Shown here: positions 1-64,000 of the stretch, in pieces
How positions within the stretch are numbered: position 1 is the first letter of the stretch
Layout of the letters: each line of letters begins with the position of its first letter
Assembly (NCBI GenBank): GCA_964641245.1
Contig: CAZXML010000001.1
Span: forward strand, 127,959 to 191,958
Reading direction: 5' to 3'
DNA length: 64,000 nt
DNA from: an uncultured Gammaproteobacteria bacterium
GTDB taxonomy: Bacteria; Patescibacteriota; Patescibacteriia; Magasanikbacterales; GWA2-37-8
Translations under genes and position numbers: made by a program
Notes under the pieces: generated by a model
What the model was told of the DNA's origin: nothing
Database searches by the model: none
What the model saw: only the letters and a program-made list of their open reading frames with translations

Positions 1-3000
1 CAAAAATTGGCCGTCGATACAATTGACGGGCCTGTTTTGGTAATTGCGGGCCCCGGTTCCGGAAAAACCGAATTGTTAAGCATGCGGGTGGCGAATATTT
101 TAAAAAAAAGTGATGTGTATCCGTCGAATATTTTGTGCCTAACATTTACGGACAGCGCCGCCAAAAATATGAACGACAGACTTTCCGCTTTAATCGGAAT
201 TGACGCTCACAGAATATCTGTTCATACATTTCACAGTTTCGCCCTAAACATTAAAGATCGTTTTCAGGAAAATTTTTACGATGCCAGAAAAATGAATCCG
301 GCGGACGAGTTAATCCAAATAGAAACATTATCCGCCATCCTTTCCGCGCTCCCGTTGTCGGATGCCTTAAGTAAAAAAGGTCCGGACGGCGTTTATATTT
401 ATTTAAACAGTCTAAAAGACAGGATTGGAAAATTAAAAAAAGCCGGTATAACGCCGGATGAATATCAAAAAATTCTACAAACCAATTCTACGTGCTACAC
501 GGAAATTGAAAAAATAATTATTCCGGTATTTCAGGAAAGAATATCTAAAGGCATGCGCGATGAGCTGCCAAAAATAATAACCAAGTTGGGCGCCATTAAA
601 ACGCAGGGAACTCCGATTGAACATAGTAGTCTGTTGGATTACAAGGACTTAATAATAGAATCACTTACTTTTGCTTATGAAAAAGCCGTTGAGGAAGACG
701 GTACAAAAGCACTAACTGCCTGGAAGGATGAATGGTTAAAAAAAGACCCGGACACAAAGGAACTGCGCCTTAAAGACACGCATCAGCTGGAGCGAAACAC
801 ATCTCTGGCCGGCGTTTACGCGCTATATCAGGAAAAAATAGTAATGGCCGGATATGTGGATTTTGACGATATGATTATGGATCTTAACCGTGTATTGGGC
901 GATAAAAAGGGGATACTAAGCCAGCTTCAGGAACAATTCCAGTATATTCTGGTGGATGAATTTCAGGATACGAACGACGCGCAAATGAGAATTGTAAACC
1001 TTCTCGCGGATAATCCGGTCAATGAAGGTAAACCAAACATAATGGTTGTCGGAGATGATGATCAGGCGGTATACAAATTTCAGGGAGCGGAAATCAATAA
1101 TATTTTGCAATTTAAAAAGCAATATCCGGAAACTAAAATAATAACTCTTTCCAAAAATTACCGTTCCACAAAAGCGATTGTAGATTTTTCACAATTAATT
1201 ATTTCGCAGGGCGATGTCCGGCTCACAAATCAAATTAAGGAAATTGAAAAAAAATTAGAAGCCGCCAATCCGGACATTGCCGAGGGCGCCATTGTGGCCC
1301 ATACTTTTGACACGGCCCTGCATGAATATGCCTACATAGCGAACGAGATTAAGAATAAAATTGATAATGGCGTAAATCCGGATGATATTGCCGTTATCGC
1401 CAGAAATCACAGGCATTTGGAAATAGTGTCTAATTATCTGGAAGCGGAAAATATACCGGTTAGATATGAAAAGCAAAGAAACGTTTTGGATGAATCTCAA
1501 ATTCAACAGCTGATACTGCTGTCCCGTTTGGTAGAATCAATTTCTAATCAAAACATTAAACATCAGAATGATTTATTGCCACGGGTGTTATCGTTTCCTT
1601 TTTGGGAAATAGAGCGTGAAACAATTTGGCAATTGTCTATTGATGCTGGTAAAACAGTTAGAGATGATAAGGGGGGGCGCTGGATTGACACCATGCTTTC
1701 CGGAGATAATACTCATCTGAAGAATATTGCCGGCTGGCTTATATCAGTCGCGGGCGACGCGCAAACAAACACGCTGGATTTTCTGTTTGATAAACTAATC
1801 GGTCCGGCCGAAGATACGGAATCTTTTACGTCCCCGTTTCGGCGTTTTTATTTCAGCAAAGACAAATACGAAACAGACCCCAGAACTTATCTGCAGTTTT
1901 TATCCAGTTTAAATACATTCAAAAATACGGTTACTACGTATAGCGCTAGAACAAATTCAGCCCGTTTATCCGGTTTAGTAGAATGCGTTGCTGTCTACGA
2001 AAAAAACAACCTGGCAATTACCGATACCAGCCCTTATTTAAGCGGCGCCAACGCAGTTTCTCTTTTAACAGCGCATAAAGCGAAGGGGTCGGAATTTGAC
2101 ACCGTCTTTGTTGTAAATTGCCAAAACGATGTCTGGGCAAAATCACAAAACCGGGACACAATCGCATTCCCCAAAAACCTGCCGATTGATCCTTCCGGTG
2201 ATACTCTGGATGATTTTTTGCGTATTTTCTTTGTGGCTTTAACCAGAGCAAAAAGACATCTGTATGTCACCAGTTATATTATGGAGGAGAGCGGCAAAGA
2301 TTCTCTGCAAATTCCTTTTTTGGAGCCGTCGCTTTTTTCCTCTTTTAATCATAAGATCGATTCCGCTCATCAAAAAATGGAACTGCTGCACACAATAAAA
2401 ACTCTGGAAAAAATCATTCTGCCAAATGTCGGACCGATTGCCGTAGACGAACGCGTCATTCTTCAGCCCCTGCTCGATAATTATATAATGAGCGTCACGC
2501 ACCTGAACAATTTTCTTGATGTAAAAAAAGGCGGACCGCACCATTTCTTTGAACAGAATTTTTTACGTTTCCCCCAGGCAAAGTCGGTCAGCATGTCTTA
2601 CGGCACGGCCATGCACGAAACAGTCCAGGAAATCTATAACCAATTAAAGAGCGAGGGAAAAATTCCGTCATTATTAAAAGTACGGGAAATTTTCCATGAA
2701 AAATTAAAACACGAACCGATGGACGGACAGGAATTTGAAAAATATCTTGAGCAGGGCAATAAAACATGGAAAGTATACATGGAAAAAGCAGGGGGCCGTT
2801 TTAATAAATCTCACCGGATAGAAACTGATTTTAAAACACAACGTGTCATGGTTGAGAACGTTCAAATTACCGGTAAAATAGACAAGATAATTCCGAATGA
2901 GCAGGATAAGATATTTGAGGTTTATGATTTTAAAACCGGTAAATATCAAAGAAACTGGGAGGGTAAGGACGCAAGCAATAAAATTCAGCTTCATAATTAT

Positions 3001-3285
3001 AAAAGACAGCTTGTATTTTACAAGCTTTTGGTGGAAAGTTCGCGGGATTACAATAAATACACGGTAAATAACGGTTATCTGGAATTTTTGACACCGACCA
3101 CCGACGAGGAAATGATTATTTTACCGTACGCAATTACGACGGATGATGTAGAACGGTTAAAAAAATTAGTAGTAGCCGTTTATGGCAAAATACAAAATCT
3201 AGATTTTCCGGATATAAATAAGTATGAACAAACTCTAGACGGCATTCTGCAATTTGAGGATGATTTAATAAACGGCGCAGTTTAA
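1..3285 (+). CDS. UvrD/PcrA-family superfamily-1 helicase fused to a C-terminal PD-(D/E)XK (AddA/Cas4-like) nuclease domain. The 5' end is truncated by the window; the frame is open from nt 1.
   Basis: Walker A 'AGPGSGKTELL' lies near the N-terminus. 'LVDEFQDTN' (motif II) and 'VVGDDDQAVYKFQGA' (motif III) are present. The C-terminal 'YDFKTGKY...Y..K' block is nuclease-like. The ORF is 1092 aa and the reading frame continues upstream of nt 7. Confidence 0.75.
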   Translation, partial: QKLAVDTIDGPVLVIAGPGSGKTELLSMRVANILKKSDVYPSNILCLTFTDSAAKNMNDRLSALIGIDAHRISVHTFHSFALNIKDRFQENFYDARKMNPADELIQIETLSAILSALPLSDALSKKGPDGVYIYLNSLKDRIGKLKKAGITPDEYQKILQTNSTCYTEIEKIIIPVFQERISKGMRDELPKIITKLGAIKTQGTPIEHSSLLDYKDLIIESLTFAYEKAVEEDGTKALTAWKDEWLKKDPDTKELRLKDTHQLERNTSLAGVYALYQEKIVMAGYVDFDDMIMDLNRVLGDKKGILSQLQEQFQYILVDEFQDTNDAQMRIVNLLADNPVNEGKPNIMVVGDDDQAVYKFQGAEINNILQFKKQYPETKIITLSKNYRSTKAIVDFSQLIISQGDVRLTNQIKEIEKKLEAANPDIAEGAIVAHTFDTALHEYAYIANEIKNKIDNGVNPDDIAVIARNHRHLEIVSNYLEAENIPVRYEKQRNVLDESQIQQLILLSRLVESISNQNIKHQNDLLPRVLSFPFWEIERETIWQLSIDAGKTVRDDKGGRWIDTMLSGDNTHLKNIAGWLISVAGDAQTNTLDFLFDKLIGPAEDTESFTSPFRRFYFSKDKYETDPRTYLQFLSSLNTFKNTVTTYSARTNSARLSGLVECVAVYEKNNLAITDTSPYLSGANAVSLLTAHKAKGSEFDTVFVVNCQNDVWAKSQNRDTIAFPKNLPIDPSGDTLDDFLRIFFVALTRAKRHLYVTSYIMEESGKDSLQIPFLEPSLFSSFNHKIDSAHQKMELLHTIKTLEKIILPNVGPIAVDERVILQPLLDNYIMSVTHLNNFLDVKKGGPHHFFEQNFLRFPQAKSVSMSYGTAMHETVQEIYNQLKSEGKIPSLLKVREIFHEKLKHEPMDGQEFEKYLEQGNKTWKVYMEKAGGRFNKSHRIETDFKTQRVMVENVQITGKIDKIIPNEQDKIFEVYDFKTGKYQRNWEGKDASNKIQLHNYKRQLVFYKLLVESSRDYNKYTVNNGYLEFLTPTTDEEMIILPYAITTDDVERLKKLVVAVYGKIQNLDFPDINKYEQTLDGILQFEDDLINGAV

Positions 3286-3294
3286 TTTAAGCTT

Positions 3295-3594
3295 ATGTCA
3301 GTGCAATCTCTGGGAGAAATATTAAAAAAACAAATGAAACAGCCGGTGCAGGGCTGGAAGCATGTGGAAGCTTCCATGGTGGTGGAAAAAACAAATGAAG
3401 TTTTAAAAGAATTCTTTGGAGCGGAATCAACCAGATTCGCGCAAGCCGTATATTTTAAGGAGCGGACAATTACCATTACTTGTTTAAGTTCGGTTATGGC
3501 CCAGGAAATAAAACTGAATGAGAAAAAAATCATCTTGGCTTTAAACGATAAATTAGGCGGTCAAACAGTGGAAAAAGTACGGTATTTAGCGTAA
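3295..3594 (+). CDS. DUF721/DciA-like small protein
   Basis: The protein is 99 aa. The block 'VYFKERTITITCLSSVMAQEIKLNEKKIILALNDKLGGQTVEKVRY' resembles the DUF721 consensus. Confidence 0.45.
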   Translation: MSVQSLGEILKKQMKQPVQGWKHVEASMVVEKTNEVLKEFFGAESTRFAQAVYFKERTITITCLSSVMAQEIKLNEKKIILALNDKLGGQTVEKVRYLA

Positions 3595-3641
3595 AAATAC
3601 CTATTGCATAACCATGAAAAAAAGGCTAAGATACTAGGACT

Positions 3642-4040
3642 ATGACTTTGCGCCAATATCTTGTTTTAATGTCCATAGGGGCGGTCGTCTGCTGGTTAGC
3701 ATGGTTTTTTGTGTTAGGAAGCGTAGATCCATCCCAGTCCGGAATTTTTGGCTTCATATTTTTTTATACCAGCTTATTTCTGGCGCTGGCCGGAACTTTT
3801 TCCGTTATCGGTTTTCTGGTAAAAAAAATCGTTTTGAAAAATGATCAGATTGTTTTTCACCACGTTAAAAGCACATTCAGACAAAGCATGCTGACGGCCG
3901 GAGTAATTATTTTTGGCCTAATTTTACTCCAAATTAAACTGCTGGCGTGGTGGAACGCAATTTTACTGCTGTTGCTTTTCGCGGCCATAGAGGCTGTCGT
4001 CTTTACAAATCGAAAATTCAGTAACGGGAAGTTTATTTAA
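3642..4040 (+). CDS. hypothetical small integral membrane protein, 3-4 TM helices
   Basis: Hydrophobic segments throughout; I recognise no other motif. Confidence 0.4.
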   Translation: MTLRQYLVLMSIGAVVCWLAWFFVLGSVDPSQSGIFGFIFFYTSLFLALAGTFSVIGFLVKKIVLKNDQIVFHHVKSTFRQSMLTAGVIIFGLILLQIKLLAWWNAILLLLLFAAIEAVVFTNRKFSNGKFI

Positions 4041-4069
4041 GCGTCGCGTTTCAAAGGACGCTACGCGAC

Positions 4070-5137
4070 GTGATTTCGTTAAATCATATGTTTGAGAACC
4101 TGCTGGGAAAACTGAGAAAAGATATTGGTATAGATTTGGGTACGGCAAATACTCTTGTTTATGTTAAAGGACGCGGAATAATTATTAATGAACCAAGCGT
4201 GGTGGCCGTTAACACCAAGACCGAACAAATTCTTGCTGTCGGTAATGAGGCCAAAGAAATGCTCGGCAAAACCCCGCCTCATATTCTTACTACCCGTCCG
4301 CTCATCAGTGGTATTATTTCCGACTTCGAAGTTACGGAAAAAATGCTTAAATATTTTATTGACAAGGTTTATGAAGACAGTATGAATTTTATGACCCGCC
4401 CCAGAGTGGTGGTTGGCGCGCCGCTGGAAATTACCGAGGTAGAACTTAAAGCTATTAACGACGCGGTTATTAACGCTGGCGCCCGGGAAGTAATTGTGGT
4501 TCAGGAACCAATGGCCGCGGCTATCGGCGCCCGCATGCCAATACGCGAACCGGTCGGAAGTTTTATCGTGGAAATTGGCGGCGGGACTTCCGAAATTGCC
4601 GTTATCTCTTTAAGCGGCATAGTTACATGGCGTTCCATTCCGGTTGCCGGAGACGAACTCAACCGTAATATTATACAATATGCCCGGGACAATTTTAATC
4701 TGTTGTTGGGAGAAAAACAGGCGGAAGAAATCAAAATTAAAATTGGATCGGCCATAGAGCTACATGAACCAATGCACTTCCCAATGCGCGGCCGCGATCT
4801 TGTTTCCGGACTGCCTAAAGAAATTATGATTAATGATTCACAGGTTAGAGAAGCTATTACAAAATCACTACGGACCATCATAGAAAATATAAAAGGCACT
4901 CTGGAAATTACACCGCCAGAATTGGTCGCCGATATTCACGAAAGGGGAATAGTGCTTTCCGGCGGTGGCGCTCTTTTGCGCGGTTTCGACCAACTAATTG
5001 CCCGCGCCATCGAAATTCCGGTTCGCATTGCCGACGATCCGTTAACTTCCGTGGTTAGAGGAACAGGCCTGCTTCTGGATGACGATGAACTTCTTAAAGA
5101 AATCGCTGTTAAAACTCAAAATCAAGGATCTTCCTAG
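4070..5137 (+). CDS. mreB: rod shape-determining actin-like protein MreB
   Basis: 'IGIDLGTANTLVYVKGRGIIINEPSVVA' and 'VVVGAP', plus the full actin/Hsp70 fold motifs. Confidence 0.9.
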   Translation: MISLNHMFENLLGKLRKDIGIDLGTANTLVYVKGRGIIINEPSVVAVNTKTEQILAVGNEAKEMLGKTPPHILTTRPLISGIISDFEVTEKMLKYFIDKVYEDSMNFMTRPRVVVGAPLEITEVELKAINDAVINAGAREVIVVQEPMAAAIGARMPIREPVGSFIVEIGGGTSEIAVISLSGIVTWRSIPVAGDELNRNIIQYARDNFNLLLGEKQAEEIKIKIGSAIELHEPMHFPMRGRDLVSGLPKEIMINDSQVREAITKSLRTIIENIKGTLEITPPELVADIHERGIVLSGGGALLRGFDQLIARAIEIPVRIADDPLTSVVRGTGLLLDDDELLKEIAVKTQNQGSS

Positions 5138-5146
5138 TAAATTACT

Positions 5147-5947
5147 ATGCTTCGTTTTAAGGCAAAAAATTACTTTTTTTTAGGATTTATATTCGTGTTG
5201 CTTATTTTTTTCCATTATTTTGGGTGGCTTGGCGCGCTGGAACACGGTGTACGTTCTTTAATAATTCCTATTTCCACCAAAATAACACAATGGCGCTTGT
5301 CTTCACAGGATTCTTACAATTATTTTGCCAATCAAAAAAATCTGGTTGGTCAATACAATAAATGTCTCAGTGAAGATCAGGACTCGGATGTAGCCGACGC
5401 AAGAATAAAGGATCTGGAAAAAGAAAACAATGAAATCAGAAAACAACTGAATTTTTTTCATCGCCGAAATTTTACGGCTGTAGGCGCTGACATCGTTGGC
5501 CAAAGCTCCAACAGCGCGGAAAAAATGGTAATAATTGATGCGGGTAGTAGCGCGGGAATAAAACTTGGTCAACCGGTTGTCGCCAGAGACGGAATTCTGG
5601 TAGGCACAATTGCCAAGGTTGAAAGAGATATCGCCATGGTGCGTTTAATAAATGACAACCAGAGCAAAATAGCGGCCACAATTTTAAATAAAGACGGCAG
5701 TTTGGGTGTAGTGGAGGGTGGTTATGGTTTAAGTGTACGAATGAATTTCATACCAAGAAATGAAACAGTGCTTATCGGTGATAAAATTATTACCTCCGGT
5801 TTGGAACAGGCAATTCCGCGCGGTTTGCTGATTGGTGAAGTTGCGGTTGCCGAAAATGAGGCCTACCAGCCGTTTCAACAGGCGGTCCTCACCACCGCCA
5901 TCGACCTCTACAAACTCACTATTGTCAGCGTTCTGATTTCCAACTAA
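5147..5947 (+). CDS. mreC: rod shape-determining protein MreC
   Basis: N-terminal TM helix, a coiled coil ('IKDLEKENNEIRKQL'), then a beta-rich domain ('GQPVVARDGILVGTIAKV'). Lies immediately downstream of mreB. Confidence 0.7.
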   Translation: MLRFKAKNYFFLGFIFVLLIFFHYFGWLGALEHGVRSLIIPISTKITQWRLSSQDSYNYFANQKNLVGQYNKCLSEDQDSDVADARIKDLEKENNEIRKQLNFFHRRNFTAVGADIVGQSSNSAEKMVIIDAGSSAGIKLGQPVVARDGILVGTIAKVERDIAMVRLINDNQSKIAATILNKDGSLGVVEGGYGLSVRMNFIPRNETVLIGDKIITSGLEQAIPRGLLIGEVAVAENEAYQPFQQAVLTTAIDLYKLTIVSVLISN

Positions 5948-5958
5948 CCCTTCCGCCT

Positions 5959-6504
5959 ATGTTGCAACTATTCTGGAGAACGCTGCGCTTTATTTTCATT
6001 ATCTTCGCAATCTTAATAACGCATGTTTTTGTAATTAATTTTTTACCTTCCCCTTTTAATCATATAAATATTACTTTTTCCTTATTGCTGCTGTTTTTAA
6101 CAGCCAACTCAGATAGAAAAATAATCTGGCTCGGTTTAATTGTTTCTTATTTATCGGAGCTGTTCAGCGGCGCGCCATTTGGAATTGGCATGGCGTCCAC
6201 CATTATCAGTCTTCTGGTAATTAACTGGTTTCAGCTTAATATTCTAACAAACCGGTCCGGATATATGGTGTTTTTATCGTTGTTTTTTGGTGTCACTTTG
6301 TATAGAGCTATATTTATCCTGTTTCTGACAGTTAATAATTATTTTTCCCACCAGGAACCGCTTTCATACCGGGAAATCATAACGATTGCCGGCTGGGAAA
6401 TTCTCCTGTCATCCGTAGTCGTATTTATACTGTATTTCTTATACTCATTATTTTTAAAAAGTCTTAATCCGGCGCGTAAAAAGAGCGGAATGATATATGT
6501 CTAA
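5959..6504 (+). CDS. mreD: rod shape-determining protein MreD-like polytopic membrane protein
   Basis: 181 aa and very hydrophobic. Its position between mreC and the PBP2 gene supports the call. Confidence 0.45.
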   Translation: MLQLFWRTLRFIFIIFAILITHVFVINFLPSPFNHINITFSLLLLFLTANSDRKIIWLGLIVSYLSELFSGAPFGIGMASTIISLLVINWFQLNILTNRSGYMVFLSLFFGVTLYRAIFILFLTVNNYFSHQEPLSYREIITIAGWEILLSSVVVFILYFLYSLFLKSLNPARKKSGMIYV

Positions 6505-8464
6505 TTTATTTAATATTTCAGAGGACAAAATAAATCACGGAAGTTTGGAGGGAAAATATAACCACAACTGGGTGGAGGAGTCTTTTAATTTTGAAGGTGA
6601 ATCCGGAAAGCAAATACCGATAGCGCAGACAAAAACATATCTTGGAACCAGCATAACAAGAAAGAAGATTTTTATATTAAGTCTGATGATAATCGCCGGA
6701 CTGACGGTTATGGCCGGTAGAACTTTTTATCTGCAAACAATTAAAGGGGACTACTACCGCGGTTTGGCCGAGGGTAACCGAATTCGTCTTCGCCCAATAT
6801 TTTCCGAACGGGGAATAATTTATGATAAATTTCACACAGAACTTGTTGAAAACGTGCCTAATTTTTCCTTAACTATGATTCCGCAGGATTTACCGCGCAA
6901 CCCCGAAGAACGCAGAGTCATTATTGATAAGGTTGTAAGCTTAAGCGGAGTTCCAAAAGAAAAAATAAATTCATTGCTAAAAAAATATAACACTTACAGC
7001 TACGCATCTTTGGTTATTAAGGAAAATCTAGATTACGAATCAGCTTTAAAATTATACATCCAGAGCTCGCAATTACCCGGCATTTCCATAGAAAAGGGGA
7101 GTAAGCGAAAATATATTACCGGCAATAGCTCTGCCACCAGCTCACTTAGCGTTTCGCACCTGCTGGGGTATTTGGCAAAACTTAACGATGAAGAAACACT
7201 GAAATTAAAAGACAACGGCTATTTACCGTTTGATAATATCGGAAAAACCGGTTTAGAAAAAACATATGAAGCGGAGTTGCGCGGAAAATACGGTATCAAA
7301 AAAGTAGAGGTTAATGCCACCGGCCACGAACAGTCTGTTTTGGCCGAGGAACCTCCTCAACCAGGGAAAAATCTGGTGCTGACATTGGATCTTGAAGCGC
7401 AAAAAAAACTGGAGGATCTGATAAGAGAAATGTTGGCCAGAACTCATAAAAAAAGAGCGGCCGCTATCGCTATGGACCCGAGGGACGGATCTATTTTAGC
7501 CATAGTCAGTTTACCGGCATTTGATAATAATGAATTCTCCGGCGGAATCAGCCAGCAAAATTATGATAAATATATCAATAATCCGGATAATCCGCTGTTT
7601 AACCGGGCGATTGGCGGCGCCTATCCGTCCGGTTCAACAATTAAGCTTGTTATTTCTGCGGCCGCATTACAGGAAAAAATAATAACCTCCCGCACGACTT
7701 TTTTAAGCAAGGGTGGATTGGAAATCGGCGACCGTTTTTTTAAAGATTGGAAAGTTGGCGGACACGGAATTACCAATGTTACCAAAGCCCTGGCCTGGTC
7801 GGTTAACACCTTTTATTATTATATCGGCGGTGGATATAAAGATTTTGTCGGTTTAGGGGTAGACAGAATTGTGAAATATATGCTATATTTTGGCATTTCC
7901 CAAAAAACCGGCATAGATTTGACCGGCGAAGCCGCGGGGTTCGCGCCCAGCAAGGATTGGAAATTAAAAACAAAAGGGGAGACATGGTTTGTCGGTGATA
8001 CCTACAATCTGGCAATCGGCCAGGGAGATTTACTGGTCACGCCTCTGCAGGTGGCTGTCTGGACGGCGGCGGTGGCAAACGGCGGCAATGTGGTTCAGCC
8101 TCATCTGGCAAACAAACTGGAGGAGCCAATAACCCACAAAGAAATTTCTTTAAATTTCAGTAAACGCGCAATTCCCGTATCACCGGAAAATCTGGCAATT
8201 GTCCGCCAGGGCATGAAAGACTGCGTATCCTACGGAAGCTGCCAAATGATGAAAAACCTGCCATTTGCCAGTGGCGGAAAAACCGGTACGGCTCAATGGA
8301 GCGCTACCAAGGAAAACCACGCCTGGTTCACCTCATTTGCGCCGTTTGATAGTCCAAAAATTGTGGTGACCGTATTAATTGAAGAGGGTAAAGAAGGCAG
8401 TGTGGTGGCCGAGCCGATTGCCCGTGATTTTCTGGCATGGTGGGGGGAAAAATACGCAAACTAG
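6497..8464 (+). CDS. mrdA: penicillin-binding protein 2 (peptidoglycan transpeptidase)
   Basis: N-terminal TM helix. Carries the SxxK 'STIK', SxN 'SVN' and KTG 'KTGTA' motifs. Overlaps the mreD stop. Confidence 0.85.
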   Translation: MSNLFNISEDKINHGSLEGKYNHNWVEESFNFEGESGKQIPIAQTKTYLGTSITRKKIFILSLMIIAGLTVMAGRTFYLQTIKGDYYRGLAEGNRIRLRPIFSERGIIYDKFHTELVENVPNFSLTMIPQDLPRNPEERRVIIDKVVSLSGVPKEKINSLLKKYNTYSYASLVIKENLDYESALKLYIQSSQLPGISIEKGSKRKYITGNSSATSSLSVSHLLGYLAKLNDEETLKLKDNGYLPFDNIGKTGLEKTYEAELRGKYGIKKVEVNATGHEQSVLAEEPPQPGKNLVLTLDLEAQKKLEDLIREMLARTHKKRAAAIAMDPRDGSILAIVSLPAFDNNEFSGGISQQNYDKYINNPDNPLFNRAIGGAYPSGSTIKLVISAAALQEKIITSRTTFLSKGGLEIGDRFFKDWKVGGHGITNVTKALAWSVNTFYYYIGGGYKDFVGLGVDRIVKYMLYFGISQKTGIDLTGEAAGFAPSKDWKLKTKGETWFVGDTYNLAIGQGDLLVTPLQVAVWTAAVANGGNVVQPHLANKLEEPITHKEISLNFSKRAIPVSPENLAIVRQGMKDCVSYGSCQMMKNLPFASGGKTGTAQWSATKENHAWFTSFAPFDSPKIVVTVLIEEGKEGSVVAEPIARDFLAWWGEKYAN

Positions 8465-8481
8465 GACACAATTTCCTTGCT

Positions 8482-8510
8482 TTACTCACCACCTATAGTC
8501 GTGGTATAAT
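8482..8510 (+). promoter_or_regulatory. sigma70-like promoter with an extended -10 (TGgTATAAT) upstream of greA
   Basis: 'ttactc' is followed by 17 nt and then 'tggtataat' at 8502-8510. Confidence 0.45.
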
Positions 8511-8538
8511 TTTTTAGTCAGGAACTTAAAATATTGAT

Positions 8539-9009
8539 ATGTCTAATGATAAAATTCACTACGTTTCCGCTCAAGGATTAATAGATATGCAAAAAGAACT
8601 GGAGGAATTAAAAGATAAAAAGATCCCCCTTATCGCCAGTCTGATAGACGAGGCTAAACAACAGGGCGACTTGTCTGAAAACGCGGAATATGACCAGGCT
8701 AAAGAACAAATGGCCTGGGCGCAAGGACGTCTCCGTGAAATTCGTTACCTGCTGGATCACGCCGAGGTTGTTGAATCCGTTAAGAAAAATCAAGGGGTGG
8801 TAATCGTAGGAAGTGTGATTGTAATAAAAACCGGAAGCGCCACCAAAACCTATACTATTGTCGGCCATCACGAAGCCAATCCGCTAATCGGAAAAATATC
8901 TAACGAATCTCCCTTGGGCGAATCTTTTCTGGGGCATAAAGTTGGCGACAATGTTGAAGTAAGCACGCCTGCCGGTAAACAAACCTACGAGATTTTAGAA
9001 ATTAAATGA
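8539..9009 (+). CDS. greA: transcription elongation factor GreA
   Basis: N-terminal coiled coil 'GDLSENAEYDQAKEQMAWAQGRLREI' and a C-terminal FKBP-like domain. Confidence 0.85.
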   Translation: MSNDKIHYVSAQGLIDMQKELEELKDKKIPLIASLIDEAKQQGDLSENAEYDQAKEQMAWAQGRLREIRYLLDHAEVVESVKKNQGVVIVGSVIVIKTGSATKTYTIVGHHEANPLIGKISNESPLGESFLGHKVGDNVEVSTPAGKQTYEILEIK

Positions 9010-9013
9010 TAAT

Positions 9014-10474
9014 ATGTCAGATCAAATTCAAGAAGACAAAGTAAGGCTGGAACGCCTGGAACAAATGCGCGCTCTTGGAATGAATCCGTATCCGAGCCAT
9101 ACGGACAACAGAATTTCCTTAGAGGAGGCAAAAGCTAAACCGGAAAAAACACAGGTACAAATTGCCGGGCGTTTAATTTCCAAAAGAGAAATGGGTAAAA
9201 TTTGCTTTTCTCACTTAAAAGACGCAAGCGGTAAATTACAGCTGGCTTTTTCTGAGAAAGAACTGGGTAAAGAAAGCTACAAATTATTTACAAAATATTT
9301 TGATCTGGGAGATTTTATTCATGTAGACGGAGAAATTTTTGTAACACACAAAGGCGAATTAAGCGTACTGGTCAAAAACTATAAACTTCTGACTAAAACT
9401 CTTCTGCCGTTGCCGGAAAAATTTCACGGGCTGGCAGATATGGAAACCAGATACAGACAAAAATACTTAGACCTAATCGCCAATGAAGAATCAATGAAGA
9501 TTGCCAAAACCCGCAGTCTGGTTGTCCGTGAAATAAGAAAATATTTTGATTGCCAAGGGTTTTTTGAAGTTGAAACTCCGGTGTTGCAGTCGCTTTACGG
9601 CGGGGCTTCGGCCAAACCTTTTAAAACGCACCATAACGCCCTTAATATCCCGCTTTTTCTCCGCATAGCGCCGGAATTATACTTAAAACGCTTAATTGTG
9701 GGCGGGTTTGAAAAAGTGTATGAAATCGCAAAATGCTTTCGCAACGAAGGCATAGACAACAATCATAATCCGGAATTTACTCAAGTTGAGTTTTATTGGG
9801 CCTATGCCGATTATAACGACTTAATGAATTTAATTGAGGATTTTTTGCCAAAAATTATTCAGGCAGCCGGCTTGCCTCTCAAATTTAAATCCCAGAATCA
9901 GGATGTTGATTTTACGCCGCCATATCCGCGCAAAACCATGCGGGAATTAATTAAGGAATACGCCAAAATTGACATCAAAGAATGCCCGGATCAAAAATCA
10001 TTGTTTGCCAAAATAAAAAAATTAAATATTGAAGGAGTTGACGCAAAAACAGGGTACGGAAAAATGGTTGACGAAATTTATAAAACCTACGCGCGTCCAA
10101 AAATTATCAATCCGATTTTTATGATTGATCATCCGGTAGAACTTTCTCCGCTGGCCAAACGAAAAGCGGATAATCCTAAATATGTAGAGCGCATGCAGTT
10201 AGTCTGTGTGGGCGGTAACGAGTTGTGCAACGGCTTTTCCGAATTAAACGATCCGCTGGATCAGGAATCGAGATTTAAGGAACAGGAACATCTGCGCGCC
10301 GCCGGCGACGAAGAAAGCATGCCATACGACGACGACTATATTACCGCTCTTAAACACGGTATGCCTCCAACAGCCGGTTTAGGTATGGGCATAGACCGCC
10401 TGATAAAACTTCTGGTTGATGCGCCAAATTTGAAAGAGGTAATACTTTTTCCCATGTTAAAACCGGAAAAATAA
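9014..10474 (+). CDS. lysS: lysyl-tRNA synthetase (class II)
   Basis: 'RYRQKYLDLIANEE', 'FFEVETPVLQ' and class II motifs 2 and 3 ('GLGMGIDRL'). Confidence 0.9.
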   Translation: MSDQIQEDKVRLERLEQMRALGMNPYPSHTDNRISLEEAKAKPEKTQVQIAGRLISKREMGKICFSHLKDASGKLQLAFSEKELGKESYKLFTKYFDLGDFIHVDGEIFVTHKGELSVLVKNYKLLTKTLLPLPEKFHGLADMETRYRQKYLDLIANEESMKIAKTRSLVVREIRKYFDCQGFFEVETPVLQSLYGGASAKPFKTHHNALNIPLFLRIAPELYLKRLIVGGFEKVYEIAKCFRNEGIDNNHNPEFTQVEFYWAYADYNDLMNLIEDFLPKIIQAAGLPLKFKSQNQDVDFTPPYPRKTMRELIKEYAKIDIKECPDQKSLFAKIKKLNIEGVDAKTGYGKMVDEIYKTYARPKIINPIFMIDHPVELSPLAKRKADNPKYVERMQLVCVGGNELCNGFSELNDPLDQESRFKEQEHLRAAGDEESMPYDDDYITALKHGMPPTAGLGMGIDRLIKLLVDAPNLKEVILFPMLKPEK

Positions 10475-10488
10475 AACTCAAAAGTCCT

Positions 10489-10908
10489 ATGAAAAAGGTG
10501 TTAGCATTTGGAACATTTGACATCCTGCATCCGGGCCATACTTTTATGTTAAAAAAGGCCAAAAAATACGGCGACCACTTAACCGTAATTGTCGCCAGAG
10601 ACGCCACTGTGTGTAAAGTCAAAGGAAAAAAAACGCTGTTTAATGAAAAAACCCGTTTAAAAAATCTTGCCCAGCTAAATATAGCGGACAAGGTACGTCT
10701 CGGCTGTCTGGGAAATAAATACAGGGTCATAACAGACGAGAAGCCGGATGTAATCGCGTTGGGATATGACCAAAAGTTTTTTGTCGACGATCTGGGGAAG
10801 GTTGTTGATAAAAATGTACAAATTGTACGTTTAAAATCATACAAACCACAAATATATAAAAGTTCCAAAATTCGCATGAAGAGGGACAAAAAAATCAGCC
10901 ACGTATGA
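10489..10908 (+). CDS. ribL: archaeal-type FAD synthetase (FMN adenylyltransferase RibL-like; cytidylyltransferase superfamily)
   Basis: 'GTFDILHPGH', 'IVARDATV', 'KGKK', 'LGCLGNK' and 'PDVIALGYDQ' closely parallel Methanocaldococcus RibL. Confidence 0.65.
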   Translation: MKKVLAFGTFDILHPGHTFMLKKAKKYGDHLTVIVARDATVCKVKGKKTLFNEKTRLKNLAQLNIADKVRLGCLGNKYRVITDEKPDVIALGYDQKFFVDDLGKVVDKNVQIVRLKSYKPQIYKSSKIRMKRDKKISHV

Positions 10909-11014
10909 AAAAAATTCTTATTGCCACAAGCAATAAAAGAAAATAAAAAGATTTCATTAAAATATATTGATTAAATTTTTGGTTATTTGCTAATTGTTAA
11001 TTGTTTATTTTTAT

Positions 11015-12268
11015 ATGTTAGACATAAAATTTATCCGTGACAACGTAGATTTAGTAAAAGAAAATTGTAAAAATCGTCATGTCAAAATCGATATTGATGT
11101 TTTGCTTAAACTCGATATCGAGAGGCGCGAGTCTATAAAAGAAACAGACGATTTGCGAGCGTTGAGAAAAAGTAAATCCAAAGGTAAGCCAAGCGAGGAG
11201 GATATTCTCATGTTACGAAAAATGGGGGACAATATTTCCGTGCTGGAGAAAAAAACAGAAGATATTGAAAATAAATACAATGAACTTCTGCTGAAGGTTC
11301 CCAATCTAACACATGGGGAAACTCCCGTCGGAGGCGAAGACGATTTCAAAGTCATCTTCAACAGCCCAGCGCCTAAGCCGTTTAAATTTACACCTAAAGA
11401 CCACGAGGAGTTACTGCTCAACCTTGATTTAATAGATTTCGAAAGAGGGGCCAAGGTGGCTGCTTCAAAATTTTATTTTTCAAAAAATAATTTGGTTCGT
11501 TTAAATCAGGCCCTGTTAAATTATGGAATAGATGTGGTAACCAAACACGGATACACTTTGCTCGAAACTCCCGATATGGCCAAGAATGAAATACTGGCGG
11601 GAGTCGGGTTTAATCCGCGGGGCGAAGAAACACAGGTGTATTCCCTTGAGAATAGCGACCTAAGTCTTATTGGAACTGCTGAAATCACCGTGGGCGGATA
11701 TCACGCACAGGAGGTGTTGGATTTGAGCAAGGGACCAAAAAAGTATGTGGCCATATCTCATTGTTTTAGAACCGAAGCCGGAGCATACGGAAAAACCAAC
11801 AAAGGACTTTACCGCGTTCATCAGTTTACTAAATTGGAAATGTTTATTTATTGCAAACCGGAAGACAGCGAAAAGATGCATAAAGAACTGCTCGGTCTGG
11901 AAAAAAAGATTGTGGACGGTTTAAAATTACCATACCGGATAATTGACGTGGCCAGCGGCGATTTAGGCGGACCGGCCTACAGAAAATACGATATTGAAGC
12001 ATGGATGACAATGAAGGGGGAAAACGGCAGTCAGGGCGACTACGGGGAAATAACCAGTACCAGCAACTGCACGGATTATCAGTCACGACGTTTGAATATA
12101 AAATACCATAAAGAAGACGGAGCCACGGAATTTGTTCACACTCTGAACGGAACCGCTGTTGTTTTAAGCAGGTTTCCGCTGGCAGTGGTGGAAAACTTCC
12201 AACAAAAAGACGGTAGTGTTTTAGTGCCAAAAGTTCTACATAAATACACCGGATTTAAAAAGCTGTAG
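11015..12268 (+). CDS. serS: seryl-tRNA synthetase
   Basis: N-terminal coiled-coil arm. 'FRTEAGAYGKTNKGLYRVHQF' is motif 2 and 'GTAVVLSR' is motif 3. I chose the ATG start at 11015 rather than the TTG at 10994. Confidence 0.9.
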   Translation: MLDIKFIRDNVDLVKENCKNRHVKIDIDVLLKLDIERRESIKETDDLRALRKSKSKGKPSEEDILMLRKMGDNISVLEKKTEDIENKYNELLLKVPNLTHGETPVGGEDDFKVIFNSPAPKPFKFTPKDHEELLLNLDLIDFERGAKVAASKFYFSKNNLVRLNQALLNYGIDVVTKHGYTLLETPDMAKNEILAGVGFNPRGEETQVYSLENSDLSLIGTAEITVGGYHAQEVLDLSKGPKKYVAISHCFRTEAGAYGKTNKGLYRVHQFTKLEMFIYCKPEDSEKMHKELLGLEKKIVDGLKLPYRIIDVASGDLGGPAYRKYDIEAWMTMKGENGSQGDYGEITSTSNCTDYQSRRLNIKYHKEDGATEFVHTLNGTAVVLSRFPLAVVENFQQKDGSVLVPKVLHKYTGFKKL

Positions 12269-12286
12269 TAAAAATTAGAAATTTGT

Positions 12287-13405
12287 ATGCTCACTTGGCT
12301 CGAAATTAATTCTCGGGCTATTAAACATAATTTGCGTCAGTTTAAAAAAATGGTTGGCCGCAAAGTTATGCTTATGCCGGTAATAAAAGCTAATGCCTAT
12401 GGCCACGGCTTTTTAACGGTGGCAAAAATTTGCCAAAGTAGCTCTGAAACGGACAGAATTTGCGTAGTGAACCTAGATGAGGCTCTGGAACTGATAAAAA
12501 ATAAATTGATAAAAAAACCGATAATGATTTTAAGTTTTTTTGATAGAGATGAAAAAAAACTTTCGTTGGCCGTTAAAAATAATGTAATTTTTCCGTTGTA
12601 CACCATTGAGAATGCGCTCTTACTGAATAAAGTAGGGGAGAGGTTAAATAAAAAAATCAAAGCGCACCTTAAAATTGATACGGGCGCATCCAGACTGGGA
12701 ATTCTGCCGGCCGATGCTTTGAGTTTCGTAAATCAACTGAAGAAGCTAAAGAAACTGGATCTGGAAGGCATATGGAGTCATTTTGCATCCAGTGAAGATG
12801 ATTTTGCCTACACCAAAAACCAACACGAGATTTTTAAATCGGTTTGTGATACTTTGGAAAAAAATAATATCAATATACCAATTAGGCACATTGCCTGTTC
12901 CGCCGCCAGTATTACCTACGATTTTACCCGCGAAAATGCTTTGCGTTTAGGATTAGGCCTCTATGGCTTATACCCGTCAAATAATCAAAAGCAGGCTATA
13001 AACCTAAAACCGGCGTTGTCCTGGTACACAACTATAATTCAGGTTAAAACGCTTCCCGCAGGCGCTAAAATCGGTTATGGAGGTACTTATACGTCCAATC
13101 GGCCTATAAAAATAGCTATTTTACCTGTGGGATATTGGGACGGTTATGACCGCAGGCTTTCAAACCGCGGTTATGTGCTTATCAAAGATGAGCGTTGTCC
13201 GGTACTAGGTCGCATTTGCATGAATATTTGCATGGTTGATGTAACCGGTCTGGCGGTGAAAGCCGGGGATAAAGTAATTTTAATCGGCAAGGATAAAACA
13301 AAAAGTATTTCCGTGGATGATCTGGCAAAATGGTGCGAAACCATTAACTATGAAATAGCCGACCGGATAAATCCCTTTCTGCCAAGAATAGAAAAAACAT
13401 CCTAG
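12287..13405 (+). CDS. alr: alanine racemase
   Basis: PLP-lysine motif 'VIKANAYGHG', plus a C-terminal beta domain. Confidence 0.85.
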   Translation: MLTWLEINSRAIKHNLRQFKKMVGRKVMLMPVIKANAYGHGFLTVAKICQSSSETDRICVVNLDEALELIKNKLIKKPIMILSFFDRDEKKLSLAVKNNVIFPLYTIENALLLNKVGERLNKKIKAHLKIDTGASRLGILPADALSFVNQLKKLKKLDLEGIWSHFASSEDDFAYTKNQHEIFKSVCDTLEKNNINIPIRHIACSAASITYDFTRENALRLGLGLYGLYPSNNQKQAINLKPALSWYTTIIQVKTLPAGAKIGYGGTYTSNRPIKIAILPVGYWDGYDRRLSNRGYVLIKDERCPVLGRICMNICMVDVTGLAVKAGDKVILIGKDKTKSISVDDLAKWCETINYEIADRINPFLPRIEKTS

Positions 13406-13406
13406 T

Positions 13407-14414
13407 ATGAAGCACTTCCGTTCCGAATACGCATTTCAAAAATACAAACCCCATGTAACCTGGCGCAAAAGAATTTTGCAATTTTTTCGTAAAAAAAAAT
13501 ACACTATTTCATCCACCCAAGACACGTTTAACTATAAAACCAATCCGTATAAGGCCCACAAAAAACCAAGTAAAATCAAGGTGAAACTGATTCTGTTTAT
13601 TTTGTTTCTGCTGGCATGGACAGTGTGCCTGGCATATATACCGTACTTTAGAGTAAACAAAGTTAATTATACGGGTCTAAACAATACCACCAAAAACGAA
13701 CTGGATGAATTTATATTTCAGAATTATTTAAACAAAAAAAGTATTCTGCCTCTCAACGGCTACTTCTTTATCAATGCCGGCAAGATTTCCGGAGAACTTT
13801 ACGAAAAATTTGCCTTTGAAACCGTGGAGGTAACAAAAGTTTTCCCAAACAGTTTGGATGTAAATATAAAAGAAAAAATTTCTTCGGTTATTTATGATAA
13901 CGGAAAAAAATATTTCTTGCTGGACAGCGGGGGAACGGCTATTAAATATTTAACAGATGTTACCGTGGACGAAATAATACAAAAAATTGCCAGTAGCGCC
14001 GCGGACATGCTTAGCTCCAATACAACATCTACACCAATAACCGCATCCACAACCGAACACCTGCCTGATTATAAGAAAATAAATCAGCTATTCGGCAATT
14101 ACCCTATAATTTATGACCGGCGCGGTTTTGATGTGGAAGTTAAACAAGTTGCTGTTTTACCGCCCGAACATATCGCCGCCATTATTGCCTGGTATAAAAC
14201 CCTTACAGAACAGGGGATTGCCCGCCTAAAATTCTTCACTTTGGACAATCTTAACTCCGGTATAGCCATTGACACTGCTGATTCGTGGGATATTCTATTT
14301 CAGCCCAAGAATAATAATGACGCGCAAATTACAACCTTAAAAAAAATCCTGCCAACTACTAAACCGCAGCAATATGTTGATTTGCGTTTCAGTGAAAAAG
14401 TGTACTGGAAATGA
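13407..14414 (+). CDS. FtsQ/DivIB-like cell-division protein (cytoplasmic tail, TM helix, POTRA-like domain)
   Basis: 'KVFPNSLDVNIKEKISSVIYDNGKKYFLLDSGG' resembles the FtsQ POTRA/beta core. Has a single TM helix. Confidence 0.45.
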   Translation: MKHFRSEYAFQKYKPHVTWRKRILQFFRKKKYTISSTQDTFNYKTNPYKAHKKPSKIKVKLILFILFLLAWTVCLAYIPYFRVNKVNYTGLNNTTKNELDEFIFQNYLNKKSILPLNGYFFINAGKISGELYEKFAFETVEVTKVFPNSLDVNIKEKISSVIYDNGKKYFLLDSGGTAIKYLTDVTVDEIIQKIASSAADMLSSNTTSTPITASTTEHLPDYKKINQLFGNYPIIYDRRGFDVEVKQVAVLPPEHIAAIIAWYKTLTEQGIARLKFFTLDNLNSGIAIDTADSWDILFQPKNNNDAQITTLKKILPTTKPQQYVDLRFSEKVYWK

Positions 14415-14431
14415 AGAGGGAAGAGCGGGAT

Positions 14432-14460
14432 TTGACCAAAGCCGTATTGTTGGGTAATAT
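14432..14460 (+). promoter_or_regulatory. sigma70-like promoter, TTGACC-17-TAATAT, upstream of the recombinase gene
   Basis: -35 at 14432-14437, a 17 nt spacer, and -10 at 14455-14460. Confidence 0.45.
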
Positions 14461-14510
14461 ATACTCAACGTCGTATAACATAGATTAAGCGACGTATATA
14501 CAAGGGGAAT

Positions 14511-15473
14511 ATGAAAAAATCTAATACTCCAATCGCCCAACACATCATCACATTTCTTGAATATTGTGAGATAGAAAAAGGTTTAAGCCCTGTTTCTACC
14601 CGCAATTATGATAACTTTCTGCGAACCTTTACCAACTGGCTTAAAGAGGTTAATTTATTGTCTTTAAAGCCCCACGAGCTCACCGCGGAGCATATTTGGA
14701 GCTACCGCCTATACTTGTCCCGTAAGAAGGATTCCAAGGGTAAATATACCAAAAAAACCACCCAAAACTACTACTTAATAGCCCTTAGGAATCTTTTAAA
14801 CTATTTTGCCGAAAAGGATATCACCTCTTTACCTTCGGAAAAAATTAAATTGCCAAAATTAACCGACAAGGATAAAACCATTAAATTTTTAAAATTTGAA
14901 CAAGTGGAAAAATTAATGGAGATGCCGGACGCTGCCACGCCGGAAGGTTTACGTGATCGCGCAATTTTAGAAGTATTATTCTCTACCGGCGCCCGCGTCT
15001 CGGAACTAACGTCGCTTAATATTAAGCAGTTTAATATAGCAAATTTAATAAAAGGAAAATTTGATGACCAGGAATTAAGCATCTCCGGTAAAGGCGGATC
15101 AACCAGGACTGTTTATTTTTCCAACCGGACGCTAAAAAGCCTGGCCAATTACCTAAAAACCAGAAAAGATATGTACGCTCCCCTGTTCATTAATTATAAG
15201 AAGGATGAATCAGATAATGAGCACCGCCTCACACAAAGATCTGTTGAACGTTTAGTCAGAAAATATACTACAATGGCCGGTTTGCCTGTTGAAGCCACTC
15301 CTCACACTTTACGCCACAGTTTTGCCACCGATTTATTGCAAAAAGGAGCGGATATGCGCTCCGTTCAAGAATTGCTTGGGCACAAAAACATAGTGACCAC
15401 GCAAATTTACACTCACCTTACTAATCCCCGCCTCCGGGATATTCATAAGAAGTTTCACAGCGGGAAGGATTAA
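14511..15473 (+). CDS. tyrosine site-specific recombinase XerC/XerD family
   Basis: The catalytic RHRY set 'HTLRHSFATDLL...GHKNIVTTQIYTHL' is present, along with the N-terminal SAM-like domain. Confidence 0.8.
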   Translation: MKKSNTPIAQHIITFLEYCEIEKGLSPVSTRNYDNFLRTFTNWLKEVNLLSLKPHELTAEHIWSYRLYLSRKKDSKGKYTKKTTQNYYLIALRNLLNYFAEKDITSLPSEKIKLPKLTDKDKTIKFLKFEQVEKLMEMPDAATPEGLRDRAILEVLFSTGARVSELTSLNIKQFNIANLIKGKFDDQELSISGKGGSTRTVYFSNRTLKSLANYLKTRKDMYAPLFINYKKDESDNEHRLTQRSVERLVRKYTTMAGLPVEATPHTLRHSFATDLLQKGADMRSVQELLGHKNIVTTQIYTHLTNPRLRDIHKKFHSGKD

Positions 15474-15478
15474 AACAA

Positions 15479-16336
15479 TCAACAAAAAACTTTTAAAGAA
15501 TCATTGATGTTTCTTTTTTTTGTAGGTAAAAACGCCAGGGCAGAATCTACCGATCCGGAAACCCGGCCTTCATAGACAGGCTCATCAACCTGATAAAAAA
15601 TTCCAACCGGTATCTTCTTCTCTCCCCACTCCAACAGTTTGGTGAAGGCGGATTCTTTATCTTTAGGATTATAACTACCGTCCAATTTATATATATTATC
15701 CTGATAAAACTTGTGCGTGTATTCTTTATTAAAGGTAGTGCAGGGTTGTAATATCTGCACAAGAGAAAAACCCTTATGTTTGCTAGCCTTATGAATTATG
15801 TCGGTCAGCATGGGTAAGTCATTGGATGAAACTCTGGCCAAAAAGGTGGCGCCGGCGGCCAACGCTAACCGCAACGGATGCAGAGGTTCGTCCTGGTTTC
15901 CAAACGGAGTTGATTTTGATTTATAACCAATTGATGAGCGGGGTGATGTTTGCCCGGTTGTAAGCCCATAAACCGCATTATCGTGTAATAAAACAGTGAT
16001 ATCGTCGTTTCTTCTGGCGGCATGAACAAGGTGGTTTCCTCCCTCCGCCAGAGAATCTCCGTCCCCGGTAAATACAAAAACGTTTAACTTGTCGTTAACC
16101 ATTTTAATTCCCGCAGCCACCGGAATAGGGCGACCGTGCAAGCCTTCAAAACTTGTCAGTTTTGTAAAATTATTGATATGGCCATGACAACCGATACCGG
16201 CGACCATTACCGCATTGGTATTGTCCCAGCCGTTTTGCACCGCCACCTGCTTAAAGGCCGCCCAAATACCAAAATTGCCGCAGCCCGGGCACCACGTACA
16301 TAATTTTGGCGTTTTTAAATCTTCATGAGTAGTCAT
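15479..16336 (-). CDS. 2-oxoacid:ferredoxin oxidoreductase beta subunit (TPP-binding)
   Basis: 'CTWCPGCGNFGI' and the TPP motif 'GDGD'. Confidence 0.8.
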   Translation of the reverse strand: MTTHEDLKTPKLCTWCPGCGNFGIWAAFKQVAVQNGWDNTNAVMVAGIGCHGHINNFTKLTSFEGLHGRPIPVAAGIKMVNDKLNVFVFTGDGDSLAEGGNHLVHAARRNDDITVLLHDNAVYGLTTGQTSPRSSIGYKSKSTPFGNQDEPLHPLRLALAAGATFLARVSSNDLPMLTDIIHKASKHKGFSLVQILQPCTTFNKEYTHKFYQDNIYKLDGSYNPKDKESAFTKLLEWGEKKIPVGIFYQVDEPVYEGRVSGSVDSALAFLPTKKRNINDSLKVFC

Positions 16337-16345
16337 AGAAAAAAA

Positions 16346-18058
16346 TTATTTCTTTAAAACTTTTTTAATTTCTGCGGCAATTTCTTCCGGACAGAACGGC
16401 CGGCCGTCGTATTTTAACAGATTGTTTTTGATGTCTATTCCGGTTTTTTCTTTAATTAGTCCGCCCATTTGCGCGGTATAGTTGCATTCAACATTTAATA
16501 TACGCCGGGCTTTTTGTAACACCTTGGCCGTTTCTTGAGCAGGAAAAGGGCTCATCCATATCAGGTGAAGATAATTCACATTTTTTATTCCCTTCATAGC
16601 CTCTAAAATAGCGCCCTTATTACTTCCCCAGGAAACAATGGTAAGATCGGCATTTTTTGGGCCGAATAGTACCGGCTTGGGCATATCATTTTTGGCGCAT
16701 GTTTCCAGTTTCTGCATGCGTTTATTCATTTGTTCTATTCTATTTTGCGCTCCTTCGTTAGAATAACCATCTTCATTATGCTCATCGGAATTAGCCATAA
16801 CATAATTTCCAAAACCGGCCGGAGAACGCAACGAAATTCCGTCTGTGGATAAAGCAAACCGTTTATAACCTTCGCGCTTTTTCAGAAGCAACTTACCCAA
16901 ATCAATTTTATAATCAGCGTAATCAAACAAGCCGAGGCTCATATGACTCTCGCAAATTTGTTTGTCAACAAGCACTACCACCGGAGTCTGGTACTTATCC
17001 GCCAGATTAAATGCCTGCATAGTTAAATGAAACGCCTCTTCAATATCTCCGGCCGCCAATATTATACGGGGGAAATCACTCTGATGAGCGTGTAAAACCA
17101 TCCGCAAATCCCCTTGTTCCGTCCAAGTAGGCAAACCGGTAGCCGGTCCGCCGCGCATACCCTCTATAATAACAAGCGGTATTTCCGCTATGCCGGCCAA
17201 ACCGTACGCTTCGGCCATTAAACAAAAACCACCCCCGGATGTGGCCACCAAAGCGCGGGCTCCGGCAAAAGAGGCGCCAATGGCCATATTTATCGCGGCA
17301 ATTTCGTCCTCCGGCTGTTTACAGATAAAATCATATTTTTCCTGGAGAGCAGCCAATGTGTGTAATATTCCGCTGGTCGGCGTCATGGGATATATAGAAG
17401 CGAATTTTACTCCGGCTGCCACCGCCCCCATGGATACGGATTCATTACCGTTAATAATCATTTTTTGGTTTGTTTTAGGGGAAAGCGATTTTAGACTACT
17501 GATAATTTTATTGCCGTAATTTTGTTTTGCGTAATCATAAGCGGCCTGACAAACTAAAATATTACTCTCGGTAATTTTTGGATCCTTCGTGGAAAATTCT
17601 TGAGTAATTAGATCCTTGTAAATTTTTAAATCCCCTCCCAGCAAAGCAATAGAAGCTCCCAGCGCAGCGGTGTTTCTTAAGAGCAACGAACCGCCGATTT
17701 CTTTGGCAATCTTATTAATAGGTATTAAAAAAATATTTATTTTTTTCTTCGGTTTTATAAATAATTTATTTTCTTCATCGCATAATAAACTGGCGCCGTC
17801 TCCCAATTCTTCTATGTGCAAATCAATTGTTTCTTTGTTTAAAGCCACTAAAAAATCCGTACTTTTGTATTGCGCTCTTACAGGTTCATCGGCTATTACC
17901 ACCTGCATCAGATTATGGCCGCCCCGGATTATTGACGGATACTCGGAGTAGTCAAACGTAAAATAACCGGAACGCGCGGCTAATTTTGCAAAATTAAGAC
18001 CCGCGGACATTATGCCAAATCCGGCTTCACCTCCGATTTTAAATATGAACGGTTTCAT
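16346..18058 (-). CDS. 2-oxoacid:ferredoxin oxidoreductase alpha subunit with a fused gamma domain
   Basis: The N-terminal 'FKIGGEAGFGIMSAG' is gamma-like. Followed by the alpha pyrimidine-binding domain. Confidence 0.8.
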   Translation of the reverse strand: MKPFIFKIGGEAGFGIMSAGLNFAKLAARSGYFTFDYSEYPSIIRGGHNLMQVVIADEPVRAQYKSTDFLVALNKETIDLHIEELGDGASLLCDEENKLFIKPKKKINIFLIPINKIAKEIGGSLLLRNTAALGASIALLGGDLKIYKDLITQEFSTKDPKITESNILVCQAAYDYAKQNYGNKIISSLKSLSPKTNQKMIINGNESVSMGAVAAGVKFASIYPMTPTSGILHTLAALQEKYDFICKQPEDEIAAINMAIGASFAGARALVATSGGGFCLMAEAYGLAGIAEIPLVIIEGMRGGPATGLPTWTEQGDLRMVLHAHQSDFPRIILAAGDIEEAFHLTMQAFNLADKYQTPVVVLVDKQICESHMSLGLFDYADYKIDLGKLLLKKREGYKRFALSTDGISLRSPAGFGNYVMANSDEHNEDGYSNEGAQNRIEQMNKRMQKLETCAKNDMPKPVLFGPKNADLTIVSWGSNKGAILEAMKGIKNVNYLHLIWMSPFPAQETAKVLQKARRILNVECNYTAQMGGLIKEKTGIDIKNNLLKYDGRPFCPEEIAAEIKKVLKK

Positions 18059-18061
18059 ACA

Positions 18062-20206
18062 TTATGATATATTTTTTAAAATTATTCTTCCGTCTACCGC
18101 CCAGGCGTCTTTTTCCGTCAAAATAATAGGATTAATTTCCAGTTCTGAAAAAGCTTTAATATGTTCCGTCAACGCGCATAATTTAATGATGATCTGAACC
18201 AACTTCCGTATGTTGTATGGTTTTTTACCCCTATAACCGGCTAACAACGGATAGATCTTGGATCCGGAAATTAACTCTTCTACCCCGCTCTCGCTAATAG
18301 GAAGCAGCTTCAGATTATTATCCACTATTAATTCAGTCAACACGCCGCCAGCGCCGAACATTAATACGTTTCCAAAACTGACATCATTTTTTATACCGAC
18401 AATAACTTCCAATCCCCCTGCTATTTGTTGTTGAATCACAATAGTCGCGCGAGAATTTTTAGGTAATTTTAAAATTGCCAGATTGATTTTTTTCCAGGCT
18501 TCCTTTAATTTAAGCGGATTATTTATGTCCTTTATTACACCACCTTTTTCGGTTTTATGCAATACTTCCGAAGAGGATATTTTTAGGACTACGGGCCAGC
18601 CATTTACCCGCGCAAATCTTAAGGCATCAATCAGGTTACTTACCTCTATGGACCCAGGTGTTTTAATTCCACACAAATTTAAGACTTCATTCGCTTCCAA
18701 AATATTCAATGCTTTGCGGTCCTCTTTTTTTGCCGTTGCCACAATTTTATTTATTTTATTTTTTGCAACTGATTTAATTTCCGGAAGGCTTCTAGCTTTA
18801 GTATTTAGGTTTTGGACGTTTACCTGCCACTGCCACATTTTAGCCAGGGAATATATGGCCCGTTCCGGAAAACGATATGAGGGAATTTTGTAGGCATTTA
18901 AAATCTCTTCGCCTTTATCCACCATGTCCCCTCCTATGAATGAACAGACAACCGGTTTACCGTGTTTTTTCGCCAGTTGTCCGATAATTTCGGCGGTAGC
19001 TTCAATTTCAGTCATTACTTGTGGTGTTAAAATAACCAACAACGCATCGACGTCTTTTTCAGATAACACGTCATTTATTGCATCGCCGAAGCGATTAGCC
19101 AGGGAATCTCCCAGCACATCTACCGGGTTTAAAACGCTAGCCTCGGGTGGTAATTTTTCCTTCATTTTATTTTTAGTTTTTTCACTAAAACTTGCCATCT
19201 GCAGACCCTCATTTTCCAATGCATCAGTGCTTATTACCGCCGGCCCGCCCGCATTGGAAACAATCGCCACTTTTGGACCTTTGGGCGCATTAACCCAGGA
19301 AAAAATTTTAGCTAAATCAAACATATCCTCTAAACCATCGCAACGAATTACTCCGGCCTGTTTAAATGCCGCGTCCTGAACAGCATCATCACCGGCCATA
19401 GATCCAGTATGAGATTGTATTGCCTGCCGGGCTTTTTTTGATTTTCCCGGTTTTAAAATAAAAATCGGATCGTTAGCGGAAATCCTTGAAGCCAAATTTA
19501 AAAATTCTTTTCCTTCATCGATTGATTCTAAATACATGCCAACCGGGTGGTATTTTGACAGGCCATCTTCATTAAGATGCTTTGTTTTTTGATCCAGCCA
19601 ATAACGTAAAATATCATTTTCATTTAATATCGCCTTATTCCCCAGAGTAATAAATTCACTAAAACCTACCTGATTATGTTTGGCCCAATCAAAAATTCCG
19701 GACGCCAGCGCGCCGGATTGAGAAATAAAACGCAAGTTGCCTACGGCGCCGCTTGCCTGACTAAAGGTGGCATTAAGACTGCTTAATGTGCTGACAAAAC
19801 CCAAACAATTAGGTCCAAGAATATTTAAATTATATTTTTTTGCCTCCTGGCGTAGATTATTTTCCAGTACTTCTCCTTGAGCGCCAATTTCCTTAAATCC
19901 GGCGCTGAAGATAATTATATTTTTTGTTCCTTTTTTGGCAATTGGTTCTAAAAGTTTCATGGCGACTTCTGCGGGTACGGACAAAATTGCCAAATCGGGA
20001 ATTTCCGGTAAATCTTTGTAATCGGCATAGCAATCCATTCCTTCTATATTGATGGCGTTTGGATTAACCGGAAAAATTCTTCCTCTAAATCCGGAATTAA
20101 CAATGTTTTTTAAAACAATGTGTCCGATTTTTTTCTCATCGCGCGAAGCTCCTAAAACCGCAATGGAGTCCGGGTTAAAAAGCTTATATAAATTTTTTTT
20201 GTCCAT
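18062..20206 (-). CDS. acetate--CoA ligase (ADP-forming), fused alpha+beta (NDP-forming acyl-CoA synthetase)
   Basis: CoA-binding 'IAVLGASRDEKKIGH', a ligase-CoA domain and a C-terminal ATP-grasp. Confidence 0.8.
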   Translation of the reverse strand: MDKKNLYKLFNPDSIAVLGASRDEKKIGHIVLKNIVNSGFRGRIFPVNPNAINIEGMDCYADYKDLPEIPDLAILSVPAEVAMKLLEPIAKKGTKNIIIFSAGFKEIGAQGEVLENNLRQEAKKYNLNILGPNCLGFVSTLSSLNATFSQASGAVGNLRFISQSGALASGIFDWAKHNQVGFSEFITLGNKAILNENDILRYWLDQKTKHLNEDGLSKYHPVGMYLESIDEGKEFLNLASRISANDPIFILKPGKSKKARQAIQSHTGSMAGDDAVQDAAFKQAGVIRCDGLEDMFDLAKIFSWVNAPKGPKVAIVSNAGGPAVISTDALENEGLQMASFSEKTKNKMKEKLPPEASVLNPVDVLGDSLANRFGDAINDVLSEKDVDALLVILTPQVMTEIEATAEIIGQLAKKHGKPVVCSFIGGDMVDKGEEILNAYKIPSYRFPERAIYSLAKMWQWQVNVQNLNTKARSLPEIKSVAKNKINKIVATAKKEDRKALNILEANEVLNLCGIKTPGSIEVSNLIDALRFARVNGWPVVLKISSSEVLHKTEKGGVIKDINNPLKLKEAWKKINLAILKLPKNSRATIVIQQQIAGGLEVIVGIKNDVSFGNVLMFGAGGVLTELIVDNNLKLLPISESGVEELISGSKIYPLLAGYRGKKPYNIRKLVQIIIKLCALTEHIKAFSELEINPIILTEKDAWAVDGRIILKNIS

Positions 20207-20218
20207 ATGAAATAAATA

Positions 20219-22147
20219 CTAAAATTTCAAAACTGCCAAAGCGCCCTCAGCCATTGCCTCTGTTACCTGTTGCGGCTGCTTTGCGTCACCAACCAACACT
20301 ACTTCATTAAGAATACCCTTAAGCTCATCCGCCAAATGATTGTTGGATACAGAGCCAAGACAAATTACAACGGTATCAACAATTATTTCCCTGCCCTTTG
20401 CTTCGCCTTCCTGGATAAGAACACCGTTATCGCGAATTTCCAAAACCTTGGATCTGGTAAACATTTTTACATTTAATTTTTTTAACCGTTCTAAAAAAAG
20501 AGCTCTGTCGTCTATGGGCGCGCCCATAGCAATATCTTGCAGCACCTCCACAATAGTAACGTCATGACCATTCTCAGCTAAAAATTCCGCTGTTTGCGCG
20601 CCCGCACAACCACCACCAAGTACGACCACCGATTTACCTGCTGTAGCGTGGCCTGATAAAATCGCGCGGTTAGTTACCACATTTTTTCCGTCAATGCCGA
20701 TAATATTTGGTATTTTCTCGATAGAACCAATAGCCACTATCACCACGTCCGGTTTTTCTTTTACGACCAATTCCTTGGTGAAATTTGTTTTTAAATGAAT
20801 TGTTATATCCATTTTCTTTACGGCACATGTTAAATATTCCCGCAGCTCTTTCCATCCCTGGCGGTGTGGCGCAACCTCGGCCAAAAAAAGCTGGCCGCCT
20901 AGTTTATCTGTTTTTTCATATAAAATCACTTCATGTCCGCGTTCGGCGGCTGTTTTGGCAGCCGAGAGTCCGGCCGGCCCCCCGCCGACTACCACAATTT
21001 TTCTTCGTTTTTTGGGCGCGACAGCAAACTCTAATTCGCGCCCCGTTTGCGGATTAGTTGTGCACCAAACATCTTTTTGCGCAAATAATCGGCTAATACA
21101 ACCTTCGTTGCAACTAATACAATGATTAATTTCTTCCAGCTTATTATTTTTTACTTTATTCGGCCAATTTGGATCCGCTAAAAGCGTACGCCCAATCGCC
21201 ACAAAATCCGCTTTACCCTGCTTGATTATGTTTTCAGCCATTTCCGGAAAACGAATTTTACCTACCGCTATCACCGGAATTTTTACCACCTTTTTTACAG
21301 CTTCAGCCAAATGCAACAATGGAGCGTCCGGAACAGCCATTGGCGGAATCATGCGGCCCTGCGAATACGACGCGTAGTTTCCCACAGAAATATGCAATGC
21401 GTTTGCGCCTACCTCCTCCAAACGCTTGGCGATAATTTTTGTGTCTTCTATAGTAAGTCCGCCATCAACCATTTCTTCTCCGGAAAGACGCACGATGATA
21501 GGAAAATCTTTCCCCACCGCCAATCTTACGCTTTCATATACATCCAACATAAATTTCATTCTTTCATCCAAACTGCCGCCATATTCATCCTGCCGCTGAT
21601 TGCTAAAAGAAGAAAGAAATTGAGTTATAAGGTAACCGTGCGCGCCGTGAATTTCTACAAAATCACAACCAGCCTCTTTGGCGCGGGTCCCAGCCTCTCC
21701 GTAAGCCTTTACCAGTCTGTTTATTTCCTTATGATCAAGTTCGCGCGGTACCTCGTTTATTGTTGGATCGGCTACCGGCGATGGAGCCAACGGTTGCTTG
21801 CCGGTGGTTTTTGATGACGTTTGTCTGCCAGCATGATATAGCTGGGGACCAATAACGGCGCCATACTCATGGGCAACATCGACTAATCTTTTTAATCCCG
21901 GAATTACCTTATCGGAATGAATACCAAGTTCGTTTACAAAACCCTTGCCCTCCGGGCTAATAAAACTAGCTTCCAGAATTATGGTGCCTACTCCCCCCTT
22001 GGCAATATTTTGTATGTGCGCAACGTATCTGTCTGTGACAAAACCGTTGGTATCAGCATAGTTTCGTACCATAGGAGGCATTACCAGCCGATTTTTGACT
22101 GATAGTTTTCCAATTATGCCGGCTGAAAAAAGTTTGGGATATGCCAT
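20219..22147 (-). CDS. Old-Yellow-Enzyme-family FMN oxidoreductase fused to an FAD/NAD(P) pyridine-nucleotide domain (2,4-dienoyl-CoA reductase / NADH oxidase-like)
   Basis: OYE N-terminus 'KNRLVMPPMV'. 4Fe-4S motif 'CISCNEGCISRL...C'. C-terminal 'VVVGGGPAGLSAA'. Confidence 0.75.
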   Translation of the reverse strand: MAYPKLFSAGIIGKLSVKNRLVMPPMVRNYADTNGFVTDRYVAHIQNIAKGGVGTIILEASFISPEGKGFVNELGIHSDKVIPGLKRLVDVAHEYGAVIGPQLYHAGRQTSSKTTGKQPLAPSPVADPTINEVPRELDHKEINRLVKAYGEAGTRAKEAGCDFVEIHGAHGYLITQFLSSFSNQRQDEYGGSLDERMKFMLDVYESVRLAVGKDFPIIVRLSGEEMVDGGLTIEDTKIIAKRLEEVGANALHISVGNYASYSQGRMIPPMAVPDAPLLHLAEAVKKVVKIPVIAVGKIRFPEMAENIIKQGKADFVAIGRTLLADPNWPNKVKNNKLEEINHCISCNEGCISRLFAQKDVWCTTNPQTGRELEFAVAPKKRRKIVVVGGGPAGLSAAKTAAERGHEVILYEKTDKLGGQLFLAEVAPHRQGWKELREYLTCAVKKMDITIHLKTNFTKELVVKEKPDVVIVAIGSIEKIPNIIGIDGKNVVTNRAILSGHATAGKSVVVLGGGCAGAQTAEFLAENGHDVTIVEVLQDIAMGAPIDDRALFLERLKKLNVKMFTRSKVLEIRDNGVLIQEGEAKGREIIVDTVVICLGSVSNNHLADELKGILNEVVLVGDAKQPQQVTEAMAEGALAVLKF

Positions 22148-22304
22148 ACAAATTAAAGTTTACAAACTCTCTTTGATAATATACTCCAACATGGCGCTAA
22201 ATTCAATCCCCGCCTTTCCGGCAGCCTTTGGGAATAAACTAGTGGAAGTCATGCCAGGAACGGAAAATTTGTTAATTGCTAATTGTTTTTTGTTAATTAG
22301 TTTA

Positions 22305-23513
22305 CTACAAATATCCCATCGGATCTACCGGTATTCCGTTTAGACGCACCTCGAAATGTAAATGCGGACCGGTAACAAACGGTCCGGCGCCCACAGTACC
22401 CGGTCTGCCTCCGGAATAACCAATTATATCCCCTTTATTCACAAACTGATCGCCGGCCACATCGATTCGGCTCAAATGTCCGTACAGAGTTGATAAATTA
22501 CCGGTATGCACAATTAAAACATAAGCGTAACAGCTTGCCAAGCTACAAACCTTTGCCCGCGCCACATAACCGGCGGCTGCAGCCCGTACAGGCGTACCTT
22601 GTGAAGCGCGGATGTCTATAGCGCTATGCTCAAAAACATTTCTAAAAGGATAATCCGGATCGTGAAAGGTGGCAGTGATGGTTCTGTTTGGTAGCGGCCA
22701 GAAAAACGGCCCCACACTGTCTCCCAGTTTATTTTGTTGAGCCAGTTTTTTCCTTACCTGGTCTTCATAGGCGCGCTGTTCGTTTATTACAGCCTGGTAT
22801 TGCTGTTTTAAACTAGACAAAAGTGTTTTATATTTTAATTCGGATGATTTGGTCTGTACCAACAGATTCTCCTTTGCTTTAGACTGATCCGTTAGTTTTA
22901 GCCGCTTACCTTCCAATTCCGCTTTTAAATTTTCGTATGTTTTCTTTTTAGCCTCTACTTGTTTTTGCTTGGCTTGCAAATCCTCTTTTACCAGGCGCAA
23001 AACCTTAATTGATTTACCTAAATCCGTATAAACATTGGTTGTATATTGTAATTGATCATAAAATTCGGCAAAGTTATTGTTGGTTAGAAGCACCTCCAGA
23101 TAATTTTTTCGCTTGTCAGCGTTTATGCTTTGGATTATTTTTGTAATAATTGCTTTTTGTTTTTCCATCGCCGCTTCCTTGCCGGAAATTGTAAGTTGCA
23201 GTGCCTCTATCTCCAGTTGAGCCTGTTTAATTTTTTCCTGGGTCAGTTCTATGTCTGTTTCCGCTTTGTTAATATGATTATCCAAAATACTAAGTTGGTT
23301 TTTAAGAGAAACAGCCTCGGTTTGCTTTTGAGCAATATTTCTGTTGTATTTTGCGATGGTGTCTTCCAGTTCTTTTATCTTGTCCTTTTTTTCCGCAATT
23401 TGTTTATTCAATTGTTCAATTTCGGAAGACACGGACGCGGTTTGAGCGTACGCAAAAACCGGGCTGGACAGCAACCCCGCTATAACCAAAAAAAGTACCA
23501 GGATTTTTTTCAT
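22305..23513 (-). CDS. secreted coiled-coil M23 family peptidoglycan DD-metalloendopeptidase (EnvC-like)
   Basis: Signal peptide, a long coiled coil, and a C-terminal 'HTGNLSTLYGHL...GPHLHFEV' block. Confidence 0.8.
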   Translation of the reverse strand: MKKILVLFLVIAGLLSSPVFAYAQTASVSSEIEQLNKQIAEKKDKIKELEDTIAKYNRNIAQKQTEAVSLKNQLSILDNHINKAETDIELTQEKIKQAQLEIEALQLTISGKEAAMEKQKAIITKIIQSINADKRKNYLEVLLTNNNFAEFYDQLQYTTNVYTDLGKSIKVLRLVKEDLQAKQKQVEAKKKTYENLKAELEGKRLKLTDQSKAKENLLVQTKSSELKYKTLLSSLKQQYQAVINEQRAYEDQVRKKLAQQNKLGDSVGPFFWPLPNRTITATFHDPDYPFRNVFEHSAIDIRASQGTPVRAAAAGYVARAKVCSLASCYAYVLIVHTGNLSTLYGHLSRIDVAGDQFVNKGDIIGYSGGRPGTVGAGPFVTGPHLHFEVRLNGIPVDPMGYL

Positions 23514-23551
23514 AGATATAGTATATCACCAAAGAAGCTTTGCCCCAAATT

Positions 23552-25024
23552 TTAGGACAACTTTTTAATTGCCAAATGAAGTCTGTTTAAAGATTCGTCT
23601 TTTCCCAACACCTCCGCAATTTCAAATGGCCCGGGAGATTTATCCTGTCCGGATAAAGATGCGCGCATTGGCCAAAGGACAGAACCGGTTGAATACGCCA
23701 TCTGCGCAATCCACTCCCCTATCTTTTGTTCCAGTTTTTCCTTATTCCAGTCTTGAACACTTATTGTATTCATAAATTCCGCAAGGGTTGGCAAAATTTT
23801 CTTCACCTCTTCCGCAGAACTTTTTTTCCAAACCAGCAAATCGGCCGCGTAATCAGGCAAGTCAAAAATAAATTTAATAGCATTTGGCAATTCAGACAAT
23901 ACTGTAATTCGTTCTTTCTCCAATGCGACGGCCTTCGTCAACAATTCAATTTGCTCTTTGTTAATTGTTAATTGTTCATTAACCCACGGCATGCTAATTT
24001 CTACAAGCTGAGCATTGGATAATAACTTTATATACTGTTTATTAAACCAATCCAACTTATCGCCATTAAAGACCGCTCCGGTTTTGACTGCCTTGGATAA
24101 ATCAAAATCTTGAACAAGCTCGTCCAGACTGTACATTTCTTTTTCCGTTCCCGGGTTCCAGCCCAAAAAAGCCACAAAATTTATTAAGGCTTCAGGTAAA
24201 TAACCTTTCTTAATATAATCATCCACAGCCACATCGCCTTGGCGTTTGCTTAATTTAGATTTATCAGAATTAAGCAATAAAGACAGGTGCGCCATTTGTG
24301 GAACTTCCCAACCAAAATATTTATATATCTGTAAATGCTTAGGCAAACTACTAATCCATTCATCACCTCTAATTACGTGAGTGATTTCCATCAGATGATC
24401 GTCCACCACTACTGCAAAATGATATGTCGGGTAGCCATCAGATTTAATCAGCACCTGATCATCAATCAATTCATTTTTAAATCTTATTTCACCATGAATT
24501 AAATCCGTAAATACAGTTTCGCCGGTCTTCGGCATTTTCAACCGCACCACGCATTTTTCTCCGCCTTCCGCCCGCTTTTTTGCTTCGGTTGGGCCAAGAG
24601 ATAAACATTGACCATCGTAACCGGTAGGTAATTTTTTAGCCGTCTGCTCCTCCCGCAATTGCGTTAATCTTTCCGTTGTACAAAAACAATAATAAGCATG
24701 CCCGGCCTCTAAAAGCTTATTAACATGTTTCCTATATATAGGAAGGCGCTCCGATTGTGTATAAGGCCCATTTTCACCAACTTCACCAATCTTGCCTTCT
24801 TCACCCATCACCACCCCTTCATCCGGTGATAACCCCGCCCAATTTAAGGATTTCAAAATATTGGCCACAGCATCGGCTACATAACGCTCGCGGTCCGTGT
24901 CTTCTATGCGCAAAATAAATTTCCCGCCATGTTTTTTGGCAAATAAATATGAATACAAAGCGGTGCGGAGTCCGCCGACATGCAGATAACCAGTGGGGCT
25001 GGGAGCGAAACGAGTTTTGATCAT
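23552..25024 (-). CDS. gltX: glutamyl-tRNA synthetase
   Basis: 'RFAPSPTGYLHVGGLRTAL' is the HIGH region and 'KLSKRQG' is the KMSKS motif. Confidence 0.9.
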   Translation of the reverse strand: MIKTRFAPSPTGYLHVGGLRTALYSYLFAKKHGGKFILRIEDTDRERYVADAVANILKSLNWAGLSPDEGVVMGEEGKIGEVGENGPYTQSERLPIYRKHVNKLLEAGHAYYCFCTTERLTQLREEQTAKKLPTGYDGQCLSLGPTEAKKRAEGGEKCVVRLKMPKTGETVFTDLIHGEIRFKNELIDDQVLIKSDGYPTYHFAVVVDDHLMEITHVIRGDEWISSLPKHLQIYKYFGWEVPQMAHLSLLLNSDKSKLSKRQGDVAVDDYIKKGYLPEALINFVAFLGWNPGTEKEMYSLDELVQDFDLSKAVKTGAVFNGDKLDWFNKQYIKLLSNAQLVEISMPWVNEQLTINKEQIELLTKAVALEKERITVLSELPNAIKFIFDLPDYAADLLVWKKSSAEEVKKILPTLAEFMNTISVQDWNKEKLEQKIGEWIAQMAYSTGSVLWPMRASLSGQDKSPGPFEIAEVLGKDESLNRLHLAIKKLS

Positions 25025-25026
25025 AA

Positions 25027-25114
25027 TTGAAATGAGTGAGTGAAATATTTAGCTTGCTAAAATATTTTCGAGCGAATAAGTTTATTTGGGCATTACTTAG
25101 CCCTATAATTAAAT
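25027..25114 (-). promoter_or_regulatory. conserved ~88 nt upstream/leader module, copy 1 of 2, abutting the gltX start
   Basis: About 75% identical to 54183-54263, which lies upstream of the ferredoxin gene on the same strand. Contains the palindrome AAAATATTTT and ends 'cactcatttc..tt' immediately before the ATG. Confidence 0.4.
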
Positions 25115-25915
25115 CTATACTTTTGATTTTAATAGTTCAAGTATTTTTAAAGAACCTTCATACAATTTACTCTTCCATTGTCTGCCACCCTCCGGAATGG
25201 GCATAACCGCATTTGTATCTATTAGCCTTAGACCGTGTTCTGTAAATAATAAATTATTTAATTTAGCGCAATCATATGGGAAATATTTATTCTCGGCCCG
25301 AATGTCCGTTATTTTTTTTATAAATATAGGGAGCTCACGCTTAAGTCTATCTATTACTTCCGGTGAAAAAGCGCTTTTTATGTATACAATAAATTTATTT
25401 AGGCATTCTATTGCCACTAACTTGTCTTCCTTAACTCCCCAATGATAATACCTATATATAGGTTCCATAAATGCAGAATCCCTTGCCATGCTTGCCGTGC
25501 TGGCTTCACTAAGGCGGGGCTGAATCTCATATATAATTTTTTTATTAGTTTTCTCATCTCTGCCAATAACAAACTGTGTCGGCACAATCAGTTCCGGTAA
25601 GGAATCGGCAAAGTAATTCTTCATAATTAAATTTCGATGTTTCAATTCTTTTGCGATTCCCCCAACAGAAATTTCTTTTTTCAATTCTTTCGACCCCTCC
25701 AAAAATAATTCCCTGGCCAAATTCATAGGTTGATCTGAAGAGCGGTATTGTTTTATAACATAACCCTGCGGAACTTTTTCTCTTATACTCTCGGGCAGAT
25801 TTTCCAAATTACCAACTTCTACAAAACTCCCGCCACCATACTTATCACTCTCTAAAGGACCGACTTTAATTTCGGGATTAAGAAAATTTGGCCTAAACTT
25901 TTCTGTCATATACAA
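25115..25915 (-). CDS. hypothetical protein with a protein-kinase-like motif set (putative small-molecule or sugar kinase)
   Basis: Glycine loop 'YGGGSFVEV'. 'YVIKQY' is beta3-Lys-like. 'YDCAKLNNLL' is catalytic-loop-like. 'LIDTN' is DFG-like. I match no named family confidently. Confidence 0.35.
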   Translation of the reverse strand: MYMTEKFRPNFLNPEIKVGPLESDKYGGGSFVEVGNLENLPESIREKVPQGYVIKQYRSSDQPMNLARELFLEGSKELKKEISVGGIAKELKHRNLIMKNYFADSLPELIVPTQFVIGRDEKTNKKIIYEIQPRLSEASTASMARDSAFMEPIYRYYHWGVKEDKLVAIECLNKFIVYIKSAFSPEVIDRLKRELPIFIKKITDIRAENKYFPYDCAKLNNLLFTEHGLRLIDTNAVMPIPEGGRQWKSKLYEGSLKILELLKSKV

Positions 25916-25917
25916 AA

Positions 25918-26754
25918 TTATAGCATTCTTTCTCTAAGCGCTAAATAAGTAAATTTTGCCGTTGCGTTAAATATCCGCACAAATCGTCGAGGCTCCTGAA
26001 TCAATCGATACACCCATTCTAACCCAATTTGGCGTAAAAATAAAGGGGCGCGTTTTACTTTTCCGGAAATAAAATCAAATGACCCGCCCACGCCCATGGC
26101 TATTTTTACACACGGCATTTTTGATAGGTTTTCGTGAATCCATTTTTCTTGCTTGCCCATGCCAAAGGCGACGAAGAGGATGTCGGGGTTTGATTGGTTA
26201 ATTTGTTGAATGGTTGAATTGATGCCGGCGACGAAAACCCCCTCTTCTGTTCTCCCCCTTATAGGGGGAGAGACCGCAGCGAACAGCAACGTGTCGCTCC
26301 CTCCCCTATAAGGGGAGGGACAGTGGGTGGGGTTTTGTTCGTCAATCGCTGGACCCCTATCGAAACCAGAGATCTTTAAACTAGGAAACTTTTTCTGCAA
26401 TTCCTCTGCCGTTCTCTTCACTGTTTCGTCACTCCCCGAACCTAACAAATAAACACTCATCCCTAACTCACCGGCTACCCTACAAATCTCTAACATAAAA
26501 TCTACCCCTGGGACTCTTTTAATTCCAGTAAAAATCTGTAAACCCATCCCATCGCACAAATTCAAATCGCTGGAATTTAAAACCTTTTTAAAATATTCGT
26601 CTTTTTGCGCCTTCACTACAAATTCCGGATTGGGAGTAAAAATTGTATGTTGGCCACCATGCAAAAAATCCACGACTTTTTGTAGTGCGGTTTCTTTGGT
26701 ATCTCCGTCAATTTTTATACCCAAAAATTGCATAATATGGTAAAATTGTACCAT
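25918..26754 (-). CDS. WecG/TagA/CpsF-family glycosyltransferase (N-acetylmannosaminyltransferase-like) carrying an in-frame repeat insertion
   Basis: 'ILFVAFGMGKQEKW' and 'IAMGVGGSFDF..GKVKRAP' match the family. The start is uncertain: M14 at 26754 or M21 at 26733. The ORF-track start at 26793 would overlap the CIRCE-like site. Confidence 0.7.
   Translation of the reverse strand: MVQFYHIMQFLGIKIDGDTKETALQKVVDFLHGGQHTIFTPNPEFVVKAQKDEYFKKVLNSSDLNLCDGMGLQIFTGIKRVPGVDFMLEICRVAGELGMSVYLLGSGSDETVKRTAEELQKKFPSLKISGFDRGPAIDEQNPTHCPSPYRGGSDTLLFAAVSPPIRGRTEEGVFVAGINSTIQQINQSNPDILFVAFGMGKQEKWIHENLSKMPCVKIAMGVGGSFDFISGKVKRAPLFLRQIGLEWVYRLIQEPRRFVRIFNATAKFTYLALRERML
26225..26345. repeat. GC-rich double-hairpin element inserted in frame within the TagA-family gene
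   Basis: Perfect hairpins lie at 26251-26271 (TCTCCCCC-ttata-GGGGGAGA) and 26298-26320 (TCCCTCCCC-tataa-GGGGAGGGA). The local GC content is far above its surroundings. It encodes about 40 extra residues that are absent from the family consensus. Confidence 0.6.
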
Positions 26755-26786
26755 GCCTTGACACTTTTTAACAAGATGGTATAGTA

Positions 26787-26813
26787 TTATCACTCAACTC
26801 GTATGAGTGATAA
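26787..26813. promoter_or_regulatory. CIRCE-like inverted repeat (HrcA-operator-like) upstream of clpB
   Basis: 'TTATCACTC-aactcgtat-GAGTGATAA' compared with the CIRCE consensus TTAGCACTC-N9-GAGTGCTAA. The two arms are perfectly complementary. Confidence 0.55.
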
Positions 26814-26834
26814 TAACTAAGCCTGATAATATCT

Positions 26835-29468
26835 ATGATTCCTCAAAATTTTACCAACAAATCCCAAGAAATCATCCAAAACGCGGCCAGAATAGCCTAC
26901 GAAAACGGCCAGGGGCAAATAGAGCCTCCTCACCTGTTTTTTGCTTTGTTGGAAGACACCGACGGGGTGGTTGTTTCGGTTTTGCACAAATTTAACGCCA
27001 ATATTATCGCCTTAAAAGCGGGCGCTCAATCATTAATAGACAAACTACCCAAACAACCCGGCTCTATGCCTGCCGGCGGCGTGGGTCAAATTTTGCTAAG
27101 TCAGTCCATGCTTTATCTTTTTCAAACCGCGGTTAGCGAAGCCAAAAAAATGGGCGATGAATATATAAGCGTAGAACATTTATTTCTGGCATTTCTAGTA
27201 GGACATAATCCGATTAGTGATTTACTGGCCATAAGCGGAGTAAACTACGACCAAGCATTAAAAATTCTGGCCGGAATCCGCGGTACGCAAAAAGTAGACA
27301 GCCCGGAACCGGAAAGCAAATATAATGTTCTGGAAAAATACGGAAAAAATTTAACCGACTTGGCTTTTAAGGAAAAACTGGATCCAGTTATCGGGCGCGA
27401 TGATGAAATCCGGCGCGTTATGCAAATTCTAACCAGACGCACCAAAAATAATCCGGTTTTAATCGGCGAACCCGGCACGGGAAAAACCGCCATCGCCGAA
27501 GGTTTGGCGCAAAGAATTGTCAACGGCGATGTTCCGGAATCATTAAAAAATAAACAGGTAATAGCTCTGGACATTGGCGCCCTTTTGGCCGGCACAAAAT
27601 TCCGCGGAGAATTTGAAGACCGTTTGAAAGCGGTACTAAAAGAAATTGACGAATCAGCCGGAAAAATAATTTTATTCATGGATGAATTGCACACCATTGT
27701 TGGCGCGGGCTCTTCCGAAGGTTCCGTAGACGCATCCAACATGCTTAAACCGGCACTCGCCCGCGGAACTTTGCATGCCATTGGCGCCACCACTTTAAAA
27801 GAATATCAAAAATATATAGAAAAAGATGCCGCCCTGGAACGCCGTTTTCAACCGGTTATGGTAAATGAACCGTCCCGCGATGACGCTATCGCCATCCTGC
27901 GCGGTATCAAAGAAAAATACGAAGTGCATCACGGCGTCCGCATTACCGACTCGGCCATTTTGGCGGCGGTTGATTTATCTATGCGCTACATTTCCGACCG
28001 CTTCCTGCCGGACAAGGCTATAGATTTAATTGATGAAGCCACGTCCGCGTTGCGCATGCAAATAGACTCCATGCCGGATGAATTGGATAAAATGAAACGG
28101 GCCATGATTAAACTGGAAATAGAAAAACGGGCGTTAAAAAAGGAAAAAGAAAAGGAAGCCCAGGAACGTTTGGCCAAACTGGAAAAAGATTTGGCGGAAT
28201 TAAAAGATAAAAGTTCCGAATTGGAGGCGCGCTGGAGAAATGAAAAAGAAATCATCACCGGTATTCACAAACATAAAAAAGAAATAGAACACATCCGCCA
28301 GAACGCGGAAATAGAAGAAAGAAAAGGCGACTTGCAAAAAGTGGCCGAGATTAGATATGGAAAAATTCCCACTTTAGAAGCGCAAATTCGCCAGGAAGAA
28401 AAAAAATTGGCCGAACTGCAAAAAACCAACGGCATTCTAAAAGAAGAGGTCACCGAACAAGACATTGCCCGCGTGGTGGCTCGCTGGACCGGCATTCCGG
28501 TTTCCAAAATGCTAAAAGGCGAGGCCGACAAATTGGTACATATGGAGGACGAACTGGCCCAACGCGTGGTGGGTCAGGAAGAAGCCGTCAAAGCCGTGGC
28601 TAACGCCATCCGTCGTTCACGCGCCGGCATTTCCGAACCCAACCGCCCGATTGGTTCCTTTATCTTTTTGGGCCCGACTGGTGTAGGCAAAACCGAACTG
28701 GCCAAAGGGCTGGCGGAATTTATGTTTAACACCGAAGATTCATTGGTGCGCGTAGATATGAGCGAATATATGGAAAAACACGCGGTTTCCAAAATCATCG
28801 GCTCCCCTCCCGGTTATGTGGGCTTTGAAGAAGGCGGCCAGCTTACCGAAATTGTGCGTCGCAAACCATATTCCGTAATTTTATTTGATGAAATAGAAAA
28901 AGCGCATCCGGATGTGTTTAATATTTTGTTGCAGATTCTGGATGACGGCCATGTAACGGATGCCAAAGGACGGAAAGTAAATTTCAAAAATACCGTCGTC
29001 ATTATGACCAGCAACATTGGCAGTAATTTGATTTTAGATTGGAATAAAAAAGGCGAATTTGGTTTTGCGGGTTCTGAAGCCAAAAGAGGCGAAAAAAGCA
29101 TGCGCGACAAAATTATGGAAGGCCTACGTGAACACTTTAAACCGGAATTTTTAAACCGCGTAGACGAAATAATTATTTTCCATTCTTTAACCGAAAAAGA
29201 TATCGCCAGAATTGTGGAACTGCAATTAGAAAAAGTACAGGCCCGTCTTAATGAACAAAAAATAAATCTGACAATAGACGCCAGCGCCAAAAAATACTTG
29301 GCTAAAAAAGGCTTTGATGAAAATTACGGCGCCCGCCCACTTAAACGCTTAATTCAAAGCGAACTGCTGGACGAACTGGCCATGCAAATTATAGAAAAGA
29401 AGTTTAAAGACGGAGATAAAATACAAGTCAGCGCCAGTAAAAATAAAATTGTGCTAGAAAAATACTAG
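26835..29468 (+). CDS. clpB: ATP-dependent chaperone/disaggregase ClpB
   Basis: N-domain, two AAA+ modules ('GEPGTGKT', 'GPTGVGKT') and the middle coiled-coil. 877 aa. Confidence 0.9.
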
Positions 29469-29605
29469 GGTATTTTTCATACACGCTCGGAAATTAAAAT
29501 TAATTTTAATTTCTCTCGCTTTGTGTAAAAAATAAAAGGCTCCGCATGTTTTCACACGCCAGAGCCCGATGACTTAGAAAATCGACGACACGAATGTCGC
29601 TTGTC

Positions 29606-29971
29606 CTACGAATCGATTTTCATTTCTTCCCCGCCAACATAAGTTTTCACTCCCTTTATTTTATCAATCAGCTCATCCAGCGTTGGTCTTGGCGCGCCTT
29701 GCTGCCCCGCAAATCTTTCCTCCACATGCGGATCATCTTTCGGCCAAGCATACATGACAATCGCTTCACCACCAGCCACAAAACAAGGACCGTCCGTCAC
29801 CCAATCTTTGGGGAGGTGCTTCTCAAAGAGCCAGCTGATGCGCCTCACTTCTTCTTCCCAGCCTTTGTTTGGCCATTTTGTCGTTACCCCAAAACCACTC
29901 CAAGATTCCCACACACAAAAGCCGCGCAGATGCCAGAAAGTGAGCCAAAAAATCGACTTGTTCTCCTTCAT
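29606..29971 (-). CDS. hypothetical Trp-rich small protein (121 aa), GC-enriched
   Basis: Strong RBS 'aaaggagatagg' lies 4 nt before the ATG at 29971. Local GC is about 47%, against roughly 38% in the flanks. Confidence 0.4.
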   Translation of the reverse strand: MKENKSIFWLTFWHLRGFCVWESWSGFGVTTKWPNKGWEEEVRRISWLFEKHLPKDWVTDGPCFVAGGEAIVMYAWPKDDPHVEERFAGQQGAPRPTLDELIDKIKGVKTYVGGEEMKIDS

Positions 29972-30014
29972 TTTCCTATCTCCTTTACCGCTACCATAGC
30001 GAGATTCTTACCCT

Positions 30015-30043
30015 TTGTCAAACTCAAAACTTTATGATACTAT
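30015..30043 (+). promoter_or_regulatory. candidate promoter TTGTCA-17-TACTAT for the 30056 gene
   Basis: Hexamers and spacing were read directly from the sequence. Confidence 0.35.
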
Positions 30044-30055
30044 TGATGGGTAAAT

Positions 30056-32287
30056 ATGTACAAAAAGATGCAAAAAATCCTCACCTTTACCACGCTGGTT
30101 GGCTTGTTTTTGTATTTGCCGATAAGAGCTTTGGCGCAAGCTGAATTTAACCCCCAATTTATAATTTCGGATGAAGAAATGCAGAGCACGGCCAACTGGA
30201 CAGCATCCGATGTACATAAATTTCTACAGGACAGGGGCAGTTACCTGACAACACTAATTGCAGAAGATGCGGACGGTATTCTAAAATCAGCGGCAGAAAT
30301 TATTTATAATACGGCGGCAAAATATCAAATAAATCCAAAATTTTTACTCGTCACTTTACAAAAAGAACAAAGCCTGGTTACGGACGACACCCCAACTCAA
30401 AAACAACTGGATTGGGCCACGGGCTACGGCGTCTGCGACAGCTGTGATTTAAACGGCGATGCCCTCTTAAAATATAAAGGTTTTGGTAAACAGGTAGACA
30501 ATGCGGGCGGGCTCATCCGCTGGTATTACAACAATACCGACAAATCATTCGTCAAGAAAAAAGATCAGAATACTACTATAGACAGTCAGATTATCATGCC
30601 CCAAAGCTGGGCCACGGCTTTTTTGTATACTTATACGCCACACATCCACGGCAACAAAAATTTTTGGCGTATTTGGAACACCTGGTTCAGCCAAATTTAT
30701 CCCAACGGCACCTTGCTTCGCTCCGCTTCCAGCAGTGAAGTTTGGTTAATTCAAAACAACGTCAAACGTAAATTTAAAAACCAAGCCACTTTGCTAAGCC
30801 GCGCCGATCCAAAAATGATCGTGGCGGTGGTTGATTCCGAATTAAGCAACTACCAAACCGGGTCGGAAATATCTTTTCCAAATTATTCCGTGTTAAAAAC
30901 GGCCAATACTTTTTATCTTTTAGATTATGACACTCTGCGTCCATTTGCTTCCGCCGAAGTGGTGCGGCAGATTGGTTATAACCCCGATGAGTTTATAGAA
31001 ATCAACGACGTGGATATTGCCGGCTACCCCATCGGCTCCATAATTAACGCTTCCACCACCGCGCCTCAAGGAAAAATTTATCAGATTACCGATTTAAACA
31101 ATTCTTATTATTTATTTAAGGATAATGTTTTATATCCAATCACCGATAAAGGAATTATTGCCATCAATTACAAAGATCTGCCGGTAGAAAAACACAAAGT
31201 TAAAGACATAAAAAATTTATCGGTAGCGGATTTACCGATTAACTTCAAGGACGGGACCTTGCTCCGGATTGCCGACAGCAGTAATGTTTATGTTATAGAA
31301 AACGGCAAGAAACGCCTGATTGCGGATGTGGATACTTTTGCCGCGCTGGGTTACAATCGAACCAACGTAATCGCCGTCAGCGCTTTTACAGCCACCAATA
31401 TTTTAAATGGCGAACCTATTTTTATTAACGGCAGTCTTATTTCCTCCCGCAACAAATATTTGGGAGACAGTGAAATAAAAGTGGATGATATCTTTGGCCG
31501 CGCCCAAGGCGGGCAGGCAAGTAAAATTCCCGCATACCTGGTGGCCGAATATCCCAGTGGCCGTATTATTTCCGGAAAAAATATAGACCAGTCACGTTCT
31601 ATCGCATCACTTGTCAAATTACTGGTGGCCTACGAAGCTTTAAACCAAGATTTTAATTTGGCAAAATCATCCGTTTATTCCAAAACAAAAGACGGCGCCG
31701 CCGGAAATAATTTATCGTTGCGAAATGGAGCGAAAATAAAAAATGTAGATTTATTCAACGCCATGCTTATCGGCTCTACTAATAACACCGCCCGCCTTAT
31801 CGCCCATTCCACCAGCCTCACCGAAAAAACTTTTATAGACAGCATGAATAAAAGGCTTGATAACTGGGGCGCGGATGATACCAAAATTACCGATGTCACC
31901 GGTTTGGACGCCAAAAATAAATCTACTCCACGCAATTTGTTAAAAATATTTACGCGTATTCTGGAGAATCCAAATTTAAAATCAACATTGGCCAAAACTA
32001 AATACACTTTCAAGGAACTGGCCGGCAAGGTTTCGGCTTTAAGCCACAATATCGTAAGCCCTAGCAAATTAACCGCGCTAGCTAACGCAAAGTATAAAAT
32101 TGTAGCCGGCAAAACCGGTTCCACCGACGAGGCCGGAGTAGTTACCGTTATGCTTATAGAAGTAATTAAAACAAAAAAACAATACACGGTAATCACCATG
32201 GGAAGCAAAGACCAAAAAAATCAGGAGGCCAACAACCTCGCCAAATGGATTTCCACCGGCGATGTCAAGATATCAAATAGTAATTAG
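30056..32287 (+). CDS. secreted protein: an N-terminal ~450 aa region of repeated beta-rich modules fused to a C-terminal serine-type D-Ala-D-Ala carboxypeptidase / beta-lactamase-fold domain
   Basis: Signal peptide. Recurrent modules are 'VWLIQNNVKRKF', 'FYLLDYDTLRPF', 'YYLFKDNVLYPI' and 'VYVIENGKKRLI'. The C-terminal domain carries SxxK 'SIASLVK', SxN 'STNN' and KTG 'AGKTGST'. Confidence 0.55.
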   Translation: MYKKMQKILTFTTLVGLFLYLPIRALAQAEFNPQFIISDEEMQSTANWTASDVHKFLQDRGSYLTTLIAEDADGILKSAAEIIYNTAAKYQINPKFLLVTLQKEQSLVTDDTPTQKQLDWATGYGVCDSCDLNGDALLKYKGFGKQVDNAGGLIRWYYNNTDKSFVKKKDQNTTIDSQIIMPQSWATAFLYTYTPHIHGNKNFWRIWNTWFSQIYPNGTLLRSASSSEVWLIQNNVKRKFKNQATLLSRADPKMIVAVVDSELSNYQTGSEISFPNYSVLKTANTFYLLDYDTLRPFASAEVVRQIGYNPDEFIEINDVDIAGYPIGSIINASTTAPQGKIYQITDLNNSYYLFKDNVLYPITDKGIIAINYKDLPVEKHKVKDIKNLSVADLPINFKDGTLLRIADSSNVYVIENGKKRLIADVDTFAALGYNRTNVIAVSAFTATNILNGEPIFINGSLISSRNKYLGDSEIKVDDIFGRAQGGQASKIPAYLVAEYPSGRIISGKNIDQSRSIASLVKLLVAYEALNQDFNLAKSSVYSKTKDGAAGNNLSLRNGAKIKNVDLFNAMLIGSTNNTARLIAHSTSLTEKTFIDSMNKRLDNWGADDTKITDVTGLDAKNKSTPRNLLKIFTRILENPNLKSTLAKTKYTFKELAGKVSALSHNIVSPSKLTALANAKYKIVAGKTGSTDEAGVVTVMLIEVIKTKKQYTVITMGSKDQKNQEANNLAKWISTGDVKISNSN

Positions 32288-32323
32288 AATTTAGGATTTA
32301 GAATTTAGTATTTATTAATTTAT

Positions 32324-33121
32324 ATGTCCCTAGTTTTCGCCGCCATTACCCCGCATCCTCCCCTACTCATTCCCAGCATCGGCAAGGAATCTCTAAAAAA
32401 ATTGGAGAAAACAAAAATCGCCATGGAGCAGATGGAGAAGGATTTATATTTAACTCATCCGGAAATTATCGTGGTCATTTCTCCCCACGGCAGTTATTTT
32501 AACGATGCTTTTACTCTTAACGTCTGCACCCACTATCAAACCGACATGCGCGAATTTGGCGATTTGGCGACGAAAATAAAATTTCACGGGGAAACTCATT
32601 TGTCCACGCTAATTCGCGAGGGCACTAAAAAAAACCATATCCCCGCTACCATGGTCAGCGAACAAAATTTGGACCATGGTTCATCGGTGCCATTATCCTA
32701 TCTCACGAAACATTTAAAAAATGTAAAAATAATTCAGATTGGTTTTTGCGATCTGGATTGGAAAACCCACGTTGCTTTTGGCGCCATGATTGCGGATAAA
32801 ATTGCGGAAACAAATAAACGGGTGGCGGTCATTGCATCCGGAGATTTATCTCACGCTTTAATTTCCGACGCTCCTGCCGGCTATAATCCCGCCGGTCCGG
32901 AATTTGACCGAAAAATCCAGGATCTGCTGTCCGCTAACAACCTGTCCGGCATGTTACAGCTGGACAAGCAGTTTGTTACAGACGCGTCCGAATGCGGATT
33001 CCGGTCATTTTTAATTTTAATGGGCATTTTGCAAGGCGTTCATCATACCTATAAATCATACTCATACGAAGGGCCGTTTGGCGTTGGTTATCTTACCGCC
33101 AACTTCGCCTTGTCCATATAA
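32324..33121 (+). CDS. class III extradiol dioxygenase-fold protein (LigB/Memo-like)
   Basis: 'AAITPHPPLLIP' and 'VVISPHGS' match the family. Confidence 0.45.
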   Translation: MSLVFAAITPHPPLLIPSIGKESLKKLEKTKIAMEQMEKDLYLTHPEIIVVISPHGSYFNDAFTLNVCTHYQTDMREFGDLATKIKFHGETHLSTLIREGTKKNHIPATMVSEQNLDHGSSVPLSYLTKHLKNVKIIQIGFCDLDWKTHVAFGAMIADKIAETNKRVAVIASGDLSHALISDAPAGYNPAGPEFDRKIQDLLSANNLSGMLQLDKQFVTDASECGFRSFLILMGILQGVHHTYKSYSYEGPFGVGYLTANFALSI

Positions 33122-33126
33122 CCTAA

Positions 33127-33233
33127 CTGTCATCCCGAATGAGCCGTAGCGACGAGGGATCTAAACCGATAAAAGAAAATTTTTTTTAATTTGAATAGAT
33201 CCCTCGTCGGCTAAGGCCTCGCTCGGGATGACA
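33127..33233. repeat. inverted pair of GTCATCC-family hairpin repeats. Left unit 33127-33161, right unit 33197-33233.
   Basis: 'tgtcatcccgaatgagccgtagcgacgagggatct' ... 'agatccctcgtcggctaaggcctcgctcgggatgaca'. The right unit is identical over 37 nt to 52521-52557. Confidence 0.7.
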
Positions 33234-33248
33234 GGTTGTGACTTGAAT

Positions 33249-35126
33249 ATGATAATACAAATAATTCCGGCCAAAAGAATGCCTCTGTCATTGCCTTTTT
33301 TAGATTATTCCGTTCCGGTTGATTTGGAAAATAAAATAAAAATCGGGCAACTGGTAAAAATTCCTTTTCGCAACAAGGAAGAGTTCGGCGTTGTTTTAGA
33401 AATCAAATCATCCGACAAGGCAAATATAAAGACCAAGCCGATTATCGGAGTCGTTTTTTTAGAACCCATTTTATCCAAGGAACAACTGGGTTTTTTGATG
33501 GATATTTCCGAATTTTATCATGTTTCATTGGGATTTTTACTGAAGGGAAATTTATTGCCATTGCAAAAAACAAAATTGAAAAAAGTTGCCTCCTCAAGTA
33601 AAGTTGCCACCACGAACTTACGCAAACCAACCAAGCCCGAAGTTTTTATTCATAAAAACGAGGAAGAAAAGGCGGAAATTATTATTAAAAAAATATCCGC
33701 GGGACAGAATTTGATTCTGGTTCCGGAATTAACCGCGATTAAAAAAATTACCGACATTCTACCGCAAAATATTTTAAATCGCGCCATAACCATCACCAGC
33801 GAATTATCCGTCAAGGAACTTTTCGTCAAATGGCTGCAAATCTGGTCCGGGGAAAAAGATATTGTTATCGGCACCAGAACGGCTCTATTTTTTCCATGGT
33901 TCAACTTAACCAATATTATTTTAACGGACGAAGGAAATTCAAATTACAAAAGCTGGGATATGGCGCCCCGCCTGCACACGCGCGACGCGGCCTTATTTTT
34001 ATCCAAGCACCACGGCGCTAAACTAACCCTGCTTTCTCATACCCTTTCCGTGGAAAGTTACTATTTTGCCAAAAATAAAGTCTATAACACTACTCACGAC
34101 CTGAAAATTGAACCCTTAAACAAAACTACGGAAATTGTGGATATAAAATCGGAACGGCGCGGCGGCAATTACAGCCTGGTGAGCGTGGATGTTTTAAATG
34201 AATTCAAGAAAAATAAAACCGGCGATGTTGTATTCTTTCTTAACCGGCGAGGAACTGCCGGCTATGTCGGCTGTAGAGACTGTGGCAATGTTTTAAAATG
34301 CCCACATTGCAAACTCTCCTTAACTTATCATCAGAATAAAAATATTTTATCATGCCACTACTGCCAATTTTCCGAACCGATGCCGGTTGTTTGTAAAAAA
34401 TGCGACGGCGTTAATGTGGCAACTCTTGGCGCCGGCACTCAATTAGCCGAGGAATTGGTAAAAAAAATTACGGAAAAAACCAATGACACGCGTCCGGTTA
34501 TCAGATTAGACAGCGACGAAAACGAATTGGAAAAACTTAAGGCGGACGAAGATCAGATCGTAATTTGCACGCAACTGGCCTGGCCGCATCTGGCATGGAA
34601 CAAAATAAAATTATTTGTTTTTCTGGACGCTGACGCGCCGCTTTTTATTCCCGAATATAAAGTAATTGAAAATCTTTGGCAACAAATCCGCGACGTCCAA
34701 TATAAACTAACTGAAGGGTCTGCCTTCCTTATTCAGACTGGCTATCCGGAACATCTGGTTTTTAAATCATTATACGATCCGGATTTGTTTTATTCCGAAC
34801 AATTGGCCGAACGCCGTGTTTTAGGCTACCCGCCATACAAATATATGCTTAAACTGTTTGCAGGCGACCCAAAATCAGCTATAATTGAGGGCGAAGCGGA
34901 GAAAATTACGGCTAAACTCACCAGCTTGACTAAAGGGCTTTCCGGGGTTAAGATACTTGGTCCGCTGGAATCGTCGCCTTATTACCACGGCGGACAATAT
35001 TGGCAAGTAATCTTAGCCAAAATAGGCTACGAAAACTACAAGCAAACTACCAAACTACTTCTGTCCAATATACCAGAAAACTGGAAAGTAGACCCAAATC
35101 CGGGTTCATTAATATACTTTTATTAG
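33249..35126 (+). CDS. priA: primosomal protein N' (PriA) homolog with degenerate helicase motifs
   Basis: N-terminal 3'-DNA-binding-like domain. Cys-rich zinc region 'CRDCGNVLKCPHCKLSLTYH..CHYCQF..CKKCDG'. Walker A is absent, motif II is 'TDEGNS' rather than DEEHD, and motif III is 'LSHTLS'. I chose the start at 33249 because the ATG at 33228 lies inside the repeat. Confidence 0.7.
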   Translation: MIIQIIPAKRMPLSLPFLDYSVPVDLENKIKIGQLVKIPFRNKEEFGVVLEIKSSDKANIKTKPIIGVVFLEPILSKEQLGFLMDISEFYHVSLGFLLKGNLLPLQKTKLKKVASSSKVATTNLRKPTKPEVFIHKNEEEKAEIIIKKISAGQNLILVPELTAIKKITDILPQNILNRAITITSELSVKELFVKWLQIWSGEKDIVIGTRTALFFPWFNLTNIILTDEGNSNYKSWDMAPRLHTRDAALFLSKHHGAKLTLLSHTLSVESYYFAKNKVYNTTHDLKIEPLNKTTEIVDIKSERRGGNYSLVSVDVLNEFKKNKTGDVVFFLNRRGTAGYVGCRDCGNVLKCPHCKLSLTYHQNKNILSCHYCQFSEPMPVVCKKCDGVNVATLGAGTQLAEELVKKITEKTNDTRPVIRLDSDENELEKLKADEDQIVICTQLAWPHLAWNKIKLFVFLDADAPLFIPEYKVIENLWQQIRDVQYKLTEGSAFLIQTGYPEHLVFKSLYDPDLFYSEQLAERRVLGYPPYKYMLKLFAGDPKSAIIEGEAEKITAKLTSLTKGLSGVKILGPLESSPYYHGGQYWQVILAKIGYENYKQTTKLLLSNIPENWKVDPNPGSLIYFY

Positions 35127-35127
35127 C

Positions 35128-35619
35128 ATGCTACTACCCATCACAATGGAACCTGACCCTCTTTTACATAAGGTTTCCAAAAATTTAACCGCCGAACAAA
35201 TAAACTCCAAAGAAACAAAGGAGTTTGTTGTCAATCTGATAGAAACTATGTATGCCAAAGACGGCGTGGGCATTGCTTCGGTTCAGGTTGGCAACCCGAT
35301 TCAGCTGTGTGTCATTGCGGCCGCATTTACTCCGGAAAAATTAAACGATTTGGTTCTGATCAATCCTACATTTACAAAAGTTTCCGTTCTTCGTTCCTGG
35401 GATGAAGAAGGGTGTCTTTCCGTTCCTAATATTTACGGTTCGGTAAGACGGTTTAAAAAAATAAAAGTATCGGCCTTGGATAGCGACGGTAAAAAAATTG
35501 AGTTTGTGGCCACAGATTTTTTTGCCAGAATTATTCAACATGAAATCGACCACTTGAACGGAATTTTGTTTATTGAGAAAGCAAAAAAATTACATACGTT
35601 TGATAAAGAAAAGTTGTAA
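35128..35619 (+). CDS. def: peptide deformylase
   Basis: 'GVGIASVQVG', 'EGCLSVP' and 'QHEIDHLNG'. Confidence 0.85.
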   Translation: MLLPITMEPDPLLHKVSKNLTAEQINSKETKEFVVNLIETMYAKDGVGIASVQVGNPIQLCVIAAAFTPEKLNDLVLINPTFTKVSVLRSWDEEGCLSVPNIYGSVRRFKKIKVSALDSDGKKIEFVATDFFARIIQHEIDHLNGILFIEKAKKLHTFDKEKL

Positions 35620-35638
35620 ACTAGGGCGCGGGGTTTAG

Positions 35639-35708
35639 TTGTCATCCTGAACTTGTTTCAGGATCTATCACGACTAACCAAGATGCTGAAACAAGTTCAG
35701 CATGACAA
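35639..35708. repeat. inverted pair of GTCATCC-family hairpin repeats between def and fmt
   Basis: Left unit 'ttgtcatcctgaacttgtttcaggatct' at 35639-35666. Right unit 'tgaaacaagttcagcatgacaa' at 35687-35708. The left unit is identical over 28 nt to the reverse complement of 58202-58229. Confidence 0.7.
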
Positions 35709-35714
35709 AAAAAT

Positions 35715-36674
35715 ATGCAAAAAACAAAAATTATTTTCTTCGGCACACAAGATTTTGCCGCCACTATTTTACAGGGATTGCTGGACAGCGATATTGTTTC
35801 GGTTGAAATGGTATTTACCCAGCCGGATAGAAAAACCGGACGTAAACAAATTATAGAAGAATCCCCGGTTAAAAAACTGGCAAAAAAATATAATATTTCC
35901 GTTGAGCAACCCGAGTCGCTAAAAAATTTACAATTTCTCCCGACTGCTAATCGGGATTCTCGATTCACAAACGGTACAATTTCCAATATTCCACTCGGCA
36001 TCGTTGCCCAGTACGGTCTTATTATCCCAAAAACCATCATCGATTCATTTTCCAAGGGAATGATTAATGTTCACGGCTCGCTTTTGCCAAAATATCGTGG
36101 CGCCTCCCCTATCCAGGCCGCGCTGGCAAACGGAGCCAAAGAGACCGGTATCACTATTATTTCCATGGACGAAAAAATGGATCATGGGCCGATTTTATCG
36201 CAGGCTACAACAGTAATTGACAAGAATGACACCTACACCACCCTAGCCTCAAAACTGGCCGCGGAAGGCCTTATTTTGCTGTTAAACACCCTTCCGGAAT
36301 GGTTAAATGGCACCCTAAAAGCCGAGTCGCAAGACGAGAGCCAGGCCACTTTCACCAAGCTTCTGACCAAAGAAGATGGGCTGGTTGATTTTAGCAAGGC
36401 TAACGAAGAAATATATAATCAATGGCGTGGTCTTACCCCTTGGCCGGGAATCTGGACAATGTGGAACGGTAAACGGCTTAAACTTTTAAAAATAAAAAAA
36501 TCAGATAAATCATTAACCGCCAGACAAGTAAGCGTGGAAGAACAGAGGATGTTTATCGGTTGTGGAGAAAAATCGATAGAAGTGCTGGAACTGCAAATGG
36601 AAGGAAAAAATCCCATGGACGCAAAAATTTTCTTAAGCGGTTACTCAAGTATTAACGGCGCGAAACTAAATTAG
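35715..36674 (+). CDS. fmt: methionyl-tRNA formyltransferase
   Basis: 'IIFFGTQDFA' and 'INVHGSLLPKYRGASPIQ', plus the C-terminal domain. Confidence 0.85.
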   Translation: MQKTKIIFFGTQDFAATILQGLLDSDIVSVEMVFTQPDRKTGRKQIIEESPVKKLAKKYNISVEQPESLKNLQFLPTANRDSRFTNGTISNIPLGIVAQYGLIIPKTIIDSFSKGMINVHGSLLPKYRGASPIQAALANGAKETGITIISMDEKMDHGPILSQATTVIDKNDTYTTLASKLAAEGLILLLNTLPEWLNGTLKAESQDESQATFTKLLTKEDGLVDFSKANEEIYNQWRGLTPWPGIWTMWNGKRLKLLKIKKSDKSLTARQVSVEEQRMFIGCGEKSIEVLELQMEGKNPMDAKIFLSGYSSINGAKLN

Positions 36675-36686
36675 TTTCGCGTTTTT
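36659..36686 (+). terminator. rho-independent terminator overlapping the fmt stop codon
   Basis: 'cgcgaaac-taaatta-gtttcgcg' followed by 'ttttt'. Confidence 0.5.
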
Positions 36687-37638
36687 AAATAGGTAAGAGA
36701 GAAATCCAAAACGGCAATGAGACCACCGAAAGAATAGTGCTAAGCACGATTGAACGGGAGATAAAATCTTTATTTAAATTATATCTGTCTGCCAGCGCAA
36801 ACGGCGTAATGGCGAGTGGCATGGCCGCTTCTATAATTGAAGCGGAAAATTGAGCGGGTAGAAATCCAAAAAGTTGAGCTCCTAAATAAAACATTGACGG
36901 CAATCCAACCAAAGTAACCAGCGAAAACAAAAACACCGGAACCCATTCGGATAATTTTCCAATTTTCGATTTGCCGATAAAAAGTCCGATAACCACCAAA
37001 ACCGTTGGGGTTACGGAGGCGCTAATCATATCTAAAGATTTTAATATAACATCCGGCAAAGTAATCCCGACGGCGCTTACCGCAATGCCGAAAAAAACCG
37101 CCAGCAGTAATGGGCTTTTCACAAGTCCCTTTAAAAAATCCTTAATGATATTTTTTTTCTTTTTATCAAAACAATACTCCAGATACCCGGTACCAACCGT
37201 AAACTGCCAAAGCAGATAAACCGCCACTATTAAACTGGCTACCGGAATTATTTTAACGCCCGCGATTTGGGTTAACACGGGAATTCCCAGATAAGCAATA
37301 TTACTGAACCCAAAACAAATAAACAAAGTCATAGCCATTTGTTTATTTAAGCGTAAAATTTTGGCAATTATAATTGCCAGCGCAAAACTGACAAGAAGAA
37401 ATAATGAATTGGAAAGTATCAGTAATATTTCCCCCTGCTTAAAGGAAAAACTGGTTTTGGCTAAGGCTGAAAAAATTAATGCGGGCAAACCTATTTTTAA
37501 AGCAAACTCATTAAGAACTCTCGACCAGTCATCGCCTATATTCTTGAATTTCTGCAATAAAGCAGTGGCAAAAATGATTAAAAATAACGGGGCAATGACG
37601 GATAATATCTGAAGCATATAGCTTGGATTATTAAGCAA
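36685..37638 (-). CDS. auxin-efflux-carrier (AEC) family permease
   Basis: 10-TM topology with 'LPALIFSALAK'-type segments. Confidence 0.55.
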   Translation of the reverse strand: MLNNPSYMLQILSVIAPLFLIIFATALLQKFKNIGDDWSRVLNEFALKIGLPALIFSALAKTSFSFKQGEILLILSNSLFLLVSFALAIIIAKILRLNKQMAMTLFICFGFSNIAYLGIPVLTQIAGVKIIPVASLIVAVYLLWQFTVGTGYLEYCFDKKKKNIIKDFLKGLVKSPLLLAVFFGIAVSAVGITLPDVILKSLDMISASVTPTVLVVIGLFIGKSKIGKLSEWVPVFLFSLVTLVGLPSMFYLGAQLFGFLPAQFSASIIEAAMPLAITPFALADRYNLNKDFISRSIVLSTILSVVSLPFWISLLPI

Positions 37639-37695
37639 GTGATGTTATAATTTTAACATATCTGATACTAATAAGCTAACTGGCTACAAGCTAAC

Positions 37696-39129
37696 ATGAA
37701 CGCTTCTACCCTTACAAAAAGACCAATCCCCTTATTCCTTGCCCTATACTTTGGCTTGCGAATTTTTTCCTATTTCTTCAGCCCAGGAACCCCATTATAC
37801 TTGGGCAACCCTATAAATTGGATTGTTTCCGTTGGAATCCTACTACTTACTACCTACTACTTACTACTTCGCAATGACGAGCGTGGCTGGCTGATTATTG
37901 CCGGAGAGTTAATTTTGGGTGGGGCGGGCGGCTTTTTGGAGATAAGAGGTGTTTCTTTGCGAACTTTGTTGCTAATATCCGCAATGGCAATTTTTGTATA
38001 TCATGTTTTAAAAAATAAACAATTTGACGTAATTGGGAGCAAAAGAACTCTATTGCTTATATTCAAAGCCTTGTTCGTGATAATTGGCCTGTCCGCCATG
38101 CGCGGTTACTATTTTGGTCACAATCTTAAACTGGTCTTGGCCGATACCATTCCATATCTTTTCCTCTTATACTACTTCCCGCTCAAACAACTTCTTCAAT
38201 CCGAAACATTTCGTCGCACATCGTTTAACATGTTAATTGCGGCAATAATCGGCAATTTTATTTTTATATATCTGACCCTGGCCGGATTTTCTTCCGGAGT
38301 TTTTGCTCTGCAGGATTCCTACTACCATTGGTTCAGAGATGTAGCCGGCGGCAAGATTACCGACTACGGCACCGGATTTTTTAGAATACTGACAAATGAA
38401 CAATTATTGATTGTGCCGTTGTTGATATTTTTCATCGGAAATATTATTCGCCAACCCACCCCTACCCCGCCCAAGCGGGGAATTACAAGTTTTGGCCTCG
38501 CAATGACAGGCGCGCTATTGGCGCTACTAACAATAAATATAACCCGCATTTACCTGGTCGCGCTGGCCGTTGGTATTTTATTTTTATTCTCCGCAAAAAA
38601 TTGGAAACGCTGGCTTACCTACTCTGCCGGAGCGTTCATTTTTTTTATTTTGGCTTTTTCCCTCACTCACCTAGCCGCCACCAAGGGAAAAAGTTTGGGC
38701 TGGGAATATTTAGGATTGCGCCTGCAAAGTATTGCCATGCCGCAAATTGAAGACAGCTCGCTTAGCCGGATGATGCTTCTGCCGAAAATTCTGGAAAAAA
38801 TCAAACTTCATCCGATATTGGGCAATGGATTGGGTGATGCGGTTACAGTGTTTAGTCCAGTATTCGATGCAAACATAACAACCCCGCATTTTGACTGGGG
38901 CTATTTGGAAATAATAGACGAACTTGGTCTCGTCGGTCTCGCAACTTGGATATTAATTATTGGATATTTGATATTGAAAATTAAACAAAACAAGACCGCT
39001 CTCGCAGGTCTTGTTGGGTTGTTGGTTATAAACATCACTTCCCCGGCGCTATTTCATGTGTTGGGAGTGGTTTTTTTAATTTACTTACTAAGTAGCTATG
39101 GCGAAGTTGAACTCACCGAGTTCCACTAG
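37696..39129 (+). CDS. O-antigen ligase/polymerase (Wzy_C) family polytopic membrane protein, carrying an in-frame repeat and a 14-nt tandem duplication
   Basis: 'HFDWGYLEIIDELGLVGLATWILII' resembles the Wzy_C signature. Many TM helices. Confidence 0.5.
   Translation: MNASTLTKRPIPLFLALYFGLRIFSYFFSPGTPLYLGNPINWIVSVGILLLTTYYLLLRNDERGWLIIAGELILGGAGGFLEIRGVSLRTLLLISAMAIFVYHVLKNKQFDVIGSKRTLLLIFKALFVIIGLSAMRGYYFGHNLKLVLADTIPYLFLLYYFPLKQLLQSETFRRTSFNMLIAAIIGNFIFIYLTLAGFSSGVFALQDSYYHWFRDVAGGKITDYGTGFFRILTNEQLLIVPLLIFFIGNIIRQPTPTPPKRGITSFGLAMTGALLALLTINITRIYLVALAVGILFLFSAKNWKRWLTYSAGAFIFFILAFSLTHLAATKGKSLGWEYLGLRLQSIAMPQIEDSSLSRMMLLPKILEKIKLHPILGNGLGDAVTVFSPVFDANITTPHFDWGYLEIIDELGLVGLATWILIIGYLILKIKQNKTALAGLVGLLVINITSPALFHVLGVVFLIYLLSSYGEVELTEFH
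37840..37867. repeat. perfect tandem duplication of a 14-nt unit (ctactacttactac x2) inside the CDS
   Basis: 37840-37853 is identical to 37854-37867. The unit length is not a multiple of 3. Confidence 0.7.
38450..38484. repeat. 35-nt G/C-hairpin repeat, copy 1, in frame inside the O-antigen-ligase-like gene
   Basis: 'gccaacccacccctaccccgcccaagcggggaatt' is identical to 60448-60482. Contains the hairpin CCCCGC-ccaa-GCGGGG. It encodes 'QPTPTPPKRGI'. Confidence 0.75.
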
Positions 39130-39147
39130 TGTAAACCAAAAAACAGT

Positions 39148-39534
39148 TCACTTAAACAAAAACTTGAATAATTTTATTATCCATACTTCATCGTTTTTCT
39201 TCTCAGCTACAACTTTGCTATCAAGTTTTTTTACTACTGGTATGGTCTCAACTTTTGGTTTTATGCCTGTATTTGTTTTTGGAACGGCTGGTTGTTTATA
39301 TTCTGGAGCCGGAGTGGTATATCCTCCTGTCTCTGAAAAATGGCTCTTAACAGGCGCTTTGGGCTGTGGCATGGCCTTTGCCCTGTGACAATGGTATTCG
39401 CCGGTGCTAAGACCCCATTTAGCGCAATTTGTACGGCAGGTGTGACAACCTGACGAATCGGTCCGGCCAGGATGGGCTAGAACTAGCGAGGGAAGCATTA
39501 AAGCTAAAACTGTTAACAGAAGTGTATATCTCAT
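39148..39534 (-). CDS. secreted YHYH-domain-like Cys/His-rich protein
   Basis: Signal peptide and 'HPGRTDSSGCHTC...GEYHCH'. Confidence 0.5.
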   Translation of the reverse strand: MRYTLLLTVLALMLPSLVLAHPGRTDSSGCHTCRTNCAKWGLSTGEYHCHRAKAMPQPKAPVKSHFSETGGYTTPAPEYKQPAVPKTNTGIKPKVETIPVVKKLDSKVVAEKKNDEVWIIKLFKFLFK

Positions 39535-39537
39535 AGC

Positions 39538-40563
39538 TTAAAATCTCCAAAGAATAACCAACAAAGCGATGAGGCCGGAGGTTTGGAAAATTACATGTGG
39601 ATGTTGCTTGCGAATTTCAATAAATATTTTTAACAGCAAGGCCAAAGCAAAGAAAATAATTGCGCCCAAGTAAATATTTTTTGATACTTCAAAAATATTG
39701 GTCACGGGAGATAAAACGCTTTTGGCCTGGATATATTTATCTATCGGAGTTGGCGCTTTTAGATTCATTACCGGACCAGCCACTGGCGTAATATTTTCTA
39801 TTTTAGCGGCCAATACCGATGAGGTGGTGCTGGTAGAGTTAACTACTTCTACCTCTTCGGCAATCACTTCTCTTATTTCCGGTTTTGTCTCCGTCTTTAT
39901 TTCAATAGGGTTGTTAACTATTTTTTCAACTTTTGGTTTTATAGCCACTTTTATCGGTTTTTTTATGGTTGCAACGATGGAAAGCGGTGAAGCAAAATGT
40001 TGCGCAATAAAAACAGTTGGTTGACCATTGAATACACCACCGGATAAACCAACGCCAAAATTTATAAAATCAGAGTCTATAAGGTTGGCATAATGGGTTG
40101 GGCTGTTTTTCCAAGCGTTTACTATATCTTGTGCGGTGCTATACCCTACCGCCAAATTTTCACCGGCTGTTTCGTATTCATAGCCGACTGATCTTAACCA
40201 AGTGGCCACGGTTTTATTATTTTCGGCATGGGCAAAATACTCTTTGCTAGACATGTCATCGGCTTTATATTGCGCCGAGGTGTTTAACTTGGCAACCACT
40301 GTTAAAGCGGGCAAGCCTTTGTCGGCGCGCGCTTCATTAGTTAAGACCACTATTTGTCTTTGTTCTTCAGCTAAAACATCAGGCAAAACAAACACTTCGG
40401 TGGGTAATAAAATAACAAAAACCACCACTACAACTTTGGTCAATAAAAAAACTAAACTATAAAATACCGCTCTTTTGGTGTGCAAAATATGCGGGTGATA
40501 GTTATTCTCCGCATGAGGGATAAAATATTTTTTTAGAGTCTTGCGCATACAGATATTATACAC
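39538..40563 (-). CDS. CAP/SCP (cysteine-rich secretory protein) domain protein with a C-terminal membrane anchor
   Basis: 'LTNEARADKGLPAL' ... 'AHAENN' ... 'GENLAVGY' ... 'WKNSPTHYANL'. N- and C-terminal hydrophobic segments. Confidence 0.6.
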   Translation of the reverse strand: MYNICMRKTLKKYFIPHAENNYHPHILHTKRAVFYSLVFLLTKVVVVVFVILLPTEVFVLPDVLAEEQRQIVVLTNEARADKGLPALTVVAKLNTSAQYKADDMSSKEYFAHAENNKTVATWLRSVGYEYETAGENLAVGYSTAQDIVNAWKNSPTHYANLIDSDFINFGVGLSGGVFNGQPTVFIAQHFASPLSIVATIKKPIKVAIKPKVEKIVNNPIEIKTETKPEIREVIAEEVEVVNSTSTTSSVLAAKIENITPVAGPVMNLKAPTPIDKYIQAKSVLSPVTNIFEVSKNIYLGAIIFFALALLLKIFIEIRKQHPHVIFQTSGLIALLVILWRF

Positions 40564-40575
40564 TTACCTTTTTAA

Positions 40576-40607
40576 AAAATCCACCCAAAATTAATCAAGG
40601 TGGATCT
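40576..40607 (-). terminator. rho-independent terminator downstream of the peptidoglycan-binding-protein gene
   Basis: On the minus strand, ATCCACC-ttgattaattttg-GGTGGAT is followed by TTTTTT. Confidence 0.45.
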
Positions 40608-40631
40608 TTTATTTGCTAGTTATTTTACTAA

Positions 40632-41270
40632 TTATTTGGAAGCCAAGTATTTTGCAACGGCAGTGCGGGTTATTGACCCGTAGAAACCGGTTACAGCTTG
40701 TTTGGATGGGAAGAAACCTGCTTGTTTGAGTAATGTTTGTAATTCACTTACTTCGGCGCCTCTGCCACCAAACTTGGTGATAGCAATCAAATCGTCTGCG
40801 CGTGTAATTTTTACACCCAATACCTGGCCGGTTTTAGAAGCGAGATACTTTCCAACAGCGGCTTTGGTTATTGAACCATAGAAACCAGTGGAAGATATAT
40901 TTTTTGGAAAAAATCCAAGTCTTTTTAATTCATCTTGCAATAATTTTACATCATTGCTTCTAGTACCAAATTTGGTACTAGCAACCAATTCGTCCACAAG
41001 TTCAATTTTTACACCCAATACCTGACCGGCAGGAAGGGTAACAACTGGAGTGGTCGGAATTACGACAGGGACATTAGGAGTTACTAGAACACCCCCTTGA
41101 GAAGCAGTGTTTACTGGGACACCAGAACCACCACCGCCGCCACCGTAGCCGAAAGCACTTTTTATACCAAAAAACGCACCTTTACCAAGCTGACCTGTTC
41201 CGAAGAATGCCACCATCAAAACAATAGCAACAAATACTACTTTCTTGAGTTTTTTCGCTAATTTCTGCAT
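40632..41270 (-). CDS. membrane-anchored protein with two putative peptidoglycan-binding (PG_binding_1-like) domains
   Basis: N-terminal TM helix, a Gly-rich linker, and two repeats of 'LLQ.ELKRLGFFP...TGFYGSIT.AAV.KYLASK'. Confidence 0.55.
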   Translation of the reverse strand: MQKLAKKLKKVVFVAIVLMVAFFGTGQLGKGAFFGIKSAFGYGGGGGGSGVPVNTASQGGVLVTPNVPVVIPTTPVVTLPAGQVLGVKIELVDELVASTKFGTRSNDVKLLQDELKRLGFFPKNISSTGFYGSITKAAVGKYLASKTGQVLGVKITRADDLIAITKFGGRGAEVSELQTLLKQAGFFPSKQAVTGFYGSITRTAVAKYLASK

Positions 41271-41301
41271 ATATTTTGTTAAATTAATGACTTACCAAGC
41301 A

Positions 41302-42972
41302 TTATAGCACAATCTCAAAAATTGTCAAGTGCCTAAAGGAAATCTCTCTTAATTTGTCTGAACCTAAAAATTGATACTTTAAGTAATCATTCTTTGCTAA
41401 ATTGTTATCCAGCATGATATATTTGACCCCTTTGGCCTTTAAGCCTTGTAAAATAGTCTCTGCGGAGCTGATTTGGTCCAACACAAGCGCTTCCACCTCT
41501 TTATTGTTCTTCTCTCCTGCCTGACTAAAGACACCGCCAATTTCCATGTTCTCTCCTTGGATCACCGGCTTGTCAAAAAATGCTTTGGCCGGATTAGCAG
41601 TAATCAAATAATTGTTAAAATCCAAAGAAAGATACTGATGCCAAGGCAAAAATACTACTTTAAATTCCGAATTATCTTTATTTAAAAATTCATTTGCCTG
41701 ATACCAAGATGTCGGATACCAAACCGGCTGTAGCTGGCGCGCAAAACCACCCACCATGGTATAAGTATAAAATACCGGCACTAAAAATAAAGCCCATAAT
41801 ACTGGCTGGTAATATTTTGGTAATTTCTTTGCCACATACTCAGAAATAGCCCAAACGCCAAACCCTCCAAAATAGGCGTAAGAGAAAGCCAGAATACCGC
41901 TAAATTTCTGCGTATCCCTAAATCCTCGCCAGAACCCTACATTATCAAACAACCATGCATTAAAGCCCTTAAAAGGGCTCTCACCGAGCCCACAGGCCAA
42001 TATGACAGCCGCCACACCAATAATAAGGAAAAACAACGCCTCATTTTTCCTATTTTTCAGAGCATGATAACCGCCGGTAATAACTACTATAGCAAGCAAC
42101 CCAAGAATAACTGACCAAAAAATTATATTATCTTTTGGCCAAAGAAAATAACCGGCCCACGGCTCTCGCTCACCCCAAAAACCATACAGAGTTAAAACAT
42201 TAAAAATTGTTTCTGTACTATTACTCCCCGCCGTTTTAAAAGCCAGCTGATTACCACTATCAAAAGTATTAAGCAAAGAGCTGTTTCTGTTTATAAAATA
42301 TGGCGCCAACCAATAGGAACTGAAGATGAGAAACAAGCTACCAAATACTAAAGCATACTTACCAATTCTCAACCACTCCCCATTTGCTGTTTTGGTTTTT
42401 AATTGCTTAACCGCCAACCCGATTAATTTAAATATAAAACAGCCACTAACAATCAATACTGCCATTACCAAGAAGTGCAAAGAAAACATGCCGATTAATA
42501 ATGTCCACAATAAAACCCCGCGCAGTTGTTTGAAAGAGTACTCTTTAAAAAACTCTATCAGATAATAAAAAAATGGCGGCAAAAAAGCATAAGCAAAAAG
42601 ATGCATCCAGTGGCCGGCCAATAGCCTTTCATAAACGAATGGGTTTAAAGAAAATAACAATGCTGCCCAATAATTGGCATAGTGTTTTTTGGGGATCGGC
42701 AAGAATTTAACCGCCAAATAGAACAAGCAAAAAAACAAAGCTACCAACACTATTTTTTGTACAACCCAACCGGATAGAAATTGATTCAAAAAACTAAACA
42801 AATAATCGACGGGTAAAGCGTTGTAAAAAGATCCCACGGAAAATAGCACCCTGTGCTTTGGTGTAAATATCATGTCCAGAGTCAAAATATAACCCGGCAA
42901 CAACATTTGCCACAAAACAATCAAACAATAAGCGCCGGAAAATAGTAAATTGTCTTTTGTGCTTTTTTGCAT
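41302..42972 (-). CDS. large polytopic membrane protein, paralogous to the N-terminal domain of the 43434-47168 protein (putative GT-C-fold glycosyltransferase)
   Basis: Shared blocks 'NRKN' and 'PF..W.LF...PGF.AFR...KF' with the neighbouring giant protein. Confidence 0.35.
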   Translation of the reverse strand: MQKSTKDNLLFSGAYCLIVLWQMLLPGYILTLDMIFTPKHRVLFSVGSFYNALPVDYLFSFLNQFLSGWVVQKIVLVALFFCLFYLAVKFLPIPKKHYANYWAALLFSLNPFVYERLLAGHWMHLFAYAFLPPFFYYLIEFFKEYSFKQLRGVLLWTLLIGMFSLHFLVMAVLIVSGCFIFKLIGLAVKQLKTKTANGEWLRIGKYALVFGSLFLIFSSYWLAPYFINRNSSLLNTFDSGNQLAFKTAGSNSTETIFNVLTLYGFWGEREPWAGYFLWPKDNIIFWSVILGLLAIVVITGGYHALKNRKNEALFFLIIGVAAVILACGLGESPFKGFNAWLFDNVGFWRGFRDTQKFSGILAFSYAYFGGFGVWAISEYVAKKLPKYYQPVLWALFLVPVFYTYTMVGGFARQLQPVWYPTSWYQANEFLNKDNSEFKVVFLPWHQYLSLDFNNYLITANPAKAFFDKPVIQGENMEIGGVFSQAGEKNNKEVEALVLDQISSAETILQGLKAKGVKYIMLDNNLAKNDYLKYQFLGSDKLREISFRHLTIFEIVL

Positions 42973-42974
42973 AT

Positions 42975-43430
42975 TTATTTTTTATCCTCGCTTTCTTCTT
43001 CCGGAAATCTATCCGGATGTCTTTTGTATTCAACAATTTGTAAAACTACGGTCATTACTAAAAAGAAATAAGCGTAAACCGCCATTGTTTCAGCTAACGC
43101 TTCCTTTTTTAAAGACAATAAGAAAGGACATGTCGCCAAGGATATAAGAGCAAAAACACCAATAATCCTATTATCCCATTTATACACCAAGAACAAGAGA
43201 AATAACAACCATAATAAAGAACTGGATAAGCCCCAAACAAAATAAGCACCAATAGCAAGCGCCAAAGCGATTAAGCCCCGCCATTTTTTACTTCTTACAT
43301 CATCAAGCACTATTTTAATCGCTTGTTTAATATACGAGAAAGACCAAGAAAATAATTTATTAAATTTATGTTTAATAAAAATAACAATCTCTTTAAAGCT
43401 GGGGATTTTAATTTTTATTTCTTTGGCCAT
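42975..43430 (-). CDS. hypothetical small membrane protein
   Basis: Two or three hydrophobic helices and an acidic C-terminus. Confidence 0.3.
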   Translation of the reverse strand: MAKEIKIKIPSFKEIVIFIKHKFNKLFSWSFSYIKQAIKIVLDDVRSKKWRGLIALALAIGAYFVWGLSSSLLWLLFLLFLVYKWDNRIIGVFALISLATCPFLLSLKKEALAETMAVYAYFFLVMTVVLQIVEYKRHPDRFPEEESEDKK

Positions 43431-43433
43431 ATT

Positions 43434-46400
43434 TTATATTATACTCTCCTTTTTCTTTTTCCTTTTTAATCTTAGACTGTTGATGCCCGCATACCCCAAA
43501 TATCCTAAACAGCCCACTAAGGTAGTACCGCTGATAAGTAGCCCTAAATAAAACCATCGCTGTGGGAAAAATTCTAGCACCATTTCAATATCGTATGTGC
43601 CGTCGGCATTTTTAGTACACATACTATTCTTTACGCAATACTCATCTACATCCACATACCAACCATTTAAAAAGTCATTTAACTTATAATGATACTCATC
43701 AGCAATTTTATCCGGTTTTACAAACGGCACCCACGATCCAAAGAATCCGTTAACTTTATCATTATTAAATTGCAATTGCCACTGCTCATGATAGCTCTCG
43801 CTCATCGCTAAATAGAACGGTGTTGTAGCACCTTTAATATGTACCAACTTTTTCGTTGGATTTATTAAATCAAAAGTAATTGATTTCGGTTCCTCAAGTT
43901 CAATACCCGGATCACTTACCAGATAATAAGCATCACTCAAATCAGGAACTTCAATTAACTTGAAATTGTCATATCTATTTATTATATTAGTCTTTTCATC
44001 TGTTGAATCAGCATAAACATACAAGGAAACAGAAGTCGCCCCCTCTGGAACTTTAATAAGTTTTGAAAAAGTATTCCAATTTTTGTCTTTAATAGCAAGA
44101 TCCTCTGAAATAATAGTTTTTTCTTTATCGTTAAAACTAAAATAGTATAAAGCATGATCCGCATTTGGGCTCTGATAGTCAAAACTAAATAAATACGAAC
44201 CGCCGGTAGTTACGTTCAAACCAATTGCGGTACAGGCGTTATGCCTTGTCGCTTCAAGTTGTAATGATTGCTCACCATCTGACTTTACTTCTTTATTCAC
44301 ATCCATACCCAAAATAGGATTTTTATCAAAATTATGACAATCACCCACTTTGTCCTGCCAAGGACCGCTCTCAAAAGATGGGTTAGGAATTATGTTTTGA
44401 TAATTATAGTTTTTATCTTGATATGTAAAGACAAAATTCACAGCGTTAGATTTTGGTAAAATATTTTTCGAATACTCGCTTGTAATGTTGGTGGGTACTT
44501 CTACGGCGCTAATATATTTTAATTTACTAAAATTAAAATTATCATACCGATTTATAACTTTTTCTACATTATCTGATGCTTTGGCATATATATAAAGAGT
44601 GGCTGAGGTGGCGTCCTGGGGAACGACAATCAATCTTCGGTATGTATTCCAATTTGCATCCACAATATTTATAACATCCTTTACTTCAGTTTTTTCTTTA
44701 TCATTAAAGACAAGATAAAAACTTGCCTGCTTAGCGTTTGGACTTTGAAAGTCAAAAGTTAATACGTACTTTCCAATATCTTGAATTGATATCTTTGTAT
44801 TAACACAAGCGGTGTGTTTCGTAGCATAAAGCTCTAATGACTGTGCCCCACTACTCATATTCTGTTGGGTCAAATTCATGCCTATGACAGGATTGCTATC
44901 ATAATTATTACAATCTCCGACTTTGTCTTGCCAAGAACCGCTCTCAAAAGAAGGATTATTGATCAGATTATTTGAACTTGCAAAAATACTGATTTGTGAA
45001 TCAGCCAAAGAATTGCCTAAATTTATAGTATTACCTTTGGTAAAGGCGGTAAAGTTACTTCCTTGTTCTAAATAATACTCTGTGTTTAAATTTTTAGAAA
45101 TATTTAAAATATTTTGTGAATCATTCTGACTTATAATTTGATTACCTATTTTTAACATCTCGCCATAATTTATGTTTATTTGTATTTTGCTATCGGTATC
45201 AACACCGTATACTCCAAAAACTTTCTTATTTGCATAGACAGTATTATCTTTATTGCTAACAAAAAAACTAGAAGTAGATACTAGTGTTTTACTATCCGAA
45301 AGAATACTACTAAACGATAAATCCTCAAACGGATTAGTTATTTTTATTAGAGGATTTGTATTTGTTTTTTTATCATTCACGCTAAAGTAAAAATCTGTAT
45401 TAAGTTTTTTGTTTATAAAATTAAATTTTGAATCAAGGTTATTTGCAGAATCAAAATCATATAATTTAGAAAATGGAAAAATTAGTTCTTTATAATTTTT
45501 ATTTTCATATATAACAAGATTTGTTGCACCTACATCCACCTTTTTTAACCAATTAACTTTATCAAGTTGATCAATATACCATTGCCGAATATTTGGGTTT
45601 TTATCTCCTCCGTAGTACTGAAAGAAATCGTCGTCGTTTGAAATATCTTGAATAGGAATAACAACATATTTTATTGAAGAGATACCAAATAATGTTTTAG
45701 AGAAAGACTGTTGAAAAACGTTGATTACTTGATTTTGCGCAGCCAAACCATTATTCGCTAAAAATAAATTGGCCCAAGTGGTATCTACTCCACTTACTTC
45801 GGGATGCAGGTTTGTGTTAATTCCCCATCGAGAATTTCTAGGCACCCAATATGTTCTAGAATAATCCGACTGTGACTCTACAAAATTTTTAAGCATTAGA
45901 TAGTCGGATGAGATACGGCGAGGCGTGAACATTGCGCCTATCTCCCCAGTAACAATAGGTTTGGTATTCCAAAGAAAGAGCGTAACAATAGCAACTATAG
46001 AGCAGTTTCTAACAAATACTCTGAATTTGTTCTTATTACTGTTTTTTAATATCCAAGCGACCAGAGAACCCAGCAATGCTGAATACCCAAGCGCGATCAA
46101 AAAATAAAACTTACTTGCTTCCCGAAACGCATTAAAGCCAGGGAAATGAGCAAAGAGCCAAGGATAGACTTGTGAAAAAGGTTGATCTACTTGTTTAGTT
46201 AAGAAAATACCAACCAAAGAAATAATCGTAAAAAACGTTATATATTTATTTTTTCGATTTAAAAGAAAACCAATAAAAGCAAAGATGGGTATAAGCCAAG
46301 AATAAAAAGAAATGGGCTGCACAATAAACCATTTAACCGCCGAGCCGGTCCAAAAAGGATGAAGGAGTGTAAAACTAGATTGTAAACTCCAGAAATTGTT

Positions 46401-47168
46401 CCCAAATAAGGATCTGTTTAGAACAGCATTATCTAGTAAAGAGCCACTCTCAATTTGTGGAAGAAACCAATAAAAATTTAAAAGAATAAAACAAAAAAAG
46501 GCAGCGAATATTTTTCCTAATAGAGAAAAAACTTTCATCTCACTGGATCGACCCATGAAGACTAAAAAGTATAAGAGATATAAAACCATAACGAACAGGA
46601 CTATATAAGACATTCGTATATCGTAAAAGGTTGAAACAAAGAGTAGTAAAGAAGATGCCAAAAGGTATCGAGAATTATTGTTTTTGGCATCTAGTCCAAC
46701 CATAAAAACAAAAAGTGCGCTCACGCAAAAAGCTGAAGCGGCAGTAATCATTTCATGGCCCTGTGTCGATATGGCCAAAAAATAGGTATTGAAAGACAAG
46801 ACCACCGAACCCATAAGTGCACCCCCGTTGCTTGATGTGATTTTCCTAACCAGGAAAAAGGAACTTAACGGCAATAAAAAGATAATCGGTATGAAAACTA
46901 CAAAGAAATCTGCAATATTCGAATTAAAATTTAGGTAACCAAAAAAACTGTATAGTAAGTACACTGGCGCTTTCCAAAAGGTCAAATCTATGGAGCCAAA
47001 ACCTGTACTAGCGAGCCGAACCGAGAGCACCGAAAGTTCCTTGAGTTTACTAGCATAAAGGAACCCCCAATCAGCATGTTGAAAAATAGAGAAGGTAAAC
47101 CAAATATGATATGTCACTAGACCAAAAACAGTCAAAAAAACAGTGTAAATTATAGACTTATTTTTCAT
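43434..47168 (-). CDS. giant (1244 aa) polytopic membrane protein with two tandem C-terminal CBM4/9-like carbohydrate-binding domains
   Basis: About 12 N-terminal TM helices. Duplicated ~140 aa modules begin 'NPSFESG.WQDKVGDC.N.D.NP..GM' and end 'INRYDNF'. A C-terminal TM anchor and a K-rich tail follow. Confidence 0.5.
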   Translation of the reverse strand: MKNKSIIYTVFLTVFGLVTYHIWFTFSIFQHADWGFLYASKLKELSVLSVRLASTGFGSIDLTFWKAPVYLLYSFFGYLNFNSNIADFFVVFIPIIFLLPLSSFFLVRKITSSNGGALMGSVVLSFNTYFLAISTQGHEMITAASAFCVSALFVFMVGLDAKNNNSRYLLASSLLLFVSTFYDIRMSYIVLFVMVLYLLYFLVFMGRSSEMKVFSLLGKIFAAFFCFILLNFYWFLPQIESGSLLDNAVLNRSLFGNNFWSLQSSFTLLHPFWTGSAVKWFIVQPISFYSWLIPIFAFIGFLLNRKNKYITFFTIISLVGIFLTKQVDQPFSQVYPWLFAHFPGFNAFREASKFYFLIALGYSALLGSLVAWILKNSNKNKFRVFVRNCSIVAIVTLFLWNTKPIVTGEIGAMFTPRRISSDYLMLKNFVESQSDYSRTYWVPRNSRWGINTNLHPEVSGVDTTWANLFLANNGLAAQNQVINVFQQSFSKTLFGISSIKYVVIPIQDISNDDDFFQYYGGDKNPNIRQWYIDQLDKVNWLKKVDVGATNLVIYENKNYKELIFPFSKLYDFDSANNLDSKFNFINKKLNTDFYFSVNDKKTNTNPLIKITNPFEDLSFSSILSDSKTLVSTSSFFVSNKDNTVYANKKVFGVYGVDTDSKIQININYGEMLKIGNQIISQNDSQNILNISKNLNTEYYLEQGSNFTAFTKGNTINLGNSLADSQISIFASSNNLINNPSFESGSWQDKVGDCNNYDSNPVIGMNLTQQNMSSGAQSLELYATKHTACVNTKISIQDIGKYVLTFDFQSPNAKQASFYLVFNDKEKTEVKDVINIVDANWNTYRRLIVVPQDATSATLYIYAKASDNVEKVINRYDNFNFSKLKYISAVEVPTNITSEYSKNILPKSNAVNFVFTYQDKNYNYQNIIPNPSFESGPWQDKVGDCHNFDKNPILGMDVNKEVKSDGEQSLQLEATRHNACTAIGLNVTTGGSYLFSFDYQSPNADHALYYFSFNDKEKTIISEDLAIKDKNWNTFSKLIKVPEGATSVSLYVYADSTDEKTNIINRYDNFKLIEVPDLSDAYYLVSDPGIELEEPKSITFDLINPTKKLVHIKGATTPFYLAMSESYHEQWQLQFNNDKVNGFFGSWVPFVKPDKIADEYHYKLNDFLNGWYVDVDEYCVKNSMCTKNADGTYDIEMVLEFFPQRWFYLGLLISGTTLVGCLGYLGYAGINSLRLKRKKKKESII

Positions 47169-48124
47169 ATTTTACTTCTAAGCCAGACCTTAAACCATGA
47201 TGGCGTTAGATGAAAATAAATATAATACACAATTTTGATTGGAACTTTCTTAAGAATGAACTTCGGCTGGTCTTCTTTAAAACAAGTTTGATTTAAGTAC
47301 AAAAAATACCGAGCTTTAAAGGGCCCCGTGCTTTCATATAGCCACGGTTTTGTAAACGGACTTGCGTAGTGTATTATTTTTGGATTTATCTTTGCGTAGG
47401 TCAATTCCTTCTTTGAGTAGGTGGTATGATTATCGCCAGAGTAGAAGCTAAGACTGGCTAAAAAGTTCCACTCAAGGGGCAGCTGTCTCCAGCTATTCCA
47501 AAGAACGGCATTAAGCGCGGACTGATCTAAGCTATGATTTAGACTATTAATACTTTCAAGTGAAGTCATTAGACGTTTGGGTATACAATTTTCTCTGAAT
47601 GCCTTCATGTCTATGAGCATTACCCCAGAATTGAAGTAACCGTTTGTGGCTGGGATTCCTAGTGAATCCTTATATTCAATTTCCATTAAAACATTAGGAT
47701 CTCTGACAGCATACAAAAGCGCTCCTGCGAAAGGAAGAAAGAAAATTTCCGCAATATCACCCTCGACAACTATGTCGGAATCAAGATAAAGAATCCGATC
47801 AGTATTTGGAAGTAAAAATGGCAGATTAAGTCGGGCATAGGCCGCCCGCGATATATTCTTGGTTTCTTTGAGATGCAGAAACTGATTCAAGTCAATTCGA
47901 ATAAAGCTAATCTTTGAGTGATCTTCGAACTGAGTGAGTGACTTAATGATTTTTGACTTACGGGACTCACTAATACCGCAATCGAGGATGTACACGTTGA
48001 ACATAAAATCCTTAGAGGAATTCTGCAACAATGAAAAGAGCGTCACGCACAAATGTTGTGCAAATTTATCATCTGCCGAGCATGCAATATTTATTACTCT
48101 CTGATTATTAGATATGGATTTCAT
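47165..48124 (-). CDS. glycosyltransferase family 8 (LPS alpha-1,3-galactosyl/glucosyltransferase-like)
   Basis: 'INIACSADDKFAQHL', 'LYLDSDIVV' and 'FNSGVMLIDMK'. Confidence 0.7.
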   Translation of the reverse strand: MKSISNNQRVINIACSADDKFAQHLCVTLFSLLQNSSKDFMFNVYILDCGISESRKSKIIKSLTQFEDHSKISFIRIDLNQFLHLKETKNISRAAYARLNLPFLLPNTDRILYLDSDIVVEGDIAEIFFLPFAGALLYAVRDPNVLMEIEYKDSLGIPATNGYFNSGVMLIDMKAFRENCIPKRLMTSLESINSLNHSLDQSALNAVLWNSWRQLPLEWNFLASLSFYSGDNHTTYSKKELTYAKINPKIIHYASPFTKPWLYESTGPFKARYFLYLNQTCFKEDQPKFILKKVPIKIVYYIYFHLTPSWFKVWLRSKI

Positions 48125-48930
48125 AGGTAATACGCAACTCCACCCGCAACAAACTCGCTGGTTTTCATAAATAACATCCCTATCCCAATCACAGGGTTCT
48201 TAAATAATTTATTTGGCTGAGAAAAAAATAATTTATACCTTTGAATTACTCCTGTTTGATTCTTTACCTTGTTCTCATTTTTATTTTTATCAATGTAAGA
48301 TTTAAAGTACTTGGCATAATAATATTTCTTCTTAACAATTTTTAAAAGACTTATTTCCCCCTCATTGTGATAAATAAAATCATCAATTCTACTAATTTTT
48401 CCAACACTTTCAACTCTCTGTGACAAATCCCAATCTTCTCCGCTAACCATGCTTTCGTTATAACCACCGGTATCTTTATATATATTTTTATCAAAAAACC
48501 TAGCTGCTTCCATCCACTCCACACCTACATAAAAACTCCTCTCTAATTTTTTACATTGCGCCCAAAATCCTTTTCCAAAAGATTCTTCGGGGATAATAAT
48601 ACCTTTTATTTGTTGATCTACTTTTATTTTATTTACACAACTTTCAATAACTTTTTTTGAAAGTTCCATATCACTATCGATAATAACCACATACACTCCT
48701 TGAGAGCTATTTACTCCAAAATTTCGTTGGGCACTTCTCTCTGGACCTTGGTTAAAAACTTTATCCGTATATTTTTGCGCAATTTCCTTAGTATTATCAG
48801 TACTACTATTATCAACCACGATGATTTCTACATTCTTATAGCTCTGCTCTTTTATAGATTTCAAACAAGCCTCGAGTGTTTTTGAGGAATTTTTTGTTGG
48901 TATAATTACTGACACTAAAGGATTATTCAT
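48121..48930 (-). CDS. glycosyltransferase family 2
   Basis: 'VSVIIPTKNSSKTLEACLKSIKEQSY..EIIVVDNSSTDNT'. Confidence 0.75.
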   Translation of the reverse strand: MNNPLVSVIIPTKNSSKTLEACLKSIKEQSYKNVEIIVVDNSSTDNTKEIAQKYTDKVFNQGPERSAQRNFGVNSSQGVYVVIIDSDMELSKKVIESCVNKIKVDQQIKGIIIPEESFGKGFWAQCKKLERSFYVGVEWMEAARFFDKNIYKDTGGYNESMVSGEDWDLSQRVESVGKISRIDDFIYHNEGEISLLKIVKKKYYYAKYFKSYIDKNKNENKVKNQTGVIQRYKLFFSQPNKLFKNPVIGIGMLFMKTSEFVAGGVAYYL

Positions 48931-50023
48931 TTATTTTTAGCATAAACTGCTTATAACTATTTTCAAAATTTATTTCTTTACTCCATTCCCACCCATTTTT
49001 CTGTAATGTTTCATACAACTCTGAATCATTCAAAATTTGAATTACTTTTTTGGCCAAAATATTCGGCGTGTTAATCTCGCATACTAGTCCTGTTTGATTA
49101 TTTTTAACCGCATCTCGTAAACCATCTACATCATACACCACCGACGGTGTTCCTTGGCTATTTGCTTCGGTAACTATCAATCCCCACCCCTCTTTAACAG
49201 ATGTAACGGCAATCAAATGGGCTTTCTGCATTAATTCTACCTTTTTTTCTTTAGTCACTTTTCCAAGATATTCTATTGAATCTTTATATTTACTATTTTT
49301 TATTATATTCAAAACTTTTTTACCATATTCTCCCTCAACCGCGCCAGCAATAACAAGACGCAGATTAGGTAATTTTTCTTTAGCAATTTCAAAAGATTTA
49401 ATTGTGTGGTGTGTCCTTTTCATTGCCCGGACCGTTCCCAAAGACAAAATGGTCGGCTGATCAAATTTTTTAATACTTAACAAGTCGGAAACCGGCTCAA
49501 TTTCTATTCCTTCGCTGATTATTTGAATGTTCGCGGCTTTAAAACCAAACCGCATTAAATCCTTTTTTGTACTTTCAGAAACAGTTATTACTTTTCTATC
49601 TCGCAAAAGCCATAAATATATCGGCTCAAGTATATATCCGATTATATTCAGCGGAAAAAACATTTCGTAAAACCAAATTTCTCGACATAGCTGATGGACA
49701 AAAAGGATGTTTCTTTCTTTTACGTAAAACTTGGCAAAAAATGGAACCGTATTTATTTCGTCAATTACTAAATCTGCCCAATTTCTTAAATTATTTTGAT
49801 AATATTTAAAAACGTGCCAATAAACACTAAAACGCCCACCCAATCGAACAACTTTATAACCATTTATAAACTCTTCTTTTAAAGCGCCTTTAAAATCACC
49901 GACCAAAAATATTACTTCGTGTCCGTCTTTAACTAATCTTTTGGCCAGCTCTTCATTCACAACTTCTGCGCCTCCTGCCAAGGGATTTTTTCTATCTTTC
50001 CATGTCAACCACAAAATTCTCAT
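48923..50023 (-). CDS. glycosyltransferase family 4 (GT-B, RfaB-like)
   Basis: 'EGWGLIVTEANSQGTPSVVYDVDGLRDAV' is the EX7E region. Confidence 0.75.
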   Translation of the reverse strand: MRILWLTWKDRKNPLAGGAEVVNEELAKRLVKDGHEVIFLVGDFKGALKEEFINGYKVVRLGGRFSVYWHVFKYYQNNLRNWADLVIDEINTVPFFAKFYVKERNILFVHQLCREIWFYEMFFPLNIIGYILEPIYLWLLRDRKVITVSESTKKDLMRFGFKAANIQIISEGIEIEPVSDLLSIKKFDQPTILSLGTVRAMKRTHHTIKSFEIAKEKLPNLRLVIAGAVEGEYGKKVLNIIKNSKYKDSIEYLGKVTKEKKVELMQKAHLIAVTSVKEGWGLIVTEANSQGTPSVVYDVDGLRDAVKNNQTGLVCEINTPNILAKKVIQILNDSELYETLQKNGWEWSKEINFENSYKQFMLKINE

Positions 50024-50028
50024 ACAGA

Positions 50029-50973
50029 TTATTTAAAATTGCTTTTTCGTATAACATAATTCGGGCGATTAGCGACTTCGGTCTTAATAGTAGCAATATA
50101 CATTGCCACCAACCCTACACTGGCCATAATCAAACCAACTAAAAAAAGAATGAGAATGGCCAACTGAGCCGGACCCGTAAAGCTTGAAGCGTAACTATTT
50201 TCAAAAATATATTTGCCAATAAATATATACAAACCAAAGGAACCAAAAATGACGGTTATAAACAAACCAAGATATCCGACAACTTTTAACGGAAACAAAC
50301 TATGTGCAATAAAAGAGCTTAGAGCCAATTTAACCAGCTTAAGTCTACCGTAACTAGCCTCTCCGTTAGCGCGTTCATCGGCATCAAAATTTATATAATC
50401 ACGCTTAAAACCAAGCCAATCAATCAAGCCCCTGGTCATTCTATTATGTTCAGAGAATCGACGAAAAGCCACGACCACCTTTTTATCAAGTAAACGGAAA
50501 TCTGTGGCCTGGGGAGTGATTTTTGTCTCCCCAATTAAGTTCATGATTTTATAAAACACAGCCGAACCGAGCTTCTTTATTAAAGAATCACTTTTGCTTT
50601 TATTCCGAACACCTACCACTACTTCCGCGCCTTGTTGCCAGCGCTCAATAAATTCCGGAATTATCCTTACTGGATGTTGAAGATCGGCATCAATCATAAT
50701 TATTGCGTCACCATCGGCCATATCTAACCCGGCAGATGTCGCTGACTCTTTGCCGAAGTTTTTAGAAAATTGAATATATTTAACCCTCTTATTATCTTTT
50801 GCTAATTCTTCTAAAATACTACCAGAATTATCTGTACTGCCATCATCTATAAAAATAGTCTCCCAATTATATTTAGGTAAAGTCGCCATAACATCACTGA
50901 TATGGGCGTATATTAGTGGTATGTTAGACTCTTCGTTAAAAACTGGAACGAGTATTGAGATTTTTTTTGACAT
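50029..50973 (-). CDS. polyprenyl-phosphate glycosyltransferase (GT2; DPM1/ArnC/GtrB-like) with C-terminal TM helices
   Basis: 'ISILVPVFNEE', 'IDDGSTDNS' and 'IMIDADLQHP', plus two C-terminal TM helices. Confidence 0.75.
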   Translation of the reverse strand: MSKKISILVPVFNEESNIPLIYAHISDVMATLPKYNWETIFIDDGSTDNSGSILEELAKDNKRVKYIQFSKNFGKESATSAGLDMADGDAIIMIDADLQHPVRIIPEFIERWQQGAEVVVGVRNKSKSDSLIKKLGSAVFYKIMNLIGETKITPQATDFRLLDKKVVVAFRRFSEHNRMTRGLIDWLGFKRDYINFDADERANGEASYGRLKLVKLALSSFIAHSLFPLKVVGYLGLFITVIFGSFGLYIFIGKYIFENSYASSFTGPAQLAILILFLVGLIMASVGLVAMYIATIKTEVANRPNYVIRKSNFK

Positions 50974-52195
50974 ATACGATAAATAAAAATATCACTATTA
51001 ACACACTACCAAACAAGAAATTATTGATTATTGATCCAATACTGTCGTGGTTAAAGTATGAAAGGACCAAGACTGCCACTGAGCTGACAATAGAAATTGG
51101 CGCTAAAAAGTAACTGCGGAGCGCTTGGAAGTATGAGAAAAATAAATTAAGCACTGATACAACAAACAGCAAAAGGCTTAATTTAGGCAAATATGGTGCC
51201 AGGGCTAGGTACTTTGTTCCAATTAAAGAACGGACTATAATAGCAGGAAATGCCCAAAAAGTCAATAGTACTAGGCTACCAAGACAAAACACCAAAATAA
51301 AGGCTTTCTTTAGGATTTTTTTATTATTACTCTCCTCCCCCAATTTAATTGACGGCAGCAACACCCCGGCAACCGAAGCAGTAACAAAAAAGACTATGCG
51401 CGCTATCGTGGCGATACCACTATAAACACCGGCAATATCCGGTGGGAAATAGTGTTTTATAATTATTACATCCGCAGAATAGAAAAAGGTAATACAGAGG
51501 GTGGATATAAATATAAGAAGCCCGTATTTGAGCTCCTTTTTAATTCTACTGCTTATTTTAACTTTGCGACTATCAAACATTCCCCAATGATGCTTGGTTT
51601 TATAAAGCGCATACCCCAAAGCAACTATTTGGGCCAAAATCAAACCGGAAACAGCGCCAAAAGCCGAAAAACCAAGATACACCAAAGCGGTGGCAAACAT
51701 GACCCTACCGCCAGACATTATAATATTGGAAATAGACAAAGATTTGAAATCTTTCAATCCTTGCAGAATAGCCTGGCGAAAAGACAAAGAAAGGGTAAAA
51801 ATAAACAAAACCGCCAAGGCGATAAACGGATAAATAGAAGTAAAATTAAAAAATGTTTTTAATTGCGGACTAAAAATAACCACCAAAAAAGAAATAGACA
51901 AAATGATATAAAAACTAAACTTCTCAAGCATTAAGATTGCTTCCTTGTCTTTCTCCATCTCCGAAGCATTGGAAGCGATATTAATGACTATATTTCTAAA
52001 TACGCCGGTAAATATTGCAAGGATGAGCGAAAGAGATAATATCGCTTGCACCTCACCAAAGCTTTCTACGTCCATCATTCTCCCTAATACCGGATGAAAA
52101 AGGTAATTTAAAAAAGCTACCAGCATGGAGCCGATAAAAAAAATAAAGTTATGTTTGATAAATTGATCGGAGGAGATTCTCTTGATTATATTCAT
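50936..52195 (-). CDS. oligosaccharide/polysaccharide flippase (Wzx/MOP-superfamily-like)
   Basis: About 12 TM helices and 419 aa. Lies in the glycan locus. Confidence 0.5.
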   Translation of the reverse strand: MNIIKRISSDQFIKHNFIFFIGSMLVAFLNYLFHPVLGRMMDVESFGEVQAILSLSLILAIFTGVFRNIVINIASNASEMEKDKEAILMLEKFSFYIILSISFLVVIFSPQLKTFFNFTSIYPFIALAVLFIFTLSLSFRQAILQGLKDFKSLSISNIIMSGGRVMFATALVYLGFSAFGAVSGLILAQIVALGYALYKTKHHWGMFDSRKVKISSRIKKELKYGLLIFISTLCITFFYSADVIIIKHYFPPDIAGVYSGIATIARIVFFVTASVAGVLLPSIKLGEESNNKKILKKAFILVFCLGSLVLLTFWAFPAIIVRSLIGTKYLALAPYLPKLSLLLFVVSVLNLFFSYFQALRSYFLAPISIVSSVAVLVLSYFNHDSIGSIINNFLFGSVLIVIFLFIVYVKKNLNTRSSF

Positions 52196-52274
52196 ACTTG
52201 ACTAGGTACTTTTGTTGTCATTATAGCAATAATTTATCGTAATGTATAGTAAATTACAGAAAAAATTATTTTCG

Positions 52275-53948
52275 TCAATTCCCGTCCAACCCCCTCGCCT
52301 CTTCTCTGCTCTCCACCAATCCCAACCGCACCAAACGCGCTTCTATTCCGCTTTTTTTACGGCCCAGGGTTTCGGCTATTATAGAAAGGAGTGTTTTTTT
52401 GGAAAAAAGTATTTTTAGAATTTCGTCTTGTTCTTCGGTCCACGAACGAAAAGCGTTAGGGTGTTTTTCGCGAATTTTGTCAAAACTGCGATCTTTGCCT
52501 TTATTTTTTTTCATGGGTATAGATCCCTCGTCGGCTAAGGCCTCGCTCGGGATGACAGCGGTGGGAGGGATGACAGATGGTGGGATAACAACAGTGCCAC
52601 TGCATGCTTTTACAAAATTGTTGTGCATTTTTTGTAATTCAGCGGGTGGAATTTCGGCAAAGGCGGTTAAGGCGGCTTCGGAGCTGGCGCGGAATACACC
52701 GTCTTCTTTTAAAACATCCGGATGAACCTGAAACGCGCGTTCGTTCCAGCCGAGCAGATGCAGGCCTTTTAGGCGACGAACGCGGGAAAGCGCCACATAA
52801 CCCTGGCCAAACTCAAAAACTCCGCTCAAGTCCACGACCGCTTCATCCAAACTCATCCCCTGGCTTTTGTGAACCGTAATTGCCCAGGCTAAACGCAGAG
52901 GCAATTGTGAAATTTTGGCGCGCGATTTTCCATTTTCGTCTATACTCCAATCCATTTTTTCTACGGTAATTTTCCGGCCGTCGTTGGTTTTTACAATCGG
53001 CATGCCGATATACTTATCAAAACTTTCCACCGTGCCCAGCGTGCCGTTTACATAACCCTCTTTAGGATTATTTTTGGTAAACATTATTTTTGCGCCTTCT
53101 TTTAAAACTAAATTATACGGAGAAAGACATCCTCTCTGCAATGTTTCCACCAACCCGGGAGCGCCCTTAGATGTCATGATGTATGTTACGGGGTGTCCGG
53201 AAAAAGTTTCCAACATGGCGTCATTGGTGCGGTCAACATTTATGTTATGCGTATAAAGTTTCACCGCTTTGTCCGGCGCGTCATCAGCCAAAATTTTTCG
53301 GCTTTCTAGTTGCGCTAAATGGTTTTCATTAAAATTATTGGAGCGGATTGCCGAAAGTAAATTTAAAAACTTACTGTCATCCTGACGATGCTGTTCGGTA
53401 AGATAACAAACCATTGGATTCGCTCTTTTCCAGGCCGGAGAATCATAGGCAAACCGCGCTATTGGAGTATTAAACATTTCAGTTTGATCATCCCGACTTG
53501 CTACGCTTTTCGTTATTGGTGGTAACTGAAAAAAATCCCCTACCAAAATAACCTGTAACCCGCCAAAGGCATCGTTGTTTTGTCTGATACTCCGGCACAC
53601 GGCCTCTACCATAGAAAAAGTATCGGGGCCGAGCATTGATACTTCGTCTATCACCAAAACTTTTGCGCGGCGAACGCGTTTAACCAAATATTCGGTAGAA
53701 GAAATTTTATCTAACTCATACCTATCCAAATACGGTTTGATTCCAATCCCACTCCACGAATGAATTGTCATCCCGCCAATATGAGTAGCCGCGATGCCCG
53801 TGGAAGCCGTAATGGAAGGCTCTATCCCCCGCGCGCGCAAATAATCCGCGTACTGATTTATAGTATGCGTCTTGCCCGCTCCCGGTTCTCCGGTTAAAAA
53901 AACATTGGCGCCGGTTTTAAGTATGTCCAGCGCTTCCTTCTGATTCAT
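52275..53948 (-). CDS. PIF1/RecD-family (AAA_30) DNA helicase with a C-terminal HTH-like domain and an in-frame repeat insertion in the linker
   Basis: 'LTGEPGAGKTHTI', 'VLVIDEVSM', 'VGDFFQLPP' and 'TVHKSQGMSLD'. The linker 'VVIPPSVIPPTAVIPSEALADEGSIP' is encoded by the repeat. Confidence 0.75.
   Translation of the reverse strand: MNQKEALDILKTGANVFLTGEPGAGKTHTINQYADYLRARGIEPSITASTGIAATHIGGMTIHSWSGIGIKPYLDRYELDKISSTEYLVKRVRRAKVLVIDEVSMLGPDTFSMVEAVCRSIRQNNDAFGGLQVILVGDFFQLPPITKSVASRDDQTEMFNTPIARFAYDSPAWKRANPMVCYLTEQHRQDDSKFLNLLSAIRSNNFNENHLAQLESRKILADDAPDKAVKLYTHNINVDRTNDAMLETFSGHPVTYIMTSKGAPGLVETLQRGCLSPYNLVLKEGAKIMFTKNNPKEGYVNGTLGTVESFDKYIGMPIVKTNDGRKITVEKMDWSIDENGKSRAKISQLPLRLAWAITVHKSQGMSLDEAVVDLSGVFEFGQGYVALSRVRRLKGLHLLGWNERAFQVHPDVLKEDGVFRASSEAALTAFAEIPPAELQKMHNNFVKACSGTVVIPPSVIPPTAVIPSEALADEGSIPMKKNKGKDRSFDKIREKHPNAFRSWTEEQDEILKILFSKKTLLSIIAETLGRKKSGIEARLVRLGLVESREEARGLDGN
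52521..52590. repeat. GTCATCC-family repeat unit plus degenerate tandem partial copies, in frame within the helicase gene
   Basis: 52521-52557 is identical to 33197-33233. It is followed by 'gcggtgggagggatgacagatggtgggataaca', a reiteration of the gggatgaca terminus. Confidence 0.75.
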
Positions 53949-53988
53949 AAATATATAAATCTGAACTTATTTATAAGTTGCCGCTTTA

Positions 53989-54180
53989 TTATTCTCCCCA
54001 CGAAATTGCCTGGGTCGGGCAAGAATTAATTGCTGTTTCAATTGTGGCCTCATCGTCGCCAACCTCGTCTAAAACCAACGCTTTTGTGCTATCGTCGGTC
54101 ATTTTAAATGTTTTGGCGGCAATGGACGGACAAAGACTGCAACCGATGCACTTATCCGCGTCTACTTTTGGTATTTTCAT
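53989..54180 (-). CDS. small 4Fe-4S ferredoxin
   Basis: 63 aa, with 'CIGCSLCPSIA' and a distal 'CP'. Confidence 0.7.
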   Translation of the reverse strand: MKIPKVDADKCIGCSLCPSIAAKTFKMTDDSTKALVLDEVGDDEATIETAINSCPTQAISWGE

Positions 54181-54182
54181 AA

Positions 54183-54263
54183 GCGAAATGAGTGAATAAA
54201 ATAGTTAGTTTACTAAAATATTTTTGAGCGAATGAGTTTATATGCGGCAAAGCCCCTATAAAA
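54183..54263 (-). promoter_or_regulatory. conserved upstream/leader module, copy 2, abutting the ferredoxin start
   Basis: See 25027-25114. The two copies are collinear at about 75% identity and sit at the same distance from their start codons. Confidence 0.4.
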
Positions 54264-54593
54264 TTATATTAAATGACTCAAAATATCCTCTTTTAATGTT
54301 TTGTCCAGATTGGCTTTTTTTTCTTCCGTTGTCGGAGGTGTATTACCGGCGGCCTCGGAAATTTTTTCCATTACCGTTCGTTTCTCTGCGCCCAAAATAA
54401 GATTATTGTTCACCAATAAGTTGGGCCCAAAATCACAACAGCCGAGACACCCGCAAAAATCTAAATCGTATTCGGCGTTTTTGTTGCCGACTTTGAGACC
54501 GGTCGATTGTTCTATTTCCTGCATAATACTTGCCGAACCTTTTTTAGCGCAGGAAGTATTAGAGCAAACACGTACTATTATTTGTTCATTCAT
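54264..54593 (-). CDS. thioredoxin-like [2Fe-2S] ferredoxin (NuoE-like fold)
   Basis: 'CSNTSC' and 'CGCLGCC' cysteine pairs. Confidence 0.5.
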   Translation of the reverse strand: MNEQIIVRVCSNTSCAKKGSASIMQEIEQSTGLKVGNKNAEYDLDFCGCLGCCDFGPNLLVNNNLILGAEKRTVMEKISEAAGNTPPTTEEKKANLDKTLKEDILSHLI

Positions 54594-54598
54594 ATATA

Positions 54599-55795
54599 TT
54601 ATCTGGAAATTGAGCGTTGTTGAGCTACGATTAAAGGTAAATACTTCATTAAATAATCAATATCTTGTTTGGTATTGCAATGACCTAGAGTAAAACGTAA
54701 ACTACCGCGCGCTTGGTCCGTTGGCAGTCCCAATGCTTTTAAAACATGGGACGGCTCTAATGATTGAGCGGCGCAGGCCGAACCGGTGGAACACATAATT
54801 CCGTATTCATCCAAATACAACAACAAGGCCTCCCCTTCCGTTCCGGAAAAACTCACATTTAAATTATTGGCCAGTCTTTGTGAACCGATTTCCGGACCGT
54901 TTAATTTAACTTGAGGAACTTCTTTTTTAATTTTATCCCAAAGATATTTCACCAGACCAGCCAGTCGCTTTGATTCTTTTTCTTTGTTTAATTGAACCAA
55001 TTCCAGCGCTTTGGCCAGACCAACTATACCCGGAATATTTTCCGTGCCAGCGCGAAGTTTTCGTTCCTGATCGCCACCCAAAATTAACGGCTTGAGTGTC
55101 ACACCCCGTCGCGCGTAAAGCGCGCCCACGCCTTTTGGCCCGTAAATTTTACCGCCGTTTATGGTCATTAAATCCACATGAAGTTTTTCTACGTCTAAAT
55201 CCAGATAACCGGCCGCTTGGCACGCATCGGTATGAAAAAAAGGATAGACTGTTTTGTGTTCTTTGCGATATTGTAAAATCGCGCGCCCAATTTCCGCTAT
55301 TGGTTCAATGACGCCAATTTCGTTATTGGCATACATTATGGAAATTAAAACCGTGTCCGGACGGATAGCCTTAATTACATCTTCAACATTTACCACACCT
55401 TCACCATTCACCCGCACGTAAGTTATTTCCCAGCCCTGTTTTTTTAAATCTTCCAGAGGGTTAAGTACGGCGCTGTGTTCTATGGCAATGGAAATAATAT
55501 GCTTGCCGCGCTGTTTATGAGCGTTGGCAATTCCGAATAGCGCCATATTATCCGACTCGGTCCCGCTACCGGTAAAAATAATATTTTCAGGCAAGGCGCC
55601 AATTTGTTTGGCCACAATACGCCGACTTTCATTTAGCGCGTTATTGGCCTTTACACCTTCCTTATATAAAGAAGAAGGATTACCGTAAATTTTTGTAAAA
55701 TACGGTTGCATTGCCGAAAGAATCCGCGGATCCATATAAGTGGTAGCCGCGTGGTCTAAATAAACACTCTTAATTTTTTTTGGTTTTGGGAGCAC
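54599..55795 (-). CDS. cysteine desulfurase (class V aminotransferase, NifS/IscS-like)
   Basis: 'IYLDHAATT', PLP-Lys region 'INGGKIYGPKG' and active-site 'SGSACA'. Confidence 0.85.
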   Translation of the reverse strand: MLPKPKKIKSVYLDHAATTYMDPRILSAMQPYFTKIYGNPSSLYKEGVKANNALNESRRIVAKQIGALPENIIFTGSGTESDNMALFGIANAHKQRGKHIISIAIEHSAVLNPLEDLKKQGWEITYVRVNGEGVVNVEDVIKAIRPDTVLISIMYANNEIGVIEPIAEIGRAILQYRKEHKTVYPFFHTDACQAAGYLDLDVEKLHVDLMTINGGKIYGPKGVGALYARRGVTLKPLILGGDQERKLRAGTENIPGIVGLAKALELVQLNKEKESKRLAGLVKYLWDKIKKEVPQVKLNGPEIGSQRLANNLNVSFSGTEGEALLLYLDEYGIMCSTGSACAAQSLEPSHVLKALGLPTDQARGSLRFTLGHCNTKQDIDYLMKYLPLIVAQQRSISR

Positions 55796-55797
55796 AC

Positions 55798-56187
55798 TTA
55801 AATTTTTACTTTCTGCATCATCTTAATCATTTCTTTGTTCAGTTTTGTGGTAATTTTTTGGACATTACAATTTTTATTTGCATTATTGCAGGCGCATTCA
55901 GTCTTACTCAAGCATGGAGTAATAACTAATTCACCTTCCATGATCTCAAAAACTTTATAAAGATTAAGTTTCTTTGCCGGCTTGATTAGACGGTAGCCGC
56001 CGTTTACCCCCTGTTCGGCTTCTATAATACCGGCCAGATTTAATTTACGGGCTATTTTTTGCAAAAACCAAAACGAAATTCCGGATTTTTTGGAAAAATC
56101 CCGAAGACTGACAAAGTTTGTATTCTTTGAATTTAGCGATTGCAGTAATTGGACCGCATAATCCGTTTCTCTTTTTAATGCGAACAT
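55798..56187 (-). CDS. Rrf2-family (IscR-like) transcriptional regulator
   Basis: wHTH N-terminus 'ALKRETDYAVQLLQSL'. C-terminal Cys cluster 'CLSKTECACNNANKNC'. Confidence 0.7.
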   Translation of the reverse strand: MFALKRETDYAVQLLQSLNSKNTNFVSLRDFSKKSGISFWFLQKIARKLNLAGIIEAEQGVNGGYRLIKPAKKLNLYKVFEIMEGELVITPCLSKTECACNNANKNCNVQKITTKLNKEMIKMMQKVKI

Positions 56188-56189
56188 AG

Positions 56190-56260
56190 ATGTGAATTAG
56201 CAATTAACAACGAACAATGAGCAATCGATTGTTTCTTGTTAATTGTTAGTTGTTAATTAA
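56190..56260. promoter_or_regulatory. long imperfect palindrome in the rrf2-nifS upstream region (candidate operator)
   Basis: 'caattaacaacgaacaat' ... 'attgtttcttgttaattg' match at 16 of 18 positions as an inverted repeat, flanked by TTAATTG reiterations. Confidence 0.4.
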
Positions 56261-56261
56261 A

Positions 56262-56852
56262 CTAGAACGGAAGGGTCAAGTTTATATTCTTTTTTGCGGT
56301 AGAATTTTTGTTATCAGATTCGGGGTCAAAGTTGACGGCGAACGGAACAATTTCTCCGACTAAATTCTGATAAAATAACTGTTTGTTGTTCTTGCCGAAT
56401 TCGTAAATTTCTTTGGTTACTTTTACATCCTGTTCGCAATATTTTTTTATCTCGTCTATTTTTCCTTCCTTCCACCAGCGGATGGCCTGCAAACCGTCCG
56501 CGCTTTTTTCCATATCCAAAGTGGCCATGGCGATGGAATTTAATTTTAGGCGGATGCCAACACTTTCTTTTACCTTCTTCATGATATCCAAATGGCTGAT
56601 GACAGATAAATCTCCCAAATAATAATTATGTAAAATCGGTAGGTCAAAATGTTCGCTGTTGTAACCGATTATGCGGTCGGCTTTTTCCAGAATTGGCCAC
56701 AATTTATTTAATTCATTTTCTTCAAAACTGGTATATGTGTCGGTGACGTACTGATAAATGGAAACGCACGAAATTTTGAATTTCTTAAAATCATTATCCA
56801 CATCCGCAAATGTGTTTTGTGTTTCAATATCAAAAACTATTTCATTGAGCAT
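56262..56852 (-). CDS. DEDDy-type 3'-5' exonuclease domain protein
   Basis: 'VFDIETQ' is Exo I, 'GYNSEHFDLPIL' is Exo II and 'YCEQDVKVT' is Exo III with Tyr. Confidence 0.5.
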   Translation of the reverse strand: MLNEIVFDIETQNTFADVDNDFKKFKISCVSIYQYVTDTYTSFEENELNKLWPILEKADRIIGYNSEHFDLPILHNYYLGDLSVISHLDIMKKVKESVGIRLKLNSIAMATLDMEKSADGLQAIRWWKEGKIDEIKKYCEQDVKVTKEIYEFGKNNKQLFYQNLVGEIVPFAVNFDPESDNKNSTAKKNINLTLPF

Positions 56853-56891
56853 AAAAATAGATTACACGGATTTTTAACGGATTTCGCGGAT

Positions 56892-56971
56892 TTGTCATCC
56901 TGAATGAAATGAAGGATCTCTGTCTCAATCGCGAAATGGACAGAGATTCTTCGTTTTGCTCAGAATGACAA
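56892..56971. repeat. inverted pair of GTCATCC-family repeats with a central 8-bp-stem hairpin, between thiI and the exonuclease gene
   Basis: Left unit 'ttgtcatcctgaatgaaatgaaggatct'. Centre TCTCTGTC...GACAGAGA. Right unit 'attcttcgttttgctcagaatgacaa'. Confidence 0.6.
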
Positions 56972-58150
56972 CTAACACGGACTTACAGAACCACCGCTTA
57001 CATTATAAGAAATAACTTCGGTTTTATCGATTATGGATTCGTCAATCAGCCCTTCGTATTTTAAAACATCTTTTAGTCTGGCCTTTGTTTCCGGGTGCTT
57101 AGCCACAAATAAACTGCAACAATCTTCGTAAGGGCGGGCGGAAATATCCAGGGTGCCGATTTTACGGGCAAGATCTATTATATCTTTTTTATTTGTTCCT
57201 ATCAACGGTGACAGTTTTAACAATTCCGTGGCATTGGCAATAACGGCCATGTTCTCCAGAGTTTGCGAAGCCACCTGGCCTAAGCTATCGCCGTTTACTA
57301 ACGCCAGACAATGATTTTGGCGGGCAACTTTTTCGGCGATTTTATTAAATATCCGGCGCGTCACTATCATGCGGTATGGCGCCGGAACCTTCATAATAAT
57401 TTGTTTTTGAACTTCAGCAAACGAAACCATAAATAATTTTATCTCGGGCTGGTAGTTGGATAAAACTTTCGCCAAATCAAATATTTTTTCGCTTACCGCT
57501 TCGGTAACTTGAGTTTGATTTTGAAAATGAATCAGGCTTGCTTCCCCGCCCCGGCACATTATTTTGTATGCCGCCACCGGGCTGTCTATGCCGCCGGATA
57601 ACAAAGCCAGCACTTTGCCGGATGAACCTGCAGGCAATCCGCCGGCGGCGTTTTGCGTATTACCATAAATACAAGTTTCGGTTTTGCCGACGGAAATATG
57701 AATATTCAAATCCGGATTATTTAAAGAAACCTGCCAGTTATATTTTACGCGCGCGTATTCCCCGATTTCTTTGGCTATTTCGCCGGATGAAAGTGGGAAG
57801 TTTTTAAATGAACGTTCGGCGGAGATGCGGAAGGACAGCGCCTCGGCAACTCCCTCTCGCTCCCTCTTGGTAAGAGGGAGATTGTGACCGAACAATTCGT
57901 CTACTCCTTTTTTTATATCCTCAATCGTGGATTTTGTTTTTATAGCTTCGGAGTAATTGGCAAAACCTGGAATTAGGGATAATTGCGACATTTGCTCCGC
58001 CTGAATATTTTCCAGCCATAAGCCCCCCTCTACTCTGACAACCCGAACACCCGATAACAGATTTTCGAAATTATTCTTAAGATGACGATAAAAAAGGGGC
58101 TGATTAGAGCCCTTCAAGAATATCTCGTCTATGTGGATAATTACATTCAT
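56972..58150 (-). CDS. thiI: tRNA 4-thiouridine synthase ThiI (THUMP + PP-loop)
   Basis: PP-loop 'ALLSGGIDSPVAAY' with an N-terminal THUMP-like region. Confidence 0.8.
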   Translation of the reverse strand: MNVIIHIDEIFLKGSNQPLFYRHLKNNFENLLSGVRVVRVEGGLWLENIQAEQMSQLSLIPGFANYSEAIKTKSTIEDIKKGVDELFGHNLPLTKREREGVAEALSFRISAERSFKNFPLSSGEIAKEIGEYARVKYNWQVSLNNPDLNIHISVGKTETCIYGNTQNAAGGLPAGSSGKVLALLSGGIDSPVAAYKIMCRGGEASLIHFQNQTQVTEAVSEKIFDLAKVLSNYQPEIKLFMVSFAEVQKQIIMKVPAPYRMIVTRRIFNKIAEKVARQNHCLALVNGDSLGQVASQTLENMAVIANATELLKLSPLIGTNKKDIIDLARKIGTLDISARPYEDCCSLFVAKHPETKARLKDVLKYEGLIDESIIDKTEVISYNVSGGSVSPC

Positions 58151-58201
58151 AGCGTCTCAAATGTCAAGCTGAATTTATTTCAGCATCTATAATGTCCGCG
58201 C

Positions 58202-58229
58202 AGATCCTGAAACAAGTTCAGGATGACAA
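58202..58229. repeat. solo GTCATCC-family repeat unit, reverse orientation
   Basis: 'agatcctgaaacaagttcaggatgacaa' is the reverse complement of 35639-35666, a 28/28 match. Confidence 0.7.
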
Positions 58230-58295
58230 TCATACCTATTTAGTCTTATTTTATTTGTATTCTACAGTATTTTTGAAATTTGTAAAGCGCGGGTA

Positions 58296-58324
58296 TTGAC
58301 TTTTAAACCAAATCCGAGTAGCAT
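58296..58324 (+). promoter_or_regulatory. candidate promoter TTGACT-17-TAGCAT, followed by a strong SD (aaaggagg) for the 58348 gene
   Basis: Hexamers at 58296-58301 and 58319-58324. The SD lies at 58335-58342. Confidence 0.4.
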
Positions 58325-58347
58325 AAATTTAACAAAGGAGGTGGCGC

Positions 58348-58572
58348 ATGTGGCACAAAAGGGGATCTGCCTTAGAGAAGCGAATCAAGGCGCTAATGCC
58401 AAAAAAGGGATCATTCGCGTACGTTCTACTCAAAATCGGACAGGCTGCGGGCGTCCTCGTTCTTATCAAGATCGATGAGATTTGGTGTAATGTCATTCCG
58501 CCAGATCGCCGCCCAAACGAATCGGATAATCAAAACCAAGGAAGGAGGGTAAAATGTCAAAAAAGCCTTTGA
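58348..58572 (+). CDS. hypothetical small protein (74 aa), GC-enriched
   Basis: Strong SD lies 5 nt upstream of the ATG. Overlaps the next gene by 19 nt. Confidence 0.4.
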   Translation: MWHKRGSALEKRIKALMPKKGSFAYVLLKIGQAAGVLVLIKIDEIWCNVIPPDRRPNESDNQNQGRRVKCQKSL

Positions 58573-58898
58573 CTCAAATCTTGCCCCCGCCTTCAATCTG
58601 TGTTGAATGCCGCGGGCGATTGCCTTTTGCGTACTACATTTGCAAAAGCTGCGGGAAAGCGCTCTGCGCCAAGTGCCGAGAAATCCATGTAAAAAATAAA
58701 CACGGCACGCAATACCCAACTTTAACCGCAATGGGCTGTATCATATGCGGAGGACCGCTGGATGGGGGGACTTGTTCATACCAATCCCCTCCCTGCATGG
58801 CTCCGCTATGTCAGAACTGGGAGTGTCGTGAAAAGCACGAAGATAGACACTACGGTTCGCGAAGTGATGAAGAAAAAAATAAAAATCCGTCAAAATGA
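58554..58898 (+). CDS. hypothetical Cys-rich small protein (114 aa, about 14 Cys in CxxC pairs), zinc-ribbon-like
   Basis: 'CVECRG', 'CKSCGKALCAKC', 'CIICGG' and further Cys residues. Strong SD 'ggaaggaggg'. Confidence 0.45.
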   Translation: MSKKPLTQILPPPSICVECRGRLPFAYYICKSCGKALCAKCREIHVKNKHGTQYPTLTAMGCIICGGPLDGGTCSYQSPPCMAPLCQNWECREKHEDRHYGSRSDEEKNKNPSK

Positions 58899-58941
58899 CT
58901 TCGTCCGGGGACATCTAAAAAAACATAGCTCTGTCCCCTTT

Positions 58942-60072
58942 TTATTTTGCTAAAAACTGTTTTATCTTCTCCGCATTTCGCAGCTGTCCGCAAGCGGCGG
59001 CGATGTCTTGGCCTTGAGAGTAGCGGATGGTAGAAACAAAACCGGCTTTCATTAATTCCTCGTGCCAGTGTTTAATTACGGTTTTGTCCGAACCAATAAA
59101 ACCCGGAGAAAATTCCGGTGTAGAAATACTGTTATAAGGAATCAAATTTATTTTAATTTTTCCTAATTTTCCTGCCAGCGTCATCAGCGCTTTTAAATCT
59201 TTGGGACCGTCGTTTACTCCGCCTAACATAATATATTCCAAACCGATAAAATGAGAACGGCTTGGGTGCATTTGGTGATATTTTTTTGCCCAGCCCACTA
59301 AATAATCCAAAAATCCGGGTTGGTGTGAAGGCATGATAGCGGAGCGGGTTTGTTCTATAGCGCTGTGCAAAGACAGGGCAAAGCGTACAGGCGGAAAATC
59401 TTTGTCTTCCACCAACCTGTCCATGGCCGTGGGAATTCCGCAGGTGGACATGGTAATTTTACTCGGCCCGATGTTTGTATATTTTAAAATAATATTTAAA
59501 GCGGTTTTGCAATTTTCATAGTTCAGCAATGGTTCTCCCTGGCCCATCACCACCATATTATCTATTTCCCCGCCATTTTGTTCCGCTAATGTCTTCTGTG
59601 CCGACTTTCCAGCGGGAAAGTCGAGCATCCTCGATTCCACGGTGAGGCGGAATCGGGACCAAAAACGATACTGGTCCACAATTTCTTCAGCGGTTAAATT
59701 TCTGGAAAATCCGGCTTTACCGGTGGCGCAAAAAGAACATTTCATGCCACAGCCAACTTGAGATGAAATACAAATTGTGTAACGGTCCGGTCCCCCATCG
59801 GTTTTGAGTGACTTTCGACCCATTAAAACCGCCTCAATAAGTTGGCCGTCTTCCAATTTTAATAAAGCCTTTTGAGTGTCATCGGTTTTACTTTTGTGGA
59901 GAACGTGTAATTTTACCGACAGCCAAGGCTTGTCTTTTAACTTCTCCCGTAAATTTGCCGGCAAGGTTGTAATATCAGCGTAGCTATTTAACTTTGCGTC
60001 AAACCAGGCCCGGAACACTTGGTCCTGCCTGAATTTCTTTTCGGTTGCTAAAATTTGGAATAAATCTATCAT
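58942..60072 (-). CDS. rlmN: radical SAM 23S rRNA (adenine2503-C2)-methyltransferase RlmN/Cfr family
   Basis: 'GCGMKCSFCATG' is the CxxxCxxC motif. 'MGQGEPLLN' is also present. Confidence 0.85.
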   Translation of the reverse strand: MIDLFQILATEKKFRQDQVFRAWFDAKLNSYADITTLPANLREKLKDKPWLSVKLHVLHKSKTDDTQKALLKLEDGQLIEAVLMGRKSLKTDGGPDRYTICISSQVGCGMKCSFCATGKAGFSRNLTAEEIVDQYRFWSRFRLTVESRMLDFPAGKSAQKTLAEQNGGEIDNMVVMGQGEPLLNYENCKTALNIILKYTNIGPSKITMSTCGIPTAMDRLVEDKDFPPVRFALSLHSAIEQTRSAIMPSHQPGFLDYLVGWAKKYHQMHPSRSHFIGLEYIMLGGVNDGPKDLKALMTLAGKLGKIKINLIPYNSISTPEFSPGFIGSDKTVIKHWHEELMKAGFVSTIRYSQGQDIAAACGQLRNAEKIKQFLAK

Positions 60073-62285
60073 TTTATCGCATTCAAAATCTTTTCTTTAA
60101 TATCGTTTGGAGTCATTTTGGCGACCTCATAAACCTCGGCTACATTGCCGGATTTTAAATAGTGAGTTATGCCGATGGATTTTTTGGCGTAATTTGGTTG
60201 GAGCATGAACGGATACAGAAACCCGGGCCAGCCGTTGTGGAGGGTGATGACAAGCGGGCGTTCTTCATCCGGCAGAATTAATTGGGCGCTGGCGGGATTG
60301 GAGTGACGGAGTTCTTCAAATAGTTCCGGGGAGGTGACGGAAATGATTTTTATATCAAAACCTTTGGCTTCAAGTTCGGGTATAATTTCTAGGGTGTTTA
60401 ATAGGACTTGCATGCCGCAGATGGCGAGGACGAGCTTCCGACCGTCGGCCAACCCACCCCTACCCCGCCCAAGCGGGGAATTCGAAAATTGTTTGTAGAC
60501 GTAGGCGCCGTTGGTGGCTGAAATCGCCGGTGGGACAATAGCGCGGTTGATTACGGGTTGTTCCGGTCTGTAGACGGACAGAACGATTGGTTCGCCGCGT
60601 TCCAGCGCGTAAAATAACATTTCTATAGTTTCGTTAGCATCGGTAGGTTTGTAAACTTTTATGCCGGGCAAGGCGTTGTAAAGAGACATCCAATACATTC
60701 CCTGATGTGTTGGGCCGTCCTCGCCAGTTTCCGGGCCATCATGCGCGGCTAAGGCAATAAAAAATCCTTTGGTTTCCGGGTTGAGCTGATTGCCGATAAC
60801 AGCCAGGCGAATAGCGTTGGCCATCATATTTGTAAAGACGGCAAAAGTGCCAAAAACAGAAACGGGTTTGTATCCGCCGGGTAAAATATCTTGAGTTAAG
60901 CCGGCGCCCATCATGGCCATATTTTGTTCGGCAATTCCATAACGAATACCGCGCCCTAACGGATTTTTCCGGCTGATGAGACCATAAACTTCTTCGGCGG
61001 TATTTGTGAAAACAGATTTTGATAAATCCCCCGCTCCGGCGTAAAAAAATGCGGTTTGTTTCATGTACCAGGCCATCCACGCTTGCGCGGCTGTGCGGGT
61101 AGAAACTTTTTTTCCTTCGGCAAAAACCAGTTCGGGCGGTAAAACTTTTGGACGTTTTATGGCCAGTGGGTTAACCATCGGCCGGCCATTTAGCGTCTTC
61201 ACCATTTGTTTTACCAATTCCGATTCATGCGGAATTTTTTTAGCTCCAACTTCTAATCTTTCTAAAATATATTTTTCATCATCAGTTGTAATTTCTTTTA
61301 AGACGGTTTGAATATCAGCCATTACTTCCCCCGCTTTTCCAGGAATATCAAATCCCAGTTTTTTCATTATAGACACATACTCGTCATGTTTTACGGGCGA
61401 GCCGTGCGATGCGGCGGTGTTTTCTTTGGAGCCATAGCCTTTTCCTTTTAAGGTATGGCAAATAATTACCGTTGGCGAGCCGTTGGCAAAACCCTGCGCG
61501 GCCAAACGATAAGCGTAAACCATTTCCAAAACATTGTGCCCGTTTGTTTCTATCACATTCCATCCCAGCCCCAGCCAATGATTTATGTACGGCGAAGCCA
61601 CCACTTCCTCAATTTCCGCATCAATGCCAAAATGATTGTAATCCAAACTGACAATCATGTTTTTTAATCCGTTGGTGGCGATAATATTTCGCGCCTCATA
61701 AGTCATCCCTTCTTCGCTTTCCGCGTCGCCCATAAAAACAAAAGTTTTGGTATCCAATCCGCAGGATTGATGAACCATAGCCATTCCACCCGCCGCCGAA
61801 AATCCGTGCCCGGACGGCCCGGTAGTAAAATCGGAATAAGGATATTGAGCTTCCGCGTGACCCTGCGGGCCATCGGCGTGTCTAAAGCGTAATAAATCCT
61901 CCGGAAAAACTGCCTTCACCACCGCCCCGGAAAATTGCCTCCCTGCGCGCCGTAACATTTCATAATATAAAGCCTGCCCGCCAAAAAGCAAAGGAGTGCA
62001 ATGACCGGAACTCCAAACCACTCTGTCTCGGCCAGGATTTTTTGGATTCACCGGATCAAAAGCCATTACCCCACCCAAGGTCATTGCTAAAAATTGTTCT
62101 ACTTTTCCACTGCTGCCCGGATGGCCGGATTGTCCGGCTTCTACGGCGGCGAAAATAAGGCCACGGATAACTTTGGCCAGTTTGTCTAATCTTTGTATAT
62201 CAATTCCGTCTATGGCAGATATTTTTTTGTTTTGAATGTTTATGTATTCGGGAGCTAGAGGGTTTGCTTTTAATTTTTTAAACAT
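60069..62285 (-). CDS. tkt: transketolase (single-chain, 738 aa) with an in-frame repeat insertion
   Basis: N-terminal TPP motif 'SGHPGSS' ... 'GHCTPLLF', and 'GDAESEEG'. The insertion encodes 'NSPLGRGRGGLADG'. Confidence 0.85.
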   Translation of the reverse strand: MFKKLKANPLAPEYINIQNKKISAIDGIDIQRLDKLAKVIRGLIFAAVEAGQSGHPGSSGKVEQFLAMTLGGVMAFDPVNPKNPGRDRVVWSSGHCTPLLFGGQALYYEMLRRAGRQFSGAVVKAVFPEDLLRFRHADGPQGHAEAQYPYSDFTTGPSGHGFSAAGGMAMVHQSCGLDTKTFVFMGDAESEEGMTYEARNIIATNGLKNMIVSLDYNHFGIDAEIEEVVASPYINHWLGLGWNVIETNGHNVLEMVYAYRLAAQGFANGSPTVIICHTLKGKGYGSKENTAASHGSPVKHDEYVSIMKKLGFDIPGKAGEVMADIQTVLKEITTDDEKYILERLEVGAKKIPHESELVKQMVKTLNGRPMVNPLAIKRPKVLPPELVFAEGKKVSTRTAAQAWMAWYMKQTAFFYAGAGDLSKSVFTNTAEEVYGLISRKNPLGRGIRYGIAEQNMAMMGAGLTQDILPGGYKPVSVFGTFAVFTNMMANAIRLAVIGNQLNPETKGFFIALAAHDGPETGEDGPTHQGMYWMSLYNALPGIKVYKPTDANETIEMLFYALERGEPIVLSVYRPEQPVINRAIVPPAISATNGAYVYKQFSNSPLGRGRGGLADGRKLVLAICGMQVLLNTLEIIPELEAKGFDIKIISVTSPELFEELRHSNPASAQLILPDEERPLVITLHNGWPGFLYPFMLQPNYAKKSIGITHYLKSGNVAEVYEVAKMTPNDIKEKILNAIK
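60448..60482. repeat. 35-nt G/C-hairpin repeat, copy 2, in frame inside the transketolase gene
   Basis: Identical to 38450-38484. Confidence 0.75.
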
Positions 62286-62359
62286 AACAATTAAAATACT
62301 TAGTCATTCCTGTCTATTGTACCGATTTTAGAGTTTTACCACAAGGCTTTTACACACCG

Positions 62360-62389
62360 TTGACGAAAGCGACTGTTTAGTAGTACTAT
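62360..62389 (+). promoter_or_regulatory. candidate promoter TTGACG-18-TACTAT, with SD 'gaggagg', for the 62434 gene
   Basis: Read directly from the sequence. Confidence 0.4.
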
Positions 62390-62433
62390 TATTTAGCGTT
62401 GTGTGTTGTTCCCAAACACAGAGGAGGATCGTA

Positions 62434-62742
62434 ATGAAAAACATGACGAGAGAGATCGAGCAGGCTGTGCAACTGGCCTTTCGAGGGTCACGTAAGGTTA
62501 GGGTTACCTTTAGGCAAGATGTGCGCGATCATTTCCGGTTGTTGGAGCTGGAGCGTGACGGATTCATTTCGCTGTCATCCTCCGATAGTGAAGCGCTTAG
62601 CACAGGTGATATCTCTGGCGACTGGAATAACAAGCGTAATCGTACCGCTGTGGTTACCCTAACCAAAAAACTGAGAGCGAGTAAGTACTTGTTCGTGATC
62701 GCGATGGAACACGTCCTCGAAAATATCAAGGTGGTTAAGTAG
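62434..62742 (+). CDS. hypothetical small protein (~102 aa), GC-enriched
   Basis: ATG at 62434 has the SD 'cagaggagg' 7 nt upstream. The ORF track's upstream start at 62401 is less likely. Confidence 0.4.
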   Translation: MKNMTREIEQAVQLAFRGSRKVRVTFRQDVRDHFRLLELERDGFISLSSSDSEALSTGDISGDWNNKRNRTAVVTLTKKLRASKYLFVIAMEHVLENIKVVK

Positions 62743-62760
62743 AACGCTCATTAAGCAAAA

Positions 62761-62795
62761 GAGTCCAAGGACATTGTTCTGGGCTCGTTTTTTTT
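62761..62795 (+). terminator. rho-independent terminator
   Basis: 'gagtccaagga-cattgtt-ctgggctc' followed by g + T8. Confidence 0.55.
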
Positions 62796-62838
62796 ACTTT
62801 GTCTTTTCCACTGGACTAAAACCTTCAAAAGGTGTTTT

Positions 62839-63054
62839 TTATTTCTCAAAATCGCTCCATTGCAATTTGGCCTGGCGTAAAATAGACTTAAATGTTCCAT
62901 ACTGTATCTCTTTGCCGTGAATTGGAACGATAACCGTCAGCGCGGGATTTCCTTCTTTGTGATACTTTGCATGGGAGCCATTTTGGGAAACAAAAAAGAA
63001 GCCCTTACTTTCAAGGACCTTAAGCACGAGCCGTAATAAATAGGGTTTAGGCAT
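62839..63054 (-). CDS. hicA: type II toxin-antitoxin system HicA-family toxin
   Basis: 'NGSHAKYHKEGNPALTVIVPIHGKEIQYGTFKSILRQAKL'. Confidence 0.75.
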   Translation of the reverse strand: MPKPYLLRLVLKVLESKGFFFVSQNGSHAKYHKEGNPALTVIVPIHGKEIQYGTFKSILRQAKLQWSDFEK

Positions 63055-63268
63055 GTTGAAGTGTTATAGAAGCAATAAGGGGGTTTTTAATTTGTTCTTT
63101 TTTTGTCGGAAGCGGAGCGTCTTCAAAATATAATTCCAACGCTTCTTGCAACATATTCAAGGCTTCCTTTCTGGTTTTTCCAAAACTAGAAACATCCACA
63201 TCTAAACATTGAGAAACATAATATTTCCCTTCTTTCCACACTACGGATTTTAAGTCTATTTTACGCAT
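63047..63268 (-). CDS. hicB: HicB-family antitoxin (UPF0150-like)
   Basis: 'EGKYYVSQCLDVDVSSFGKTRKEALNMLQEALELYFED'. Overlaps the hicA start by 8 nt. Confidence 0.65.
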   Translation of the reverse strand: MRKIDLKSVVWKEGKYYVSQCLDVDVSSFGKTRKEALNMLQEALELYFEDAPLPTKKEQIKNPLIASITLQHA

Positions 63269-63305
63269 ACATTTTGCAGTTAACTTACAATTTTATTGTA
63301 CTATG

Positions 63306-63767
63306 TTATTTAATTGTTTGCAATATCGCCTGCTCCAACTTCCCCGGCTCATCCGTCCCAACTCTAAATTTTTTACCATCTTTCATTGTAACTTCCACCG
63401 CGTCAAAACCGGAAACATTAAAAAGCCAGGCCGGCGACCAGATTGTCATTCTTATTCCCCAACCGCAATACCACGGATTTTTTACGGCTTTGGCCGAAAC
63501 TATTTCACGTAGCGGCCAGCTTTTTTTGAATATCCCCCAGCCAAACTTTATGCGCAGATATTTTTCATCAACCGATACTGCCAGCGTGGCAAACGACGCA
63601 AGAATAAACAGAATTAATACCATTATGGCAGTAACGGCAAAATTTGTGCCGGAGTCAACCGAAGGCGGCTCGGCTCGGGCCGTAATTTGAGCCCGTGCGA
63701 AGAGCGCCAGCACGGCCAACGTAGCAACTAGCATTATGTATCCGATTTGAGTATGTTTGTATAACAT
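63306..63767 (-). CDS. hypothetical membrane protein (two TM helices plus a small beta-rich, PH-like C-terminal domain)
   Basis: Hydrophobic N-terminus. -10 'tataat' lies 10 nt upstream of the ATG. Confidence 0.4.
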   Translation of the reverse strand: MLYKHTQIGYIMLVATLAVLALFARAQITARAEPPSVDSGTNFAVTAIMVLILFILASFATLAVSVDEKYLRIKFGWGIFKKSWPLREIVSAKAVKNPWYCGWGIRMTIWSPAWLFNVSGFDAVEVTMKDGKKFRVGTDEPGKLEQAILQTIK

Positions 63768-63830
63768 AGTAATTTCATTATACGTAGTTTGCCGTTATAA
63801 AACAAGGCTTTTTACAGTTGTTACGATACA

Positions 63831-63859
63831 TTGACAGAACGCGCGGTTTGTGATATTTT
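63831..63859 (+). promoter_or_regulatory. candidate promoter TTGACA-17-TATTTT, with a 5'-UTR hairpin GCGATA-gtgt-TATCGC at 63870-63885
   Basis: Perfect -35 hexamer. SD 'aaggagg' lies before the ATG at 63920. Confidence 0.4.
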
Positions 63860-63919
63860 GCTAATTAAGGCGATAGTGTTATCGCGCTATTGGGTGAACC
63901 TTACAACCAAGGAGGACAG

Positions 63920-64000
63920 AATGAACAAGGTCGTCATCAACGGTGTCACTATTATTGGCGGTAGGAGTATCGTCGTCCGCAATGGACGCATCATGGTGGA
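63920..64000 (+). CDS. 5' end of an unidentified CDS, truncated by the window
   Basis: Good SD. Only 27 codons are visible. Confidence 0.35.

Follow-up and report, generated by a model that had tools for sequence, protein, structure and literature searches.

The window analyzed here, a stretch of DNA of 64,000 nucleotides from a Magasanikbacteria-like host that a ThiI-based retrieval placed among Patescibacteria MAGs labeled Magasanikbacteria or Parcubacteria group, carries two small overlapping genes on its plus strand, orf74 (58348-58572, 74 aa) and orf114 (58554-58898, 114 aa). Their sizes and their 19-nt overlap agree with the preliminary description of the locus, as does the position of the pair between thiI (56972-58150) and the convergent rlmN (58942-60072), both on the minus strand. 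A promoter scan placed a sigma-70-type promoter at 58296-58324 (plus strand), with a -35 box TTGACT, a 17-nt spacer, and a -10 box TAGCAT. An intrinsic terminator follows at 58907-58945 (plus strand; fold of -13.2 kcal/mol, z of -3.0), with the stem GGGGACA/UGUCCCC and then a U-tract; a simple terminator scan missed this hairpin because its internal region exceeds the allowed 3- to 8-nt loop. The related loci compared with the window were reached through ThiI and are given here as L-codes. A TTGAC(T/C)-N17-TAnnnT box also stands 5' of the homologous genes in L001, L004, L006, L009, L011, L084, L086 to L088, L093, and L094, and the terminator hairpin with its U-tract recurs in L001 and L088 with changed stem bases (GAGGACA/UGUCCUC in L001). 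Promoter, Shine-Dalgarno (SD) site, orf74, second SD site, orf114, and terminator form one self-contained transcription unit, and both open reading frames are real genes. Their start codons are set by the conserved N termini (MSEK or MSKK in orf114 and M-x-x-KR in orf74), and the conserved SD sites agree with them. An Rfam search of the window returned no known RNA.

The SD site of orf74, AAAGGAGGT (58334-58342, plus strand), lies 5 nt before the ATG and pairs with the anti-SD at -16.3 kcal/mol, the strongest duplex in the window. That of orf114, GGAAGGAGGG (58540-58549, plus strand), lies inside the 3' end of orf74 and pairs at -12.8 kcal/mol. Both sites are well spaced from their start codons. 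Both outrank all 49 of the other scored window genes (median of -0.85 and next best of -9.1 kcal/mol; one window-edge gene without upstream sequence was left out of the scoring), which bears out the earlier remark that the two sites are near perfect and that such sites are rare in the window. Sequence conservation extends to the sites themselves, as CAAAGGAGG is conserved in L001, L004, and L011, and AAGGAAGG(G)AGGG is kept at the nucleotide level in L001, L006, L084, L086, L088, and L093.

The Cys-rich gene, orf114 in the window, is divergent from thiI in all 14 loci with a visible flank (the window, L001, L006, L008 to L010, L084 to L089, L093, and L094), and the ThiI proteins of the related loci are 65 to 81% identical. 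In 13 of the 14 it is the gene directly upstream of thiI; L008 differs in having two small ORFs between them, and the promoter of the Cys-rich gene there is within about 0.8 kb of the thiI operon promoter. The far flank varies, being either rlmN or DMRL synthase. The operon that begins with thiI also comprises a 196-aa exonuclease, a cysteine desulfurase, and sometimes an Rrf2 regulator (in the window and L086), and that of the relatives also includes 2Fe-2S thioredoxin-like and 4Fe-4S (Fer4) ferredoxins. The thiI promoter (TTTACA-16-TAGAAT; 58259-58286, minus strand; promoter scan, 10 of 12 matches) stands back-to-back with the cassette promoter, the -35 boxes being 9 bp apart in the window and 9 to 12 bp apart across loci, and a TATTCTACAnnTTTTnnGAAAnTGTAAA block at the thiI promoter is conserved in all related loci. 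A conserved operator between thiI and orf74 was considered and rejected, since the two promoters account for the blocks of conservation. The sequence TTGACTTTT was likewise dismissed as a regulon motif, its two matches in the window being the number expected by chance.

The product of orf114 is a protein of 12.7 kDa (pI 8.9) with 12 Cys and 4 His, rather than the approximately 14 Cys initially counted, and Cys makes up 10.5% of its residues versus 0.82% in 50 window genes (binomial P of 2e-10). Its ligands are arranged in two modules of eight. Module 1 (58599-58703, plus strand; residues 16 to 50) has the pattern C-x2-C-x10-C-x2-C-x4-C-x2-C-x3-H-x4-H, formed by C16, C19, C30, C33, C38, C41, H45, and H50, and constitutes the basic half of the protein (pI 9.5). 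Module 2 (58737-58850, plus strand; residues 62 to 99) has the pattern C-x2-C-x8-C-x6-C-x4-C-x4-C-x3-H-x3-H, formed by C62, C65, C74, C81, C86, C91, H95, and H99, and is the best-conserved part (PAPLCxNWxCREKHE). The modules are homologous ligand by ligand (hhalign probability of 97.4%, E of 1.5e-11), and orf114 is therefore read as a tandem duplication of one eight-ligand finger. All 12 Cys are invariant in a 12-sequence family alignment (A3); a 13-sequence alignment (A4) lists eleven of them as such, C16 being shifted out of register there by the alignment itself. Of the His ligands, H45, H50, and H95 vary little or not at all. Strict conservation also covers the non-ligand residues LTxM, PAPLC, and NWxCRExHE. 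In the AlphaFold2 (AF2) model, which is of moderate confidence (mean pLDDT of 74), each module is predicted to form short strands and then a helix. Judged by these patterns, orf114 encodes a putative two-module zinc-finger protein, previously undescribed. Zinc rather than iron is assumed here; Cys4 sites can also bind Fe, as in rubredoxin, and ferredoxins are encoded in the adjoining operon of relatives.

Searches against known zinc fingers returned matches that are each weak but point in the same direction, so that orf114 is best described as a predicted binuclear treble clef of the RING-like kind, with B-box and ZZ as its nearest counterparts. The earlier proposal of a metal-binding, treble-clef-type protein is upheld to this extent, by the two eight-ligand modules and by subthreshold B-box-, ZZ-, and HIT-like matches. 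In Pfam, orf114 matched zf-B_box_Trim66 (PF25287; E of 1.3e-4; 22.1 bits versus a gathering score of 27), zf-B_box (PF00643; E of 0.018; 15.7 bits versus 24.1), and ANCHR-like_BBOX (PF22586; 13.6 bits versus 27). When the 13 members of the family were compared with Pfam, 9 matched ANCHR-like_BBOX and 7 matched zf-B_box, with a best E of 6e-5 and all below the gathering score. Lying below every curated family threshold, orf114 cannot be counted in any curated family. The family profile matched PML B-box1 (E of 3.7e-4), TRIM28 B-box1, TRIM2, and ZNHIT3 (E of 0.0099) in the PDB. Foldseek comparisons of the AF2 model gave the p62 ZZ finger as the top match (probability of 0.99 to 1.0, TMt of 0.59 to 0.68, and rmsd of 2.2 to 2.7 Å over approximately 47 residues), together with PML B1 (TMt of 0.68) and the CONSTANS tandem B-box over 77 to 89 columns, the E values for B-box-, ZZ-, and HIT-type matches being 0.02 to 0.1. 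A viral structure library returned only RING and ZZ fingers of eukaryotic viruses. Scores of this kind call for caution in general, as Cys/His-rich profiles attract one another.

Among the known fingers, the B-box gives the best sequence matches of orf114 in both Pfam and the PDB. The B-box1 consensus, exemplified by PML, TRIM28, and MID1, is C-x2-C-x7-10-C-x2-C-x4-5-C-x2-C/H-x3-6-H-x2-8-H, and module 1 (CCCCCCHH with spacing 2,10,2,4,2,3,4) fits it. Module 2 differs in its wider second and third ligand pairs (C-x6-C and C-x4-C); the second pair is x2 in most orf114 homologues. The tandem layout resembles the double B-box of CONSTANS. However, the orf114 family consists of stand-alone chains of 89 to 187 aa with two or three modules, found in one Patescibacteria subclade, and orf114 comes without a RING, coiled-coil, membrane, or peptidase partner domain. 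HIT fingers (ZNHIT3 and ZNHIT2), which are eukaryotic assembly-factor modules with interleaved binuclear sites, share Y-x-C-x2-C-x4-C-x2-C-x3-H with orf114, but the family match is weaker than that to the B-box, and zf-HIT (PF04438) was touched by 1 of 13 members (E of 0.2). Small stand-alone Cys-rich zinc binders, of mostly unknown role, are also represented by the archaeal CPxCG proteins and the bacterial metallothionein SmtA. No sequence similarity between these and orf114 was found, and orf114 differs from them by its two defined eight-ligand modules, of predicted cross-brace type, and its conserved non-ligand surfaces. The ZZ fingers of p62/SQSTM1 and CBP/p300 have a CCCCCCHH pattern identical to that of orf114, but the likeness is structural only, as the ZZ model PF00569 had no match in any Pfam scan (E of ≤10 or ≤1; orf114 and 13 members). 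CCCCCCHH is the ligand order of ZZ and B-box1 fingers alike; B-boxes have been reported in prokaryotes and eukaryotes, while the ZZ domain has been described as eukaryote-only (PMC4506424). Prokaryotic binuclear treble clefs are the subject of Burroughs et al. 2011, as cited in PMC4506424 and PMC4999995. The fold class is thus already known, and what is new is a subthreshold, stand-alone tandem form confined to a narrow CPR clade. Binuclear RING-like fingers being mainly eukaryotic, a stand-alone tandem in ultra-small Patescibacteria is a data point on their prokaryotic roots, and orf114 offers a concrete, purifiable target. Beyond this, the interest is local, as the family is a tiny orphan one whose function is only inferred.

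The family is small by every search. A single-sequence search of 5.8 billion clustered proteins recovered orf114 itself and one relative, an exhaustive HMMER search of 1.84 billion representatives gave 14 matches at an E of ≤1e-3 (about 12 of them true), a word-indexed profile search gave 13 family matches, and a metagenome scan added four more loci. A genome-collection scan with a two-sequence orf114 profile gave no match, and no viral relatives of orf114 were found. All members come from loci whose ThiI shares 65% identity or more with the window ThiI; in a further 30 Magasanikbacteria loci, more distantly related, thiI has no orf114-type gene upstream of it. The homologues are 79% identical to orf114 in L001 and 72% identical in L088, and substitutions concentrate at codon position 3, with a dN/dS of 0.15 to 0.18. 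The gene is under purifying selection, and the distribution of its relatives points to a conserved lineage-specific gene, inherited vertically in one subclade.

Its neighbor orf74 encodes a basic protein (pI 10.2) of a "type-A" small-ORF family with the motif PK(K/Q)GS...DE(I/V)WCx(I/V)IPP(D/N)R, with homologues in L004 (57 aa) and L094/L095 (58 aa) at 43 to 55% identity. Substitutions are mostly at codon position 3 (dN/dS of about 0.09, with dS saturated), no match to Pfam, NCBIfam, PHROG, or PADLOC was found, and the single-sequence AF2 model has two helices (pLDDT of 65). Since the last approximately 17 residues of the window orf74 correspond in alignment to leader sequence that is left untranslated before the Cys-rich gene of L094, the 19-nt overlap is attributed to local stop-codon loss; both the overlap and the read-through tail are found in this genome only. 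The content of the thiI-rlmN gap varies among relatives, and each gap gene has its own copy of a common promoter along with a strong SD. The gap holds a 251- to 253-aa membrane/coiled-coil protein in L001 and L093, a type-B small ORF in L001, L011, and L094, and a type-A small ORF in the window, L004, and L094, the order in L094 being type B, type A, and Cys-rich gene in a row. Type A alone occupies the gap in L004, type B alone that of L011, and the gap of L005 is empty. The Cys-rich gene is alone in L006, L009, L010, and L084 to L089, is accompanied by a type-B instead of a type-A ORF in L001, and is found together with an orf74-type gene in the window and L094/L095. The orf74-type and Cys-rich genes therefore occur independently, and orf74 appears, in view of its modeled helices, to be an accessory small basic helical protein from one of several SD-led families that come and go in this gap. 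Two other notions about these small ORFs were set aside. A membrane location of orf74 has the borderline hydropathy of the window copy in its favor (about 1.66), but the homologous helices of L004 and L001 carry charged residues. Homology between types A and B comes down to a 14-residue match near PKKGSF (hhalign probability of 11%), and the two are treated as separate families.

Taken as a whole, the explanation that we favor, with somewhat more confidence than doubt, is that orf114 encodes a zinc-stabilized two-module interaction scaffold that is coexpressed with the thiI operon and vertically inherited. Each module would hold two Zn ions through its CCCCCCHH ligands, giving four Zn per chain, and the protein would probably act as a small scaffold whose partner is most likely a protein or, in view of the basic N-terminal half, possibly a nucleic acid. 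Expression would proceed from the strong promoter and SD, by way of a bidirectional promoter region common to the thiI operon. As the two promoters are always back-to-back (at about 0.8 kb in L008), orf114 is probably coexpressed with that operon, and the divergent linkage suggests that it is perhaps functionally tied to tRNA thiolation and sulfur transfer. L084 has an intact Cys-rich gene beside a thiI cut down to 157 aa, and three close relatives (L004, L005, and L011) have an intact thiI and no Cys-rich gene; these loci weaken the proposed tie between orf114 and ThiI. The linkage could also reflect nothing more than common descent within a narrow clade whose bidirectional promoter is compact.

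The same divergent arrangement could be read in another way, with orf114 as a zinc-finger transcription factor that binds the compact promoter DNA at 58230-58330 and controls its own gene, the thiI operon, or both. Where two genes stay divergent in evolution, one often regulates the other, the layout with its -35 boxes 9 to 12 bp apart is conserved here, and the N-terminal module is basic, with its pI of 9.5. However, no DNA-binding domain was detected in orf114, the conserved intergenic blocks are fully explained by the two promoters, and the thiI operon already has an Rrf2 regulator in the window and L086. Moreover, fingers of the B-box, ZZ, and HIT types serve chiefly to bind proteins (PMC4506424). 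The persistence of thiI without a Cys-rich gene in L004, L005, and L011 also argues against a regulator, which we regard as unlikely.

Quite unlikely, in our judgment, is a role of orf114 in metal buffering or redox chemistry, as either a metallothionein-like zinc store or a rubredoxin-like carrier of iron or electrons for the neighboring sulfur and Fe-S genes; strong expression driven by the promoter and SD would speak for it. Such a role would suit the Cys content of 10.5% with its paired CxxC knuckles, the strongest translation signals of the window, and the presence next door, in relatives, of the cysteine desulfurase, the 2Fe-2S thioredoxin-like ferredoxin, and the Fer4 ferredoxin. It does not account for the many non-ligand residues strictly conserved in LTxM, PAPLC, and NWxCRExHE, a sign that fold and surface are well defined. 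Besides, in its His-bearing second sites and in the spacing of its ligands, orf114 agrees with binuclear fingers in which zinc is structural, and it does not travel with the ferredoxins where the operon is broken (L084).

The preliminary description saw in the pair a recently acquired foreign cassette, possibly a toxin/antitoxin system, enriched in GC at about 50%. The genes are indeed above the window mean (40.4%, with a standard deviation of 4.2 in same-size windows; the pair is at the 96.7th percentile of the window), but the actual values are 46.7% for orf74 and about 48.1 to 48.2% for orf114. The excess of orf114 is at codon position 2 (z of +4.0), while GC3 is only at the 89th to 94th percentile, and 46.5% GC would be expected from its composition and host codon usage versus the 48.2% observed. 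The position 2 excess thus ascribes the GC mostly to amino acid composition (Cys, Pro, Gly, Ala, and Arg). Codon usage is atypical, with codon-preference scores of -0.14 for orf74 (z of -5.4) and -0.03 for orf114 (z of -2.8) versus 0.082 ± 0.041 for core genes. Of the checks on codon usage, GC, and synteny proposed at the outset, synteny proved conserved and GC was largely explained, whereas codon usage departed from the genome average; the foreign look holds for the codon scores and for the otherwise unused SDs and largely lapses for GC. A recent foreign cassette is very improbable, for although its GC, its codon usage, its SDs unlike the host style, and the variable content of the thiI-rlmN gap speak for it, the Cys-rich gene keeps the same position in 14 loci whose ThiI has diverged to 65 to 81% identity and is under purifying selection, so that recent horizontal transfer fails, no flanking mobile-element genes and no viral, PHROG, PADLOC, or plasmid-like signal were found, and the toxin/antitoxin idea fails because the two genes occur separately, with an overlap that comes from local stop-codon loss, and show no similarity to a toxin, antitoxin, or defense family in Pfam, NCBIfam, PHROG, or PADLOC, where the matches of orf114 are to zinc fingers only. 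Since codon usage and SD use set the pair apart, an old foreign or a de novo origin is possible.

More intriguing than the zinc finger itself is the presence, in a genome otherwise free of SDs, of small genes that are SD-led and set apart by their composition. An SD-like motif occurs in 4% of the 50 listed window genes, and a scan for GGAGG followed by a start codon and an open reading frame added a single 5'-terminal case, at 62434-62742 of the window. Textbook SDs are seen in three small lineage-specific genes of the window, and the two cassette sites persist from species to species. Because the anti-SD motif is reportedly missing from part of the Parcubacteria (PMC9297842), the SD-led small genes make it possible to test directly if and when such ribosomes rely on SD pairing. 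The status of Magasanikbacteria is not stated in that paper on CPR ribosomes (PMC9297842). No 16S rRNA was found in the window (Rfam) or in 0.98 Mb of related loci, and the 6.4 kb to the left of the window carry ATP synthase and UvrD-like genes only, without a 16S rRNA. A bolder and rather improbable scheme would have the core genes of this Magasanikbacteria subclade translated with no SD pairing, and a small lineage-specific set forming a separate SD-dependent translation class, whose genes arose or accumulated in the thiI-rlmN gap downstream of copies of a single promoter. The tandem B-box/ZZ-like protein would be the fixed member of this class and a zinc-dependent adaptor for the ThiI/cysteine desulfurase tRNA-thiolation machinery; if so, orf114 would be a bacterial stand-alone counterpart of the eukaryotic B-box and ZZ scaffolds. 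The proposed set, which is compositionally distinct, includes the tandem zinc finger, orf74, the type-B small ORFs, the 251- to 253-aa membrane/coiled-coil protein, and orf102 (62434-62742).

A last feature of the locus is the solo repeat noted earlier at 58202-58229. The repeat is present, but it is one arm of a 67-nt palindrome (58162-58228, no strand assigned; fold of -27.1 kcal/mol, z of -5.3), the sole repeat near the genes, that lies outside the cassette, in the thiI leader, and resembles a MITE or REP insertion. The palindrome was rejected as an operator or a part of the cassette because it is absent from this site in all relatives and is a dispersed element, with further copies at 35641-35705 of the window and in L009.

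Across the whole window, Shine-Dalgarno (SD) sites are essentially missing from core genes, with a median anti-SD duplex energy of -0.85 kcal/mol over 50 long ORFs. In 551 kb of related loci, the ORFs led by GGAGG are mostly small, unannotated genes. A third orphan SD-led gene of the window, encoding 102 aa, lies at 62434-62742 (+), with its SD, AGAGGAGG, placed 6 nt upstream of the ATG; it apparently has its own promoter, of the TTGACG type, at ~62360-62390. It has a GC content of 48.5% and a GC3 of 59%, with a z of -4.2 for the codon score; this gene and the cassette of orf74 and orf114 belong to the same compositional class. In the related loci L085 and L006, the syntenic site that follows the transketolase gene is occupied by a different SD-led ORF, of 113 aa.

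Only some relatives encode a further SD-led protein, of 251-253 aa, whose gene is preceded by a copy of the cassette promoter (L001, 435-1196; L093, 1885-2640). The two proteins share 35% identity and combine hydrophobic, putatively transmembrane N-terminal segments with a long coiled-coil-like region. The most atypical codon usage among 49 reference genes was found in a 147-aa ORF of the window at 29594-30037 (+) (score of -0.088), which is overlapped by an antisense ORF of 121 aa.

The thiI operon occupies 54264-58150 (-) of the window. Besides thiI, it encodes an exonuclease, an Rrf2 regulator and a cysteine desulfurase (Aminotran_5); its last gene is a 109-aa ORF, a position taken in relatives by a 2Fe-2S thioredoxin-like ferredoxin. 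The thiI of the window lacks a rhodanese domain. The exonuclease (196 aa, RNase_H_2/DnaQ-like) is conserved and lodged within this tRNA-thiolation operon.

In the window, a palindromic element (58162-58228) is inserted in the thiI 5' leader, with the thiI promoter on one side and the start codon on the other, and its fold energy is -27.1 kcal/mol (z of -5.3). This MITE/REP-like palindrome of ~65-75 nt consists of two hairpin units of the GTCATCCTGAA-N5-TTCAGGATC type. Further copies lie at 35641-35705 of the window and at 1112-1173 of the related locus L009, and the stems of the copies vary with compensatory changes (ATCC/GGAT, ATGC/GCAT, and ATCCC/GGGAT). At the thiI-leader site, all relatives lack the palindrome. 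In the related locus L011, the insertion in the thiI leader (5830-6000) is a different one and carries direct repeats of the GATTACACGGATT type; in the same locus, a 774-aa P-type ATPase is inserted at 3260-5584 between a small ORF and rlmN.

In L084 (Parcubacteria GW2011_GWA2_43_9b), the thiI beside the zinc-finger gene is shortened to 157 aa (3402-3875) and retains only the N-terminal ferredoxin-like part. The remaining genes of the operon are replaced there, and rlmN and the zinc-finger gene are both intact.

Many members of the orf114 family share an H-x-D-x-RSDEEK motif directly after module 2, the second finger. Longer members (P0008, P0009, P0011, and P0013) are marked by three finger modules, by an acidic motif in the C-terminal tail, RIKAI(I/V)EEI(D/N)RDP, or by both.

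What the first reader, a model, noticed from the sequence alone, without database searches (positions are those of the whole stretch)
60448..60482. Identical 35-nt G/C-hairpin element sits in frame inside transketolase and inside the O-antigen-ligase-like gene
The 35-mer gccaacccacccctaccccgcccaagcggggaatt occurs twice, at 38450-38484 on the + coding strand and at 60448-60482 inside a minus-strand gene. Its core is the hairpin CCCCGC-ccaa-GCGGGG. Both host ORFs stay open through it. The encoded stretches are QPTPTPPKRGI in the ligase-like protein and NSPLGRGRGGLADG in transketolase. The transketolase stretch falls where family members have only a short loop, just before the C-terminal domain. 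Its GC content is far above the roughly 38% background. This is the signature of a mobile palindromic mini-element that inserts into coding sequence without destroying it, as Rickettsia palindromic elements do. I do not know of a description for this lineage.
Basis: seen in the sequence. Interest (0 to 1): 0.8.

Follow-up and report, generated by a model that had tools for sequence, protein, structure and literature searches.

The report
Stray end-repeat of a nuclease mini-element
The 35-base repeat sitting in frame inside two genes of this ultra-small (Patescibacteria) bacterium is a stray copy of the 33-base end-repeat of a tiny selfish DNA element that carries a nuclease gene of unknown function, and such repeats pepper the proteins of this lineage at tolerant loops.

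Summary
The 35-mer occurs exactly twice, in frame, inside transketolase and inside a Wzy_C-type (O-antigen-ligase-like) membrane protein.

It belongs to a real dispersed family. The conserved unit is 33 nt (11 codons): a 6-bp G/C hairpin followed by a G-rich arm. About 100 near-identical copies were found in nine Patescibacteria genome bins, and more in metagenomes. Roughly 40-50% lie inside long ORFs, and five of the six reading frames are used.

Close transketolase and ligase orthologues lack the insert. Others carry different palindromic repeats at the very same position, so these sites are hotspots.

- The 33-mer is the terminal inverted repeat of a ~0.47-kb cassette encoding a ~130-aa DUF559 (Vsr-like) nuclease. 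All eight such genes inspected at DNA level were bracketed by inverted repeats of this design.
- At least 94 of 120 homologues end in a repeat-encoded tail.
- Gene-less doublets (~90 nt) and solo ends, as in this window, are derivatives.

No RAYT transposase was found. Movement itself is inferred, not shown. I found no published description.

The parts
60449..60481 (-). Solo 33-nt repeat unit; on the - strand it reads ATTCCCCGCTTGGGCGGGGTAGGGGTGGGTTGG. It lies in frame in transketolase, and together with flanking bases (36 nt, 60447-60482) encodes NSPLGRGRGGLA.
   Evidence: Exact repeat. Matches the 33-nt family consensus, which has sharp boundaries. Absent from orthologues such as L090/P0005. 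[quoted passage not shown]
38451..38483 (-). Second solo 33-nt repeat unit in the same orientation on the chromosome. The C-rich strand is the sense strand of the ligase-like gene and encodes QPTPTPPKRG(I).
   Evidence: Orthologues without the insert are in alignment A2 and in the DNA comparison.
60463..60478 (.). Hairpin CCCCGC-CCAA-GCGGGG: 6-bp stem, 4-nt loop.
   Evidence: Folding energy -8.2 kcal/mol, z = -3.85. Across the family the loop varies while the stem is kept, and compensatory stem variants occur in related subfamilies.
38465..38480 (.). The same hairpin in the ligase-like gene copy.
60069..62285 (-). Transketolase host gene (738 aa). The insert corresponds to about residues 602-613.
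   Evidence: Pfam hits, orthologue alignment A1, AlphaFold model.
37696..39129 (+). Host gene for a Wzy_C-type (O-antigen-ligase-like) membrane protein, 477 aa. The insert lies in the short loop just N-terminal to where orthologues match Wzy_C.
   Evidence: Orthologues at 51-75% identity (the 25 aligned) carry PF04932. Alignment A2.
38497..38508 (+). CTCGCAATGACA, the right arm of an older TGTCATTGCGAG...CTCGCAATGACA palindromic repeat in which the 33-mer is nested. The degenerate left arm AATATTATTCGC is at 38440-38451.
   Evidence: DNA comparison with the P0125 gene (L095), which carries the complete TGTCAT-type doublet at the same site and has an identical right junction, CTCGCAATGACAGGCGCG.

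Best explanation
The 35-mer is a solo copy of a 33-nt terminal inverted repeat. The repeat consists of a 6-bp G/C hairpin, a TA linker and the G-rich arm GGGGTGGGTTGG.

The repeat belongs to a family of very small selfish DNA elements in Patescibacteria. The full element is about 0.47 kb and has this layout: left repeat, a ~130-aa DUF559 (Vsr-like, PD-(D/E)XK fold) nuclease gene, then the right repeat in inverted orientation. The right repeat also encodes the last 11 residues of the nuclease.

Gene-less doublets of about 90 nt (two repeats head to head, folding into one long branched hairpin) and solo ends are derivatives scattered through the genomes.

The unit is 11 codons long and open in five of six frames. 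Copies that land, or are trimmed, in frame within permissive loops therefore survive inside genes. That is what happened in transketolase (the loop before the C-terminal domain) and in the Wzy_C-type protein (an inter-helix loop, inside the remains of an older TGTCAT-type palindrome).

Shown: family membership, secondary insertion relative to orthologues, the loop location, and the bracketing of DUF559 genes by the repeat.

Inferred: that the DUF559 nuclease recognises the structured repeats and drives their spread or maintenance. This could happen through cleavage followed by host recombination or repair, in a homing-like manner, since a 130-aa nuclease cannot by itself carry out strand transfer. 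It is also inferred that the window copies are now inert relics.
For: Family and boundaries. A scan of species-representative genomes with the 22-nt core found 87 stretches and about 100 copies in nine Patescibacteria bins. In a logo of 96 copies, the 11 positions not fixed by the search pattern are nearly invariant, and information falls to about zero outside the 33 nt.

DNA-level rather than peptide-level conservation. Five reading frames are used among 41 intragenic copies: SPLGRGRGGL 24, QPTPTPPKRG 8, NPPLPRPSGE 4, IPRLGGVGVGW 4, PTHPYPAQAGN 1.

Secondary insertion. The site is empty in close transketolase and ligase orthologues. The closest transketolase (P0002, 89% identical) carries a different repeat at that site. 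A gene 73% identical in DNA (L001) carries a 33/35-identical copy, although its flanks are only about 71% identical.

Loop location. The AlphaFold model places the insert in a coil with pLDDT below 50 at residues 604-613, between strands 594-598 and 616-623, with flanks above 89.

Parent element. In L028, L129, L145, L059, L218 and L219 the repeat brackets a DUF559 ORF in inverted orientation, in different genomic contexts. The ORFs match Pfam PF04480 at E 1e-24 to 1e-34.

Other subfamilies. Four further DUF559 genes were inspected. In three (L046, L220, L221) the tool found bracketing inverted repeats of the same design, a hairpin plus a G-rich arm (GGGGTGGGT in L220 and L221), with compensatory changes in the hairpin stem. 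In L072 it found bracketing 63-nt arms whose sequence was not printed, so their design was not checked. In L060 it found no bracketing pair.

C-terminal tails. At least 94 of the 120 best homologues end in a repeat-encoded tail. The 11 closest homologues (63-87% identical to the query, whose own record is a twelfth) all end in the 33-mer-encoded ANPPLPRPSGE or QPTPTPPKRG.

Doublets. 27 doublets were found. They fold at -45.6 kcal/mol, z = -9.9. Their 12-nt spacer TCAACGTTGTCG matches the sequence that follows the left repeat in gene-bearing copies.
Against: - No transposition event, target-site duplication or clean empty versus filled site for the full element was seen.
- No DUF559 gene lies in the 64-kb window or in the about 8 kb beyond it held in L092.
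- A Vsr-like nuclease is not a known transposase. The nuclease gene could be an invader of, or a passenger between, pre-existing repeats.
- Copy counts rest on exact-match scans, so they are biased towards young or conserved copies.
- The intragenic calls rest on ORF length, not on gene prediction.
- All genomes involved are metagenome bins, and some are mislabelled.
- The transketolase model is only moderately confident (mean pLDDT 68.8).
Confidence: 0.7

Rival explanations
1. It is a classical GTAG-type REP/REPIN, mobilised by a REP-associated tyrosine transposase (RAYT). The DUF559 association would then be incidental.
For: The unit contains GTAG next to a stem-loop. Head-to-head doublets are common. 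Intragenic REPs, and different REPs at the same site of one gene, are documented in Proteobacteria (PMC3733652).
Against: - phmmer with E. coli RayT against 2,632 ORFs from about 0.65 Mb around the copies found nothing; the best E-value was 0.19.
- GTAG is internal rather than terminal, and is replaced by GTTAG or GTTTG in the sister subfamilies.
- The gene that the repeats bracket is DUF559 in the cases with a gene between the repeats.
- 40-50% of copies are intragenic, whereas REPs are mostly extragenic.
Confidence: 0.08
2. The palindromic doublets are the primary repeats and spread by an unknown mechanism. The DUF559 gene would be a homing-endonuclease-like invader that targets the centre of the doublet. 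The nuclease would then not be what spreads the solo copies found in the window.
For: - Vsr-like nucleases include a proven homing endonuclease, I-Bth0305I, which cuts a pseudo-palindromic target (PMC3239194).
- The doublet centre contains the palindrome AACGTT, exactly where the gene sits in filled copies.
- In the loci fetched, only one cognate nuclease locus was seen per bin against up to about 50 repeats, for example in H41-bin286_1; whole genomes were not surveyed.
Against: - This does not explain how dozens of doublets and solos reach unrelated loci.
- The right repeat is part of the nuclease reading frame in nearly all homologues across phyla, which points to long co-evolution rather than occasional invasion.
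- These nucleases lack the NUMOD DNA-binding domain of I-Bth0305I.
Confidence: 0.17
3. The repeat is kept for a host function, not as selfish DNA. Candidates are a G-quadruplex or hairpin signal acting on replication, transcription or mRNA stability, or a useful Gly/Arg- or Pro-rich linker peptide.
For: The G strand carries a canonical four-tract G-quadruplex motif, GGGCGGGGTAGGGGTGGG (read directly from the sequence). The DNA sequence is highly conserved. Frame use is skewed towards SPLGRGRGGL.
Against: - Presence or absence is patchy among close orthologues.
- Copies occur in both orientations, in five frames, and both inside and outside genes.
- Different repeat families substitute for one another at the same site.
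- There is no Rfam match.
- The frame skew is what a tolerance filter would also produce.
Confidence: 0.04
4. It is a chance duplication, convergent coding sequence, an assembly artefact or a stray CRISPR repeat.
For: Only two copies occur in the 64-kb window. The length is typical of a CRISPR repeat.
Against: - No matches in shuffled sequence.
- About 100 copies elsewhere.
- The same transketolase protein, insert included, is also on record on a JGI metagenome contig.
- No regularly spaced array; copies are solo or in inverted pairs.
Confidence: 0.01

Closest known systems
Rickettsia palindromic elements (RPEs)
   Same: Both are dispersed repeat families with hairpin potential. A large fraction of copies sit in frame inside unrelated housekeeping genes, adding a peptide segment at tolerated positions. 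RPEs are described as unusually often in frame in PMC10969869.
   Different: - RPEs are about 100-150 bp, carry a CGTC tag (PMC3733652) and are restricted to Rickettsia.
- This unit is 33 nt, G/C-rich, has no CGTC and shows no sequence similarity to RPEs.
- It occurs in Patescibacteria.
- It has a candidate cognate enzyme, whereas no dedicated enzyme is known for RPEs.
REP / REPIN - RAYT systems (REPtrons)
   Same: Both have short G/C-rich stem-loop repeats, inverted doublets that fold into one long hairpin, and many repeats per genome against one or a few copies of an enzyme gene that is itself flanked by the repeats. Occasional intragenic copies and shared hotspots also occur in REPs (PMC3337134; PMC3733652).
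   Different: - The flanked gene is a DUF559, Vsr-like PD-(D/E)XK nuclease, not a Y1 (IS200/IS605-type) transposase.
- No RAYT was detected.
- The GTAG tag is not conserved across subfamilies.
- A far larger share of copies is intragenic.
[quoted passage not shown]
   Same: The gene-less doublets share both terminal repeats, plus 8-12 subterminal bases, with a gene-bearing element. This is the same relationship that MITEs have to their parent insertion sequences.
   Different: No target-site duplication was seen. The parent does not encode a recognised transposase. The commonest form here is a solo end of 33 nt.
EDxHD / Vsr-like homing endonucleases (I-Bth0305I)
   Same: Same nuclease fold clade: Vsr, DUF559 and DUF2726 form one PD-(D/E)XK group in PMC3424549. 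The protein carries the acidic/His motif IEIDGLSHD. This is a precedent for a Vsr-like nuclease driving the mobility of its own gene.
   Different: - I-Bth0305I sits in a group I intron and has NUMOD DNA-binding modules.
- These proteins are free-standing, about 130 aa, consist of the nuclease domain alone and are framed by structured inverted repeats.
- The closest solved structure is the uncharacterised Neisseria protein 3HRL (E 1.5e-14).
Mobile G+C clusters of yeast mitochondrial DNA (from my own knowledge, not checked here)
   Same: Both are short G/C-rich palindromic clusters in an A+T-rich genome that can sit in frame inside a coding gene (var1).
   Different: They occur in an organelle and belong to a different sequence family. 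No associated nuclease cassette of this kind is known for them.

Membership tests
Rickettsia palindromic elements | Dispersed repeat family with many copies inserted in frame in unrelated ORFs | tested here: met
   About 100 copies. 34 of 71 solo copies and 8 of 30 paired copies lie deep inside ORFs of at least 150 aa. Transketolase and ligase orthologues lack the insert.
Rickettsia palindromic elements | Sequence and size of RPE families (~100-150 bp, CGTC tag, Rickettsia lineage) | tested here: not met
   The unit is 33 nt, contains no CGTC, and the host is Patescibacteria. RPE features are taken from PMC10969869 and PMC3733652.
GTAG REP / REPIN-RAYT | Short stem-loop tagged at one end by an unpaired GTAG | tested here: inconclusive
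   GTAG is present in the 33-mer, but it is internal and its first G is in the hairpin stem. In doublets, GTAG precedes the 10-bp arm pairing. Sister subfamilies have GTTAG or GTTTG instead.
GTAG REP / REPIN-RAYT | Inverted doublets (REPINs) that fold into a long hairpin | tested here: met
   27-30 doublets were found. The consensus folds at -45.6 kcal/mol, z = -9.9.
GTAG REP / REPIN-RAYT | Cognate RAYT (Y1 transposase) gene flanked by the repeats | tested here: not met
   phmmer with E. coli RayT against ORFs from about 0.65 Mb around the copies gave a best E-value of 0.19. The flanked gene is DUF559. Whole genomes were not searched.
MITE | Terminal inverted repeats shared with a longer gene-bearing element | tested here: met
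   Doublets share both repeats and the subterminal (T/C)CAACGTT with the DUF559 cassettes.
MITE | Target-site duplication, and a parent that encodes a transposase | tested here: not met
   No flank duplication in the logo or in the full-length copies whose flanks were printed. The parent ORF is a Vsr-like nuclease.
DUF559 (PF04480), Vsr-like PD-(D/E)XK nuclease (the flanked gene, not in the window) | Pfam gathering score and conserved acidic/His catalytic motif | tested here: met
   84-117 bits against a cut-off of 20.6. The motif IEIDGLSHD is visible in the sequences. PDB 3HRL matches at E 1.5e-14. Catalytic activity was not tested.
EDxHD homing endonucleases | Location in an intron or intein, NUMOD-type DNA-binding domain, and demonstrated site-specific cleavage | tested here: not met
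   The genes are free-standing and intergenic and only the nuclease domain is detected. Cleavage cannot be tested with these tools.
Transketolase (host gene) | TPP-binding N-terminal domain and pyrimidine-binding domain | tested here: met
   PF00456 at E 4e-39 and PF02779 at E 1.6e-22. PDB transketolases match at up to E 3e-47.
CRISPR repeat | Regularly spaced direct repeats forming an array | tested here: not met
   Copies are solo or in inverted pairs at unrelated loci.

The most novel reading that the evidence does not exclude
Small free-standing DUF559 nucleases, a widespread family annotated as function unknown, may be the cognate enzymes of a previously unrecognised class of REP-like structured repeats found across several bacterial phyla.

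Each nuclease subfamily has its own co-evolving hairpin-plus-G-arm terminal repeat. Together they would form a nuclease-based counterpart of the REPIN-RAYT system. In Patescibacteria the solo ends are a recurrent source of in-frame loop insertions in housekeeping proteins.
Probability: 0.45. Interest if true: 0.85.

Novelty: new variant of a known kind. Interest (0 to 1): 0.74.

Why it matters
If the link holds, it would matter in three ways.

1. It would give DUF559, a large "unknown function" nuclease family, a concrete and testable role.

2. It would add a second type of enzyme-plus-repeat partnership, nuclease-based, alongside the tyrosine-transposase-based REPIN-RAYT systems.

3. It would show that the highly reduced genomes of Patescibacteria tolerate, and may diversify through, repeated in-frame insertion of structured repeats at protein loop hotspots. 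Four proteins in this one 64-kb window carry such inserts.

There are also practical consequences. These repeats may contribute to fragmented assemblies (several copies lie at contig ends), they inflate "hypothetical" peptide tails, and they can confuse domain annotation and phylogenetic alignments of marker proteins.

Tried and rejected
- RAYT search. E. coli rayT was fetched and run with phmmer against ORFs around the copies. Nothing was found.
- Multi-copy protein clustering to find a transposase. No transposase family emerged, but this step revealed the DUF559 cluster.
- Viral contigs scan for the 22-mer: 0 hits, so there is no sign of a phage vector.
- Rfam search on the window copy and on a full cassette: no match.
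- Defence-system library (PADLOC): only a weak similarity to a methyl-directed restriction enzyme, consistent with a shared fold.
- Empty-site comparison for a full cassette (L129 against L003). The neighbourhoods differ, so no clean empty site was obtained.
- Target-site duplication: none is visible in the flank logo or in the full-length copies whose flanks were printed.
- Whether the insert explains the missing Wzy_C Pfam hit of the window protein. Deleting the 11 residues in silico does not restore the hit, so the miss reflects a borderline score, not the insert.
- Whether L050 is a third transketolase with the insert. It is a different protein.
- Sequence alignment to solved transketolases. 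The one alignment printed (5vrb) stopped before the insert, so it could not place it. The AlphaFold model was used instead.
- Literature searches found no description. The term combinations were Patescibacteria or CPR with palindromic element, RPE, REP, REPIN or MITE, and DUF559 alone.
Full report
**1. Observation**

The 35-mer GCCAACCCACCCCTACCCCGCCCAAGCGGGGAATT is present exactly at 38450-38484 and 60448-60482, both on the + strand. There are no other matches at up to 3 mismatches and none in shuffled sequence. Its hairpin CCCCGC-CCAA-GCGGGG folds at -8.2 kcal/mol as DNA, z = -3.85.

The two host genes are as follows.
- A 738-aa transketolase at 60069-62285 (-), with Pfam Transketolase_N and Transket_pyr.
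- A 477-aa polytopic membrane protein at 37696-39129 (+). Its 51-75% identical orthologues (the 25 aligned) carry Pfam Wzy_C.

Both ORFs read through the repeat. Transketolase gains NSPLGRGRGGLA and the membrane protein gains QPTPTPPKRGI.

The window is 40.4% G+C; the repeat is 69% by my count from the sequence. Homologue names place the organism in Patescibacteria, near Magasanikbacteria. The same transketolase protein, insert included, is also on record on a JGI metagenome contig; whether that assembly is independent of the window's source is unknown.

**2. The inserts are secondary, and the sites are hotspots**

In an alignment of 32 transketolase orthologues, the position after GAYVYKQFS is the only large internal indel site.
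- Many relatives at 80-87% identity have no insert. These are P0005, P0007, P0008, P0010-14 and P0017-19.
- The closest relative (P0002, 89%) and P0003, P0006, P0009 and P0015 carry TVIPTEAVADEGSI.
- P0004 and P0016 carry other repeat-like peptides.
- P0022 (78% identical) carries SPLGRGRGGL, like the window.

At DNA level the window has a 36-nt block where the empty gene L090 reads TTT TCT GGT AAT GGT GAG AAG. P0002 has at that site a copy of another repeat family, TGTCATCCCGA...GGGATC. That family also occurs twice in this window.

The P0022 gene (L001) has a copy of the window's element that is 33/35 identical. The two genes are 73% identical overall and about 71% identical in the 150 nt on either side.

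The same picture holds for the membrane protein. There is no insert in P0126 and many others. An ILSFPQKRESS-type repeat occupies the site in P0122, P0123, P0129 and P0158. A TGTCATTGCGAGG...CTCGCAATGACA doublet occupies it in P0124, P0125 and P0134.

The window copy lies between a degenerate left arm (AATATTATTCGC, against AATGTCATTGCG) and an exact right arm (CTCGCAATGACAGGCGCG) of that doublet. The 33-mer is therefore nested in, or has replaced the interior of, an older palindrome.

The AlphaFold model of the transketolase has mean pLDDT 68.8. It puts the insert in a coil with pLDDT below 50 at residues 604-613. The coil lies between strands 594-598 and 616-623, and the neighbouring 10-residue blocks score above 89.

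**3. A real dispersed family**

A scan of one genome per species for the 22-nt core GGGCGGGGTAGGGGTGGGTTGG returned 87 stretches with about 100 copies in nine Patescibacteria bins. Some of these bins carry wrong NCBI names.

| Bin | Copies |
|---|---|
| H41-bin286_1 | 52 |
| co13_685 | 18 |
| co20_215 | 13 |
| H51-bin093_1 | 7 |
| SMAG_U15825 | 4 |
| four further bins | 1 each |

A logo of 96 copies shows a sharply bounded 33-nt unit: A(T/A/G)TCCCCGCT(T/C/A)GGGCGGGGTAGGGGTGGGTTGG. The 11 positions not fixed by the search are nearly invariant, variation is concentrated in the hairpin loop, and the flanks carry almost no information. No target-site duplication is visible.

By my tally of the variant list it yielded about 85 further family members. 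These include hairpin variants with compensatory stem changes: CCCCTC...GAGGGG, CCCTGCC-CGC-GGCGGGG and CCCTGC-AC-GCAGGG.

By an ORF-length criterion, 34 of 71 solo copies and 8 of 30 paired copies lie deep inside ORFs of at least 150 aa.

Five of six frames are open. Among 41 intragenic copies the frame use is SPLGRGRGGL 24, QPTPTPPKRG 8, NPPLPRPSGE 4, IPRLGGVGVGW 4 and PTHPYPAQAGN 1. An invariant DNA sequence read in several frames means the conservation is at DNA level. The skew in frame use is what a tolerance filter would give.

One intragenic copy has the same flanks in two loci attributed to different bins, L033 and L087.

**4. Larger forms**

27 copies are doublets of about 90 nt:

ATTCCCCGCTTGGGCGGGG-TA-GGGGTGGGTTGG-TCAACGTTGTCG-AACCCACCCC-CGGCCTTGAGGCCGA-CCCCGCCCAAGCGGGGAAT

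This is an inverted pair in which one half carries an extra GGCC hairpin. It folds at -45.6 kcal/mol, z = -9.9.

Many doublets sit inside TGTCATTCCGA...TCGGAATGACA arms. GTCAT occurs within 40 nt upstream of 24 of 99 copies, against 3.4% at random positions. The repeat is therefore preferentially associated with, or nested in, another palindromic family. The ligase copy in the window fits this pattern.

**5. The parent element**

Clustering all ORFs from the fetched loci to look for a transposase found none. It did reveal a small protein present next to the repeat in several loci.

At DNA level, six loci have the same architecture. They are L028, L129, L145, L059, L218 and L219. Five come from different genomes or samples and sit in different genomic contexts; L145 and L059 appear to be variants of one locus, sharing a neighbouring gene. 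The layout is the 33-mer in G orientation, 12-25 nt, an ATG, a ~125-130-aa ORF, then the 33-mer in C orientation, with the stop codon just after it.

In L028 the arms are 37 nt long, 95% complementary and 365 nt apart. The ORFs match Pfam DUF559 at E 1e-30 to 1e-34 for the cognate subfamily, against a gathering score of 20.6 bits. They carry IEIDGLSHD. Their closest solved structure is the uncharacterised Neisseria protein 3HRL.

DUF559 belongs with Vsr in one PD-(D/E)XK clade. That clade also contains the intron homing endonuclease I-Bth0305I (PMC3424549, PMC3239194).

Four further DUF559 genes from other subfamilies were inspected.
- Three of them (L046, L220, L221) are bracketed by different inverted repeats of the same design: a hairpin followed by a G-rich arm. 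The arm is GGGGTGGGT in L220 and L221 and GGTGGGGTTTG in L046.
  - L220: GATCCCCTCCTGGGAGGGGTTAGGGGTGGGT
  - L221: ATCCCCTCCCTGGAGGGGTTTGGGGTGGGT
  - L046: CCCCTTTCCAAGGGGAGGTTAGGTGGGGTTTG
- L072 is bracketed by 63-nt arms (79% complementary, 382 nt apart). The tool did not print their sequence, so their design was not checked.
- For L060 the tool found no bracketing pair. It found only a doublet overlapping the 3' end of the ORF and extending downstream.

So nine of ten genes inspected are bracketed by inverted repeats, and for eight of them the hairpin-plus-G-arm design was seen.

Of the 120 best homologues, at least 94 end in a repeat-encoded tail. These homologues are about 130 aa long, come from several phyla, and many are on very short contigs. 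The 11 closest (63-87% identical to the query, whose own record P0241 is a twelfth) all end in ANPPLPRPSGE or QPTPTPPKRG, which is the 33-mer read in two frames. The next subfamily ends in KPTPxPSxEGN, which corresponds to the CCCCTCC hairpin variant.

The 12-nt spacer of the doublets matches the bases that follow the left repeat in gene-bearing copies: TCAACGTT..., CCAACGTT..., TCATCGTT.... Even solo copies tend to continue with CCAACGTT. The window's transketolase copy continues with CCGACGGT. Doublets and solos are therefore states of the same element.

**6. Mechanism**

Shown:
- The window's two 35-mers are solo terminal repeats of this family.
- They were acquired secondarily.
- They lie in frame at loop positions that other repeat families also occupy.

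Inferred (about 0.7 overall, lower for the enzyme's exact role):
- The DUF559 nuclease recognises the structured repeats and underlies their spread or persistence, probably through cleavage followed by host recombination or repair.
- Only copies that keep the frame in permissive loops survive inside genes. This is helped by the 33-nt length and the five open frames.

The hotspots can arise in two ways. One is selection for tolerant loops. The other is a preference for inserting into existing palindromes, which is supported by the nesting and the GTCAT enrichment. The two are not exclusive.

The main mechanistic rival is that the nuclease gene is a homing-type invader of the doublet centre (AACGTT) rather than the mobiliser of the repeats.

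A classical REP-RAYT system is unlikely for three reasons. No RAYT was detected in about 0.65 Mb around the copies. GTAG is not conserved in sister subfamilies. The gene between the repeats is always DUF559.

**7. Comparison and novelty**

In behaviour this matches Rickettsia palindromic elements (in-frame passengers in housekeeping genes) and REPIN-RAYT systems (repeats plus a flanked, low-copy enzyme gene). It fails the defining sequence and enzyme features of both (see the membership table).

Searches of the paper library found no description of such repeats in Patescibacteria, nor of DUF559 genes framed by cognate repeats. The library is incomplete, so prior description cannot be excluded.

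I rate it a new variant of a known kind.

**8. Limits**

- All genomes are metagenome bins.
- Scans were exact-match and capped.
- Intragenic status is by ORF length.
- No nuclease gene lies in the window.
- No movement, cleavage or target-site duplication has been observed.

Noticed in passing
window 26229-26341, inside ORF 25918-26793 (-): A ~113-nt palindromic doublet of a sister repeat family lies in frame inside a WecG/TagA-family glycosyltransferase. Its arm is AAAACCCCACCCAC and its hairpin is CCCTCCCCTTATAGGGGAGGG, with the arms outside and the hairpins inside. It adds about 38 residues (QNPTHCPSPYRGGSDTLLFAAVSPPIRGRTEEGV). The Pfam match spans 200 residues for 167 profile positions. 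The closest homologue, P0361, shares the insert; most others lack it.
   Followed up: yes
window 52522-52558 (inside PIF1-like helicase 52275-53948, -) and 33198-33234 (intergenic): Two copies of a second repeat family, GATCCCTCGTCGGCTAAGGCCTCGCTCGGGATGACAG. The helicase copy is in frame and encodes AVIPSEALADEGSI. The same family occupies the transketolase hotspot in the closest orthologue P0002 and in P0003, P0006, P0009 and P0015.
   Followed up: partly
window 35632-35713, 56892-56919, 58161-58236: Copies of a TGTCATCCTGAAC...GTTCAGGATGACA hairpin family in what appear to be intergenic spacers. TGTCAT...ATGACA arms also flank many doublets of the 33-mer family in other genomes. No cognate gene was looked for.
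   Followed up: no
alignment A3, columns 78-123 (P0361, P0367); alignment A1 (P0004, P0016): Orthologues of window proteins carry further repeat-like inserts at other fixed positions, for example LSFRPKQSGVEKS... in the WecG-family protein P0361. In-frame palindromic inserts at loop hotspots therefore look pervasive in this clade.
   Followed up: no
L159 (Ga0213873_10000013, 206-kb contig, 70% G+C): A doublet with the same GGGGTAGGGGTGGGTTGG arm, but with a different and compensated hairpin (CCCCTCCCTGC-AC-GCAGGGAGGGG), occurs in a high-G+C organism that is clearly not a Patescibacterium. The repeat superfamily therefore reaches well beyond this lineage.
   Followed up: no
loci L004-L089 (record titles): Several bins carrying these repeats and Patescibacteria-type genes are titled 'uncultured Gammaproteobacteria' or 'Candidatus Udaeobacter' in their NCBI records, which looks like mislabelling. 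Several copies lie at contig ends in H41-bin286_1, which is what one would expect if the repeats break assemblies.
   Followed up: no
window 60477-60482: The transketolase copy creates an EcoRI site (GAATTC) at its junction with the gene. The ligase copy reads GAATTA at the corresponding position. This is probably incidental.
   Followed up: no
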